Shown here in pieces: positions 1 to 64,000 of a stretch of 64,000 bases of DNA; positions within the stretch are counted from its first letter, which is position 1; every line of letters starts with the position of its first letter. A program made the translations under genes and the position numbers. The stretch spans positions 24,616,001 to 24,680,000 of the forward strand of contig NW_024704743.1 of assembly GCF_018977255.1 (NCBI RefSeq), written 5' to 3'. The notes beneath the pieces are model-generated. The model had not been told where the DNA came from, searched no databases, and was given only the letters and a program-made list of their open reading frames with translations. This DNA comes from Callorhinchus milii. Taxonomy: Eukaryota.

Positions 1-209
1 AGAACATGTTTAGTTGGAATTTTTATGCCTACAACCAAGAAAAGCTAGTCCAGGTTGTTCATGAAAGCTTTCCAGCTTTGGGGAAAAAAGTAAGGAATTG
101 CTATTAAGGTAGTGGCTCTAGTAGAGCAGCATAAGATGCATCAGCATAAACATCATTGGACGGACTGGCCTTTATCTGTGCTTTAAGTTCCACAAGATAA
201 TCCACTTCA

Positions 210-712
210 GGATTTTGAACTCAGAGTTTAGATTGACATTCCACTGTATGCGGGGGGGAGTATTGTATTGCGGGGTGTGTCTCCCTTCAGAAGAGATATT
301 GCTGTGCACAAATTGGCTGCCGCATTTACCCACAAACCTCACAGTTACTTCACTTTTACAATATATTATGAAGCATTTTGGGACGACCTCCTGACATGAA
401 AGACGCTATACCAAATGTAAGGATTATTATTATTAATAAACCAAGGTCCTGGCTAGTTTTTCAAGCAGATGTTAAAGATATTTAAGGAAGGAAGGAAGTC
501 TTGTCTTGTGTCCTGGTCAACAATCCCCAAATAAAAATTGGTCACTCACTTCATGGCTGATTCTTGACATTCATATGAACAAATTGACTGCTGTGTTCAT
601 CTGCAAATACACAGTCATTACACTTTACATTAAAATGCTACGATGGGCTTTGAAACATCACGACGATGTCATACGATGCTATCTCAAAAATGCAAGGATA
701 ATTATAATTTAT
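210..712 (+). mobile_element. degraded Deu-domain SINE with an extra SINE/L2-type tail inserted at ~300-432
   Basis: aaaccaaggtcc...gatgttaaagat motif; two caaatg(c/t)aagga(tta)n tails. Confidence 0.65.
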
Positions 713-1781
713 TTTTACAGAAATAGTGTCCAAATGATATCACTGTTGGCACATTCTTTGTAAATTAGTTACAATGTTTTCTATGTTTATTCAGCATTGT
801 ATTACATGAATGCTTTGGAAGTTCTAATCTAAACCAGAAATATTTTACTTTCAAAGCCTCGTCTTGTATCTTGAGTGTTGATGAGTGCATGCCTTAAAGA
901 GCTGTTTATTCCTTGGCAGCTGGTGCGATGATGTGTGTGAGTGCAGCAGCCTGTGACTATGCTGACAGAAGCATCTTGATTGTACTGGTGTCCATATAGA
1001 GTGTTGTAAGACTGAAGATCAGGAGGGACTCAGTTGAGACAATCTATGGCTTGTGTGAATGCATTGGAATAGGCGTGGAAAGCCTGCCGTTCATCTGTTG
1101 ATTTGCCTGAAACAGTTCTTCTTTGTTCACACAGTATAGCCACCTGTAAGGTTACGTTGCATGCAATGTAGATAGATTTAGTGTTTCTTTTCTAATTTTT
1201 TCCCCACTCTGTATTTGGTTTGACCTCCTCTTGCTGTTCTGTGGGTTTTGGCTGCCCTCCAGTACCTCACCATTCTTCGTGTGTGAACATTGGCAATGAG
1301 TGTCGGCAGACCCCTACTGTGGAGGGCATCATAGCCGAATGTGACCTTTCACACACCGCTGCCACAACTAGTAGAGGGTGCAAAAGAGGGACCAGAGGTG
1401 GGAGACCTGGCTGATTTTCCACTCTTTAATCCTAGGAAGTCTAGGGACAATTTAGTCTCATCAGTTCAGTAGAGGCCTAGACCAACAAACTCCGCATCGA
1501 GTTTCTGTTGTGTTATCGAATGAGATAAAGAAACCAGCAAACTCCTGTCATTCTATCGCAGAAATAGCTCTCTCCCATGCAGTTTTGGGGTTGCGCCACT
1601 CTGTGCTGGTTTTAATCAGTTCATAAACTCCATAGGTTTTGACCAAACTCCATTCTTAGCATGCAAGCCACCACTGAAAATAAGAGCTCATTGATAGAAC
1701 TGACTGATCACTGGGTAGTACTGAATTCTCCATTGATGTGTTTAAGAACAGATGTTGACCCACTTGTTCTTCCTATTCAAG

Positions 1782-1847
1782 GGTGAACCTGGAATTGATA
1801 GTACTATTCAAGGTCTAAAGGGAGAACGAGGAAACATAGGCCCGCCG
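1782..1847 (+). CDS. col6a4: collagen VI helix exon, 66 nt (GEPGIDSTIQGLKGERGNIGPP)
   Basis: caag|GGT...CCG|gtatgt; Gly-X-Y with a GID-STIQ-G imperfection of the kind seen in long collagen VI chains. Confidence 0.93.
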
Positions 1848-2454
1848 GTATGTTCACTTCACTTATCTTTTACATCAGAGTTTATATGTTTAGTAATTTT
1901 TAATGATTTTTTAAATAAGTTATTTTGACCCATAAGATATGGATTGGATTTAATAATATTGTTCTGCAGATGTTTAATGCAGTTGTGACTCTCTATGTAA
2001 TATGTAACAAAGCAATGCTCAGTTTAAGTGTGAGTTTTAGTCATAGTGATTTCAGTCCACAAACAATCGATTTATAATGTGGAGTACATGAGGGAGAATT
2101 GAAGAATGTGTGTGTCAGTGCTCCAAGATGCTATCTTGTGCGAAGTTACTGTGCAAGTTACTGTTGCTGTTGTTTTTGTGTGGAGTGAAAGGCTAGGCAG
2201 AGGCATTAAGATGGGTAGAGGCTGATGTGGAGGATAATATTGGCATGGACCAGTTAGGCCAAATGGCCTCTTTCGATGTTCTAGATTCTATGTCTGTCAA
2301 TTAAATTAGAAGCTACAGAGGAGATATTCTGTTCAACTATTACAGCTCCATTTAACAGAAGTTCAGGACTGTTTCTGCTACTGTTTATCCTATTGTTACT
2401 GAACAAGGTGTTACACATGCAGAGCTGGAATAACACAGAAAACTGTTTTTACAG

Positions 2455-2508
2455 GGTGATCCAGGAACTGATGGTACTCCAGGAATACGTGGTCCTGTAG
2501 GAAACCCT
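2455..2508 (+). CDS. col6a4: collagen VI helix exon, 54 nt (GDPGTDGTPGIRGPVGNP)
   Basis: tttacag|GGT...CCT|gtaaga; 6 perfect triplets. Confidence 0.95.
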
Positions 2509-2574
2509 GTAAGAAAATCTCCACTACCTTCGATCAGAGGGTTACAATTACACAGTAGTTGATTTCATTATTAG

Positions 2575-2872
2575 ATGCTGGCCTTCGGGTGAGATATTAA
2601 ATCAAGGACGCTTCTGTCCAGATGGATGTTAAAGCTCCCTGTGATGCTATGTGAAAAAGTAAAGGCAGTTTCTCAAGAGTCCTGGCTTACAATCCTCCAG
2701 ATAAAATTGATGGTTGACTTCATGACTGATTACGAGACATTGATTGATATGCACCAATTGACTACTGCTTTCACCTACAAACACATCTTCATTATACTTT
2801 AAAGCAATTCCCTGTGAGGCTCCTTGACACATTTTGATGATATAGGCAGTATATCACGTGCAATGATTATTT
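2575..2872 (+). mobile_element. partial Deu-domain SINE
   Basis: gagatattaaatcaagg...ggatgttaaagctccc...gtcctggc followed by the shared tail. Confidence 0.65.
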
Positions 2873-3413
2873 GTTCTTACTTATTTTAAAATAATCTCAT
2901 ACCATCAGTGGTAGAAGACATAAGAATAGGTGCCAAATGAGATGAACAACTATTATTTGTTGAGTGTGGTTGAAGCAAGTAACATCAATATAGAAAAAAA
3001 TTGAATGGAGACATGAGGGAGAAGACAACAGAGGGGTAAAATTGAGGGCATAGGATGATTGGGGACTCATGTGGGGTATAAATACTGACGGAGATTGGTT
3101 AGGCTGAAGCCTGTTTCAATGCTGTATCACTCTAAATAACTCTTATGTGCTCTGCTTCTGAAGTGGTGGGGGCAAAGAGAAGTGTTGCCTGTTGAAGAAA
3201 ATAAGGTCAGGAATCAATAGTAGGGATGGATGTACTGTATATTCTGAAATTTCTGTTTTATCTTTGGGGTTCAGGAAATCGCTAAACAGAACTTTCTCCA
3301 GGGCATGAGGTCCATGGTAGTTTTTTCTAAGCTAGAAGGGCTGATGGGCATTGATGTTACAAACGATTACCAAAATGATTGATTACAAATTTAATATCTT
3401 CCTTTTGCTTCAG

Positions 3414-3449
3414 GGAGTAGAGGGTCGTAGAGGACAATCGGTTGCCCAG
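3414..3449 (+). CDS. col6a4: collagen VI helix exon, 36 nt (GVEGRRGQSVAQ)
   Basis: cttcag|GGA...CAG|gtgagt; the fourth triplet starts with Val (GTT) instead of Gly. Confidence 0.9.
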
Positions 3450-3624
3450 GTGAGTTCTGTTCTGTTCTACATTCCTACGTTGCACGATGTTAGAAGTTTA
3501 GTTATTGCACCCTGTGTAATGCCAAGTTAAGCCTGGACAGGATTCCAGTGAAACTCTGAAACCTGGAAACTCTGCAGAAAGAAATTTCCTTGTTATCAAA
3601 TGATGTTTATCTCTTGACCCGCAG

Positions 3625-3687
3625 GGAGAGAAAGGCCAGCGCGGTGACAGAGGTCGTAAAGGTGATCCAGGAACCCGAGGCCTACCG
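3625..3687 (+). CDS. col6a4: collagen VI helix exon, 63 nt (GEKGQRGDRGRKGDPGTRGLP), contains RGD
   Basis: ccgcag|GGA...CCG|gtagga; 7 triplets. Confidence 0.95.
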
Positions 3688-4426
3688 GTAGGAATCAGTA
3701 ACAATTACTGTTTACAAATACCTGTGAACGCTCACTTTTCAAATACTGTAAATGAATTTACTCAGACAACTTTGTCTCATGTTCCAATTTCCCTGTTACT
3801 TGTGCAATAATGGTCAAATCGGATGGCTGAGCAAAACAAAGGTTAGACTGGATGTTTATTAAGATGAGGCTTTTTTTGGTTGAATGCAAAGTTGCATTAA
3901 ATGGATACTGGGTGTTTCTTGTTATTTCAAGACAAGATGCAAAATCTGACTCTCTCATCTAGAAAGGAGCACTGAGGTTGAATGCTACATTTTTCTCGTT
4001 CTCCGGTCCCTCTGAATCTTGCAGCTTCTTGTCAATGTGACAAGATTGTACATATGCATTCAACTATGCATCTATGTATACTGTATTTAAATACAGATAT
4101 TTTGTAATTTTTATCTGCCAAATCTAAAATGTAATATAACCCTAATAATTTATTGAATGTCTCAACTATTGGTAGTTTTTGTAGCTGTTAATAGAATTTC
4201 ACCATGTTGGGTATCACATAGAGATGGGAGTCACTTCACTGTCTTACGTGACAAACCAGCTTGGGATGTTTCTCATCTCTAAGCTAGATCACCATCCTTC
4301 CCAGTTCCAAGTTTCAAGCCCACTACACTGTTAGTGCTTGTAGGACTTGAGTACACTGTCAGTGCATCATATGCTCACTTACTCCACTTTGAAAGCAATG
4401 AGTGATTGATACTATTCACGTTGCAG

Positions 4427-4489
4427 GGGCAACCTGGTGGTTCTGGGATTCCTGGTCTTAGGGGAGAGCAAGGACATCGTGGTATTCAG
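4427..4489 (+). CDS. col6a4: collagen VI helix exon, 63 nt (GQPGGSGIPGLRGEQGHRGIQ)
   Basis: ttgcag|GGG...CAG|gtttgt; visible inside ORF 4406..4603. Confidence 0.95.
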
Positions 4490-4819
4490 GTTTGTATTCC
4501 AGATAAATCTTGGCGTCACTTATGTGAAGGTACATTGTATGATCATCTTTGTCAAATTGCAAAAATTCCCGAGAGACAATATAGAGGATATAGGTTAACT
4601 TAGCTTCTGGATGAATGTGAAGCATATGTCAGTCGTTCCTGTGTTTCTCTCCGCTTGTTCCCTGACTGGTGGTTACAGTGAGGAAAGGGGAAGTAGAAAT
4701 GTAGTTTAAAACTATAATATTCTGAAGGATTTCAATCTAGAAATGTAAACTAATAATTGTTCCTATGTTTTATTCTATTTTTTTCAATAAATTATTGCTT
4801 CTCTGCAGAGCTCCTCCTC

Positions 4820-6935
4820 AGGGTCTCCTTGAAGTTAGGCTGAACTGGCTCCAAGGTGATATGCTTGACAACAGAATGTCAGATTGAGCCAACCATCTGT
4901 GGTGGTTTGGCACATAAGGCAGGTGGGTCCACAGTACCCCAGGGCACTGCTGATGACAGCATTGATAGATTCAACTTGGAAGGGCAGACCAGTCACAGGT
5001 AGCAGGGATTCTTCCCACAGAACCCTGCAAGCCAAAACCATAATGGATCCGGTGGTCTTAGCTGGAGAAGCAGCAGGAAAGCTTGCTAGACAGTGCTTTC
5101 AATGACAGCTATATTATTTTAGCTGGTTAGACTCCAGAGGTACCTCAACACACACTCGGGGGCCCCCAAGTTTTGCCACTTGCCAATTTACATCATCAAC
5201 CTCTCCCTGTCATCTGGCACTGTTCCTACCCTCCTCAAAACAGCCACTATCACCCCCACCTTGAAGAAACTTTCCCTTGACCCATTACAGCTATCTAGCT
5301 ATCAGCCCATCTCTAATCTCCCCTTCCTATCCAAGGTCCTTGAGAGAGCTGTTGCCTCCCAGCTTCGCTCTTTCCTCTCCTCTCACTCCCTCCATGAACC
5401 CCTCCATGTCGGTTTCCGTGCGTCCACAGCATGGAAACTGCTCTGATCAAGGTCACAAATGACATCCTGACCATGTGTGACCAGGGCTCCCTCAGCCTCC
5501 TTGACCTCTTCGCTGCCTTTGACACTGTGGATCATTCAATCCTCCTCCATCGCCTCTCCTCCTACCTCAACCTTCAAGGTTCTGTCCTTGACTGGTTCAG
5601 GACTTACCTTTCACACCTCCTCCACTTCGTCGCAGCAAATGGCTTCTCCTCCAGCCCCCGCACTGTCTCGTGCGGTGTTCCTCAGGGCTCTGTCCTCAGT
5701 CCCCTCCTCTTCACCCTCTACATGCTCCCCCTTGGTAACATCATCCGCAGACATGGGGTAAATTTCCACATGTTTGCAGATGACACCCAATTCTACCTCT
5801 GCCTCCACCCTCAACTCCAGGACTACTGGGGTCCTGACCGACTGCCTGTCCAACAAGTTCTGAATGAGGGACAACTTTCTCCAATTTAACGTCAGCAAGA
5901 CCGAGGCCCATCTGATTGGCTCACGCCAGCGCCTCCGCACCTTGGGCGCTGGCAGCATCAGCATCCACGTCTGCATACTCAACCTCACTAAGCCAGTAAG
6001 GAACCTGGGTGTCTTGTTTGACCCTGAACTGTCCTTTCTCCCCCCACATCCGCGCCATCACTGGTACTGCCTACCACCACCTTCGCAACATTGCCAGACT
6101 CCGCCACTGCCTCACCCCTCAGGCTGCCGAGACCCTCATCCATGTATTCGTTACATCAAGGCACGATTACGGAAACTCCCTCTTCATCGGCCTTCCCAAC
6201 TCTTCCCTTCACAAGCTGCAGATCATCCAAAACTCTGCAGCTCGTGTACTCACACACACCGGGCTCTGTGACCCCATCACTCCCTCCCTCGCCCGACTTC
6301 ACTGGCTCCCCATCCCCCAGAGGATTGAATTCAAGATCCTCGTCCTCACTTTGAAGGCCATCCATGGCCTTGCCCCCTCCTACCTCTCTGACCTGCTGAC
6401 TCCCTACCAACCTGCCTGCTCCCTCCGTTCATCAGGCTCCGACCTGCTCTGTCTCCCGCCCGACCCGCCCTACCATCGGTGGCCGGGCTTTCAGCCTCTC
6501 TGCCCCCAAACTCTAGAACTCCATCACACGGTCCCTTCGCCTCGCTTCCTCCCTTGCATCCTTCAAGGCCGGTCTCAAGACCCTTCTCTTCAATCGTGCC
6601 TTTGTTCGGCCTTCCACCTCTCTGCCTTCCCTCACCTCTGCATCACCCCTCCCCCATGGTCGGGTCCCGACCCCTGACTGTTCAGTGCTCTGGGACATCC
6701 TCCCGATGTGAATGGGCTCCATAAATATAATTTTTTTGTTGTTGTTGTTTACACCTAATACTCTCTAGTATCAGATAAGTGGGATGCGACCCTCCAGCGA
6801 AACCGTGCATATTCCATTCCGAACACAGGAAACTTTCTGTGCAGGTGGCATAGATATATGGAACTCTCAGTCTGGTTTGGATGCTGGTTTGGTGATGGGT
6901 TTCAACATGTATTAGCCGCTCGTCTGATGAAAAGA
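4820..6935 (+). repeat. unclassified ~600-bp repeat (family X), split by an L2 insertion into 4820-5192 and 6748-6935
   Basis: the two halves join into the sequence seen uninterrupted at 56180-56740 and across the equivalent site at ~14500-14530. Confidence 0.75.
5190..6750 (+). mobile_element. 5'-truncated L2 LINE (RT region and 3' end), frameshifted
   Basis: ORFs with [35 protein letters not shown]; 3' stem-loop and (TTG)n tail; TTTACA on both flanks. Confidence 0.93.
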
Positions 6936-7439
6936 AAATGCTTAATGAAAATATAATTTAGTACAAGAAGCATACCATGGATGTGGCAATTGATAATCCC
7001 ACTCAAATCTTGCGCATCGCGGAATTCACTTCACCACATCCCAGATTGCAAATGTTGTCTTAGTGTAATATTTCTGGAAGACTTCTCAGTCATTCAAGTC
7101 CGAGCAACAGCATTAAACTTATTTTTTAACAAAAACAGCTGCAAGGGCAGCACCTGCGACTTGTTCACAAAGTAAATTATATGTTTCTAGTCTTCCTGTC
7201 ACTTGATACACCACATCATTAAGTCTGGACAGGGACAATAGCCAAGTTACCATGAGTTAATCATACATGTCTTTCACACTATACTGTATGAAAATAAGAA
7301 CATTTTGGCTTAAAACATTGTAGATTAAGATGAATGGATCTGACTTGCTCATGTAAATACTGTGTGCCTTTGCCAAGTCGTACTTAAACATGAACATATA
7401 AACATTAGCACGTTCTTTAAACCAGAATGTGTTCCAGTA

Positions 7440-7808
7440 GTAAATCAGGGACAAGTTCAGATAGATGTGAAATCATACATTTGGGAGGAAGAATAAGGAG
7501 AACAGGTATTATGTCAGGTGGTAAAATACTAAATGGAATGGAAGAGCAGAGTGACTTAGGGGTTAACTTCCCATGCCATGTACCAGACTTACCTGGCACC
7601 AACTTCTTAATCTAGGCTCTCATTCGAGGTTGCCTTGGCAAATAGATGCGTTTGCTGTAGCAAGTGAGATTAGATAGTTTTCTTTTAAGAAATGACACTA
7701 CAATACATAGGAAGTTTGGGACATATGTGCATGCAATTACCAGGAAGGTGGAAGGTGAACTAGATGGACCTTGGTCTTTTATCATTTAGAATTTCTTATG
7801 TTCTTATG
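7440..7808 (+). mobile_element. CR1 LINE fragments (RT end and 3' tail)
   Basis: DRCEIIHLGG...EQSDLGV motif; tail ...ttcttatgttcttatg. Confidence 0.7.
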
Positions 7809-7811
7809 CTG

Positions 7812-8200
7812 TGAAACCGCTTTCACCTCCAAGGTGCTTAGCGACAGGTCAGTGTAGACCTGAGCCCTCCCTTCCTGCAGCCGCTTCCCGTGTTTGCCAT
7901 AAATCCACCTTACTGCTTGATCGTGGATCAAATAGATTGGAGGAATCCCCTCTGCTCCGCAGGAGCTCAGATCCAAAGGAGGATGGTTTGCAGACAGATC
8001 TTGTATGCCACAAGCTTGACCTGCATTGGGAACTTGCTGACCTTGAGCAGGGATGAACATGACCAGATTGCCTTTTGACCCTTCTCATCGCAGTCCTTCA
8101 GGACAGTGTCCAAGTTAGTGTCCACCATGACCCAGAGGTACTGATAAGAGACAATAATTTGGACTGATGTCCATTGTACCATCCAGTCAATACCCTCAAT
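7812..8200 (-). mobile_element. old non-LTR retrotransposon RT-thumb fragment, clade not L2/CR1 and uncertain
   Basis: minus-strand frames give YQYLWVMVDTNL, KLVAYKICLQTILL, HDQAVRWIYG, DLSLSTLEV; second copy at ~26230-26530. Confidence 0.55.
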
Positions 8201-8564
8201 GGCTTCTCTTGGGCTGTGCAGAACCATGATTCCACACTTGGGAGCTACCCGCCACTATGTCCATAACATGATCCCCATCAAGGAGAAACAGCTGTTGTGC
8301 TAAATCCCCATCAACGAGAAACAGCGGCATCTGCTGACAGAAAGTGAATACTGTATGAACAAAATCCAGAATGCTGGATATATCTTTTACAAATAAGGCA
8401 ATGGTGTGGAAATTGTGACATTTCATAATATAATTCTCACTTTGAATCTGTTATGAAATGTCGTACTTTTTCATCCATTCCTAAAGACTACCCAAGGAAA
8501 TGAACACCAGGCAAAGTCGGCCCAATGATTTGATCTGAAGCTTAATTTAAAAGAATGGATGTAA

Positions 8565-8985
8565 ACAACAACAATAAAAACAACTTGCCAATACACAGAG
8601 CAGCGTTTCAGTGTGCTTAACGTTGGAGGAGCCTGACCCTGAGCCAGGGGGAGGGGACAAGTGACTGTAGAAAAGTTCTCAGAGGAAGGTCTTCAAGTGT
8701 GATCTGAAATTGAAAAAGGAGTAGGCAAGGCAGAGGGACTGAGGGACAGAGTTCCATAATTTTGGGGTGTAATGGCTGATAGCACGGGTGTCAGTGGAGG
8801 GGACGAGGGACTTGCAGGAGGCTGGAGCTAGTCGAGCAGAGGCAGTTGGTATAGAATGGGGATGGTGGAGGATGGCATGATCAACTGATCAACTATGTTA
8901 AATGCAGCGGACAGGTCCAGGAGGACAAGGAGGCAGAGGGAGCTCTGGTCACACAGAGAGAGGACGTCATTAGTGACTTGTACTA
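8565..8985 (-). mobile_element. degraded L2 fragments (3' end and an RT piece)
   Basis: starts with (caa)n tail; revcomp of ctcctggacctgtccgctgcattt and gtcactaatgac ([13 protein letters not shown]). Confidence 0.7.
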
Positions 8986-9152
8986 AAATCAACAGCACAA
9001 GTCACTAATGACTCGCTGTTAACCTGGTTGCTCCCGTTATCACGTCTTGCAGAAGTGTTTTTTGTTCTTTGTGTAATCATTGACCGTGGAACAATAAATA
9101 ATAAAGGAAACAAAGGTTCAACATCCAAATTGTGCGCACATCATTTCATCAC

Positions 9153-9470
9153 TAATAATAATAATAATAATCCTTGCATTTGATATAGCGCTTTTCACGT
9201 CGGGAGGACGTCCCAAAACGCTTCACAGAACACACTGTAAAGTGAATTGACTGTATATTTGTGGGCGAACGCGGCAGCCAATTGTCCCACAAACAGTTGT
9301 AGATTGAAAATGACCAATTTATTATTGTTTTTTTTTGTTTTTTGGAGGGATTATTATTAGGCGTGTGGAGTAAGGAAACTTGCCCAAGGTTTCGCCCTGA
9401 CCTGCCTGGAATTGAACTCAGGTCTCTCGCTTATAAAGCAAGTGCTCTAACCATTGAGCTACAGGACTCC
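9153..9470 (-). mobile_element. tRNA-headed SINE family A, short subfamily, young copy
   Basis: revcomp GGAGTCCTGTAGCTCAATGG...GAGTTCAATTCC (A/B boxes), CORE-like ccttgggcaagtt, L2-type stem-loop, (TTA)n tail; very similar to 54801-55121. Confidence 0.9.
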
Positions 9471-9788
9471 TAATTAAATAATAAAAATAAAGTTTCCTTA
9501 CACATACCTTCAGTTCTTGCTTCCATAATAAAAAATCCAACATTTTTTTGGCCATAATAATTGTGGGATTATAAGTATAGAACAAAAAGTTTGTTAGCAT
9601 TAGTAAGCCAATAGTGTGGTTGGAAATTCCCTTTGCAACTCTCAGTTTGACCTAAACCCTTGCAAAACGCATAATAGCTAGTTGCGAAGTACAGCATACA
9701 ATTTTTCTTGCCTCTGAGGCTAGTGACTTTGATAATGAATGACAGGTACTCATGCTAATCAATGCATTTTTTACCATTCATATGACAG

Positions 9789-9851
9789 GGTCCACCAGGG
9801 ATTCCAGGTCCTGATGGGGAGATTGGCAACTCTGGAGTCAAAGGACCAAAT
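9789..9851 (+). CDS. col6a4: collagen VI helix exon, 63 nt (GPPGIPGPDGEIGNSGVKGPN)
   Basis: gacag|GGT...AAT|gtaagt. Confidence 0.95.
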
Positions 9852-9964
9852 GTAAGTCGTGCAATGTATTTTTAGTCAGCCCACTCTAGTGGAAAACATA
9901 GAAATATGCATTTATTTATTGTTTTCAAAGTTAATAAAATTATGTGTAAAGAATATGAAATATG

Positions 9965-10485
9965 TGTGTCAGTTGGCTCAGTGGTAATGCTCTTGTCTCT
10001 CAGTCAGAAGGTTGTGGGTTCAAATCCCACATCAGGACTTGAACTCACATAGTCTAAGAATGACACTCCATTGCAGCGCTGGGAGAGTTTTGCATTGTCA
10101 GAGGTGCCTTCCTTTGGATGAAAAATTAAACCAAGTTTAATGGTGCACATTGGTGGAATGGTGTTCAGGTCGACATTAAAGATCCCATGGCTTTACTTGA
10201 AAAGAGAAGGGAATTTCTTCTGGTGTCCTGGCCAATATAACCCCAAATAAAATTGGTCACTCACTCCATAGCTGTTTGTGGGGCAACAACAAATTATATT
10301 TATGTGGTACCTTTCATGTCAGAAGGACGTTCCAAGGTGTTGACATTGCTGTGAGAAATAGGCTGCTGCGTTTTGCCCACAAAATACACAGCCACTCCAC
10401 TTTACAGCATATCCTGTGAAGCACTTTGAGATGTCTAAACGACGTGATAAGGCGCTATATCAAATGCAAGGATTATTATTATTAA
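9965..10485 (+). mobile_element. full-length Deu-domain SINE (SacSINE1/AmnSINE1-like core) with an antisense L2 tail inserted at ~10283-10340
   Basis: tRNA head tggctcagtggta...gggttcaaatccc; Deu core ggtgcc..ctttggatga...aaacc..caggt..cattaaagatcccatggc; shared tail. Confidence 0.85.
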
Positions 10486-10655
10486 TACTATTATTTTGCA
10501 TCATTCAGTGTTGATGAATCTTATGATCAATGAATTGCATTCAGAAAAAGAGTTCCAAACATTCTCTGGGGAGGGGCGAAATTCCTCCCTATTTCATTCC
10601 TCCTCCACCACATCAGTGTTGATTATTGATTAATGCTTTCAAAATGGTTTCACAG

Positions 10656-10718
10656 GGTCTGTTTGGAGATCCTGGTAAAAAAGGTGAGAGAGGACCAAGA
10701 GGAGCTCGTGGATTTGTG
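10656..10718 (+). CDS. col6a4: collagen VI helix exon, 63 nt (GLFGDPGKKGERGPRGARGFV)
   Basis: tcacag|GGT...GTG|gtgagc. Confidence 0.95.
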
Positions 10719-11297
10719 GTGAGCTGTTCTGCTTTTTCTTAAATGTTCAAGTTTCAGACCCGTCTTTAGACTGTACTAGTATATAAAAAATCATCAACAA
10801 AAACAAAATTGCACAAAGTTTCTTGCCCAGAAACCAGTCTGATAGGAAAGTATAATGGGCTGCGAATCAGCACGTTATTTGCAAAGCCCAAATACATAGC
10901 CACTTTGGTATAAGTAGTTCAGGATCACAGCGCAGTGACAGTGTCTATTTTTATCTTACTGGAATTTGGTCATCAGATCGGCCACTCTTCAGTAGAGTAA
11001 GCAGATTAGCAATTAAAAGATAAGTCGTTATATTGCTAAAAATGTTGCAAAGTGAGAATAATTGTACAGACTGCAAATCATACATTGATACTCAAAATGG
11101 AACAAGCTTGGAGTAATGTATGGTAAAAGTGAAACTGTTTATTGGATGAAACATCAAGGATAGTTACTTCTGGTTTGGGAAATGTGTTTAGATTTTGCAA
11201 TGTCATCAGACATAAAGGAAGCGAGTGAAAGAAAGTTAAGCTACTGTTAAGTTATGGTCAAACATTATAGAATTGTTATGCGTCTGTTTTTGCACAG

Positions 11298-11348
11298 GGC
11301 ATGGATGGCAGAGATGGATTTGGCTTTCCTGGATTAAAAGGAAAAAAG
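11298..11348 (+). CDS. col6a4: collagen VI helix exon, 51 nt (GMDGRDGFGFPGLKGKK)
   Basis: gcacag|GGC...AAG|gtaacc; 51-nt exon with the G-X-G imperfection typical of alpha3-alpha6(VI). Confidence 0.95.
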
Positions 11349-11859
11349 GTAACCAATTTACTGCTGATGTATATTTTAGTTTTGAAATATTTTTGTTATT
11401 TTGACTAAGCAGGATTGTTAAAGTGGTCTTTAGGTTTTAGGACCTGAATTTTACCTTGGCAAATCAGCATCAATGTTTTTTTTATTTATGCTAAGGTATC
11501 ACAATGTGTTCAATGTGATAATTATCTAGATTACCTTTGAATTTGTTTTCATCTAGAGGTCATAATCTAGACTGACAATCCAATGCAATGTACAACCTTG
11601 CTAGAGGTGCCAGCCTTTGAGACGTGAAACTGCCTGTCTCATCTGCCTGTTCAGGTGGATGTTAATCTTATCTTCTCAAAATCCAATCAACATCAATAAT
11701 TCTAAAATGCCCCAGCCTCCGAGAGGATATTGAGTAATTCAGATTTAGTGATAAGTGAAAACACTACTAAATAGTTTTGGCAAGGCTAAACACCAAAAGT
11801 TTAAATAATTTAGAAGTTGACATAATTTTACATTAAGATTAAAAACGTATCTTCTGGGG

Positions 11860-12148
11860 GAGTGCTGGATTGTCAAAGATGCTGTCCTTTGGATGATATG
11901 TTAAAGGGAGACCTTGACTGCTTGTTCAAATAGACAAGAGCTCCATGATACTATTCAAAAAGAGAAGTTAGATTCGCAATCCCCCTTATACAGTTGGTTG
12001 TTCATTTTATGGCTATTTGTGGGACTCTGCTGTGCACAAACTGGCTGCTGCATTTGCCTACAAATACATAGTCACTACACTCTACAGTTAATCTTGTAAA
12101 GCACTTTGAAGTGTTTAAACACCGTGATACATCAAATGCAAGGATTAT
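11860..12148 (+). mobile_element. partial Deu-domain SINE
   Basis: gctgtcctttggatgatatgttaaa followed by the tail. Confidence 0.65.
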
Positions 12149-12152
12149 TTGT

Positions 12153-12522
12153 GGAGCCATGTGGTTCAGTGGTTAGAGTATTCACCTCGTAAGCAAGAGG
12201 ACCCGGATTTGACTCCCAGACAGGGCGAAACATTAGGCAAGTTTCCGTACTCTACATTTCTCTGTTTACCTAGTAGTAAGTAGGAAGTCAGTTACTTGGT
12301 GGATTGGCGGATCGCTTTCTAAGGGTAATAATCCCTTAAAAAAATCAATAATAGTAATCAGATTACTTCATCCACGACTGTTTGTGGGTCACCTCTGTGG
12401 TCAATTGACTGCCGGGTTTCATCTGCAAAATCCAGTCAGTTCACTTTACAGTATGTCCTGTGACGTGCTTTGAGACTTCTCAATGATGTGATAAGGCGCT
12501 ATATTAAATGCAAGGATTATTA
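12153..12522 (+). mobile_element. SINE family A, long subfamily
   Basis: tRNA head, ggcaagtttcc...ctctgtttacctagtagtaagtagg, tail caaggattattatt. Confidence 0.85.
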
Positions 12523-12554
12523 TTTATTTATTTTAAAATAATTTAATTTTTCAG

Positions 12555-12590
12555 GGAGAACAAGGAAATCCTGGATATGTTGGTGCTGAG
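12555..12590 (+). CDS. col6a4: collagen VI helix exon, 36 nt (GEQGNPGYVGAE)
   Basis: tttcag|GGA...GAG|gtactg. Confidence 0.92.
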
Positions 12591-12696
12591 GTACTGGTAA
12601 TATTTGTATAAAGATTTTTGTGTTTTCTCTTTTGTTGCCTTCATTGAGGATTGGAAGAACATTGTTTGATCTGGAATTGTTTTTCATTGGATTTAG

Positions 12697-12758
12697 GGAG
12701 CGGATGGAAAACCTGGAATTACTGGGATCGAGGATCGAAAGGAATCAGGGGTCGAAGG
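12697..12758 (+). CDS. col6a4: collagen VI helix exon, 62 nt as given, with a 1-nt frameshift; restored reading GADGKPGITGDRGSKGIRGRR
   Basis: tttag|GGA GCG GAT GGA AAA CCT GGA ATT ACT GG- GAT CGA GGA TCG AAA GGA ATC AGG GGT CGA AGG|gtagga; the Gly register shifts at the GGG run (12724-12726). Confidence 0.88.
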
Positions 12759-14134
12759 GTAGGATTTTTATTTATATTGCTTTATATTGTAAATATAGAG
12801 GGGCAGAAATGGAAAAGCTGACACAAAATCGGCACTGTAAAATGCTGCTGACTCTGTTATATTTACATGTGTGCCATGCGCAGGAAATGCCCCTGACATC
12901 ATTTCCTTCACAGGAAGTTTCATCGATGTAAATCTGTGTCCTTCTCATGCCATCGATGTAAATTTGTGAAGGAAGTGCACTTCTTGTAGGAACAACATGC
13001 GGGAAGTGACGTCCACAGCGACTTGATGACCTGAATTGTGGCCATGTTTTAGTGCAGGAAGCTGATTAGAAATCACCAGTAGTTGGGGGGCAGGGGGCAT
13101 TATAATAGGGTGCACCTATATAGTCACCATTTCCTTGTAACACCATTGTGCCACTTTTGTAGTATTATATGTTCTGCACATATTTTTGCTCTCTTACTAA
13201 ACTCTTTCAATCCAGCAACATTGGTAACATTCTGCAGATATAATGATAGTTCCAACTCTGCAAAGTGTCTACGGACTTTCACCAACACAAAATTTGGGTG
13301 ATTTTCTTTGTTGGTTGTCAGCAGAGGCAGGTCAGGCTCTGTGGGTAAATGTATAATATGGAAGCGGCATTATAATTATAATTTTAAAACTATGCAGCGT
13401 TTACCCTAATTTCTTCCATTGTGTGAAATCACTATGAGGTCCTTCGCAGTGAAAGTCAAGTTTCTTGTCAGTTTCTTTAATTTGTTGGGATTTGACCCAG
13501 ATCTGTATGCAGCTGGTGATAGTGTATTTATTGGCACAACTTAATTGTATATGCAACTGTTTGTAATGTAAAAACAAATTGAGAAATGCAATATTTTCCC
13601 AGCAATTTGACATATAAACATTTATCTGAGAGAAATAGCTTTTGAGTTTCCCTATACTTGTCATTTTTGGGAATCCATACAGAGGGCACTATAGTTCCAT
13701 TAAGATTGAATTCAGTATCTTTGTTTAATCCCACTCATCCCACAGTATCGCATTGAAGCATCAGTAAACAATTTGACATGACTCATTTTCGTAAATGTTG
13801 TGTGGTCTATAAAAAAAGGGTGAAATTTGCTAATCCATTTGTATATATCACATTTTTGGAAAGAGCTGATTACATAAATTAATATGTCTAAACAACTTCC
13901 TTCTGTGCTCTGAATTTCTGTTTATGTCAGTGCTTTGTGAACTTTTCAAGGTTCATGAATTCAGGCCAACTTCTTTATATTGTGCTCTTTTTTCACTGCA
14001 CATCTCAAACTATACAGTGGATCTCTAGAACATCAAGGTGGCTGGATATCACAAACTGTCACCTGCCACCACGCTGAACACAGATATCTGTTAATAGGTT
14101 ATGAGGAAACTCTGAGGCTTGGGAATACAAGGCG

Positions 14135-14800
14135 GTGGTAAGCAAGGTCTCCTTAGGGCTGATCTGGTTCCAAGTGCCTGACATGCTTGGTGAGCGAACT
14201 TCAGAATTGAGTAAACCCCTTGTGGGAGTCTCAGTAGTCTGGTAACTGAACCAGGTAAGTCCACAGTACTCCATGGCACTGCTGAAAACAGCACAGCCAG
14301 CCTGGCTCATCACCAGGACTTGTAGGGATATAGTCATTGGGGGGCAACGATTCTTACCTCTGTTAACGCTTAACCTAAAGTCCTAATAGAAAACATACTT
14401 CTAGCTGGACAAGCAGCAGGAAGCTTGACAAACAGTGCTCCCAATGGCAAGCTACGTGTTTTAGCTGGTTAAGTTCCAGCAGGATGCACAAGCTTGGCCT
14501 TCACCAACCTGCACCAAATACTCTCCAGAATTAGGTAAACAGCGTGAGTCCCTCCAGGGAGAGAGTTCACATGCAATTCCAGATACGCAGAATTTCCATG
14601 GGTAGGTGGCATAGAAATTACTCACCGTCACACCACTTTACAGTAAATCATGTGAAGTGCTTTGGGCTGGCATTATAAGCCACCATATCAAATGCCATTA
14701 TTGTTATTATAATACATATGTGAAACTCTCAATCCAGTTCAGATACACTCTTAAGTACTATGATAGATTTCCACATGTGTCAGAAACCTGGCTGTCTGGG
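14135..14800 (+). repeat. family X repeat, with a SINE tail inserted at ~14630-14710
   Basis: shared motifs gtctcagtagtc, gcactgctga..acagc, ggaagcttg, aatactctccagaattaggtaa, cacatgtgtcaga. Confidence 0.75.
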
Positions 14801-15310
14801 TTGAGCCAAAGTAAATCATTCTGAAGCCTCAGTCTTGATACCACTGAGGAGGATGCAGGATAAGTTGGATTTGCTTCATTATAATAATATAAACGCAGTG
14901 CATGTGAGTCAAACTGAGCTCTACTTTCCCATGACCCATTAAAGCTATGAGCTGATCCAATCAATGGCTCAAGTACTTTCTGGGTGTTTTTTTAGCCGTT
15001 TTTGTTATTGAAGGCTGGCCAGCTAATTCCAAATTAACATAAACAACATCATGATTGAAAACTTAATTTTGGCATTCCACCCCTGTACTAAACTTTTAGC
15101 AGCATCCAAGCTATTTTTAAGTTATTGTGCCCTTCTTAGAGTTATTATTTGGTGCAAAATGTAATTAATGTAAATGTTAAGATCCTAACAATTGAACTTT
15201 AAGGTTGTTTTGAGTTCTGTCTTCATAAATGCATTACTGCTTGCAGATATTCATTGAGGGCATTGAGAGCATTTTCATTCTGAATATTGTGATGCTCTTA
15301 CCATTTTCAG

Positions 15311-15373
15311 GGTAATTCTGGTGATGCCGGTGACCTTGGTGATCCTGGCTCTCTTGGAGGTCCTGGACGAGCG
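15311..15373 (+). CDS. col6a4: collagen VI helix exon, 63 nt (GNSGDAGDLGDPGSLGGPGRA)
   Basis: tttcag|GGT...GCG|gtaaga. Confidence 0.95.
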
Positions 15374-16619
15374 GTAAGATCCACAGACACATTGGATGGT
15401 TTAATTTAGTGCCATAAGTAATAAAGAGGATCAGAAAATGAGATGCAAATGTCACATAGAACATCACTCCAACTCATGGTATAACTGTTTACCAGAGTGA
15501 TCAATGCTGTAGCTCAGAGCAAATTTATTGCATGTTTTTCAGGATTTATTTCAATGAACATGTGAAAATCTACACAATTTTTTAAAAAAGAAAAAATTCC
15601 CCACATATCTTAGTTTCACAATCACCTTAGGACATTTAGTCTTATTGGTTGATAAATGCTTAATTGATAAATTGCGCTCTTGATATTAGTTGAATTTTGA
15701 TACAGGGCAGTTGAAACTTTCCTCTTGTCATATTGGAGTTCGCATCAGTCGTATTTGGTCTTGTGTTTTCTGCCTGGCCTTGCATTTTCTCGCATTTTAA
15801 ATACAATTTTTGCCGCTACCTGACAGATTTAACCCATTGAACATAAATCAAGGTCTGTTTTAAATTCATGGGATGGGAGGAGATGAAGTTAGGTTTGTGA
15901 AAGTCTGTATGTCTGCTGCACTGTATGGTTAAAGCATTGGAATTTGCTTTAATACTGGAAGCCAGTGAAGTCTTATTTGCGAGATGTTGAGGCATATGTA
16001 TATGGAGGGAATTACAGGTGGTTTCCAGAATTAGGTAACTCAATGAAAGTATCAATGTAACTAACTACCAATGAAAGGGATACTATTTTTTGCTTCTTAT
16101 TGATTCATTGGATTATTAAGCAAACTGTAACTGCTTCTAGAAGTATGCATTGTGTTAGCTTGGCTCAGTTGGTAGCGCTATTACTTTTGAGTCAGAAGGT
16201 TGTAGGTTGAGACTTGGAACTCATACAGTCCCAAGTCAAATAAGGCAAATCTGACTGTTAGAAGTGACTGATACTGCGGTATTTTAGACCATAGGCTTCT
16301 TGTGCATTAAATGACTATGATTGGTTAAATCCTCAGAAGATCAAGTAGATTTTGAGGTTATTTGGTGGATTCCACAAACTATATATTGCATATAAGAACA
16401 TAGATAAGAAGAATGTCGTCTCCTCTCCTGAGGATGCTCACTTATGCGGGGAACAGTCAATGAATGTGCCTTGACCAAATGGTCAATCTTCATTTTTGAT
16501 CCAAACAGTGAGGGTTGGCAGGCTTTTAGGATGCTCACTTGGGGCATCACAATCAAGTCTACCCTGCTTTCATCCCACATCCAAGACCATCACTTTAAAG
16601 CACTTTATGGAGTGGAAGG

Positions 16620-17395
16620 GGGAAAGGAAGGGGAAGAGGAAGGTATTTAGTAACCACGGGGTCACCTTCCACATGTATGCAGATGACACCCAACTTTACC
16701 TATCCGCCTCCACCCTTAACTCCAGACCACTGCTGTCCTGAGAGAATGTCTGTCAGACATTAAGTCCTGGATAAGAGCTAATTTTCTACAGTTTGAACAT
16801 CAACAAGACCGAGGCTCCTGTGATCGCCTCCACACCTCAGGCACTGGCAGCATCACCATCCAGGGATGCACACTCCACCTCACGAAGCAAGTCCGGAGCC
16901 TTGGTGTCTTGTTTGACCCTCAACTGCCCTTTCCATCCCACATCCACGCCCGGCTCCAGCACTGCCTCTCCCCTCAGGTCATCCACACATTCATCACATC
17001 TAGGCTCGACTACGCCAACTCCCAACTCTTCCCTCCACAAGCTGCAAATCATCCAGAACTCTGCAGCTCATGTCATCTCCCATCTCCACTGGCTCCCCAT
17101 CCCCCAGAAGATAGAGTGCAAAATCCTCATCCTCACCTTCCGTACCCTCCATAGCCTTGCTTCTTCCTATCTCTGTGAGCTGCTAAACCCATATCAACTT
17201 GTCCGCACCCTCTGCTCAGCAGACTCTGGCCTGCTCCACATCCTACACCCAGCCCACCCCACCATCGGCGGTCAGGCCTTCAGCCTCTCTGCCACACCCT
17301 TTGGAACTCTATCCCACGGTCCCTTACCTTTGCTCCCTTCCTTTCAAGGTGCATCTCAAAACCCTCCTCTTTGACCACGCCTATGGCCATCCTTC
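16620..17395 (+). mobile_element. degraded L2 fragment
   Basis: [30 protein letters not shown]. Confidence 0.85.
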
Positions 17396-17637
17396 TACAC
17401 CTACACTTTCAGGAACTGAGAATAGAAAAAAAACGCAATGAAGCAAACCAACTAGACAAGCATTATTAGTAAAATAAATAGACTTGCATATTTATTCCCC
17501 TAGTCATCTACGGGTTTCATACTTGACTGAGATTTTGCCGTGGGGTGTGAAACAAAATCTTTGAAAGATTTCATCTTTGAAATTTAAATTGTGCTTATTG
17601 TGATGCATTCGTAATGCTTTATTTATTCTTCATTTAG

Positions 17638-17673
17638 GGTCCCAAAGGACCACAAGGCCGAGCGGATCAGAGA
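17638..17673 (+). CDS. col6a4: last helix exon, 36 nt (GPKGPQGRADQR)
   Basis: catttag|GGT...AGA|gtaagt. Confidence 0.92.
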
Positions 17674-17754
17674 GTAAGTAAACATTGCACATGTAAACAG
17701 TGTAGTTAATGCATGTGAAAGTGCTCCAAGATATGATTAATAATGGAGGGTTGT

Positions 17755-18131
17755 GGAATTCTGTAGCTCAGTGGTTAGAGCATTCACCTTGGAAGTGAGA
17801 GACCTGGCTTTGATTCCCAGTAGGGTGCAACGTTGGCCAAGTTTCCTTACTCTACACGCATCTGTTTACCTAACAGTAAGTAGGAAGCTGGTTGTTAGTT
17901 GGTTGGCGGATCGCTTTTCCGAGGATAGTAATTCCTTTCAAACAAAATAATAATAATAAATTGGTCACTCAATCAACAACTGTTTGTGGGACACTGCTAT
18001 GCACAATTGGCTGCCGCGTTTCACCCACAAAATATACAGTCAATTCACTTTACAGTATATTCTGTGAAGGGCTTTGAGACGTCTCAAAGATGTGATAAGA
18101 TGCTATATCAAATGAAAGGATTAGTATTATT
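17755..18131 (+). mobile_element. SINE family A, long subfamily
   Basis: ctgtagctcagtggttagagc head through to the tail. Confidence 0.88.
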
Positions 18132-18230
18132 AAAAATAATAAGGGTGCTACATAGATGCAAGTTGTTGCATTTGCGGACTTTATTCAAACTTTAATTTGT
18201 AAACCTTAATTTTTCTCATTTTCATCACAG

Positions 18231-18267
18231 TCATGCAACCTCATATCATATGTGCGAGATAACTGCC
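18231..18267 (+). CDS. col6a4: helix/C1 junction exon, 37 nt (SCNLISYVRDNC-P)
   Basis: tcacag|TCA...TGC C|gtaagt; C-x-L-I-x-Y-V-R-D motif of collagen VI. Confidence 0.92.
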
Positions 18268-18444
18268 GTAAGTACACTTTTTGGAAGCTTTAAACTCTAT
18301 CATACTTTCACATTTTCTTTGCAATGTTTTGTAAATAGTTTTAGAATCAGAACTGGAAGGTCCAGAACAAAGAATAGGGAAAATCGTTTTCACACAGTGG
18401 TAGAAGTTTGGAATTCTTTGTCACAGTCAGTTATCAGGGTGGCA

Positions 18445-18622
18445 TTTTTTTTGGTCAGCCTGGTATCTGACATGTGGAAACCCATGACCATGCTTACCTA
18501 ATTCTGGAAAGTATGAGGAGCAGGTTGACAAGAGCCAAGGCTTGGAAACCCCAGAGCTTACCATTGAGAGCTCTGTTTGGCAAGCTTTCCTGCTGCTTGT
18601 CCAGCTAGGACCACCTCACCCA
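18445..18622 (-). repeat. family X partial copy
   Basis: T-run followed by ggtcagcc..tctgacatgtgg..gcttacctaattctgga..tttcctgctgcttgtccagctagg. Confidence 0.7.
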
Positions 18623-18623
18623 C

Positions 18624-19012
18624 TAAGAACATAAGAACATGAGAATTTGCTTGGTGAAAGAAGACCATGGTCCACCTAGGAACATAGGAAGAGGAGGAGG
18701 CCATTCAGCCCTTTGAGCCTGTTCTGCCATTTAATTAGATCATGGCTGATCTGTACCTCAACTAATCCTTTCAATTCCAATTTCCCGCTTTCTCCCCATA
18801 TCCCTTAATACCCTAACCTACCAAAAATCTATCAATGACTTACCAAAAATCTATCACCTTCCACCAACCTGGAAGTTGCTTGACATGTTGTGTCCCAAAC
18901 TATATACTGTATCCTGAGATATTATTTTCTGGCAAAAATCTACCTAATTTTTCCTTGAAACAAATGACATTTTCTGCTTCCGGTGTCCCCCATGGGAGCC
19001 TGTTCCATAAGT
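18624..19012 (-). mobile_element. two nested CR1 3' ends
   Basis: aagaacataagaacat (reverse of the ttcttatg tail); ggaggccattcagccc...gatcatggctgatc CR1 3'UTR. Confidence 0.65.
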
Positions 19013-19487
19013 TTCGGCTTGCAGGTTGATCTTTGTCAGTCGATTTACCCCTGAAAACTACTGCAGAGTAGTGAAGAGCTGGTGAAACTCATCCAAGCAA
19101 AGGTGAATGTCGGGTAGCTCTTGATGTTGGCTCAAGCAGTCTTGTGCCAATGCTTGCACCAAACTTCTTCATTACTTTTTGTATATCATTGTTTTAAATG
19201 TGCAGGCTCATGGGTTATTTATTTCTTTAAAATAACAATTAACATAACATTCACAAGTTGTTGGGTTTAGAGGATGGTCAAAAATAATAATTTCCCTCTC
19301 TCTCCCCTAACTGAAAGGTGTTTTTAGCCCTGTATTATGAGGTAAACGTATAACATGGCCTCATAGAAAACCTTCAACAATTATTTTTCTGTCAGTTTCA
19401 GAAGAACCAATATTAATGAAAAAAGAAGTGTATTTACACTGTAGATCCTGATCATTAACATCTTTTCTGTTTCATTCTTTCCAACAG

Positions 19488-19502
19488 CTTGCTGTTCACG
19501 GA
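19488..19502 (+). CDS. col6a4: 15-nt Cys-Cys microexon (P-CCSR)
   Basis: caacag|CT TGC TGT TCA CGG A|gtaagt; phase 1/1, fits both neighbouring exons. Confidence 0.85.
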
Positions 19503-19621
19503 GTAAGTAGTCTTAAATGCATTTTTTATAAGCCATTTGCCATTCCTTTGAATTTGTTTGCTAATTTGAATGAATGTCTTTTGTTAATATTGATATTTTG
19601 TGTGTGTGTGTGTTGTATCAG

Positions 19622-20115
19622 CAGGAAGAGGATGTCCTGCATATCCCACCGAGCTGGTGTTTGCTCTAGACGTGTCTGCAGATGTCACACAAGCCGTGTT
19701 TCTAAGAATGAAGAGAGTAGTTTTGACTCTTCTGCAGGACATTAACATCGCTGAAAGCAATTGTCCAACTGGTGCCCGCGTGTCTGTTGTTACATCCAAC
19801 ACCACAGTACAGACTTCTATTAGATTTTCAGACTTTAAGAAAAAGAAACTGCTTCTGGACAAAATAGAACAACTAGAACACGAACGATCTACCGGCAGTC
19901 GGAAGATTGACACTGTGATGATGTTTGTGGCAAGAAACACTTTTAAGCGTGTTCGTAATGGTGTACTTGTGAGGAAAATAGCAGTGTTTATCACTAATGG
20001 TGATTCCCCAGACACCACAGCGATCTCCACAGCTGCCATGATATTACAAGCTTCCAATATTATTCCAGTTGTTATTTCTTTCAGTGCAGTCCCAGAAGTA
20101 CTGAGTGCTTTTCTG
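19622..20115 (+). CDS. col6a4: VWA domain C1 exon, 494 nt
   Basis: ORF 19600..20148 (GRGCPAYPTELVFALDVS...VLSAFL); acceptor tcagcag (NAGNAG, start 19622 or 19625); donor CTG|gtaagt. Confidence 0.95.
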
Positions 20116-20204
20116 GTAAGTGAAACGATTTCCCCTCATTTGTTATAGTCCAGAAACAACTAGTAATGCAGCCAAAAAATCTCCAAAGAATTGACCTATT
20201 GTGC

Positions 20205-20812
20205 CATATGTTGGCTCATGCTTAAGAGTATCCAAACCAAGCTGAGAATTCCATATATCGCACCTACACATGGAAATTCCAGTGATAGATCCCTGGAGTG
20301 ATGCTTCCTGCTTACCTATTGTGGGAAATATTAAGCGCAGGATGGCAAAAGCCAAGGCTTGGGGACCCCAGAGTGTGTGTTGGGGTACTGCTGGAGGTTA
20401 ACCAGCTAAACCCGTATAGCTTGCCATTGATATTGCTGGCTAGCGAGCTTTCCTGTTGCTTGTCCAGCTAGGACCACTCTACCCATGAGGGCTTTGACTT
20501 GCAGGGTTATCAGGAGCTGAGTGGGATGACTTCCTGTCCCCAGGTCCTGCTGATGAGCCAGGCTGGCTGTGCTGTCATCAGCAGTGCCCTGGAATACTGC
20601 GGACCCTCCTGGCTCAGGAACTGGACTACCAAGACTGGCATCGTGCGCTTAATACTTTCCACAATTAGGTAAGCAGGAAGCATTCCTCCAGGGAGAGAGT
20701 CTGTATTTTATTCCAGCAATCTATCACTGGAATTTCCACGAGCTTGATTCCGACATTCCATTGCCAAGCAAGTCACCTTGGAGCCAGTCCAGCTCCAAGG
20801 ACTCTTACTTAA
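20205..20812 (-). repeat. family X copy with an internal inverted duplication
   Basis: revcomp matches 56180-56740; 20639-20737 is an inverted copy of 20272-20344. Confidence 0.75.
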
Positions 20813-20940
20813 CCCACCCTCCCCCCAGCAATCCCCGGAGAATAGTCACTGGTCACCTAACTCTTTATCCAACTCCAATCCAATTTATGCAAAAATTATG
20901 TTTCTAAATTTGCATTTTTCTTCCCATTCATTTTATCAAG

Positions 20941-21040
20941 GCTCAAGGTGGGGAGGAATCTGCAGTGTTTGTCCTACCCAGGCAGATGCAATCCTCCAGA
21001 GAAATGCTGCAAAATATCCGGTTATGCAGACTCTGCTATG
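20941..21040 (+). CDS. col6a4: C1-C2 linker exon, 100 nt (AQGGEESAVFVLPRQMQSSREMLQNIRLCRLCY-D)
   Basis: tatcaag|GCT...TAT G|gtatga; ends in the CxxCYD motif; phase 0/1. Confidence 0.9.
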
Positions 21041-21263
21041 GTATGATTGAAACGTACCAAATATTTATTTCCCGTGCAGTTTTTTAAAAAGGTTTATTTC
21101 TAAACTTTAACACTTATGTATTGCATAAAACCAATAGTGATATCAAGAACGTGTGCATGAAATCTTAACCCAACTGGTAAAGGCAGTAACCCAAGCAAGC
21201 AATATTTTTTTAAAACTAAAAGGAATGTGATTTTAACATCAGAAATGTAATCTTCTTTCACAG

Positions 21264-21935
21264 ATGAGTGTAACCCAGATGCCTCGTGTTCATCAGCCCC
21301 TCGATCGCTTACTGTACCATTAAGCCTGGACATGGCTTTTGTTGTTGATGACTTAGAAAAACTGAATGCTGCAGAATCGAGGACAGTTCAGCATTTCCTG
21401 AGCTCAATGTTTGACACGTTTCTAAGTACCTCAGAGTCAAAGGACTCTATGCCTCATCCCAGGGTGGCTCTGGTACAACACACACCAGGTTACGCACCAA
21501 AATTTGGGGATGATCCGTTTAACCTGGAGTTTGGGATTCTGGATTATCCCACAAAATCCATAAAGAAGAGACACGTCCAAGACGCATTGTTTAAGGTGGA
21601 CGGCTCCTCTAGCATTGCCAATACCATTGAGTGGAGCTTGAACAACTTTTTCTTAAATGCTCCAGATCAGAAACAGTACAAGGTTATTTTTACAATCTTT
21701 TCAGGGGAAACAAATATTTTGGACAAGAAAAAGTTAATGCAAGTTTCACGGGAAGCCAAATGTAAAGGGTTTGTAATGTTTGCATTAGCCCTTGGGAGGG
21801 GAACTAATAGCACGATCCTGAAGAATTTTGCTAGTTTTCCTTTTGAGCAACATTTACTTCGCCTGGACAGAGCACTGGAGGCTGAACTGGGATATGCACA
21901 GAAGTTTGCACTGGCTTTCCTGAATAACCTGGCAA
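21264..21935 (+). CDS. col6a4: VWA domain C2 exon, 672 nt
   Basis: tcacag|AT GAG TGT AAC CCA...; ORF 21332..21991 (LDMAFVVD...RVALVQH...EAKCKG...AFLNNLA); donor GCA A|gtaagt. Confidence 0.95.
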
Positions 21936-23079
21936 GTAAGTGCAACACATTTGTAGGTGAAACTATCAATAGGCATTACATACTCGAATGAGACTTTTGT
22001 ATAAAGGCAGCAGTTTAGACAACAATGGTTCATTCTAACTTAAATGGAATGATTTTGTAAACAAAGCTGTGTCTACAGACTCAGCCACTCCCTTTTCCAG
22101 TGAACACTGGCCTACCTCATATCCCCACCCTTATCATTGGCAGGTGGATTTTCAACCATTCTGTCCCCGCTCTCTGGAACTCCATCCCTGTGTCCCTCCT
22201 TTGTGCTTTTCCTTCGAAAGGCAAGTCTCATGCCTTTCCCTCCTGACTTATTTTGGTTCCCATACCCAGCTCAAGTACCCATCCAGCCTAATGAAAGCAG
22301 TATAAGCTCAGCAGTGATGGCCTGTTGGCTTTAACTCTGCAGGGTTGCACATAAATAAGGGACACCAGGTTGAAATATTGGATCGCTTTGGTTCTTTTAA
22401 CTGCAAACTTGCGTCAGTGTCTTCAGGAAAGGGAAGAACTTTGGAGACAGTGGGAAGAGGGAAATTTGCTTTCATCTTGTGAAAAATATGCCACTGATTT
22501 CAGAAATTAAGGAAAAGTATAAGCTTGCTGTATTTTTAATGGGAGAACAATGTTGTTTACCCACACACCATTTATCCGCACGGTTCCAATGAAGACGTTG
22601 GACACGAGTCTATGAGATACCGACAAAAAGAATCACCTGCGTGAAGTAGAATTTCTTGAGAATGCTTTATGCAATCCCAGAAGGCTTCCACGCATCCTGC
22701 TACCAATGCGCCAGTAGGACATTCTTTTTGCCTTTTGATGAAGGTAAATCTTTATATTTTAACAGCGTACAGTGTCTACAGGGAACAGTTTAGGACTTTA
22801 GGGGTACACATTAGTGATATAGAGTTAGAACTTTAGAGAAACTCTCAGGTTCTCAGAAAAATACAGAGTAAAAGAGAAAACAATCAAAGAGAGAGAGAAT
22901 GTGGTATGATAACGAGATGGAACAATATTTTAGTTAGCATTGTAGCCAATTTGTATTTTGCATGCTGTTCAATCATACACACTATGTGCTTATCTGCAAA
23001 GGGTTCTTGCCCAATTAGTGTGGCTTTCTACTGTAATGCTATCTTTGCCTAAGTATAATATATTTTACTTATGTTACAG

Positions 23080-23185
23080 CTGGAATCAACAGTTATCCAC
23101 CTGCAGCTCTAGCGAGGGAATGCCGCCAACAAATAAAATCTCAAGATGCAATTGGAAAACCAGAAACGATTCCTAGTTTCAAGCA
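23080..23185 (+). CDS. col6a4: post-C2 exon, 106 nt (TGINSYPPAALARECRQQIKSQDAIGKPETIPSFK-Q)
   Basis: ttacag|CT GGA ATC AAC...AAG CA|gtatgt; GINxYPP...EC motif. Confidence 0.9.
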
Positions 23186-23278
23186 GTATGTTCGGTAGAC
23201 ATCCAATACAACATTTAGAAACATGATATGATTGTAAGCATCATTTTCATTGAATAACATACTATCTCTTAATTTCAG

Positions 23279-23328
23279 AGTGGAGATGGCAGAAGATATA
23301 GAAGATGGAGATGACATCAATAGTTATG
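23279..23328 (+). CDS. col6a4: acidic linker exon, 50 nt (Q-VEMAEDIEDGDDINSY-D)
   Basis: tttcag|A GTG...TAT G|gtaggt; phase 2/1, exactly bridges the flanking exons. Confidence 0.82.
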
Positions 23329-24184
23329 GTAGGTGCAAAATAATAAATCTGTATATTTTCTCAAAATATTTTTTTAAATAAAACTCTGTATTAGCTAAGC
23401 ATTTAGTGGAAGGTATCTCATTCAGGATATGTGCTCCTGGATAGAGCAACCACCTGATCCATTTTTCTTTCTAAGTTGTTTCCATAATTTTTTTTGGCTT
23501 AGTGTTTTCAGTCTCATGACCTTACAGGGAAAATGGAGAACAAATAAAAGAGAAAATGTTCTGGTCTGACTGCTCCTGGAGTATTGCATACAGTTCTGGT
23601 TACTGTGAAGTTCTGTGAAGCGCTTTGGGACATCCTCCCGATTTGAAAAGTGCTATATCAAATGCAAGGATTATTATTATTATTAAGTTAAGAGGCTGCC
23701 TACTTTTAGAGACAGAACAGATGAGAGAAATGAGGATGATCCCCAGTGTTAGAGGAATGAGCTATGAGCAACAATTAGTGTTGAGAGAAGACAACACAGA
23801 GGGGACCTCATAGAGGTGTATAACATTTTTAATGGGATTGAAAAAGCAGCTTAATGCTGTGATGGGACTTAGGTGGGTGTGCTGGAGGGATGAGATCAGA
23901 TAGGCTAAGGGTCTCCTTCATCAGAACCAAGCTTGTGAACTTGTGAATGCAGAACAGCCTCACCCTCCTCTGTTTTATTTTAACTGAGCTAGAAACAACT
24001 AAGAATGTCCAAATGAATCCCATTACATTATTTTACATTACCCACACTGAGGTACATTTTCAAACTGACCTTTACTCAATACATAAGTCAGATGCAGCAA
24101 TAGAATCAGCTGTATAGTCCTTTTAATCCTTAATTTAAAGGTAGCCAAATAACATGACATTTACAAAACTTGTTTGCTTTTCAG

Positions 24185-24360
24185 ATGTGTGTGCACTGAA
24201 TGTGGATGAAGGTAATTGCAGGAATTACATTTTGAAATGGTTCTTTAATCAAGAATTAAAAAGATGCCAACAGTTTTGGTTTAGTGGTTGTAGAGGAAAT
24301 CGGAACCGATTTGACACCAAACAAGAGTGTGAAGATTTATGTCTGAAACGTGCCTGGTAA
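24185..24360 (+). CDS. col6a4: terminal exon: BPTI/Kunitz domain and stop codon
   Basis: tttcag|AT GTG TGT...; DVCALNVDEGNCRNYILKWFFNQELKRCQQFWFSGCRGNRNRFDTKQECEDLCLKRAW*; all six Kunitz cysteines present. Confidence 0.95.
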
Positions 24361-25442
24361 ATGCTGCGGTGCTGTCTATTTTCCAAGTGAACACATCCCG
24401 AGAAAAGGATAGGTATCCTATGTACAATATCACTTCCCATTCACTCCTTTATATGAGCACATCATGTTGATCCCACTTAACACTCTGTGTCGAATGACAG
24501 TCAGGAGAATGCTTTCACAATTTTGCAAACAGATGTTAAATCTAAAATCCTAGTCCAAGCTAAATCATTCTCCCTTTACAGTACATGTTTTTAATGATCA
24601 ATCCCTCCACTGCTGTATTTTAAATAGAGACAGCAGACTCCCACAGAAATTTAAATCGGTCCACTTAAAATAGATTTTTGTTATGTACTTCCTATTGATT
24701 TTGAATACTAAATGAATGATTTAAAAAAAGTCACAATTAAGAACATTTCCAGTGTTTATGTAAATCTGGTTAAAAGAATAGTCGTAATGCAAGTGCAAAA
24801 TGTACTGGGAATCTAGCCATTCATTCTTTTTTATATGTAAATATTTTTTAATATATATATGACATTTATAAATGGGATATTTAAGGAGGCATTTTCAAGT
24901 GGAATCAGTACTCAGGATAATTAAAAGGATTCTCCAGTGAGTGTAAAGGTTCAAACTCAACTGTTGGTTGTTGACGGCCATATTAATCTCTCCCTTTTGG
25001 TTTTCCTCCCAACATCATATCTATTAGAATAATTTTCTGGGCATACTGCTGGCACAAAGGGCATCCCCATTAACTTTTGTCTTGCCTAAAGTCTTTATTC
25101 AAAGCAACAAACCGGCCAGTGAGTCCTCGACAGCAAACTGGTCACTATTTCAAGTGAGGCAAACACGGTGTTCCCCACACATACCTTAATTGTGAGCCAC
25201 CCATCGTATTGTTATTATTATTGCGGAAAAACAATTTAGTTCCTGGGAAAGAGGAAAGTATCGGGGAAGGACTTGCCAGTAAGATTACCAATATGTCCTG
25301 TTCAGTTAATTTTGAATCCACAGCCTATAGGGTATTCCTTTAAAATTGCTAAACGCATACTACCCAATGTAATTGATTACATTGGTGTACTATCCATTTA
25401 TTTTGTATGGTGCTTTGCTGGTGCAATCGAATAATATCAAAG

Positions 25443-25448
25443 AATAAA
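25443..25448 (+). terminator. probable polyadenylation signal
   Basis: AATAAA ~1.08 kb after the stop, at the end of an AT-rich stretch with no repeats I recognise, followed by T/GT-rich sequence. Confidence 0.6.
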
Positions 25449-26574
25449 ATGTTTTGTATCTATTGGACTTGAAGGTTGTTCCTATTTCTCATATTTGTAA
25501 CATTTTGATCCAAGTACATTTGCTTTGCCTTCAGCCAAGTGTGATTATTCTCTGCTCAGGGTTGGGTATTTAGTTTTTTGATGCCTGGAACAAGTCATTG
25601 CTTCCCAGCTTTGTTCCTTCCTCTCTCTCTATGAACACCACCTCCAATCGGGTTTCTGTTCTGCCCACAGCACAGAAACAGCCCTGGTCAAAGTGACAAA
25701 TGATATTTTGTCCATTTGTGACCAGGACTCTCTCTGTCTCCGCATCCTTGTCATTGTCACCTAGGAGTCAGTTCAACTTCTCACCCCCTCACCCCCCCTC
25801 ATTAGTTGGTCATTTGACATCTGACAATTGCAGGTTTGAGGCTTCACGAGGAGGATGGCAGGTCCCAGAAACTTGTGTCTTTCCCAGTGGGCAACACATC
25901 TCAGCATGAAATGCATTAGAGCATTACTACCACCTTCCTGCCCACAGCTCAGGCACACATATTCCTACCCATTGAGCAATGGACGTATGAAGCTTGAGCA
26001 GACTCCAGTAACTCCTTCCAGCAGTTGACATCTCAAGCCTCAGAGTTTCCTCATCAGCTATCTGATGGACATCTCCCTTCAGCATGGTGGGAGGACCTTA
26101 ACAGGACAGCTTGTGATGTGCCAGCACCCTGATGTTCTCAAGGTCCAAGTCCACTGCTGCCTACTAAGCTTACTCAGCACCAGGTCCTTGTGTGAGGGGA
26201 CTTGGCAAATAGACATGCCCACTATGCCTTCACCCCCAGGGTCCTCAACAACAGGTCATTGTAAGCCGGTGCCCTCCCTCCCTGCAGCCACTTGCCCTGT
26301 TTGCCACAAATCCACCTCACCGCTTGATCCTGAACTTTGCAAATGGGCAAAAGAAAACCCCTCCATTGCACCCCTAGGATCTCATAACCATAAAGTAGAA
26401 TTAGTTAGATACATGTCTTATACACCACAAGCTTAACCTGCATTGGGATCTTGCTGTCCTTCAAGATAGAAGAGAATGTCCAGAGTGCCCTTTGGTCCTA
26501 CTTAGTACAGTCCTTGAAGATAGTATGTTTGACATTTAGTACATTTGACATTTATGATATTACTAATTTTTCAT

Positions 26575-27005
26575 TTCAGCTTGGCTCAGTGGTAGCACTC
26601 TGGTCTCTGAGTCAGAAGGTTGTAGGTTCATATCTCGTGTCAAGTCACATAGTCTAAGATGATGCTCCAATGCAGTGCTGGTGGTGTGGCGGAAGGGGGT
26701 TGCATTGTCAGAGGTGCTGTCTTTTGGATGAGATGTTAGTCCGAGGTCCCATCTACCTGTTTAGGTGGAAGTTAAAGATCCCATGGCACTATTCAAAAGG
26801 AGAAGGAGTTCAACTGGCCAACAAAAATTGGTCACTCATTCATGGCTGTTTTTGGGACATTGCTGTACACAATTGTGCTGCTGCATTTGCCTTGAAATAC
26901 ACAAGTCACTCCATTTCACAGTAAATCCTGTGAAGTGTTTTGAGATGTCTTTCCAATGTGACGAGGCACTATATCAAATGCAAGATTATTATCATTATTA
27001 TTATT
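26575..27005 (+). mobile_element. Deu-domain SINE, near full length
   Basis: ttggctcagtggtagcactc..ctctgagtcagaagg; ggtgctgtcttttggatgaga..ccgaggtc..aggtggaagttaaagatcccatggcactatt. Confidence 0.88.
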
Positions 27006-27081
27006 AGTTCCTTCAATATGCTGCTCAACATGGCCAACTTGCAAATCCTAACTTCTAATTTTTTAAATGAGGTGGAAATAT

Positions 27082-27408
27082 GGAGTCCTGTAGCTCAGTG
27101 GTTAGAGCACTCGCCTTGCAAGTGAGACACCTGGGTTCAATTCCAGGCAGGGTGAAACCTTGGGCAAGTTTCCTAACTCCACACATCTAATAAGAATTCC
27201 TTCAAAACCAAAAACAATAATAAATTGGTCATTTTCAATCCACGACTGTTTGTGGGACACTGCTGAGTGCAATTGGCTGCCGCGTTCGCCCACAAATATA
27301 CAGTCAATTCACTTTACAGTGTGTTCTGTGAAGCGCTTTGGGACGTCCTCCCGACGTGAAAAGCGCTATATCAAATGCAAGGATTATTATTATTATTATT
27401 ATTATTAT
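27082..27408 (+). mobile_element. SINE family A, short subfamily; extra tails follow at 27409-27478 and ~27570-27665
   Basis: A box 27091-27101, B box 27133-27144, stem-loop, long (TTA)n run. Confidence 0.92.
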
Positions 27409-28902
27409 TCTGTGAAGCGCTTTGAGACGTCGAGAAGATGTGAAAAGCTCTGTATCAAATGCAAGATTATTATTATTATAAATATATGTCTTAAACTAGC
27501 AATGTGGTGTTGTAAAGAAGTTACCTTTGGACTGAGACCAACTGTCCAAATATTCACACAAAAAACACACTGCCACTCCACCTTACAATATATCCTTTGA
27601 AGTCCTTTGGGATGTCCTCCTATTGTGAAAAGCACTATACCAAATGCAAGAATTATTATCATTATAGATAGATTATGACAAAGATACAAAAAATGACTGA
27701 AGGTAGGAACAGCTATAAAGAAGTGTTGGTGGACTTTCCAGTGGGATTAACAAAAATATAATTTGTACTTGAGGACAATGTCAGGAACAAGGCAAACCTT
27801 TTTACATTGGCATATAATGGTGTAAACCAACTGTTTTGTCAATAATAGACAGATATGGATAATTATGCTAAATTCATCCTGGGATCATCCTGGGATGTAG
27901 AAGAAAACCACCTCAAGATACACTAACTTGAAGCATTTGGCGAAGGAGATTTTGGGATGAATGAAACATAAAAGTTAGCAAAAAATGAGTGGGGAAGGGT
28001 TAGAATCCCACATTCTACTTATACCTGAGCAGTAAAACATCATTTTACTTTTGTGGGCTAATCTGCTCAACACACCAACATGGGACAATTAGGCCACCAA
28101 TGTATAACTTGTAATGCCATTGGAGAAGATAACTCACAGACCAATGAAGCTGAAATTAACTTCAAATCAATTAAATTCAATGACCTGATCCTTGTTGTAA
28201 AATTATCTTCCCTTGTAGCGCACATGTTGTCATTCAGATCATAAGGAGAATCTGCAGTATGTATCTGGCAAATATTTATTTTATCTGTTACGACATCTAT
28301 CTTTTGCATTTGTTATTATCAATAAATAATAAATGTGAAAGATGCGCGATGTTATGCCAGATAAAATAATTGAGGTCCAATCATTTTGGCTCAGTAATGA
28401 TTTCTGTTATGTAGAGAGCAAAAGGTGAAATCTCTTGGAATCAAACCAATATACTTGGGATGAAGCTGTAAGTATGTTAGCAAAAACTGAGGATGTGGAG
28501 AGATCTGAATGTGCAGATGACTAGGTGAACCTTGAATGTTGAGGTGAGAGGAGAGGCGGTGGAAGAGGATGGAGTGGTCCACGGTATCAAAGGCAGCAGA
28601 GAGGACGAGGAGGCAGCGAAACGAGGATAGTGGGGAAGGTGGAAGGGAGTGATTAACAACAACAACAGGATTAGATTTGTAAAGCGCCTTTCAAATCGGG
28701 AGGACGTCCCAATTTTACAACAATTTTACAACAAGGATCAAGTTACTGAACTGAATTGATTTGAATGTCTAAATTGCTTAAGTCCAAAGCAGCAACAAAA
28801 ATGTGCTTGCAGAGAACAAGCAACAGATTTATCAGAGCACTGAACAGCTTGAACATGACCTCAGGAGATTTGAATTCACATTTCACATATTGACAAATTC
28901 AA

Positions 28903-29115
28903 GTTCACATTCCTTTGTGGGTTGTTTGCCTTGAGCCTTTAACATTTCGCATAATTTATATTTCATTCTGTTACAAGCCAATTTTCCATCCACACCGTCA
29001 TTAATTCTGCAAATGTTCACCTTTGTTTCCCTTGAGCCTTCAACATTTCCCATAATTTATATTTCATTCTGTTGCCAGCTAATTTTCCATCCACACCGTC
29101 ATTAATTCTGCAAAT
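28903..29115. repeat. ~101-bp tandem duplication
   Basis: cttgagcctt...cataatttatatttcattctgtt...ttttccatccacaccgtcattaattctgcaaat starts at 28930 and at 29031. Confidence 0.9.
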
Positions 29116-30094
29116 TTTCTTTACCACAACTTCAGATGCAGAACATTATTAAATACCTTCTAAACTTCTTCATTAATAATGATAATAAAAATAATCTTTG
29201 CATTTGGTAAAGTACCTTATCGCATCGTCAAAATGACTCAAAGCGCTTCACAGGATATACTGTAAAGTGGATTGACTGTGTATTTTGTGGCTGAAACCTG
29301 GCAACAGTGCTCCAATCTAAATCCGCAGACACAGGGTCAACTTCCAAGTATGCAGATAACACCCAACTTTGTGCCTCTGGCCTTGACTTCAAGACGACTT
29401 CAAGGTTTCCTGATGAGAATCAGCTGCTTTGGGTGAGACATTTTAAGGGACATCTTTTTCCACTGCATAGGCACATTTTAAGACTTTAGCATATTAAGAG
29501 GGGAATGAGGGCAACCTGAAAGACAATACTCTGCTAAGTGTAATGCGGCTACTGCTGAAAACTGCTGGGCAATTTCACACACGTGCATCGTGCTTTGGCA
29601 ACATTCAATTGTAAAATATTGTCATTTTTTCTCACTTAATAATAAAATAATAATTCTCGCATTTAATATAGCACCTATAACATTTAGAACATCTTAAAAT
29701 GATTCACATAGTTTCTGTAAGTACTGGTAACTGTATTTGCAGGTTATTGTGACAGCTAAATTGCAGTATCCCACAAACAGTCATGAAGATAAATGACCAA
29801 TTTTATCTGAAGGATTCCTGACCAAGCCATTGAGAAGAACTCTCTTTTCTTTTCAAATACACTTTACCTATTGTCAGAATTCCTATTATTTTTCCTATGG
29901 TATTTGGCTGTCAGGGATCATTTCTGGTATGTGAAGAAAATTCCTGAATAAATATTAGCTGAGCAAAACAGATTACAGCAGTTGAAACAATATTGCTAGT
30001 GTTCTGGGGAATGTGAGCTGGAGAACAAACATTTTTGTTGATTTCTTTTAATTTGGGGAGAGTTGTAATTTCACTATGTATTGTCTTTTACCTT

Positions 30095-30372
30095 TTTTTC
30101 CTTACTCCACGCGCCTCTTTTCCTTGCAGTAAGTAGGAACCCAGTTGTTAGTCAATTGGCGGATTGCTTTCTGGGGTAATAATCCCTAAAAAAGAAATGC
30201 TATTACTCAATCCATGACTGTTTGTGGGACACTGCTGTGCGCAATTGGCTGCCACAATTGGCCACAAAATACACAGTCAATTCACTTCACAATATATTCA
30301 GTGAATTGCTTTGAGTCGTCTCAACAATGTGATAAGGTGCTATATCAAATGCAAATGCAAAGATTATTATTA
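30095..30372 (+). mobile_element. 5'-truncated SINE family A, long subfamily
   Basis: ttccttactccacgcgcctc...agtaagtaggaaccc followed by the tail. Confidence 0.8.
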
Positions 30373-30489
30373 TTTTTTGGAACTTCTCTGAAACTCGAAT
30401 CACTGAAACATGGTTTAATGGTTGATTAAGAGACTAGAGTGTTACCAACTGAACCAAGCTAATACCTCACACAAAGCAGATGATTTCCA

Positions 30490-31400
30490 TCAGGACATCA
30501 GTGGTCCTGAAGTTGAAGGTGGAGGCAGAGAGATAGAGTTGGGTGTCATCCGCATACATGTGGAAGTTGACCTCATGCCTGTGGATGATGTCACTTTGGG
30601 GTTGTGGGCATGTAGATATTGACGAGGAGAGGACCAAGGACAAAACCCTGAGGAACACCGCACGAGACGGTGTAGGGCTGGAGGAGAAGACGTTCATGGA
30701 CACAAAGTGGAGGCAATGGGAAAGGTAAGCTTTGAACGAGGGAAGGGTAGGACCCTGCAGATTGAGCTGAGAGGAGAAGCGTTGGAGAAGGATAGAGTGG
30801 TCAACAGTGTTGAAAACGGCAGAGAGGTCAAGGGGGATGAGGAGACAGAAGGAGCCCTGGTTATAGGTGGACAAAATGTCATTTGTCTCTTTGACCCAAG
30901 CTGTTTCTTTGCTGTGGGAGTGACGGGAGAAGACGGAACGAAACTGGGAAGCAACAACTTGTTCCAGGACCTTGGAAAGGGAGGTTGGAGATGGAATGGT
31001 AATTGGAGAGCAGGGTTCAGGGAAGTTATTTTGAGAATGGAGGTAATGATGGCTGTTTTTAAGGGGGTGTGAATGGTGCCAGTGGACAAGGAGAGGTTGT
31101 TGATATCTATTAGTATAAGGGTAAGGAATTGGTGCTAGGAGGTAAGGAGAGGGGTAGGGATGGGGGTCAAGAGATCATGTGGTGCTTCATTTTGTACATG
31201 ATGGAGGTGAGATAAGATGGAGAGACAGGGTTGAAAGCATGGAAGGAGGGATGAAGGAGGGGCCAGAGTATGAGATGCGGAGGGTGTAGCAGTAGATAGT
31301 GCAGAGGCAGCCTAGTGGATCCCCTCAATTTTGGACTCGAGGAAGTCCAGCATCTCCTCACAGTTGGAGTTGGAGGAGAAGTTTGGCAATGCATTGAGAG
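30490..31400 (-). mobile_element. L2 RT-region fragment, antisense
   Basis: ORF 30467..30874: LDLSAVFNTVDH...[12 protein letters not shown]. Confidence 0.85.
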
Positions 31401-31434
31401 AGTGGACGGAGGAGCCAGATAAGTGAACGCAGCC

Positions 31435-31590
31435 CATCTCAAGACCTTCCTCTCTTTGACCATGCCTTTGCATACCCTCTCACCCCACACCCCCCTGTTC
31501 TCCACCCCTCTTTGACTCTTAACTGTCAAGCGCCTTGGGATATCCTTCCGACATGAAAGGCATTATATAAATGTAATTTTGTTGCTGTTA
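31435..31590 (+). mobile_element. L2 3' end
   Basis: ctcaagaccttcc...aagcgccttgggatatccttccgacatgaaaggc...ttgttg. Confidence 0.8.
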
Positions 31591-31614
31591 TCTTCAGGTA
31601 TATATTGTTGTTGT

Positions 31615-31920
31615 TATCCTAGCTGGACAAGCAGTTGAAAGTGAGCTAGACAATTCTTTCAGTTACAAACCATGTTTTTTTTAACTGTTAAACTATAACA
31701 GTACCCACAATGTTTTCCTCAAGACTTAGATCTCACCAAACTGTACCTAATACACTCTGAAATTAGGTAAGCAAGATGTATCCCTCCAGGAAGAGAGTGC
31801 ACAGTCTATTCTAGACATAGGGAAATTTCTATGAGTAAGTGGTATACATATGTGGAACTCTGTCCGGCTTGGATACTCTTAAACATGATGACAGTTCCAC
31901 ATCTCGGTGACCCCAAAAGA
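31615..31920 (+). repeat. family X 3' half
   Basis: ctagctggacaagcag...aattaggtaagc...ggatactcttaa. Confidence 0.7.
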
Positions 31921-32844
31921 ATTACTTTCTTTTCAGGATCCATTCCCTTAATCATAAAACCAGAAATTGAATTCCATACTACATTTCCCTATTTCTTAAG
32001 GAAGGAAGATGCATGTATTAGTTTGGTTAACCAGAGAAGCCAGGACATGAGTATAACAATAAGACAGAGGTCACACTTCAAATCTATTGTATGTGTATAT
32101 ATAAGAACTGAATTTAAACATGCAGTCTTTAAAGGGTTTCTGAAAACTTTCCCGTATCTTGCATTATTTTTTCTGGGAAGCAGAGTAATAGAAGTGGACC
32201 AAAATAAACACAAATTATTCACCGATGAATTCAGAAAAAAGAAAAATTGGAATCCACTCAACCTAACAAAGTATGCCAGTAACTACAACAGATTTTATTT
32301 CTTTGGAATAAGCTTATGATGTATCATGTGTCACAGATCTTAAATACAGAGATCCAAGTGTCATGTGGTTGGATTAACAGGATCTATTAAAATAGATGTG
32401 TGAGGGAATTTATTTCATGTTTTCATAACAATAGGAAGCAGTATTTAATGCAGTTTATATTTCATTCCATATAAATCCAAAGTGACATGTTATTTTTTAA
32501 TACAATTCTTTTGATATACAACATTATTACACTAAATTCATCAATCACAACAACAAATTGCATTTATATGTCAATCGTTATATATGGCGTTTTTATAATA
32601 AAATGGAATATTTTCTTCTGGCTTTGTCTTGATTGATGTGAGCTCACAAATGGTACTTAGAAATGTTACAAACGTCAATTGCTGAAAGTGACAGGATTTG
32701 CTGTGAATGCAAAGCAGCCAATTTGTAATTTGTAATTCTTATGTGTTTAATGTTAGGAAGTAATATCTTGGGATACAATATATAGTTTGTGACACATGTC
32801 AATTGACTGCCAGGATCGTGGAAGGCGAACTGGATGGACCTTGG

Positions 32845-33548
32845 TGTTAGACAAGGTTGATTTTAATATAGTCTGTAAGAAGAGTAGAAAAGAATTAATA
32901 GTGAATATATATATGTATATCAATACCCATATATGCATGCTGGTAGCAAGCAGAGGGATAAAGAAACTGTTAGTCATAATTAGAAACTGTTTTCCAAACA
33001 TTTTAAGAATTTGCAGAATAAGCCATCCTGGTTTAAAAGGTCAATGGACAATCATTTGTGATGGCGAGGGAAAACATAAAACAAACAGAGACAGGCCCTG
33101 GACTTGGAAGGGAAAAGTAAGATGTGTGTTGAAGAATAATGGGCAAGCTGCTTTGTTTCAAAGGGGCTGCTTATCTAAAATATATGGATACAAGGATGTG
33201 CAGGGGTTGAGTGTGTTGGGTACGTACTAAGATGCTTAACTGGAGAAGAAGGGGGGAAGATCCCTAGGTGGAAAAAGTATAACTATCCTGACTTTAGGCA
33301 AGTAAGGAAGCAAATCCAGCCAGACAAAGAAAGCAGCCAAACCGACAGAGAGAATGTGTGCTGAAACCATCGCAGCTGACTGACTGCTCCAAAACTGGTA
33401 GTATAAGCTCTGTTACTTGTAGTGGCAGTATTATTTTACTAGTTTTGTACGTGTTACTTTTGTATGTGTTACTTTGATTAGTAAATCTCTATTACACCTT
33501 AATTAGATTGTCAGGTCATTATTTGAACCTTGCGATCGGAAATCCCGA
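32845..33548 (+). mobile_element. solo LTR inserted in a CR1 3' end
   Basis: starts TGTTAG; ends gatcggaaatcccga (terminal CA missing); TTGG on both sides; flanks rejoin as ggaccttggtcttcattcacctagcaaattcttatgttcttatg. Confidence 0.75.
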
Positions 33549-34759
33549 TTGGTCTTCATTCACCTAGCAAATTCTTATGTTCTTATGTAGCAACCAGATG
33601 AGGAGAGGTCAGGCATGGATATGATAGCCTCTATCAACAAATGGCCTGTTGATGTTCACACATGAACAACTGCCACTTGGGCGGGGTACCAGAGGGCTCA
33701 AGGAATCAGAGCACCTCAACATGAGGAGGCAAGGGATCATGAGCAATGAATGGTGTATGCCAACGGAGAGGAAAAATAGAAAGATAATAGCACATCATAA
33801 TTTTTAAAAAAATCTTCGAACTGTTTTCCTTTTACTTAAAAATTACACAGATTGGGGAGAAAATCAAGATTATATGTAAAAGGCAAGTTCTTGTTGGTGT
33901 CTGCCTAGCTGTCATTGGGAGACAAGAGGCAAGAGGGTAGGGGCAGAAAGGCTGAAGGCCCGACTGCTGATATTGGGGCAGGCTGGGCGGGGATGTGGCA
34001 GGTGAGGCAATGTGGGAGCCGGTCGATTTTGCATAGATGGGTAAAGGCAGAGCGGGTTGTGGCACGGATGTGCGGTAGAAAGGACAGTTGAGGGACAAAC
34101 AAGATGCCAAGCTTCTGGACTAATTATAATCTTGAAACTAACTTAAAAAATAGTTGGGGCTGGGTTTTCCCATCTGCTTCAGTGAAGAGCTGCCAATAGC
34201 TAATATATATTTTATTATTACAGTAACTGCTCGGTTAACATTGTCCAGATGTCTATCCCACTGTAAAATGATTCAGTCAGCGCATTGCTTGCTAAAAAAT
34301 GTAAGTAAAGAAATTAGTAAAGATTGCCAATAATAGTATGAAATTTGCAGGAACTAATCCACTTTTGTTCCAGCCTAGCTCTTTGGTATCTCTGGTGACC
34401 ATAACCACAGTACAGGATAGGTAACTTAATAAAGATTTTCTAACTGCCTGGTTGCATCTCTCCAAAAGAGGGCATAACTATACAAGATCGATCCCAAATC
34501 TTTCTTCCACTGACTGAAGTCTGTCGTTGATCAATGGTTGTGCCAGTGTTGGACAAGTCCATTCTTCTACACAAACCCATGAGGGTATCCTGCAGGTCTG
34601 GAGGAAGCATTATGCAGAGTTGCCATCTGATCCAACAGGTTGGAGAAGAGATCCATCTGCATGGAGGTTGGAAGAGCTGGTGGGAGATGTGGAATAGATT
34701 CAAGGCTATAACAACCCAAATCTTTGGGAGGAAGTGGACTGCACACTGTGGCACTTGCT

Positions 34760-34992
34760 AATGGCAAGGCAGAAGATGCAGGTGGCATTAATGCTGAGTT
34801 CTTAAAAGCTACTCTTGAAGAGAAGGCGAATGGAGAATGGTGAGGATCTTACAGATCCAAGCCAGGAACCCCCAACTTGTTTTGGAGCCACCCTCCTAAT
34901 ACTGGTCAACAAGATTCTCTCTGAGGCATGCACCCTGTCAGTATTCTAGTGTGCAATTGTGGTTTCTATCCACAAGAAGGGTGATCCTAGTG
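34760..34992 (+). mobile_element. old non-LTR retrotransposon pre-RT fragment
   Basis: translates to KAEDAGGINAEFLK and AIVVSIHKKGDPS, resembling the KAPGPDGI and IVPIxKKGD motifs. Confidence 0.5.
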
Positions 34993-34997
34993 GGTCC

Positions 34998-35360
34998 AAA
35001 TCCTTGCATTTGATATAGCAGCTTATCACGTCTTCAAGACATCTCAAAGCACATCACAGAATATACATTATAAAGTGAATTGATTGTGTATTTTGTGGGC
35101 CAAACGTGGCAGCCAATTGCACACAGCAGTGTCCTACAAACAGTCGTGGATCGAATGACCAAATTATTANTTTTTTAAGGAATTATTACCGCCAGAAAAG
35201 CAATCCGCCAATAGACTAACAACCAGGTTCCTACCTAATGCTAGGTAAACAGAGGTGTGTGGAGTAAGGAAACATTTCCAACAAATCGCCCTGCTGGGAA
35301 GCAAACCTTGGTCGTCCAGCTTGTGATGCGAGTGCTCTAACCACTATGCTCCAAGACTCC
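34998..35360 (-). mobile_element. SINE family A, long subfamily
   Basis: aatccttgcatttgatatagc...gagtgctctaaccact...gactcc. Confidence 0.85.
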
Positions 35361-35969
35361 AATAAACATCTCTTAAATTTCTATATATAGTTGGGAGATG
35401 CATGCCACTCTTACCAGGAGGTGAGTGGGAAGAATCCCTGCACCCAGTGATTGTCTGCCCCCCAAGTTCTGCTGATGAGCCAGGGTGGCTGATCTATTAT
35501 CAACAGAGCCATGGAGTAGTGTGGACCTGCCCAACTCAGGAACCAGACTATTGTGACTACCACAGAGGGTTGTCTTGATTCCAACATGCTGTTCCTAGGA
35601 GATAACCTTGCAAGGAAATCTCAACCTTATCCCCCCCCAAGACGGTAACTAAGCTGCACAGTTCTTCTATTTAAGGGGAAAACAACATGCAAATTCTTCA
35701 AGGTATCTATTTATAATATTTTGATTTGAATGTTTTCCCACCTGTTTTTCAGAAGTTCAGTCCAAAGAATGCTGAAAAAAAATTGCATGTTAGAAAGGCC
35801 TGCAATCCCCAGAAATCACTTATCCCACCTGGTTATTATGCAAAATCTGATATTTTGACCATGTTTTGTTAGACTTAGAAAAAGTCTGGAAAAAGCTTTG
35901 ACATCCCTATAATTTCAAAGGCTCTATTTTTTCAAAAGGTTGAAGAAGCAACATGACTGCCCAGGTGAC

Positions 35970-36385
35970 AACTGGATCAGTTGGGAGCACTCTCGGCTCT
36001 GAGTCAGATGGGTGGGGTCAAACCCCATTTCAGACTTTGAACTCCCAATCTTGGTTAATACTTCAATGCAGTTTTGGGAGAATGCTGCATTGTCAGGGAT
36101 GCTGTCCTTTGGATGAGACATTAAACCGAGAACCTGTTTGCTTATTCAGGTGAATGTTAATGATATAACGACACTGGTCAAAAAAAGGTGTTCTCCAGCT
36201 TTCCTAGCCAATAGTTCCCGAGGATAAAAAATTGGCATTTACTTCGCTGAAAGCAAATTAGCCACCTCATTTTGTCCACAAATACACAATCATTGCACTT
36301 CACAGTAAAGTCCTGTGAAGTGCTTTGAGATATCTCGATGACATGATGAAATGCTATATCAAATGGCAAGGTGATTATTATTACC
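35970..36385 (+). mobile_element. Deu-domain SINE
   Basis: ctctgagtcaga...gctgtcctttggatgagacattaaaccgag...caggtgaatgttaa followed by the tail. Confidence 0.82.
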
Positions 36386-37429
36386 AGTTGTGATGATAAT
36401 AGCAGCAAAGTAGCAATTTGAAACATGACAATCACTAATTCAAGGACAACTGTTAGATATCAAAAAGGTCACCCAGCATTCCGTTTAGGTAAAATCTGTT
36501 AAGCCACGTTTATTCAAACAAAAATACCATTGAACTTGTAAAAATTAAATTGAATATTGTTATATGATTCAAAATTCACCCATACTTTGAAAACTTCATG
36601 TGATGTCCAGTGAGAAGTGTTTAGAAAAGAAAACAATGGTTTCATCAGACTTAGAAGCTTCCAATCCTGGTTTAAGCGCTCCGAAACACTACCCCACATG
36701 AAGGGACTTATATAAATGCAAGTTGTTATTAAGCATGTTCACACAATAGACATCTATTTCGCTCACTTCATTCTACTTAACAGAGATAGGTTAAGGGTTA
36801 AACAGTAAGCTCTGTATTTATAACTTTTGACCCAACGTGGACAAATAGAAGAGATTGAAATTGGATTTCACGTGCAAAGTTTTCCAATCTCCCAAGTATT
36901 AGCATCCAAGTACTTGGCTAAACTTGGCCCAACTTCTTTGCTTCTTTCTCACATCAGAATGAAAAGCTACAGCTTTAGAAAGAATTTTGTTAAGTAACTT
37001 TGTTACGCATTCTGCGTACATTTCTTGATCAGTTTATAATCTGATCTTTCAGCAATAACTCCCAATCATCACATATTTCATAACACAGCCACTATGGAAT
37101 TCCCAGAGACGTCCAGAAATTAAATGACCCATGCTGTGCTTTAGATTTTATCTTACACGGGCAATTTACTGGTAATTAAAAAGAACACAACATTTTGGAT
37201 AATTTAAAGTATTTAGAATGCAGGAAGATACAGATGAAAACGAATCCCACAAACTGGATATTAAACCCACAGTATAAAATGAATCCAATTCAGAATAAAC
37301 AAATTAGGGTAGATTCTTTGATCATTGGGAAAAACTCACCCTCTGAGCTATCATCTTAACTTTTGAAATTGATGAGGTAGATGGTATGCTAGAGAGAGCT
37401 GTATTCTATATCTGGATTGAAAGGGTTCA

Positions 37430-38420
37430 TGCAGGGAATGAAAAAAGTGAAGCTGGAAAGCAACAACTCATTCCAGTACCTTGGAGAAGAAAGGCAGGTT
37501 GGAGATGGGACTATAGTTAAAGAACAGGGATAGGTCAGGGGAAGTCTTTTTGGAGAGGAGTGTGATGGGTGAGGATTTTAAGGGGGTGAGAACTGTGCTG
37601 ATGGACAAAGAGCAGTTGATGACCACAGTGAGTTGTGAGAATAGGAGCAATTGTGGGAGATGATGGGGGCAACAGTGTTCAGGATATTAGTGAGGAAGTT
37701 ATGATGGAGGGTGACTAATAAGGTCACTCCAGCAGAAGGCCAGAAGGGCAGGAGTTCAGATGACTGAAAGGCAGTAGAGAGGAAGTAGAGGGAGATTTAT
37801 TTCCAGGCGCAGAAGGACATGGAAGTGGGTTGGATGACAGGGGAATGGAGCTGTTAAGGGAGATTAAATAATGATCTGAGATGGGTGTACCAGTGATATT
37901 GATGCCTGAGATAGCGAATCACAAGGTCAACTTGGGTGGCAGAGTTAACATGGAGAGAGAGGTTGAGAAAAGAGAGCCGAAAGGAGCATAACAAAAGTCC
38001 ATAGAGAGTAAGAAGGGACAAAGCAAAGGTTGAAGTTGCCCAAGATCAGGAGGTGTTCAGAGCAGAGGTCAAGGGAGGATAAAAGGGAGTAAATTTCAGA
38101 GAGTAAAGTGCTAAAGAGATTGAGGGGGCAATAGATGAGGAGGATTTTTAGGGATAGGTTGGAGGGAGGTAAAAAAAAGAGTGAGGTGTTCAAATGAGGG
38201 CAAGGTTCAGGAGAAGTAAGGGGATAGAACTATTGGAGACCTGCAGGTAGGGGCCATGTCATCACCACAGCAGTTGGGTCAGCAGTATCCTGGAAGGTAA
38301 ACTAGTTGGGGTGGCTTCAATGCGCAGAAAAGTGTCGCCAGCATTTATCCAGGTTTTGATGAGAGTGAGGATGTCAATATTTTCGTCTACGATGATGTTG
38401 TGAATGGTGATGAGAAAGAG
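37430..38420 (-). mobile_element. old degraded L2 (endonuclease to RT start), antisense
   Basis: minus-strand ORFs LKILLIYCP...LLILGNFNL and [16 protein letters not shown]. Confidence 0.75.
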
Positions 38421-39143
38421 AGCAGACAATTTGCAGGGTGATATGGAGGAGTCAGACAGCAGAGGAGTTTGCAGGACAAGTTCGGGAGGGAGGAGGATTG
38501 ACAGGAAGAGTGGGTCAGTGAATGAGTGAAGAGAGGCTGGGAGCTTGTGGGCTTTGCGGTGGAAACAGAGGATGGGGCTGTCAGGGTGTCAGACAACTTT
38601 CAGACAACCAGCAGGGTGTGCCACAATGAGCTAGCTCTGAGGTAGGAAGACACAACAAGTTCAAGAAAATCATATCTGTCGTAAAGCCTATGGTGGTCAT
38701 AACTGGGCAAGTGTACCGAAAATGAACTGACCTAGGAATGCTTAATGCTGACACTGCGTACCAAAATAGGAAAATATGAGAAACCCCAAAAATACCAGAA
38801 CTGAAGCTTTACAAAAAAGTAACCAACAGTTTAGCAACAAATGCGATGTATAGGATTCAGCCTAGTTCAGTTGATAACAACAATAACAACAACAACTTGC
38901 ATTTATATAGTGCTCTTCATACGGGCAGCTTCTCGGAACACTTAGCACTGTTGACTCTGAGTCAGAAGGTTGTGGGGTTAACCATACCGGGATTTTCAGC
39001 TCATAGTCTGGACTAAATTTACATCTGCCGCAGTACTCCGCCTTCCCCGACACGCCTCGCAGATACTTTCCTCTGACTCTCACTGCGAGAAAATGCTGGA
39101 CTTTCTCAAGTCCAAAATTGAGGGAATCCGCTCAGCTGCCACT

Positions 39144-39879
39144 TGTTAGAATTTACACTTTTTGTATAATGTTAGAATCAAAATAGATGTTGCGAACGGG
39201 TTAACTTTTAAGTTAAGTGTGTTGTGGGCAGCTGGACTGAAACTCCCTGCACGTACACGAGATAATGGACTGTCTCAAGGACAGTGGATTTGTGTGTGTG
39301 AGGCACGTACACACCATGAGGTGTTCACGTGAACCCAGCATGATTTCGACCAGATGATCTAATGTCCGCACCATGATTGGATGAACATTCGTATAAGAGT
39401 TCCGATAACTTTGTGTACGGGGCCGTCCCGGGTCGCGGAGGCAAGGATATGGGAGATGGAGCCGTCCTGGGTCGCGGAGACAAGGATACGGGAGATGGAG
39501 CCGTCCCGGGTCGTGGAGACAAGGATACGGGAGATGGAGCCGTCCTGGGTCGCAGAGACGAGGGTACGGAAATGGAAGACTGAGAGCTGGAAACACTAAG
39601 ACTGAGGATATCAGATGGAAGATTGAAAGCTGTAAGCAAGAAGACTGAAAGCATGAAGAATCAAGCTTGTGTGCTGGAAAGACACAGTGTTGAACTCTTG
39701 AACTCGAGATATCTATAGTGGTGTTATTCTGTTGTAAGATCTGTTGATTGTACCGGCCTTTGGTCTGACCCATCGGGATATTGGGGAATAACGAACGAAT
39801 TATAATAAAACAGTCTGATATCTGGTTAGAGGAATTAGCGTTATTTCCTTGCAGATTTGGCTGATTTTATTTTCTAACA
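39144..39879 (+). mobile_element. solo LTR, 736 bp
   Basis: perfect terminal inverted repeats TGTTAGAA...TTCTAACA; 4-bp TSD CACT; internal AATAAA at ~39804. Confidence 0.88.
39422..39576. repeat. 39-bp minisatellite, 4 copies, inside the LTR
   Basis: unit gccgtccYgggtcgcggagacaaggatacgggagatgga at 39422, 39461, 39500, 39539. Confidence 0.95.
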
Positions 39880-41926
39880 CACTGCCCTCCCAACTTCCAA
39901 GCCCTCCCTACCCCCACCCCACACAATTACCCATCAAACCATTACCCATCCCTCCTTCCACACCTTTGAACCTGTCACCCCCTTCTCTGTCTTCAACACG
40001 GTAAACTCCATGAAGTCCACCACCTTCTCCCTGGACCCCATCCCCACCCCTCGCCTTAAATCCCAGCTCCACCTTTTTGCCCCACTACTCGCTGACATCA
40101 ATAACCTCTCCCTGTCATCTGGCACTGTTCCTTCCCCCCTCAAAACATCCACTATCTTCTCCACCTTGAAGAAACCTTCCCTCAACCCATTACAGCATCT
40201 AGCTACTGGCCCATCTCAAATCTCCCCTTCCTATCCAATGTCCTTGAGAGAGCCATTGCCTCCCAGTTTCACTCTTTCCTCTCCTTCCCTCAATCAACCC
40301 CTCCAATCGGGTTTCCGTGCATCCACAGCACCGAAACTGCTCTGGTCAAGGTCACAAACGACATCCTGACCATGTGTGACCAGGGCTCCCTCTGCCTCCT
40401 TGACCTCTCCACCGCCTTTGACACCGTGGACCACTCAATCCTCCTCCACCGCCTCTCCTCCCACCCCAACCTTCAACATTCTGCCCTTAACTGGTTCAGG
40501 AACTACCTTTCACACCGCCTCCACTTCGTCACGGCAAAGGGCTTCTCCTCTAGCCCCCGCTAGTGCGGTGTTCCTCAGGCTCTATCCTCGGTCTCCTCCT
40601 CTTCACCCTCAACATGCTCCCCTTTGGTGACATCATCTGCAGACATGGGATAAATTTCCACATGTTTGCGGATGACACCCAATTCTACCTTTCTGCCTCC
40701 ACCCTGAACTCCAGGACAACTGGCGTCCTATTCGACTACCTGTCCGACATCAATTTCTGGACGAGGGCCAACTTTCTCCAACAACGTCAGCAAGACCGAG
40801 GCCCTCCTGATTGGCTCGCGCCAGCGCCTCTGCACCTCAGGTGCTGGGAGCATCAGCCTCCACGGCTGCACGCTCAACCTCACTAAGCCAGTCAGGAACC
40901 TAGGTATCTTGCTTGACCCTGAACTGTCCTTTCTTCCCCACATCCACGCCATGACTGGCATTGCCTACCACCACCTCCGCAACATTGTCAGAGTCTGCCA
41001 CTGCCTCATCCCTCAGGCTGCCGAAACCCTCACCCACGCATTTGTCACATCAAGGCTCGATTACGGGAACTCCCTCCTCATCGGTCTTCCCAACTCTTCC
41101 TTTCACAAGCTGCAGATCATCCAAAACTCTGCAGCTCTTGTACCCTCATGCACCAGGCTCCACAACCCCATCACTCCCACCCTCGCCCGACTCCACTGGC
41201 TCCCCATCCCCCAGAGGATCGAGTTCTAGATCCTCGTCCTCACCTTTAAGGCCATCCATGGCCTTGCGACCTCCTACCTCTCTGACCTGCTGACTCCCTA
41301 CCAACCTGCCTGCTCCCTTCATTCATCAGGCTCTGGCCTGCTCCATGTCTCCCGCCTGACCCGCCCTACCATTGGTGGCCGAGCTTTCAGCCTCTCTGCC
41401 CCCACACTCTGGAACTCCATCCCACAGTCCCTTCACCTCACTTCCTCTCTTGCCCCTTCAAGGCCGGTCTCAAGACCCTTCTCTTCAACCGTGCCTTTGG
41501 TCTCCCTCCCACCTTTCTGCCTTCCATCACCCCACAATACCCCTCCCCCATGCTCGGGCCCCGACATCTGATTATTCAGCACTTTGGGACATCCTTCCGA
41601 CGTGAAAGACGCTCTATAAATGTAATTTTGTTGTTGTTGTGTGCTGGATTGCTAAGGGGCCACCCTTTGCATGAATTGTTCAATAACAACAGAAACTTGC
41701 ATTTATATGGCATCCGTCATGGACAATAGCATATTGGAGGGCTGTCAAAAATTTGGGCATCTTATGATATTATATGATGAATTGCTTTGTTGTCCTTGTA
41801 TTCAACTACGATAAGCCAAGAATCACATCTGCATGTGAACTAGATTCAATAGACCTAATTCTAATAAAGGCAGAGAATAAATAATCCTTGTGTTTAGTAT
41901 GGCATCTTATCATGTCATCGAAATGT

Positions 41927-42192
41927 AAACTAAGGTCTCATCTGCCTGTTTAGGTGAATCATAAAGATCCCATACTGATACAAAAATAGAAAGGAGTTTC
42001 TTCCGGTGTCCCGGGCAACAATACCTTAGATAAAAATGATCATTCACTTCATAATTGCTTGTGTGCAAATTGGCTGCTGCATTCACCTACAAAATATATA
42101 GTCACCGGTCTCTACAGTAAATCCTGTGAAGTGCTTTCGGACTTTTCCATGAAGTGATAAGGTGCTCCATCAAATGCAAGCATTAATTATTC
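41927..42192 (+). mobile_element. partial Deu-domain SINE
   Basis: aaactaaggtctcatctgcctgtttaggtg..taaagatccca..ggtgtcccgg followed by the tail. Confidence 0.75.
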
Positions 42193-42589
42193 TTATATCT
42201 TCTAAGAATATACTTTCAATAATAAAATGTAACTATTGGATTTAGATTTCCTTACCATCTGGCTTTATTAGAATTAGGTCTGTTGCATCTATTTCACTAC
42301 ATACAGATGTGATTGTTGTTAAACATAAAACCATCAAAAAAAATTATCATGTAGAACTAAGCTGCCAATATTTTTGTTTCAAGCATAGATTTGATATTTT
42401 GTTTTTGAGCAAAATAGTAAATATCTAGAAATGAGGGGTTTATATTCATTGGGCTGAAGACAAAGAAGGCACTATGTCTCCTTTAGGCTGAATTCGCTCC
42501 AAGATAATGTGCCCGGTAATGGAATATTAGATCTGAGTTAATTCTTCATGGCAGTTCCGTTAGTCCAGATCCTAAGCTTAGACAGGTCT

Positions 42590-43015
42590 ACAGTATTCCA
42601 AGGCGTTGATGATGACAGGTCAACTAGCCTGGCTCGTCAGCAGGACTTGGAGGGTCAGACCAGTCACTGGGGGCCAGGATTTTCCCCAGTCGGCTTTTGT
42701 TAGTCTTGCTAAACAAACCAGGACAAGAAGTGTACTGATAATTAGCCAAGCTATAGGAAGCTTGTCTCATACTAGTAACAATGACAAGCTATGTTGTTTT
42801 AATTGGTTAACTCCTGCAGTATCCCCACACACATTCAGGCTTGGCTCTTGCTAAATTGTGCCTAATAATTTGTGAAATTAGGTAAGCAGAGTAGTCCCTC
42901 CAGGGAAAGTGTATGCAGTCAATTCCAGACGCAGGGAAATTTCCATGTATAGGTGGCATACACATATAGAAGTTTCAGTCTGGTTTGGATATTCTTAAGC
43001 TTGGTGATGAGTTTT
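42590..43015 (+). repeat. family X copy
   Basis: gatgatgacag..gcctggctcgtcagcaggacttgg...aattaggtaagcag...tccctccaggga. Confidence 0.72.
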
Positions 43016-44427
43016 TTGTTGCTTTACATCATCCATGCAGGTGATGCCATGCATTTGTTTGTATCACAGAAACATACTATATATCGTTGCAGACACAGCG
43101 GAGTCAAGGATCAAGAAGATGACCCAAGCCGTGGTCGACTTCAGAACAAAAGCACAAAACTAACTTCAACTAGTTAACCACATGGTGAGGGCACCACATT
43201 TTGGGACATGTGTCCTCAAAACTGCTCCACTGCAAATCCGGAATCCCCATGTGTGGGAACATCTTTAAAATATTGGATGCCATGTGTACATCAGCAGAGT
43301 TTGAAAATGATCGGAGACAAACAAACATGAAGTGAGTGATTCATTTTATCTGGATGATTGTTGTCCAGGATATAGGGACTCGCTTCTCTTTTCGAATAGT
43401 GGCTTAGGACCACGCTCAGATCTCTGATCAAATTGGATTCTTCCCCCTCCCCTTCCCACTGAAAGATAGTTACCAGTGGGTCAATATAGAAATAGTCCCC
43501 ATAGTTATTAGGACTTGAGACGGAAATTGTAAATAAAGATGTCTAGTTGCAATCTTCCAACATATATATTAACATGGGTAGTTAGACCAATGTGGTCAGA
43601 ATGCCACCGGAACACTCGAAAAGCACTTTCAGAGGAATTTTCCATCCAAATCATTCATTTGGCAGAAACTACACGACAACAAAAGGATGTTGATAATTCA
43701 CTCAGTAGGATAAATATTTATCATAGCAGGTGACTTTAGTTAACGTCTATTAAAGCACTTTCATCTCATTTTCAGAGAGTGGGCAGACAGAGTGGGTCAG
43801 TGAGGGGCTACAATAACCAAGCGGCTGGGGTACAAAAGGAGCAGGAACAATGAGGGAATGCAGTGCGGGAGCCTTTTCGAGGACGGCGGGCGATTGGAGA
43901 GTGAAGTTTGGTGCGGGAGGCGGAGTAATGCTGGACTAGGTTCAGGGTACCTATTGTCAAATCACCCACCTAAACCAATGGCGAAATTCCTGGGGGAAGG
44001 AGGCGCTAAGTAGAGTATCTGAGGGACAAAAAGCCGATAAATTACCTATTTACACTCAAATATTAAACGGTATAATAGATTAAGGGCCTACTAAACAACT
44101 AAACTAAAATAATAAATAAAAGGCAAGGGATAAAACCTAATCAGTAGCACTAAGTAAATAAAAATCAATAAATAAAAATAAATAGGAAATAAATAAGTGC
44201 TCTNAAAAAAACATTAAATAAAGAATAAAAAATGGCAGCACAGGCACTGTATCAAGACTGCAGAATGTGGGGAAATTGTGGACAGGGAGACTGTCCCAGA
44301 TGATCACATCTTTGGGAAATGCCTATGTCTTGAGTCAATTTGGCTCAGAGTCTTTGAGCTGGAATACACATGGGAACACTCCAACACATAAGGGAGGAGG
44401 AAGAATATCTGGCTAGTTTACTCATTA

Positions 44428-44985
44428 ATTTTTTTCGATGGGCATCTGACACATGTGTAAAGTCATCACTATGCTTAAGAGTATCCAAACCAAGCTGTGA
44501 TTTCTATGAATCTTACCAATACATGGACATCCCAGAGATGGATTGTTGGAATGAAATGTACACTCTTGCCTAGCACTTTCTGCTAACATAATTAAGGAAA
44601 GTATTAGGCACAGGTTGGCAAGAGCAAAGCTTTGGGACCCCAGAGTGTGCGTTATGATACTGCTGGAATCTAACCAGCTAAAACCGCAGAGGTTGCTGTT
44701 AATATTGCTGTCTGGCAAGCTTTCCCGCTGCTTGTCCAGCAAGGATGAGCTTATACGTTAGGGCTTTGGCTTACACGATTAACAAGAACTGAATGTGCTG
44801 CCTCTCTGGCTCCAGTGACTGGTCTGCTCTTCCAGGTCCTGCCGATGAGCCAGGCTGACTGGGCTGTCATCAGTATTGGCCTGGAATACTACGGACCACA
44901 GAGGGCTGGCTCGATTCCCATAATCAAATGGCAGGCACATCACCTACGAGCCAATTCAGCTCCAAGGACACCCCGCTTACCTCTC
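44428..44985 (-). repeat. family X copy inserted in CR1 ORF1
   Basis: T-run followed by catctgacacatgtg...cttaagagtatccaaacc...gctgtcatcag...ttcagctccaagga. Confidence 0.78.
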
Positions 44986-45701
44986 CCCCACCCAAGGAGA
45001 ATTACAGTTGCACCACATAGAGAGAGACAGGTAAAGGAAGAGGAGCGAAGGGCAGGAGGACAGCAGCAACCTAGTGGAGGCAGAGAAGGAGGAACCGCAG
45101 GAACTGGTCCCGTCCAACAGGTACAATGTACTTGTTACCTGTTGGGATAAGGCAGAAGATTGTGGGGAGGATGAGCAGAATGCTAATAAAGGCATTGTGG
45201 AGCAAGAAGCAGTTCGGGGGTGGGGGGAGGGAGGATAGGAGCAGAAAAGAAACGTTGTAGTTATGAGGATATGATAATTAAGGGGATAGATGGTATCCTC
45301 TGCAGTGGCAATTGAGCTTCCAGGAGAGTGTGTTGCCTACCCAGTGTCAGGGTAAGGGATATTTCCTCCAGCTGGAAAGGAACTTGGAAAGGGAGGAGAA
45401 AGATCCAAATGTCGTAATCCATGTCGGATACAACGACATAGGAAAGAACAGGAAAGGGGACCTGCTAAGGGAGTATCAGAAGCTAGCAGCTAAATTAAAA
45501 AACAGGACCTCGAGGGTGGTAAACTCCAGGTTACTATCTGAGCCACATGGGGATTGGCAGAGGGATAAACAGATCAGAAACGTAAATGAGTGGCTGAAAG
45601 AGTAAGTTACCCGACTAAATGTTCTGTACACAAATGTACGTAGCATAAGAAATAAAACAAGTGAGTTAGAAGCACAAATTCAGCTTCAAAGTTATGATGT
45701 A

Positions 45702-46561
45702 TGTTAGAAAATGTAGATCTTCACATGTAATCTACTAAAATATAGAGGAAATTTAAGAACTTTAACTATATCAATTAGATAAAATAATGGTAGTTATGTT
45801 ACAGCCTTTGTTTAACTTGACCAGGAGATGACCTTACTTGGAGGGTTTGCTGAAAATAATATGTTAACAGGCCATCCTGAACTGACTCTGTCTGGTTTGA
45901 GTGAAGGCCGAAAAGACAGATAACGGTTTGCAGTTTGTCCAGAACAACTCCAAATAAGGATCGGGTCACTTAAATTGGGATGAACCAGTTGTGTGAAACC
46001 TTGGGCAGACAAAGGAATGAGTAAGGATGTTCTGAACTGAAGGCAGCTGTACGCATGATTAGGAAACCAACACACTACAATTAGGGAGAGCTGGGAAAAC
46101 TCAGCAGGTCAGGCAGCATCTGTGGAGAAAGGAAACTGAGTCAACATTTTGGGTCCACCACCCTTCGTCAGAACGTGGACCCGAAACGTTGACTCACTTT
46201 CCTTTCTCCATAGATGCCGCCTGACCTGCTGAGTTTTCCCAGCTCTCTCTGTTTTGGTTTCAGATTCCAGCATCTGCAGTATTTTGTGTTTTGTTCACTA
46301 TAATTAGGATTGCTTATGCAGCTAACAGCACAGTAGTAGCGCGGGATTAAGAGTGAGCTGACAAGACAATTGCTTTACCGTTCAGGGTCGGAGAACTGGA
46401 TTATATGATTCTGTTTTCTTTGACTCTGTAATTATTGATTGAAATGATTCTGTCTATATCCAATAAATTGAAATTGATTCTGTCTATATCCAATAAAACT
46501 TTGTTACACTACTTTGGATTGTCGGATCATATTTCCAACTCAGGGATCGGAAATCCCAACA
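45702..46561 (+). mobile_element. solo LTR inserted in the CR1 endonuclease coding region
   Basis: TGTTAG...CCCAACA termini; TSD TGTA; duplicated AATAAA block at ~46437-46497; 3' end similar to the LTR at 32845-33548. Confidence 0.85.
46086..46295. mobile_element. palindromic Penelope-type non-autonomous element with a minimal hammerhead core
   Basis: 73-bp inverted arms (46086-46158 and 46175-46247, 5 mismatches); flanking 13-bp direct repeat cactaYaattagg; CTGACGA on the minus strand; CCCGAAACGTT in the right arm. Confidence 0.8.
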
Positions 46562-47639
46562 TGTAGTAGCCATTAGACCTGGCTCAAAGCTGGGCATGAC
46601 TGGGAGTTGCATGAGTCTGAAGTTTCACATCGCTTAAAGCTACACACCAGCTTGAGATGACCAAGAAGGATAACTTCAACCGATATGACAGTCTTTTTCA
46701 TGGAAACTTCAGTTTTATTGCTTGATGGTCAGCCTGCTATGTTTGATTTAATTAGTGACTGAGGGAAAAAGACATTGAGTTCCATTGAGTTCAAAATTTA
46801 CTGACACCTGGGCCTGAAACCTATTCAAGAGAAAGAATGGATTAGCCTTTTTACTAACTTTGTAAAAACTTACTAACTTGCTAAATTCCTGGAATGCCCT
46901 GCTGCCACCCAACTTCAGTCACAACTTTCCTCGAACGCCCTTCTTGAGCCCCTATGGCCTGGTTTCCATCTGCTTACAGCACAGAAGCAGCACTCATCAA
47001 GATTACAAATGATGTCCTCTGTCCCTATGATCAGGGCTCCTTCTGCCATCTTGTTCTCCTGGCCCTCTCCAGTTCCCCACGTCCATAATTTAGGCTGACA
47101 TTCCAGTGCAGTGTGGGTGCATTGAATGTGGAAGCATTGGAATGACAGAGATGCTATTTTTCTGATGCCAATTTAGCAGAATGCTGAAGTTTTCATAATA
47201 AAATTGGATAGAGGAGGTTGTTTACCTCGCCAGCATTCTCTGGCCAGTAATCCTTCTGATGAATTGGTCATGGCTCTTGGCAAATGTCACTGTTTTGTTT
47301 GCTTGACTATAAATACTTGTGAAGTTATATGATATGGCACTGTAAAATAATGTTTTCATTGCCTTAACAAGTTTGCTAATTGTTCAAAACTGTCATTTTG
47401 TATCCATTTTGAAGAGAAGAGTCATATGTTCCTGGAAACAACTAAATTGCTGTTAATTTTCAGTTGTTAAATTTGCAGTTTGTTATGGACCATTTGTAAA
47501 CTCTATTGGATAGGAGATTAGAACAAAAATTATACAGTAACTAAATGAATTAGTTACAGGGTATAATGGAATCAATCTCATTGAGATAATTAGAATTGAA
47601 GACAAACATTTTTAATAGTGAATTGGAACATATGCTGTA

Positions 47640-50105
47640 CTTTTGACCTCTCCGCTGCGTTCGACACAGTCAATCATGCCATCCTCCTCCACCACCTGTC
47701 CTCCATCATTGACCTCAGGGGGACCTTGCTTGTGTGATTCAAGTCCTACCTTACAAACCGCCAGAACTATATTTCTGTAAATGGCTTTTCTTCGCGCTTC
47801 CACCCGGTCACCTGTGGGGTACTCCAAGGATCCATCCTTGGCCCCCTTCTCTTCCTCTTCTATATGCTCCCTCTCGGTGATGTCATCCACAGGCACAGGG
47901 TTAACTTCCACATGTTCTGCTCTCTCTCCGCCCTCTGCGCCTCCTATCTCTGCTTGACCCCCCCCCCCCCCCCCACTGCCTCCCTCTGCTCCAGCCTGGG
48001 AATCCTCCGCCGGGCTCATCGCGGCATTGAGCATTGGCTGTCCAGCATCAGCCACACCCACTGCCCCATTCCCCACTACCGTCGCAAGCCACCCCGGACC
48101 CTGATCCCAGGGGCTAACCTCTCCTCCCTCATTCGCAACCCCACCCTCCCTGCCAACTGTCCTCTCCACATTGGCCTTCAAAACATCCGCTCCATCTGTA
48201 ATAAGACCCTGGCTGTCAATTAACTCATCCTTGATGAGAACGTTGATATTATGGCCCTCATGGAAACCTGGATCACCCCAAGTGACACCTTCCCCATCAC
48301 TGAGACCACACCACCCAGCTAAACCAACCACCATGCCCCACGCACCAACCGCCATGGCGGTGGTATGGCCCTCATCTCCAGGATGTCACTTGCCCTATCC
48401 CCCTACTACGCTGGCTCATTCCCCTCTTTTAAACACCTTACCCTCTGCCATCCCTCCCATCTCTTGCTAAAAATTCTCCTAATTTACCGCCCCCCAAAAT
48501 CCTCGCCCACCTTCATCTCTGAAATCTCCACCCTTTTAGCTTCCCTCTGCCTCCTTTCCGACTGCCTCATCATCCTCAGAGACTTTAACCTCCACTTCAC
48601 CCCCTCCTGCTCCACCTCCTCAGACGTCTCCTCTCTTCTCTCCTCTCTCAACCTTTCCCTCCACATCCACTCTGCTACCCACAACCCACGGTCACCCACT
48701 CGACCTGGTGATCACCCGGGGCCTCAGAGTCTCGGATGAAACCATCACCAACAAGGCCATCTCTGACCACCATTTCATCTCTCTCAACTCCAATATCTCT
48801 CTCCCCACTGCCTCCAAACCTACCACCATCTTTTACTGCCCATGGAAAAAGATCTCCCTGCAATCCCTCTCCCCTGCCCTGGAGTCCTCTGAACTCCTCC
48901 CCATCTGGCCCACCTCCCGCACCAACCCATTCTCTGTGTTTACTCTCCTCCACAACACCCTCTCCACCACACAATGCCTCTGCCCACCTCACCTCCCGAA
49001 CTGCCTCCTATTCCCGATCCTCACCCTGGTTCACCAGCAATCTCCACTCGCTCAAGGGCCAGGTGTGGGCTGCCGAATGCACTTGGCTCAAATCCACCCT
49101 AACGGTCCACCGGCACATCTGGCTGGACCACATCAAAACCTACTGTTCTGATCTCGCCTTCGCCAAATTGTCGTTCTACTCCAGGTTAATCCTGGAGGCG
49201 AAGGGCAACCCCAGGCTCCTGTTCTCCACCACCAACCGGCTTCTCCACCCTCCCCGTCATGCTTCCCAAATTCTTTCCTCCAATTCCCACTGCGAGGACA
49301 AGCTGGACTTCCTTGAATCCAAAATCGAGGGAATCCGCTCAGCTGCCACTGTCCTCGCAACTTCCTACCTGCCCCCCCCAACACTCTGACCACTACCCAG
49401 CCCTCCTTGCACACCTTTGAACCTGTCACCCAATCCTCTGTCATCACCACCATATCCTCCATGAAGCTCACCACCTGCTCCCTGGATCCCATCCCCACCC
49501 CTCTCTTTGAATCCCAGCTCCACCTCCTTGCCCCAATACTCGCCAACATCATCAACCTCTCCCTTTCATCTGGCACTGTTCCTACCTCTCTCAACACAGC
49601 CACTGGCACCCCCATCTTGAAGAAACTTTCCCTTGACCCATCACAGCTATCTAGCTACCGGCCTATCTCCCACTTCCCTTTTTTGTGTAAGGTCCTTGAG
49701 CGAGCCATTGCCTCCCAGCTTCGCTCTTTCCTCTCCTCTCACTCCCTCCATGAACCCTTCCAATCGGGTTTCCATGCTTCCGCAGCACGGAAACTGCCCT
49801 GGTCAAGGTCACAAATGACATCCTGACCATGTGTGACCAGGGCTACTCTGCCTCCTCGTCCTCCTCGACCTCTCTGCAGTCTTTGACACGTGGACCACTC
49901 AATCCTCCCACCACCTCTCCTCCCACCTCAACCTTCAAGGTTCTGTCCTTGACCTGTTCAGGTCCTACGTTTCACACCACCTCCACTTCATCTCAGCAAA
50001 CAGCTTCTCCTCCAGCCCCCATCTCGTGCAGCGTTCCTCAGGGCTCTGTCCTCGATCCCCTCCTCTTCACCTTCTACATGCTCCCCCTTGGTGACATCAT
50101 CCGCA
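47640..50105 (+). mobile_element. long decayed L2 (an RT fragment, then endonuclease through RT)
   Basis: LQNIRSI..ETW, LIYRPP, ILRDFN, DHH (APE motifs); SLDPIPT, YRPIS, VPQGSVL. Confidence 0.88.
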
Positions 50106-50199
50106 TATATACAGTACTGCCACACCACCTCCTCGATTCCTGGCAGGGCGATAAGTTGGGCAAGTTTCCTTACTCCACACGCATCTGTTTACCGAGTAA

Positions 50200-51411
50200 A
50201 CCCTCAAATGCCAACTATTAGGCAATGCTGGATTTCCTCGAATCCAAAGTCAAGGGAATCCACTCAGCTGCCTCTGCATCTCCTCCCCATCTCCTCCTAC
50301 CACCCCGGCCCCCCATCCCTCCCTTCAGACCTTTGAACCCGTCTCCTCTCTCATCACCACCATAACCAGTATGAAACCCAACACCTGCTCCCTCGACTCC
50401 GTCCCTATCTCCCTCCTTTCCTCCAAGCTCCACCTCCTTGCCCCTCTACTCACTGACACTGTAAACCTCTCCCTGTCCTCTGGTACTGTTCCCACCCCTT
50501 TATAAACCGCTGTCATCAATCCTATCCTTAAAAAACCCTCCCTGGACACTTCCCTACTCCCTAACTATAGCCCCATCTCCAACCTCCTCTTCCGCTCCAA
50601 GGTCCTGGAATTCGTTGTTGCTTCTCAGCTTTGTTTCTTCCTCTCCCGCCACTCTCTCTCGAACCCTCCAATCGGGTTTCTATGCCGCCCACAGAACAGA
50701 AACAGCCCTGGTCAAAGTGACAAATGACATTCTGTCTATCTGCAGCCAGGGCTCCCTCAGCCTCCTCGTCCTCCTTGACCTCTCCGCTGCTTTTGACACG
50801 TCGACCCCTTTATCCTTATCCACCGCCTCTCCTCTCACCTCAACCTCCACGGCGCTGTCCTTGATTGGTTCAGATTGTACCTCTCACACTCTCTCGCCTG
50901 CATCTCTTCAAACGGCTTCTCCTCTAGCCTCCGGACCATCTCGTGCGGCGTTCCTCATCACACTGACTGACTTCCCATCACACATAGAATAAAGTTCAAG
51001 ATCTTGGTCCTCACCTTCAAAGCCCTCCATGGTCTTGCTCCCCACTACCACTCCAACCTCCTAACCCCCTACCACCATATTTGCTCCTTCTGCTCAGCGG
51101 GCTCCTTCCTGCCTGCTTCAAACCCCCCACCTTGCTCGCCCCACCATTGGTGGGAGGGCCTTTCGCCACTCTTCTCCCACCCTTTGGAACTCCATCCTGC
51201 AGTCCCTCCATCTTACCCCCTCCCTCGCCACCTTCAAGACTCACCTCAAGACCTTCCTCTTTGACCGTGCTTTCGATCTCCCTGCTTCCACCCTGCCCTT
51301 CACCCTCCCCCAACCCGACTCCCAGCTCGGGTCCGTAACTCTGTCTGTCCAGTGCCTTGGGACATCCTCCCGACGTGAAAGACGCTATACAAAGGTAATT
51401 TGTTGTTGTTG
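50200..51411 (+). mobile_element. L2 with an internal deletion and intact 3' end
   Basis: [27 protein letters not shown]; tail gggacatcctcccgacgtgaaagacgc...(ttg)n. Confidence 0.85.
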
Positions 51412-51864
51412 TAGTAAGTAGGAACTTGATTTTCCGAGAATAATAATCGTTCAAAAAAATAAATAATAATTTGTTCACTCAAGCCACAACTCTTTGTGGG
51501 ACACTGCTGGGTGCAATTGGCTGCTGGGTTTTGCCCACAAATAAACAATATTTGTGCAAGGGCAAGTTTCCTTACTCTACACGCCTCTGTTTAACTAGCA
51601 GTAAGTAGAAACCTGGTTGTTAGTCAATTGGCAGATCACTTTTCGGGTATGGTAATCCCTTCAACAAAAAAAAGAAAGATTTATATAAAAAATACATGGG
51701 CACTCAATCCACAACTGTTTGTGGTACACTGCTGTGAGCAATTAGGTGCTGAGTTTCACCCACAAATATACAGTCAATTCACTTTACAGAATGTTCTGTG
51801 AAGCGCTTTGAGACGTCTAGAAGACGTGAAAAACGTTATATCAAATGCAAGGATTATTATTATT

Positions 51865-52572
51865 CCTTAAAAGGTAAGAAAATGTGTATGGAAAATGGAA
51901 AGGACCTGGGGATCCTGATTGATAATAACTTGAAGCTATCACAACAATGTTCAGCAACTGTGACTAAGGCAAACCAGATACTGGGCTGTATTGGAAGGAC
52001 AATATTGAGCCAAAATAGTATGCTAATCCTGCCATTTTATAAATCACTAGTGTGACAGCACTTGGATTACTGTGTGCATTTCTGGTCATTACAGCATAAA
52101 AAGGATATTGCAGTGATTGAGAGGATATAGAGGAGGGCAATCAAAATGACTACGAGGAGTGAATAGATAAACTGGGCTTGTTCACACTGGAGAAAAGTAG
52201 GTTTAGGAATGATATGAAAGCGGTCTTTAAGATTCTGAAGGGAATAGATAACGTAGACCATAATAAGCTGTTTTATCTCGTGCTGAACAGTAGAACCAGA
52301 GGACATGGCCTGTGTTTGAAGGGGGTAAATTGAGAACAAATCTGCGGGAACACTACTTCAGTGAGTGAATAGCAAACTTATGAAGGAGACAATGGAAGCA
52401 GAAAGTGTCGTTTGTTTCAAGAACAAATTAAATAGATTTCTGCTAGAAAATAATATCTCGGGATACAATATAAAGGTTGAGACACAACATGTCAAGGGAC
52501 TGCCGGATGGTGGAAGGTAAACTAGATGGGCTTTGGTCTTCTTTCGTCTAGCAAATTCATATGTTTTTATGA
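51865..52572 (+). mobile_element. CR1 3' fragment, copy 1 (copy 2 at ~53268-53975)
   Basis: KDLGILIDNNLKLSQQC..KANQILGCI..LPFYKSLV; RTRGH motif; caaattcatatgtttttatg tail. Confidence 0.88.
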
Positions 52573-52887
52573 TCTTGTGTTGTGTTTACAGTAATACACA
52601 ACTGTCCCATTTGGAGAAACTGATTCCTTTGATCTAGTAATGAATTTACATCAATCTGTTGGAGACACATTTGCATCTGTTTCTCATCCCTGTGTAGTCA
52701 ACTGCTAAATATGCATATTCCCTAGTGAGGCCGAAATATCCATTCCCAACAATGACTACAGACATTTTCCAGATTTCCCATGACTTTCTTCAATCCAGTT
52801 AGTAGGTGCTTAATGTTCAGAGCTGGAAATAATAATCAAATAATTCTTGTATTTCATTTTCAGACTTTCACATCAGGAGGGCAGCAT

Positions 52888-53266
52888 GGAGTCCTGTAGC
52901 TTATTTGTTAGAGCACTTGTCTTGCTAGTGAGAGGATCTGGGTTTGATACCCGAGCAGGGCGAAACGTTAGGCAAGTTTCCTTACTCCACACGCTTCTGT
53001 TTATCTAGCAGTAAGTAGGTAACCGGATGTAAGTCAATTGGCTGATCACTTTTCTGGGTATGGTAAACCCTTCAAAAAAAAGAGAAACATTTATATTAAA
53101 AAAAGTGGCCACTCAATCCACATGGACACTGCTGTTCGCAATTGGGTGCTGGGTTTCGCCCACAAATATACAGTCAATTCACTTTACAGTATGTTCTGTG
53201 AAACGCTTTGAAACATCTACAAGATGTGAAAAGCGTTACATCAAATGCAAGATTATTATTATTATT
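52888..53266 (+). mobile_element. SINE family A, long subfamily
   Basis: ggagtcctgtagct head through to the (tta)n tail. Confidence 0.85.
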
Positions 53267-54297
53267 TAAATGGTAAGAAAATATGTATGGACAATGTAAA
53301 TCAACTGGGGATTCTGATTGATAATACTTTAAAGCTATCACAACAGTGCTCAGTAGCTGTGAGTAAGGCAAACCAGATACTGGACTGGATTGAAAGGGCA
53401 ATATTGAGCCAAAATAGTATGCTAATCCTGCCATTTATAAATCACTGTTGTGACAGCACTTGGACTACTGCGTGCATTTATGGTCATCACACTATCAAAA
53501 GGATATTGCAGCGATTAAGAGGATACAGAGAAGGGCAATCAAAATGACTACGAGGAGCGAATAGATAAACTGGGCTTGTTCACACTGGAGAAAAGAAGGT
53601 TTAGGGACGATATGATAGTGGTCTTTAAGATTCTGAAGGAAATAGATAACATAGACCAAGATAAGCTGTTTTATCTCATGCTGAACAGTAAAACCAGAGG
53701 ACATGGCCTGCATTTGAAGGGGGTAAATTGAGAACAAATCTGCAGAAACACTACTTCAGTGAGTGAGTAGCAAACTTATTAAACAGGCTCCCTAAGGAGA
53801 CAATGGAAGAGTTGTTTGTTTCAAGAACAAATTAGATAGATTTCTGCTAGAAAATAATATCTCGGGATACAGTATATAGGTTGAGACACAACATGTCAAG
53901 GGACTGCCGGATGGTGGAAGGTAAACTAGATGGGCTTTGGTCTTCTTTCGTCTAGCAAATTCATATGTTTTTATGATCTTGTGTTGTGTTTACAGTAATA
54001 CACAACTGTCCCATTTGGAGAAATTGATTCCTTTGATCTAGTAATGAATTTAATCAATCAGTTGGAGACACATTTCCATCTGTTTCTCATCCCTGTGTAG
54101 TCAACTGCTAAATATGCATATTCCCTAGTGAGGCATTCAATCCGCAACTGTTTGTGGGACACTGTTGAAAAAACCTGGCTGATCCACCTCAAAAAAACTG
54201 TTTTGGCTTGCTGAATTGCAAATTCTGGAAAGAAATTAGTTCATTCTGTACTTATGGTATGAATAACAGTTCATTAAACAGTTGATTAACACCAGTT

Positions 54298-54708
54298 AAC
54301 CCCATCACACCAGCTCCATTGGCTCCCTATCGCTGAACGGATCGATTTCAAGAACCTCACCCTTGTTTTCAAATCCCTTCATGACCTGGCACCTTCCTAC
54401 CTCTCCGATCTGCTTACCCCTGCAACCCGCTGGCTCTGCTCGACTGGCTCCAGCCTTCTGCATGTCCCTCGTGCCCTCTGTTCAACCATTGGCGGCCGCG
54501 CTTTCAGTCACTACGCCTCCAAACTCTGGAACACTCTTCCTCTATCCCTCCACTTTGCTCCTTCCTTCCCCATCTTCAGGTCACACCTTTGACCGTACCT
54601 ACGGTCACCTCTCCATTCCCCCGGCTCAGCTTCATGCTCTGCCAATGTTAAGCTCTCTAGGGCGCTACCCTGTGTGAGGGGCACTATATAAACACAACCT
54701 GTTGTTGT
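54298..54708 (+). mobile_element. old L2 3' fragment
   Basis: ctccattggctccc..gatttcaag..ggcggccgcgctttcag..aaactctggaac; tgttgttg end. Confidence 0.75.
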
Positions 54709-54800
54709 AATGTTGAATCACTTCAAGTTCTTTCAGATGGTTTATTTATTGCTAAAGCTATTCATTTCAAAGGAATAAATTAGGCATCAATCATCTATTA

Positions 54801-55121
54801 TAATAATAATAATAATAATCCTTGCATTTGATATAGCGCTTTTCACGTCGGGAGGACGTCCCAAAGCGCTTCACAGAATATGCTGTAAAGTGAATTGATT
54901 GTATATTTGTGGGCGAACGCGGTAGCCAATTGCGCACAGCAGTGTCCCACAAACAGTCGTAGATTGAAAATAACCAATTTATTTTGGTTTTGGAGGGATT
55001 ATTATTAGGCGTGTGGAGGAGTAAGGAAACTTGCCCAAGGTTTCGCCCTGACCTACCTGGAATTGAACTCAGGTCTCTCGCTTGCAAAGTGAGTGCTCTA
55101 ACCACTGAGCTACAGAACTCC
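54801..55121 (-). mobile_element. SINE family A, short subfamily, young copy
   Basis: very similar to 9153-9470; intact A/B boxes and stem-loop. Confidence 0.92.
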
Positions 55122-55641
55122 TGTAACCACTAACCAGTGAGCTATAGGACTATTGTGAACTTCAGCAGTAAACTAAATCACAGGATTTTGTTGCTGACAA
55201 TTTTCCAGGAAAGAAGACAAACTAAACCATTTCTCATCTTGATTAAATATTTCTTGATGCATTTGCCTGCAGGAAAATGTGTTTTTATGTGTTTTGGACC
55301 AATATTATGTCTTCTATTAGAGTCAGTTGGAAGTCCTCTCCTCTCTGTCAAAAAGTTATGGGTTTAAGCCCCATGTTGGAATTTGTATACATAGCCTTAG
55401 ATGACAGTTCATTGCAGTAGTGGGAAGAGCAACACTGCTCCTTGGATGTGATGTTGAACCAAGGTCCAGTTTGCGTGTCCTCAGATGAATGTTAAAAATC
55501 GCATTAAACTGTAGAAAAACAAGTTTCTACTGAAGTCCTGACCCACAATCTGAAAGAAATCAACACCAGATTGTTTGGGGGACCTTGGTATTTGCCATAT
55601 GGCTGCCACATTTGCCTAAAAAAAAACTGCATTTGATATGT

Positions 55642-56021
55642 GTTAGCCTGGTTCAGTGGTAGCACTCTCGCCTACGAGTCAGAAAGTTTTGGGTTCAAGA
55701 CCGACTTTGGTACTTGGAATCACTTAGCCTAAGCTGACACTGCAATGCAGCATTGCAGGTGTGTTGCATTTTTGGAGATGCCGTCCTTTGGATGAAACAT
55801 TAAACCAAGATCCCGTCTGCTTGTTCAGGTGGACGTTAAAGATCTCATGGCATTATTTGAAAAGAGAAGGGAGTTTCTGCCATGTCCTGGCCAATAATCC
55901 CCCAAATAAAATGAGTCACTCACTCCATACCTGTTTGTGGGACATTGCTGAGCACAAACTGTCTGTTTTGAGATGTTTTGATGATAATATCTATATCAAA
56001 TACAAGGATTATTATTATTAT
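55642..56021 (+). mobile_element. Deu-domain SINE
   Basis: gatgccgtcctttggatgaaacattaaaccaag..caggtggacgttaaagatctcatggc. Confidence 0.85.
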
Positions 56022-56179
56022 CAGCAATATTGTGAAAAGATTTGAATTTTTTTACATGATAAGGAACGATAAAATTCAAGCCCCTTCCTCCCTCTTCCCC
56101 CCATTCTCAAATCCTCTAGAAGTCATGGCACACCTATGATAAAAGACCTTGTATATTCCGATGCAAGAAGCAGTGCAAA

Positions 56180-56740
56180 GGTTTTCTTAGAGCTGAACTG
56201 GCTCCGAGGTGAATTGGTTGGCAACGGAATGTGGAAATTGATCCAACCCTTGGTGGCAGTCTCAGTAGTCTAGTTCCTGAACCAGGTGGGTACATGGTAT
56301 TCCAGGGCACTGCTGATGACAGCCCAGCCAGTCTGACTCAACCGTAGGACTTGGAGAGGCAGATCAGTCACTGGTGACAGGGAATCTATCCACTCAACGC
56401 CTGTTAACCCTGCAGACCAAAGCTCTAAAGGGTAGGGCAGTACTAGCAGCGTGGAAGTTTGCCAGACAGTGCATCCAATGGCAAACTATGTCTTTTTTTA
56501 GTTGTTTGAAATTCCAGCAATGCACATGCATTGTTCCAGAGCCATGTTCGTGCCAGCCTGTGCTTAACACTCTCCAGAATTGGGTAAGCAGGACGTGTCT
56601 CTTCAGGGAAAGAGTGTATATCAGATTTCAATACATGAATATCCACGTATAAATGGGATGCACACAACTCTCAGTTTAGGTTAGATACTCTTTAAGCATG
56701 GTGATGGGTTACCACGTGTCAGACATCTGGCTGACCAAAA
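56180..56740 (+). repeat. family X, most complete uninterrupted copy
   Basis: agagctgaactggctcc...gggcactgctgatgacagc...ccacgtgtcagacatctggctgaccaaaa. Confidence 0.8.
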
Positions 56741-57004
56741 TAAGTTCAGCGAGACTGATCCCCAGTTTTGGAGATAACCCAGGAAGAATAATTAGGTAAA
56801 CTAGAGCTCTTCAGGTTCACAAAGAGATGTTTCTGGAGGGATTTTATGTATAATGCTTATTTTATCGCTTACATTTAATAAGCCAAATTGGTCAGTGATT
56901 CACCACCCATAATTGTGATACTGATATTTTTAATAGAGCTTGAGCCTGCTTTCGACACTACTTGGAAGAAGTGATTTTGTCACAGTTCAATTTGTACCCA
57001 AATC

Positions 57005-57072
57005 CCTGACTGTCCAGCGTCTTGGGACTTCCTCCCGACGTGAAAGGCACAGTACAAATGCAATTTGTTGTT
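57005..57072 (+). mobile_element. isolated L2 3' tail
   Basis: ccagcgtcttgggacttcctcccgacgtgaaaggc...tttgttgttg. Confidence 0.8.
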
Positions 57073-57075
57073 GGG

Positions 57076-59688
57076 GTCCTCCTCTACCGGCCCCCTAAAA
57101 CCTCTCCCACCTTCAACTCTGACATTTCAACACTCCTCACATCTCTTTGCCTCTGCTCTGATCGCCTCATCATCCTGGGCGACTTTAACCTACACTTCAC
57201 CCCCTCCTGCTCCATCTCCACAGACTTCTCTTCCCTGCTCTCCTCACTCAACCTCTCCTTACACATAAACTCCCCCACTCACAGTCACGGCCATCCACTC
57301 GATTTGGTGATCACCCGGGGCCTCAGTGTCTCGGATGTCACTATTACCGACAAGGCCATCTCTGACCACTACTTCATCTCCTTCACCACCTCCACCCCCC
57401 TGGCCTTCAACCCTCACCGACCCCTCTTCTCTCTCCCTCCTCCACAATACCTTCTCCTCCACACTCGATACTCTTGCCCCCATCACTTCCCGCACTGTCT
57501 CCTACTCCCGCTCCTCCCCCTGGTACACCACCCACCTCCGCTCACTGAAAAGCCAGGTGCGGGCTGCTGAACGCACCTGTGTCAAATCTGGCCTAACGGT
57601 CCACCGACAAATCTGGCTGGACCTCCTCAAAATTTACCGCTCCACTCTAGCCTCGGCCAAGTCGTCCTTCTACTCCAGGATAATCCTGGAGGCGAAGAAC
57701 AACCCCAGGCTACTGTTTTCCACCACAACCCGACTCCTCCGTCCCCCCGCCACCCCGCGCAGGTCATCTCCTCCAACCTTCACTGCGAGGAGATGCTGGA
57801 TTTCCTTGAATCCAAGATCAAGGGAATTCGCTCCGCGGTCACTTCCCCTCCAACATCCACCAACCCCCCACCCCCTCACTCCCACACTCCGACTGCTACC
57901 CATCCTCCCCTACTCACTTTTGTACCCGTTTCCCCACCCTCTGTCACCAAACTCATCCTATCCCTAAAACCAACCACCTGCTCCCTTGACCCCATCCCCA
58001 CTCCACTCCTTATCTCCCAGCTCCACTTTCTTGCCCCACATATCACCGACATCATCAACCTGTCCCTCTCCTCTGGCTCTGTCCCCATTCCCTTAAAAAC
58101 TGCCACCATCACGCCCACCCTGAAAAAACCCTCCCTTGATGCGTCGCAGCTATCAAGCTACCGGCCCATCTCCAACCTCCCCTTTCTCTCCAAGGTCCTG
58201 GAAAGAGTTGTCGCCTCCCAACTGCGCTCTTTCCTTTCCACCCATTCACTTTTCGAACCCCTTCAGTCAGGTTTCCGTGCTGCCCATAGCACAGAAACTG
58301 CCCTGGTCAAGGTCACCAATGATATCCTGACCATCTGTGACCAGGGCTCCCTCTGCCTCCTCGTCCTCCTCGACCTATCGGCAGCATTCGATACGGTCGA
58401 CCACGCTATCCTACTCCACCGCTTGTCCTCCCACCTCAACCTTCAAGGCACTGTCCTTGAATGGTTTAGGTCGTACCTTTCTCACCGTCTTCACTTTGTC
58501 TCGACGAATGGCTTCTCCTCCACCCCCCGTACTGTCTCATGTGGTGTCCCTCAGGGCTCTGTCCTCGGTCCCCTCCTCTTCACCCTCTATATGCTCCCCC
58601 TTGGTGACATCATCCGCAGACATGGGTTAACTTCCACATGTATGCGGATGACACCCAACTCTACCTTTCCTCCTCTACTCTCAACTCCACGACCACCGAT
58701 GTCCTGACAGCCTGTCCGACATCGAGTCCTGGACGAGAGACAACTTTCTTCAGCTCAACGTGCGAAAAACCGAGGCCCTCCTGATTGGCTCACGTCAGCG
58801 CCTCCGCACCTCAGGCGCCGACACCATCAGCATCCAAGGCTGCACTCTCCACCTCTCAAAGCCAGTCAGGAACCTCGGCGTTTTGTTCGACCCTGAGCTG
58901 TCCTTTCTCCCTCACATCCGCACCACAACTGGCACCGCCTTCCATCACCTCCGGAACATCGCCAGACTACGGCACTACCTCACCCCTCACGCTGCTGAAA
59001 CCCTGGTTCACGCCTTTGTCACCTCAAGGCTGGACTATGGGAACTCTCTCCTCGCCGGCCTTCCCGCCACCTCCCTCCACAAGCTGCAGGTCATTCAGAA
59101 CTCTGCAGCTCGTGTACTGTCCCGCACCAGGCTTCGGGACCACATCACTCCCACCCTCGCTCGCCTCCACTGGCTCCCCATCCCCCAGAGGATTGATTTC
59201 AAGATCCTCATCCTCACCTACAAGGCCATTCACGGCCTTGCTCCCTCCTACCTCTCCGACCTACTATCCCCCTACCTACCTGCCCGTACCCTCCGTTCCT
59301 CCGGCTCCGGTCTGCTCCACGTCGCCCGCCCCAATCGCCCTACCATCGGTGGTCGGGCCTTCAGCCTCTCAGCCCCCAGGCTCTGGAACTCCATCCCCCA
59401 TTGCCTTCGCCTTGCTTCCTCCCTCTCCTCCTTCAAGGCCGGTCTCAAAGCCTTTCTCTTTGACCGAGCCTTCAGCTCCCCTCTCGACTCTCTTTCCCCT
59501 TCTCGCTCCCTCCCTCCCCTCACCCTGACCATTTCCCCCTTCTTCGCTCCCTCCCTTCCCTCCCCTCACCCTGACCATTTCCCCCCTGCTCGGGTCATGA
59601 CCCAACTGTGCAGCGCCTTGGGACGTCATCCTGACGTGAAAGGCGCTTTATAAATGGAATCTTGTTGTTGTTGTTATTGTTGTTGTTG
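57076..59688 (+). mobile_element. least-decayed L2 LINE in the window (partial APE, RT, 3'UTR), with a few frameshifts
   Basis: ORFs 57022-57570 (LYRPP, LGDFN, LDLVI, SDH), 57793-58707 (RT) and 58760-59653; CpGs retained; stem-loop and (TTG)n. Confidence 0.95.
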
Positions 59689-61967
59689 TGAACTACGATG
59701 AGTTTAGTCCACTCAAGAGAGGTTCATCCAATGGTTGGTTTGGGATTTTGAACAGACAGTTTTTCAATATTATCAAATATTATCAATTTCATAAATAGCT
59801 GTTCTTTATTTTTAGCTTGTGGAGGAAAGAGTTGGGAAGCCCGGTGAGCAGTGAGTAACCATATTTATTTTTGTTTGAGGTCACCAAGAAAATTAAAGAA
59901 AACCTTTTGTATAAGAACTAAATTTGTACAGCTAAAGTGTACTTCAATTATGAAACATTAATTCTTACATCAAATGAGTAATTTATTGACTAATGAGGCA
60001 ATGATGTATAAAAGCAAAATGTAGGCTAAACAGAGAACGTGCTTAAAATGTGATTCAGTAACCATTAACAAGGACTTTTTTTTACATGATATTTCTGAGA
60101 ATAAATCAATTCCAACCAATTGTTAACATACATTAACTATTAACAAGGTTGTAAGAGATCAAAAATAATGAGACCATTATATTGTATATCAAGAAATGAC
60201 ATCTTACATTTTTAAAAAAAAACTGATCTTCAGCAGTGATGTATTTCTCATGTGGCACCACTTTGGTAAGATATTGCAGGCCTTCATATTGCCGTTGTTA
60301 TTGAATGCTGCTCTAAGAATATTGTACTGGGTTTACTTGACCTTGTTTTTTTTAAGACCTGTTTTATCATCTAGAAAATCTACTGATGCAGAGCAAGGTT
60401 TCATTCTGGAACTTCATTAAACAGCTAAGTTGGAGCAGCTTGAAACTGATTTTAGTGAGATCAGTGTCGCCCATTTATAGATAAACCAATTCCAACAAGA
60501 AAAAATAAGATCCTTAAAGTAAGTGTAAATTAAGTATTGCTTATGGCTCAATCTATGGAAAAAAGCTAGAATGCACTTAACACACCAAAACTGGATAGCA
60601 AACACATTCTACCACTTTTCTACTCTGATAGACATAGCCAGAAAAAATCCTTGTATAACTTGTATACCAACAAAATAAGATTTGATGAGGAGTTTGAATG
60701 CAGAGAGAGAAGGTGGAGAGATTTTGGAAAAGAGTTCCAGACCTCATGTGACAGAAAAATCAGCTACTCATGGTTAGATGGAATATGTGAGGAATGAATA
60801 GGCAGAAGATCAGTTAGAAGAGTGGAGAGTATTGAAAATTGGGCTGGAAAAGATTGTATAGGGTGGGGCAACATCAGGAAGGGACTTGAAGGCCAGGACA
60901 AGGATGTTCAAGTTGATCTTCTGGGACACTGGGAGCTGGTGGAGTTTGTTGGGGACGGAGGCAGAGAGCTCGCAGAGGCTGGTATGAGAGAGTACATGGG
61001 TTTCAGAGTTCTATAAACTTCCTTTATTGTTGCCAAGCTTCTGTAACGTCTTTTTGATGTGTTTATGGATCCAGTTCGTAGCAGATGTCCCAGTGGGTTA
61101 CACTTTTTAATAACGATAATGACCCGTCTTCAGTCTGAAACAAATAATATCAGATTTGGTAAATAAGTGAAACATGGGAAGATAGTCTTCATATTCAACA
61201 AACACAATGATAAAAAACTGATAATATCTGTAAAACCAAACTAGGGCTTGTCATTTCCAATTACAAAAGATTATTATTGAGCTCTGAGCAAACATATTTT
61301 GCTTAGTTTCATTTATGTATCACAGCCCAGACATTAACCAGATGCTAAACTGGTCCATCATAAAAAGTCCTTATCTGCTTTGATGCAGTACATAGGCATT
61401 ACATGGTATCTTTTAAATATGAGACTTCATATTCATGTTAGGTATTCGATCTGTTCCTGTTTCCCTTACAGTCACTTTACCAATACCATTTTAGAATTTT
61501 ATAGCTGTGATAATTCCCTTCATCAAAATTCAGAGCATTTGAAAACATTAATAGATGAGAGATTAATAAGGAACAAAGCAAATGTATTTGGATTTTAGTT
61601 TAACACAGGAATATTAACTTTCCACTCTACCAATGAGAAATGTCACCTGGGTCTAGATTTACTCTGCTTTCATGGCATCCAGAATTTGAAAAATTCTTTA
61701 GTGCAGTCTTAAATTTGAAGCCAGTTTTCTGTAAGTTCTTTGAAGAACTACAGACATCAGCTTCATAGTTAAGACCAAATTCAATAATTTGCCAAATTCT
61801 GCGTGCTCTGAAATACTATATAAATAAAGTTAATCTGGACACAAGTCACATTTGTCTCCCTCCTCCCCCATGTATTCTAACTTTATTTATAATATAAGAA
61901 AACAGAAGACTGTATTCAGTGCAGCAAGAAACTTCACTCAGGTGTGATTAACTTGAGTTAATCGATG

Positions 61968-62306
61968 TAATAATACTAGTCCTTGGATTTGATATAAAGC
62001 CTTATCACGTCTTTGAGACATCTCAAAGTGCTTCACAGAATATATGTAAAGTGAATTGACTGTCTATTTTGTGGCTACAACACAGCAGCCAATTGCGCAC
62101 AGCAGCGTCCGACAAAACTGGATCCACTCAAATCGTGGATTGAGTGACCACATTATTAATATTTAAACTTTTTTTTTAAGAGTATTATTACCCCCAGAAA
62201 AGCGATCCGCCAATCGATAAACAACCGGGTTCCTATTTACTGCTAAGTGAACAGCACTGGTCTCGCTTGTGAGACTAGTGCTCTGACCACTAAGCTACAG
62301 GACTCC
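61968..62306 (-). mobile_element. SINE family A, long subfamily, internally deleted
   Basis: runs from the tail to ...accactaagctacaggactcc. Confidence 0.82.
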
Positions 62307-62406
62307 ATTGCAGAAAGCAGAGTACTTGGAATGGCATAATTTTTTTTATTTGAAAGCCTTTTTATTTTGTAAAAGATATTGGGCGAAAAGTGCATTATGA
62401 TGTGAT

Positions 62407-62745
62407 AACAACAACAACTTGCATTTATATAGTGGCCTTCAGGCTAGGTAGCACTTGACAGTTGTGAAGTCTGATCCCAAGCCAGGGGGAGAGGGAGGGG
62501 GTATTTGACCATAAGCACGATCAAAAGGGAAGGTCTTTAGATGGGAGTTGAAAGTGGGGAGGGAGGGGGCAAGGTAGAGGGATTGAGGGAAGAGAGTTCC
62601 AGAGGGTGGGGGCAGAGAGACTGAAGGCCCACCTGGAGCAGGTAAAGCAGGGGACATCAAGCAGGCCAGACCCTGCTGAGCGGAGGGGGCAGACAGGTTG
62701 ATAGGGGTTTAGGCGGTCACAGAGGTGCGGAGGAGCAAGGCCGTT
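62407..62745 (-). mobile_element. old L2 3' fragment, antisense
   Basis: aacaacaacaacttgcatttatat start; minus-strand ORF AFSLSAPTLWNSLP. Confidence 0.78.
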
Positions 62746-63467
62746 GTTTGAACTCACATTGTGTAGATCTCAGCATTTCAGTATTGGCTGAAGGAACACT
62801 GACAAATTTAAAACCATTTGAATGAAATTGTGATGTGAGGAAGGGGGGGGAAACAGAATATACCTGTGGCTAGTCAACAACTGGCATATCTCCGGAAGAA
62901 GAATGTCCTATTGATGTGATATCAATGTGATATGTATGAATGTGATAATTGTCACATCAGGTACCATATTTTCACCCCTTTCTTTCATTGTTGATTTTCA
63001 GTCTTATGTTGAATAACCATTCTGAATTCCCCAGCCCCCACCCCACGCATAGAGACAGAGACGGACTGAGAGAGAGACTTCAACACGAAGGTTGTCAGCC
63101 TGCGGGGGGGGGGGGGGGGGGGGAGGGGGGGGAGATAGGGAGTGTGAGAGGGGCTGAAGGAGTCCTCTCCCTTGCAACAAAGAGCTCTCCTCTTTGCTGG
63201 CTTCATTTGCGAAAACTTGAAGAATGACAGCCAGAACTAGCCTGCTTGTTGATTATAATACTGTGATAATCTTTAATACAGCAAGTTTCATATTGGGAGA
63301 CCATCTCAAAGCATTTCACATAACTTACAGTAATGTGTAGTGAACGTAAAGCAGTTGAGCTGGAGCAGCAGATTCTGGCAGAGTACTATTCTCCAGAATT
63401 AGATAAGATACCTTTATTTTCTCTGGTATCATTTCCCATTAAATGGATTGGAATTAAATAGAATGGA

Positions 63468-63620
63468 TCGGGTCTTCACCTCCCCTCTCGACTCTCTACC
63501 CCCTCCTCGCTCCCACCCTTCCCTCCCCTCACCCTGACCATTTCCCCCCTGCTCGGGTCCCGACCCAACTGTCCAGTGCCTTGGGACGTCCTCCCGATGT
63601 GAAAGGCGTTGTTGTTGTTG
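63468..63620 (+). mobile_element. short L2 3' end of the young subfamily
   Basis: closely matches the 59470-59690 3'UTR, including ccctcaccctgaccatttccccc and the stem-loop. Confidence 0.85.
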
Positions 63621-64000
63621 GAAGGAGGAGAGAATAGGCACTTCCTATCGGAAGTGCTTCCCTCAGGCTACTTATTCTTTTTGATTAGAGATCAGCTATG
63701 TTTGAATTGATTCTGAAGAATATCCTTCAATACAGACAGGTTATCCCATTTTAGAAGAAGGAAGTTCACTTCTCCTTAATAGTTAAATATTATTCATAAA
63801 AACATTAGTTTCTTGCCAATCTATTAATAACACTAGTTTTGATAAATTTTTGCTGGCTTCAAATGGACAGAGCCTTAACCACATATATCATGATGCTTGT
63901 CTGTTAGGGTATTATTTTGAGAAACTGCCTACACTTCCAGGTTTCACTGGTGAGCCAGACATGCTGTTCAGTTATTAACAAGGATTTAGATTAATGGCTT

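Follow-up and report, generated by a model that had tools for sequence, protein, structure and literature searches.

A one-base shortfall in a helix exon of an alpha4-like collagen VI gene of the elephant shark is most likely an artefact

A stretch of 64,000 nucleotides of the Callorhinchus milii assembly GCF_018977255.1 (contig NW_024704743.1; hereafter the window) carries a collagen gene in which one triple-helix exon is a single base short, and the locus raises the question of whether a col6a4-type gene is being lost in the elephant shark, as in human, or whether the consensus has dropped a base from a gene that still functions. The 3' part of the gene extends from 1782 to 24360 on the forward strand in 20 exons and 768 codons, its 5' part precedes the window, and the gene corresponds to the RefSeq proteins XP_007887867.1 and XP_042187960.1. 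Once one unknown base is inserted at the break, the 20 exons give an open frame of 768 codons that ends in a single stop, and every intron in the window (19/19) is GT-AG, in keeping with an earlier sequence-only reading that had described the other exons, 19 in number, as open with intact splice sites. No second intact protein gene was recognised in the 64-kb window.

The exon concerned (12697-12758, forward strand) is bordered by an AG at 12695-12696 and a GT at 12759-12760; it measures 62 nt as assembled and 63 nt in the intact record considered below, where it encodes residues 286-306 of the 336-residue helix. Frame 1 opens with GADGKPGITG and keeps Gly-X-Y for its first ten codons, after which the pattern is lost, and the 3' half reads as collagen only in the frame shifted by one, which bears out the claim of a frameshifted helix exon. 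The remaining 11 helix exons in the window are all phase 0 with lengths divisible by 3; the upstream neighbour (12555-12590, forward strand, 36 nt) and the downstream neighbour (15311-15373, forward strand, 63 nt) are both phase 0. Comparison with relatives was based on 124 proteins of at least 600 residues, ten of which were dropped for poor helix coverage, and an ungapped 21-residue alignment of the exon was found in 110 of the 114 with an aligned helix (P0034 and P0131 of this gene among them; the four misses are P0064, P0120, P0123 and P0128). Because it is ungapped in so many relatives, the exon is not a product of chance.

The intact RefSeq protein XP_007887867.1 (P0034) is 2,299 residues long and holds eight PF00092 stretches, the helix and a Kunitz domain. 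On the forward strand of the window, the C1 VWA exon lies at 19622-20115 (PF00092, E=3e-22), the C2 VWA exon at 21264-21935 (PF00092, E=2e-9) and the last coding exon, with the Kunitz domain and the TAA stop, at 24185-24360 (PF00014, E=3e-20 at 24187-24357). A C-terminal Kunitz domain marks alpha4 against alpha5 and alpha6, a distinction also visible in the Pfam columns of the protein search results, and this gene carries the domain as a COL6A4-type chain does. The N-terminal VWA array together with C1 and C2 is that of a collagen VI long chain, and the triple helix of 336 residues (positions 1412-1747 of P0034) falls on the 335-336 residues that an excerpt of PMC10049728 gives for the long chains alpha3-alpha6. 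Two sites of splice variation were also seen: a NAGNAG acceptor at the C1 exon (19622/19625), both sites of which are used by RefSeq isoforms X1 and X2, and a pair of donors 9 nt apart at exon 23080 (23185/23194), where XP_042187960.1 (P0128) takes the further donor compared with P0034.

Spliced as written, the gene first meets a stop in the C1 exon, an out-of-frame TAG at 19667-19669, whichever NAGNAG acceptor is used, and Pfam matches place two VWA domains and the Kunitz domain in exons downstream of the 62-nt exon, as the sequence-only reading had proposed on both counts. Were the deletion real, this stop would precede five further junctions, and nonsense-mediated decay would be the most likely outcome. 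A real deletion could also be rescued by splicing, with the exon skipped or with an in-frame GT after 12750 used as donor. Both routes preserve the frame, and omission of the exon leaves it open through C1 and C2, so that the earlier description of skipping as frame-neutral holds. Skipping would shorten the helix by seven triplets, and the GT after 12750, which gives a 54-nt exon, is a poor donor that would add eight non-collagen residues. Such rescue presupposes a real deletion, it conflicts with an exon ungapped in 110/114 relatives, and none of P0034, P0131 and P0128, three of the four full-length database models, skips the exon; we regard it as very unlikely. Alternative acceptors were also considered and rejected: there are eight AG sites between 12640 and 12759, and paired with the normal donor none of them yields an exon length divisible by three.

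The base at fault was sought among 252 single-base insertions. Many of these bring back Gly-X-Y, and two give the peptide of XP_007887867.1; the two are the same event, an extra A at 12727 (forward strand), where the window has a single A and the intact peptide needs two for an Asn codon, the intact record having been compared as protein and its codon at this site inferred by parsimony. The sequence-only reading had instead added a G to the GGG at 12724-12726 and had invoked a homopolymer; the extra G is rejected since it gives Asp where the record has Asn, and the context, A2 beside G3, offers no long run. Asn occupies the break position in all nine shark proteins of a class of about 2,280 residues (P0015-P0023), and Lys occupies it in five ray proteins of that class. 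The possibility that the intact record had borrowed this exon from a close paralogue, XP_007887977.1, was rejected, as the paralogue's exon differs at many residues.

Protein searches and cluster look-ups yielded three full-length Callorhinchus milii RefSeq models of the gene. Two of them, XP_007887867.1 and XP_007887868.1 ('collagen alpha-6(VI) chain-like'; P0034 and P0131), have the complete exon, with Asn where the window breaks, contain no X, the letter with which RefSeq marks an inserted base, and carry no low-quality label; being isoforms of one annotation, they provide an intact independent sequence of the gene as one witness. XP_007887867.1 agrees with the window exons at 763/768 residues, the differences being the break itself and four substitutions (two R/K, one I/F and one T/A) at 21359, 21500, 21770 and 23148. 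At 21359 and 21500 it is the intact record that shares its residue (R) with the paralogue, and at 21770 it is the window, a mix that fits either conversion polymorphism or assembly mixing of paralogue reads.

The third model, XP_042187960.1, is labelled 'LOW QUALITY PROTEIN: collagen alpha-6(VI) chain' and resembles the window, agreeing with it at 4/4 variable residues and in the shifted frame after the break. It reads that frame for six residues and then rejoins; removal of two bases within 12747-12752 (forward strand) yields its peptide, so that, unlike the intact record, it has two bases dropped, an exon of 20 residues and a false helix interruption. Judged against the intact peptide, this frame patch is wrong. 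The gene is already annotated and its frameshift already flagged in the public record, and the expectation that annotation would probably miss the exon failed, since XP_042187960.1 includes it under the LOW QUALITY flag. The 90% cluster of P0034 has five members, none labelled as a cDNA record, and when fragments covering the exon, whether short proteins or cDNA products, were sought with residues 1660-1800 of P0034 (size range 30-1263 residues, E no higher than 1e-20), eight of 1005 candidates matched, none of them from a chimaera. Among 24 sequencing runs listed, four contig sets of whole-genome size contained 72-77% of the sampled words, and no RNA set appeared among the listed holders.

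Taken together, these comparisons argue for a consensus error at 12727 in an otherwise functional gene, to which we assign a probability of about 0.87. This reading is favoured because the conspecific record is intact, because the shortfall is isolated, one base in size and flagged by RefSeq, and because consensus frameshifts are far commoner than true frameshift alleles. In human, true frameshift alleles affect a few tenths of one percent of the genes in any one genome. According to excerpts of the Merfin preprint (bioRxiv 10.1101/2021.07.16.452324), long-read vertebrate assemblies carry frameshift errors in a few percent of their genes, a share that was below 3% in the Merfin-improved assemblies; the preprint adds that Gnomon gives the label 'low quality' to models after indel correction, and that an assembly is kept out of RefSeq once more than 1 in 10 of its genes require correction. 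The gene would then be an ordinary, functional collagen VI long chain of the elephant shark, alpha4-like, from which the consensus of the window lost one A at 12727; the DNA behind the window would have the second A as well, and in the animal a 63-nt exon of Gly-X-Y repeats, with Asn at the break, would be included constitutively. The chain would be expected to take the place of alpha3 in alpha1-alpha2-alphaX monomers, as the family does in the part of PMC6934817 drawn on here. The preference of the sequence-only reading for an assembly error in a functional gene fits the evidence.

Elsewhere in the window, the only two N letters (35170 and 44204) are followed at once by six T or seven A, and the chance per site of lying at the edge of a 6-7 base run is 0.0037 (n = 2); the consensus thus contains run lengths that were left unresolved, which also counts in favour of an error. 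A 29-base near-pure G run is present at 63104-63132. The longest L2-like LINE copy (56950-59700; RVT_1 E=1e-25) is about 80% identical to the next copies; its reading frame is broken in several places, and a short stretch is duplicated in tandem at 59496-59585. This copy had been cited as a parallel for the error, and it does have one G fewer at 58624 than three of the aligned copies, whose motif is a G4 run or equally long; however, alignment with three copies shows a further 4-nt deletion near 58710, and about 100 nt near 57390-57435 that are present in one other copy are missing. This is the only young-repeat control in the window, and as a decaying copy it is a weak one that we rejected for this purpose.

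Three considerations run counter to an error. The intact record is another haplotype, with four residue differences, and the window's own haplotype may differ from it at the break; A2 beside G3 is a short context without a long homopolymer; and the several long-chain paralogues of C. milii would make a tolerated null allele more plausible than in a single-copy gene, because the family is redundant. A real and recent one-base deletion, that is, a private or low-frequency null allele on the sequenced haplotype, would accord with two haplotypes that differ at 4/768 residues and with a gene left intact elsewhere, as a young lesion would leave it, and its loss could be buffered by paralogues. The few percent of genes hit by consensus frameshifts, set against the tenths of a percent that carry true frameshift alleles, weigh against it, and we consider it improbable. 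The further suggestion that such an allele is tolerated since a neighbouring paralogue with about 95% identical C1-C2, a likeness ascribed to gene conversion, can replace the chain is likewise a doubtful one.

Signs of decay were sought throughout the gene, and no second lesion was found in its 768 codons and 19 introns. P0034 has lost 1 of the 108 conserved Gly columns of the helix, at helix position 115, where six shark proteins of the ~2,280-residue class likewise lack Gly, and at least one such loss is seen in 52 of the 107 other complete helices; since Gly is retained as well as in relatives, relaxed selection on the helix was rejected. The gene's branch is not long: at 0.54 in the N1 + helix tree it matches the paralogue's. 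As no second lesion is present, a rough bound from target size, which uses assumed rates including indel rates, would place any inactivation below about 0.9-1.3% neutral divergence (about 2% without indels), which would exclude an old loss and be compatible with a young allele. An inactivation of col6a4 fixed throughout the elephant shark species, as a counterpart of the human loss, has in its favour the frameshift as written and nothing more. The conspecific record has the exon whole, so the lesion is not fixed in the species as that of a unitary pseudogene would be, nor is there the further decay of one, stops, splice sites, glycines and branch length all being ordinary; moreover, the human disruption was a chromosome inversion rather than a frameshift, in a different and not one-to-one gene, according to excerpts of PMC6934817 and PMC10049728. 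We find this account scarcely credible, and the independent loss entertained by the sequence-only reading is excluded at species level by the intact record of the gene.

The name col6a4 was examined with trees of 49 fetched proteins that were chosen for this purpose and whose alpha4, alpha5 and alpha6 tags derive from database labels. In a quick IQ-TREE analysis of N1 + helix (48/49 rows, one dropped for coverage; midpoint root, without an alpha3 outgroup), the gene falls on the alpha4 side of the split between alpha4 and alpha5/alpha6 with SH-aLRT 98, and in a C1-C2 FastTree it stands outside alpha5/alpha6, with a support of 27 at the deep fork. Both trees place it inside a clade of cartilaginous fishes only, within which the order of duplicates in the N1 + helix tree is an open fork. 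The name col6a4 would be no more than approximately right, and a one-to-one COL6A4 is not supported, as the clade holds several paralogues; judging from these sequences, 'col6a4-like co-orthologue' would be a fair name, with co-orthologue the most that can be claimed.

Over window positions 19622-21935, the C. milii paralogue P0126 (XP_007887977.1) is 95% identical to the gene in C1-C2 (396/418), and over the aligned N1 + helix it is 54% identical (217/399); in the C1-C2 tree the two group at 100, and shark proteins of different paralogue classes are intermingled there as well, a pattern that resembles repeated gene conversion of C-terminal domains between the collagen VI duplicates of cartilaginous fishes. 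In titles and abstract openings, we found no literature on such C-terminal gene conversion and nothing on this locus or on cartilaginous-fish collagen VI duplication. The minus strand at 61411-61550 holds the remains of a Kunitz exon, interrupted by stops and small deletions, that can still be aligned with the genuine one at 24185; it may once have been the final exon of P0126, which lacks a Kunitz domain, in a tail-to-tail arrangement with the gene.

The shortfall in the exon is, on present comparisons, most likely an artefact, and an error would be relevant to curation only: a gene-loss survey on the window sequence would score a false loss, and the patch in XP_042187960.1 mimics an extra helix interruption where XP_007887867.1 has the proper exon. 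If the deletion were real, it would amount to a single null allele in a family with redundant members, and its interest for the gain and loss of collagen VI long-chain genes would be modest; a real single A would represent an early stage of the type of loss completed in human COL6A4, still with no species-wide parallel to it.

Compared with known systems, the gene shares with vertebrate COL6A4 (zebrafish col6a4a/b and tetrapod alpha4; COL6A4P1/P2 in human) the long-chain architecture and the terminal Kunitz domain, and differs in belonging to a multi-paralogue clade of cartilaginous fishes. Excerpts of PMC6934817 and PMC10049728 describe independent duplication of collagen VI long-chain genes in many lineages. 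The shark and ray Kunitz chains of about 2,280 residues (e.g. P0015-P0023) have the same length and domain order, with 52-57% identity over N1 + helix, and those of sharks share the Asn at the break (9/9) and, in six, the non-Gly helix position 115; one-to-one orthology with the elephant shark gene is an open fork in the tree of cartilaginous-fish duplicates. In comparison with the indel errors that Gnomon corrects, the shortfall at 12727 is known here from the consensus and protein records, and it is likewise an isolated one-base shortfall in an intact gene, carrying the RefSeq flag of a 'low quality' model.

Follow-up and report, generated by a model that had tools for sequence, protein, structure and literature searches.

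Structure and Boundaries of the Insert

A 210-base insert at positions 46086-46295 of the window (the whole 64-kb stretch of elephant-shark, Callorhinchus milii, DNA that was analysed) raised the question of whether such a hairpin moves as a ribozyme-bearing element in its own right or was left behind by another element. The results indicated, with a probability of roughly 0.85, that it is a single old insertion in which two short, hammerhead-bearing ends of an RT + GIY-YIG Penelope-like element (PLE) stand head to head within a 13-bp target-site duplication (TSD), likely primed from both strands of a staggered cut. The features of the locus are listed below; pLTR positions are numbered from +1, the first C of CUGANGA.

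45702-46561, plus strand: host solo LTR with TG...CA ends and a 4-bp TGTA duplication; the PLE stub lies inside it
46073-46085, plus strand: left TSD copy, 13 bp, with a single later T>C; the 13-mer occurs once in the empty sites of LTR paralogues
46086-46174, minus strand: inverted short arm, pLTR -3 to +86, without tail, from the arm alignment to the family
46139-46174, minus strand: decayed minimal type I hammerhead, from the motif reading against the family majority; predicted cut 46143/46142
46174-46172, minus strand: hammerhead stem I, 5' strand, from the motif reading
46171-46165, minus strand: hammerhead CUGACGA, from the motif reading
46163-46151, minus strand: hammerhead stem II, from the motif reading
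46150, minus strand: hammerhead core change G12>A relative to the family majority
46146, minus strand: hammerhead change C15.2>U relative to the family majority
46174, no strand: head-to-head arm junction with a 1-nt overlap (inverted arm at -3, direct arm at +13, gap -1)
46174-46259, plus strand: direct arm, pLTR +13 to +98, with the 3' half of stem II and the pLTR body, without CUGANGA
46183-46190, plus strand: intact GAAACGUU in the direct arm, from the arm alignment to the family
46260-46295, plus strand: PLE tail (+99 to +134), an optional extension of about 35 bp, in the direct arm only; 3' ends in the family are bimodal
46296-46308, plus strand: right TSD copy, 13 bp, from the repeat comparison and the empty sites in LTR paralogues

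The two direct repeats that bound the insert were identical at 12 of 13 positions. In six of the seven host-LTR paralogues examined, the site was empty: the flanks overlapped by 11-13 nt (exactly 13 nt in three of them) and the insert was absent, and the seventh carried a small deletion at the insertion position. Because the 13-mer is single in the insert-free paralogues, the repeats are a true TSD and the insert boundaries are correct. The inverted arms (46083-46158 and 46175-46250) measured 76 nt each and were 92% complementary around a 16-nt centre, with 73 nt of each arm falling within the insert. The dimensions given by the first-pass annotation, namely a 210-bp insert, 13-bp repeats and 73-bp arms, were therefore confirmed. 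Its description of the insert as palindromic held for the arms and for the fold, a single hairpin of -139 kcal/mol (z = -20.9, none of 200 shuffles equally stable), but not for the symmetry, since the plus arm extends 48 nt (46248-46295) beyond the end of the minus arm and this extension includes the PLE tail. Compared with the family majority, the short arm carried five substitutions, three of them at CpG sites, and it ended at +86, 12 nt short of the usual site at about +98.

The host LTR has at least seven further copies in the genome at 75-87% identity. Between 45600 and 46620 the window was nested at three levels, where a LINE ORF2-like start, which we take to be CR1-like, was interrupted by the solo LTR with its 4-bp duplication, and the LTR in turn by the PLE stub. 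No remnant of a PLE ORF was found in the 64-kb window. On the plus strand at 46130-46139, and likewise in the mirror copy, the sequence antisense to the post-cleavage strand resembled a strong 5' splice donor; intronic stub copies could thus provide cryptic donors.

Minimal Hammerhead in the Family and in This Copy

The minus arm carried CUGACGA and a 4-bp stem II; its GAAA is changed to AAAA and its CGUU to UGUU, and both changes (G12>A and C15.2>U) lie at CpG sites. The plus arm starts within the loop of stem II and retains GAAACGUU without CUGANGA. An intact core was present on neither arm, in agreement with the earlier opinion that this copy is probably inactive, and the hammerhead here is probably dead, a passenger from the parent element. 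It had also been proposed that a ribozyme can be pieced together from both arms. This was not borne out: the arms lie on opposite strands, so that a hammerhead dimer cannot form within one transcript, which would hold one sense and one antisense copy pairing with each other.

In the family, the assignment of the minimal type I hammerhead to a Penelope-like terminus was upheld. In the family majority sequence, stem I has 4 bp and is followed by CUGACGA and one unpaired A, and a stem II of 5 bp leads on to GAAA, a palindromic ACGU (CG) and a GUU site. The core was kept in 84 of the 190 family arms that span the hammerhead. Minimal hammerheads also occurred in metagenome loci with related RTs (14 motifs in 12 of 80 loci, compared with 0 in 20 shuffles). 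All four stem I pairs changed on both sides in an alignment of the family with six distant hammerheads, which is small (eight sequences) and made of motifs picked for pairing. From its conserved core and this covariation, we judge the minimal hammerhead to be real at the family level. Divergence within subfamily A was 18% at CpG sites and 3% elsewhere, and 1.9% in the core versus 2.7% in the body; this CpG-dominated pattern, with a core barely better kept than the body, fits neutral decay.

A hammerhead search, proposed earlier as a check, did not recover the motif, as the Rfam hammerhead models matched neither the insert nor an intact family copy. Minimal hammerheads appear too reduced for these models, and the miss is therefore not evidence against the motif. 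A miRNA model matched the insert at 41 bits, against a gathering score of 80, owing to the long hairpin. Energy folding of the monomer favoured a non-hammerhead register (-10.8 versus -8.2 kcal/mol for the hammerhead), as expected for a minimal motif. No other hammerhead families were found among the family loci retrieved from this genome. Copies of an abundant repeat, presumably a tRNA-derived SINE by its B-box, carry GAAAC-UU and weakly resemble the 3' half of a hammerhead at 9364-9394, 17829-17856, 27167-27186 and 35258-35273 of the window, with further copies at 50163-50179, 51565-51581, 52961-52991 and 55018-55031; this resemblance is probably due to chance.

Family Copies and the Parent Element

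Used as a query, the insert returned 2658 first-look candidates in the genome, and all 40 that were scored were full length (88-100%). Exact patterns gave 151 matches for the tail, 137 for the hammerhead and 210 for a 42-mer of the body, with 0 for the reversed controls. The sample was composed of 70 of the tail matches and 30 of the body matches, taken in listing order from the first three contigs; removal of six duplicates left 94 insertions with 139 arms. Two patterns were used against bias to the shape of the query, and all samples were picked through an exact subfamily A match, which for 70 of the 94 was to the tail. Short pLTR stubs were the commonest form in this sample (84 of 94), next to 10 long copies, and 45 head-to-head pairs were counted, with two inverted pieces more than 80 nt apart left out. 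In a search run without a shuffle control, 64 of the 84 short insertions had a TSD of 9-18 nt, with a mode of 13-15 nt and 33% GC. The pLTR 3' ends were bimodal, at about +98 and about +133. Ten stubs (L033, L034, L052, L071, L077, L225, L266, L270, L278 and L285) apparently lie within the 3' part of the GAAAC-UU-bearing SINE, and the near-identical TSDs of some of them suggest a preferred target site.

The long copies run upstream into a pyrimidine-rich 3' UTR and then a broken ORF with a GIY-YIG C-terminus, a CX4CxxC linker and RT motifs. The RT fragment had 68 homologous proteins, the best 65% identical and several with RVT_1 and GIY-YIG in one chain; the closest named relatives were from rays and sharks. 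The EN fragment aligned to the GIY-YIG region of these homologues (E 6e-19), a CCHH-type EN was present in translations of long copies, and Pfam gave no significant match on three broken ORF fragments. Partial tandems of the form pLTR-tail-ORF-pLTR were seen at loci L113 and L207, and an inverted 5'-truncated pLTR was also found on long copies (e.g., L134, L138, L140, L142 and L143). The family thus shows the marks of an EN+ PLE: an RT + GIY-YIG parent, a partial-tandem pLTR, an inverted 5'-truncated copy, a tail at one end and a TSD of variable length. The autonomous-type element that had been sought, with RT and GIY-YIG domains and the same termini, was found in these broken ORFs, and the sequences identify the parent as an RT + GIY-YIG EN+ PLE sharing the termini of the insert. 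The linker occurred in several long copies and conforms to the CX2-5CxxC linker between RT and EN described for the Neptune/Nematis clades in the available part of PMC8557442; by its linker and EN motifs, the parent is placed as a Neptune/Nematis-type EN+ PLE. There was no intact full-length ORF among the 80 matches listed, from 68 scored candidates, so the family looks dead.

At L113, a subfamily B-like 5' pLTR (743-872) and a subfamily A 3' pLTR (1910-2047) flank an internally deleted ORF. With a partial tandem of this type, one RNA could offer two different pLTRs, which could reconcile the one-template and two-template data given below. Near-identical PLE pieces consisting of an inverted tail and the N-terminus of the ORF were found at L209:7330-7700, L211:3340-3680 and L212:1910-2490, 8-16 kb apart, each adjoining an apparent tRNA-type B-box sequence; they possibly go back to one insertion into a cluster of tRNA genes, followed by duplication.

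Position of the Stub 5' Ends

The stubs ended at a nearly fixed position upstream. Among the 79 arms that reach +1, 69 ended at -7 to +1 (mode -3), none ended between -8 and -92, and 10 extended further; the pile-up at -7 to +1 relative to +2 to +40 gave a Fisher p of about 1e-48. At the predicted cleavage site (+29 to +31), six arms ended, with no excess over background (p = 0.29). Loose ends in four contig sets stopped at the same motif. A TATA-like element was located 29 nt before A(-4), a base in an initiator-like context, and the 60 nt upstream of the pile-up were predicted to be unstructured. The pile-up and its spacing from the TATA-like element suggested that it likely marks the start of the element's RNA. 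An extra G, such as a cap might give rise to, was present in 4 of 12 fillers and carries no weight in this respect. That the stubs are run-off cDNAs from the 5' pLTR of the transcript is, on the same sequence evidence, somewhat better supported than an even bet.

A possible though rather doubtful alternative, which keeps the PLE origin, is that the pile-up reflects a processed RNA end, produced by splicing at a 3' site (AG at -4/-3) or by an exonuclease that stopped at a protein-bound hammerhead. The pile-up falls exactly on the stem I 5' edge and also on an AG behind a pyrimidine tract, with no AG over the 185 nt from -189 to -4; in addition, an intron of D. virilis ends at helix I according to the available parts of PMC4209133 and PMC2377424. 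However, 19 single stubs had short unrelated filler or nothing after the TSD and no upstream exon in common, the nearest GT-purine donor was no closer than -159, and the 29-nt spacing of the TATA-like element fits a transcription start. A distant PLE family also argues against processing. Its mini-palindrome, one insertion seen in two assemblies, starts at -9, which is 6 nt before its own stem I edge at -3, and its own TATA box lies at -37; as read from the sequence, the start follows the TATA box and not the edge of stem I. This head-to-head mini-palindrome was observed in metagenome contigs (L348:132-216 and L349:84-168) in which the hammerhead stems differ; the form is therefore found beyond the lineage of the elephant-shark family. 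A literature search by title and start of the abstract, with most subscription papers, Repbase and Dfam outside its scope, returned no description of a 5' pile-up or of twin priming in PLEs.

Assembly of the Head-to-Head Pairs

Exactly one tail was present in 81 of 85 pairs among all retrieved loci, a set in which two loci give two rows each and many were selected by the tail. The asymmetry was also seen in the body-selected pairs, where 10 of 11 combined one tailed and one short arm, and in the tail-selected set none of the 34 partner arms had a tail. Tailed and short arms reached the 5' limit equally often (12 versus 12, both in 7 pairs). The junctions were distinct in 44 of the 45 pairs, comprising 11 with overlap, 2 flush and 32 with filler, and the insert and the copies with its junction had no private changes in common. 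These results indicated that each palindrome was built anew. Together with the pile-up, the one-tail rule suggests that both target nicks were primed on uncleaved RNA, with run-off at the transcript 5' end, and the palindromes would arise most simply from priming at both nicks followed by end-joining.

The arms of a pair shared 12 non-CpG changes, compared with 2.6 expected from shuffled pairs; shared CpG changes showed no excess (4 versus 6.6), which indicates that CpG decay was unshared and that the two arms often come from one source. This sharing agrees with a published hypothesis (Arkhipova et al. 2013, PMC3846280, as given in the part of that paper available to us), by which the mirror arm of the same PLE would arise through self-priming or fold-back on one (antisense) template and not through priming at both nicks. 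We regard this origin as unlikely. The two outer ends coincide with the known RT start sites on the sense strand and lie directly against the TSD, filler separates the arms in most junctions, and the trimmed arm can be either. Moreover, the variant at +74 differed between the arms in six of the seven informative pairs (among 55), for which one template plus mutation gives a p of about 1e-4, and one pair combined subfamilies A and B.

The first-pass annotation had instead proposed a separate non-coding family mobilised in palindromic form, in which a master hairpin RNA with its ribozyme would be copied whole by a PLE enzyme. Hundreds of similar short copies with TSDs and the existence of non-autonomous PLE derivatives (PMC8557442 and bioRxiv 10.64898/2026.07.22.740005, in the parts available) speak for such an element, as does the recurrence of the insert's exact junction in 4 of its 30 best matches. 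The latter copies were selected by similarity, however, and the diversity of junctions in the unbiased sets, together with single arms and long ORF-bearing copies in the same series, largely refuted the proposal; its transcript would also be the -139 kcal/mol hairpin, which hides the ribozyme. We consider it very improbable. Two copies 32 kb apart on one contig (L251 and L252) could be counted in its favour, as they share a junction and two variants including that at +74; their TSDs differ. Their junction, with CUGG for CUGA, recurs at L026 and L042 and can be attributed to microhomology of 3-4 nt, with -6..-3 matching +1..+4. The alternative of a DNA-transposon MITE or microRNA precursor, as the short, palindromic, many-copied form and the weak Rfam miRNA match might imply, was refuted by the variable TSD (9-18 nt), asymmetric ends, variable centre and RT + GIY-YIG parent, and by an Rfam score of half the gathering score. 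A self-propagating palindrome or MITE with a fixed junction, TIRs and a fixed TSD was rejected as a candidate on the 44 distinct junctions of 45, the asymmetric ends and the TSD range.

Proposed Origin and Comparison with Known Systems

The reading we prefer, two PLE ends primed from both strands, builds on the observed TSD, parent ORF, asymmetry of one tailed and one short arm, variable junctions, 5' pile-up and hammerhead covariation. In the proposed sequence of events, the GIY-YIG domain would nick the two strands of AT-rich DNA at points about 13-15 nt from each other. One nick would prime at the tail site (about +133) and the other at the inner site (about +98), similar to the start sites of the PAc enzyme in vitro. 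With priming in the 5' pLTR of the transcript, the cDNAs would traverse an uncut hammerhead and fall off the RNA 5' end at about -4/-3, the likely transcription start. The two cDNAs would then be trimmed and end-joined with short overlaps or filler, creating a new palindrome each time. The stub at this locus, without a promoter, has decayed neutrally since its insertion.

The following comparisons refer to the parts of the cited sources that were available to us. Similar to Pen2a_Av (PMC3846280) and the general PLE layout (PMC8557442), the insert has an inverted 5'-truncated pLTR beside a direct one, and its family shows a 30-40 bp tail at one end only, a TSD of about 8-15 bp, and TATA-like and Inr-like motifs in the pLTR. 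In contrast to Pen2a_Av, truncation has reduced both partners of the insert to pieces of the pLTR, and no ORF separates them. With the minimal hammerheads of Cervera and De la Pena (PMC4209133), the motif shares a short stem I, an unpaired base before stem II, G10.1-C11.1, a palindromic 15.2-16.2, the lack of a loop 3 and an occurrence mostly as dispersed single motifs, whereas the insert carries core changes. Close pairs of minimal hammerheads on opposite strands were reported in that survey in 2014, and PMC6765202 cites Lunse et al. on PLE hammerhead dimers. The insert is accordingly less novel than the first-pass annotation, which saw an under-described system, had supposed: the inverted pLTR with a one-sided tail and TSD, and the opposite-strand minimal hammerheads, are already in print (PMC3846280, PMC8557442 and PMC4209133). 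In the available text of PMC4209133 and two supplements, we found neither the elephant-shark family sequence nor stub 5' ends piled up next to the motif.

In vitro work on the Poseidon element PAc of Anolis carolinensis (Frangieh et al. 2024, PMC11167929) reported that the RT starts at two internal sites, which define the tail, and that both target strands are nicked and extended. The targets were AT-rich, a dimer was predicted and the template was mainly uncleaved RNA; in the portion available, the authors report that the strands did not differ in start site. The PAc start sites match the two 3' ends of the insert family (about +98 and about +133). The one-tail-per-pair rule and run-off ends were not found in the available text of this study. 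In contrast to Poseidon, which is without it, the parent of the insert has the Neptune/Nematis CX2-5CxxC linker, and its ORF appears to start after the tail and not at stem II, as that of PAc does. Animal non-LTR retrozymes (bioRxiv 10.64898/2026.07.22.740005) are likewise non-coding, hammerhead-bearing and derived from PLE pLTRs, but they form head-to-tail tandems with at least two ribozymes per strand, whereas the arms of the insert stand head to head and each strand carries no more than a single, damaged ribozyme. A non-LTR retrozyme was ruled out for the insert, as its arms lie on opposite strands and not in a head-to-tail tandem.

Implications for Penelope-Like Elements

The insert is ordinary retrotransposon debris with a known kind of footprint, and its mechanistic value is modest. 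For annotators, such hairpins resemble MITEs or miRNA precursors. The family bears on the formation of tandem and inverted PLE structures, called open in the available part of PMC8557442, and on the role of the hammerhead, called open in the corresponding parts of PMC4209133 and PMC11167929. The counts yield predictions that can be tested in the existing in vitro PLE system, namely that each pair has one tail and that the ends lie at the presumed start and not where the ribozyme cuts. At even odds, the dispersed minimal-hammerhead stubs of animals would be run-off cDNAs resembling "strong-stop" products, formed by a dimeric PLE enzyme that starts on one target strand from the fixed tail site and on the other from the fixed inner site, both in the 5' pLTR of an uncut transcript, and runs off its capped start. 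If this is true, the stubs would record the PLE transcription start as a fossil map, and the hammerhead would not cut the template that is used for insertion in vivo.
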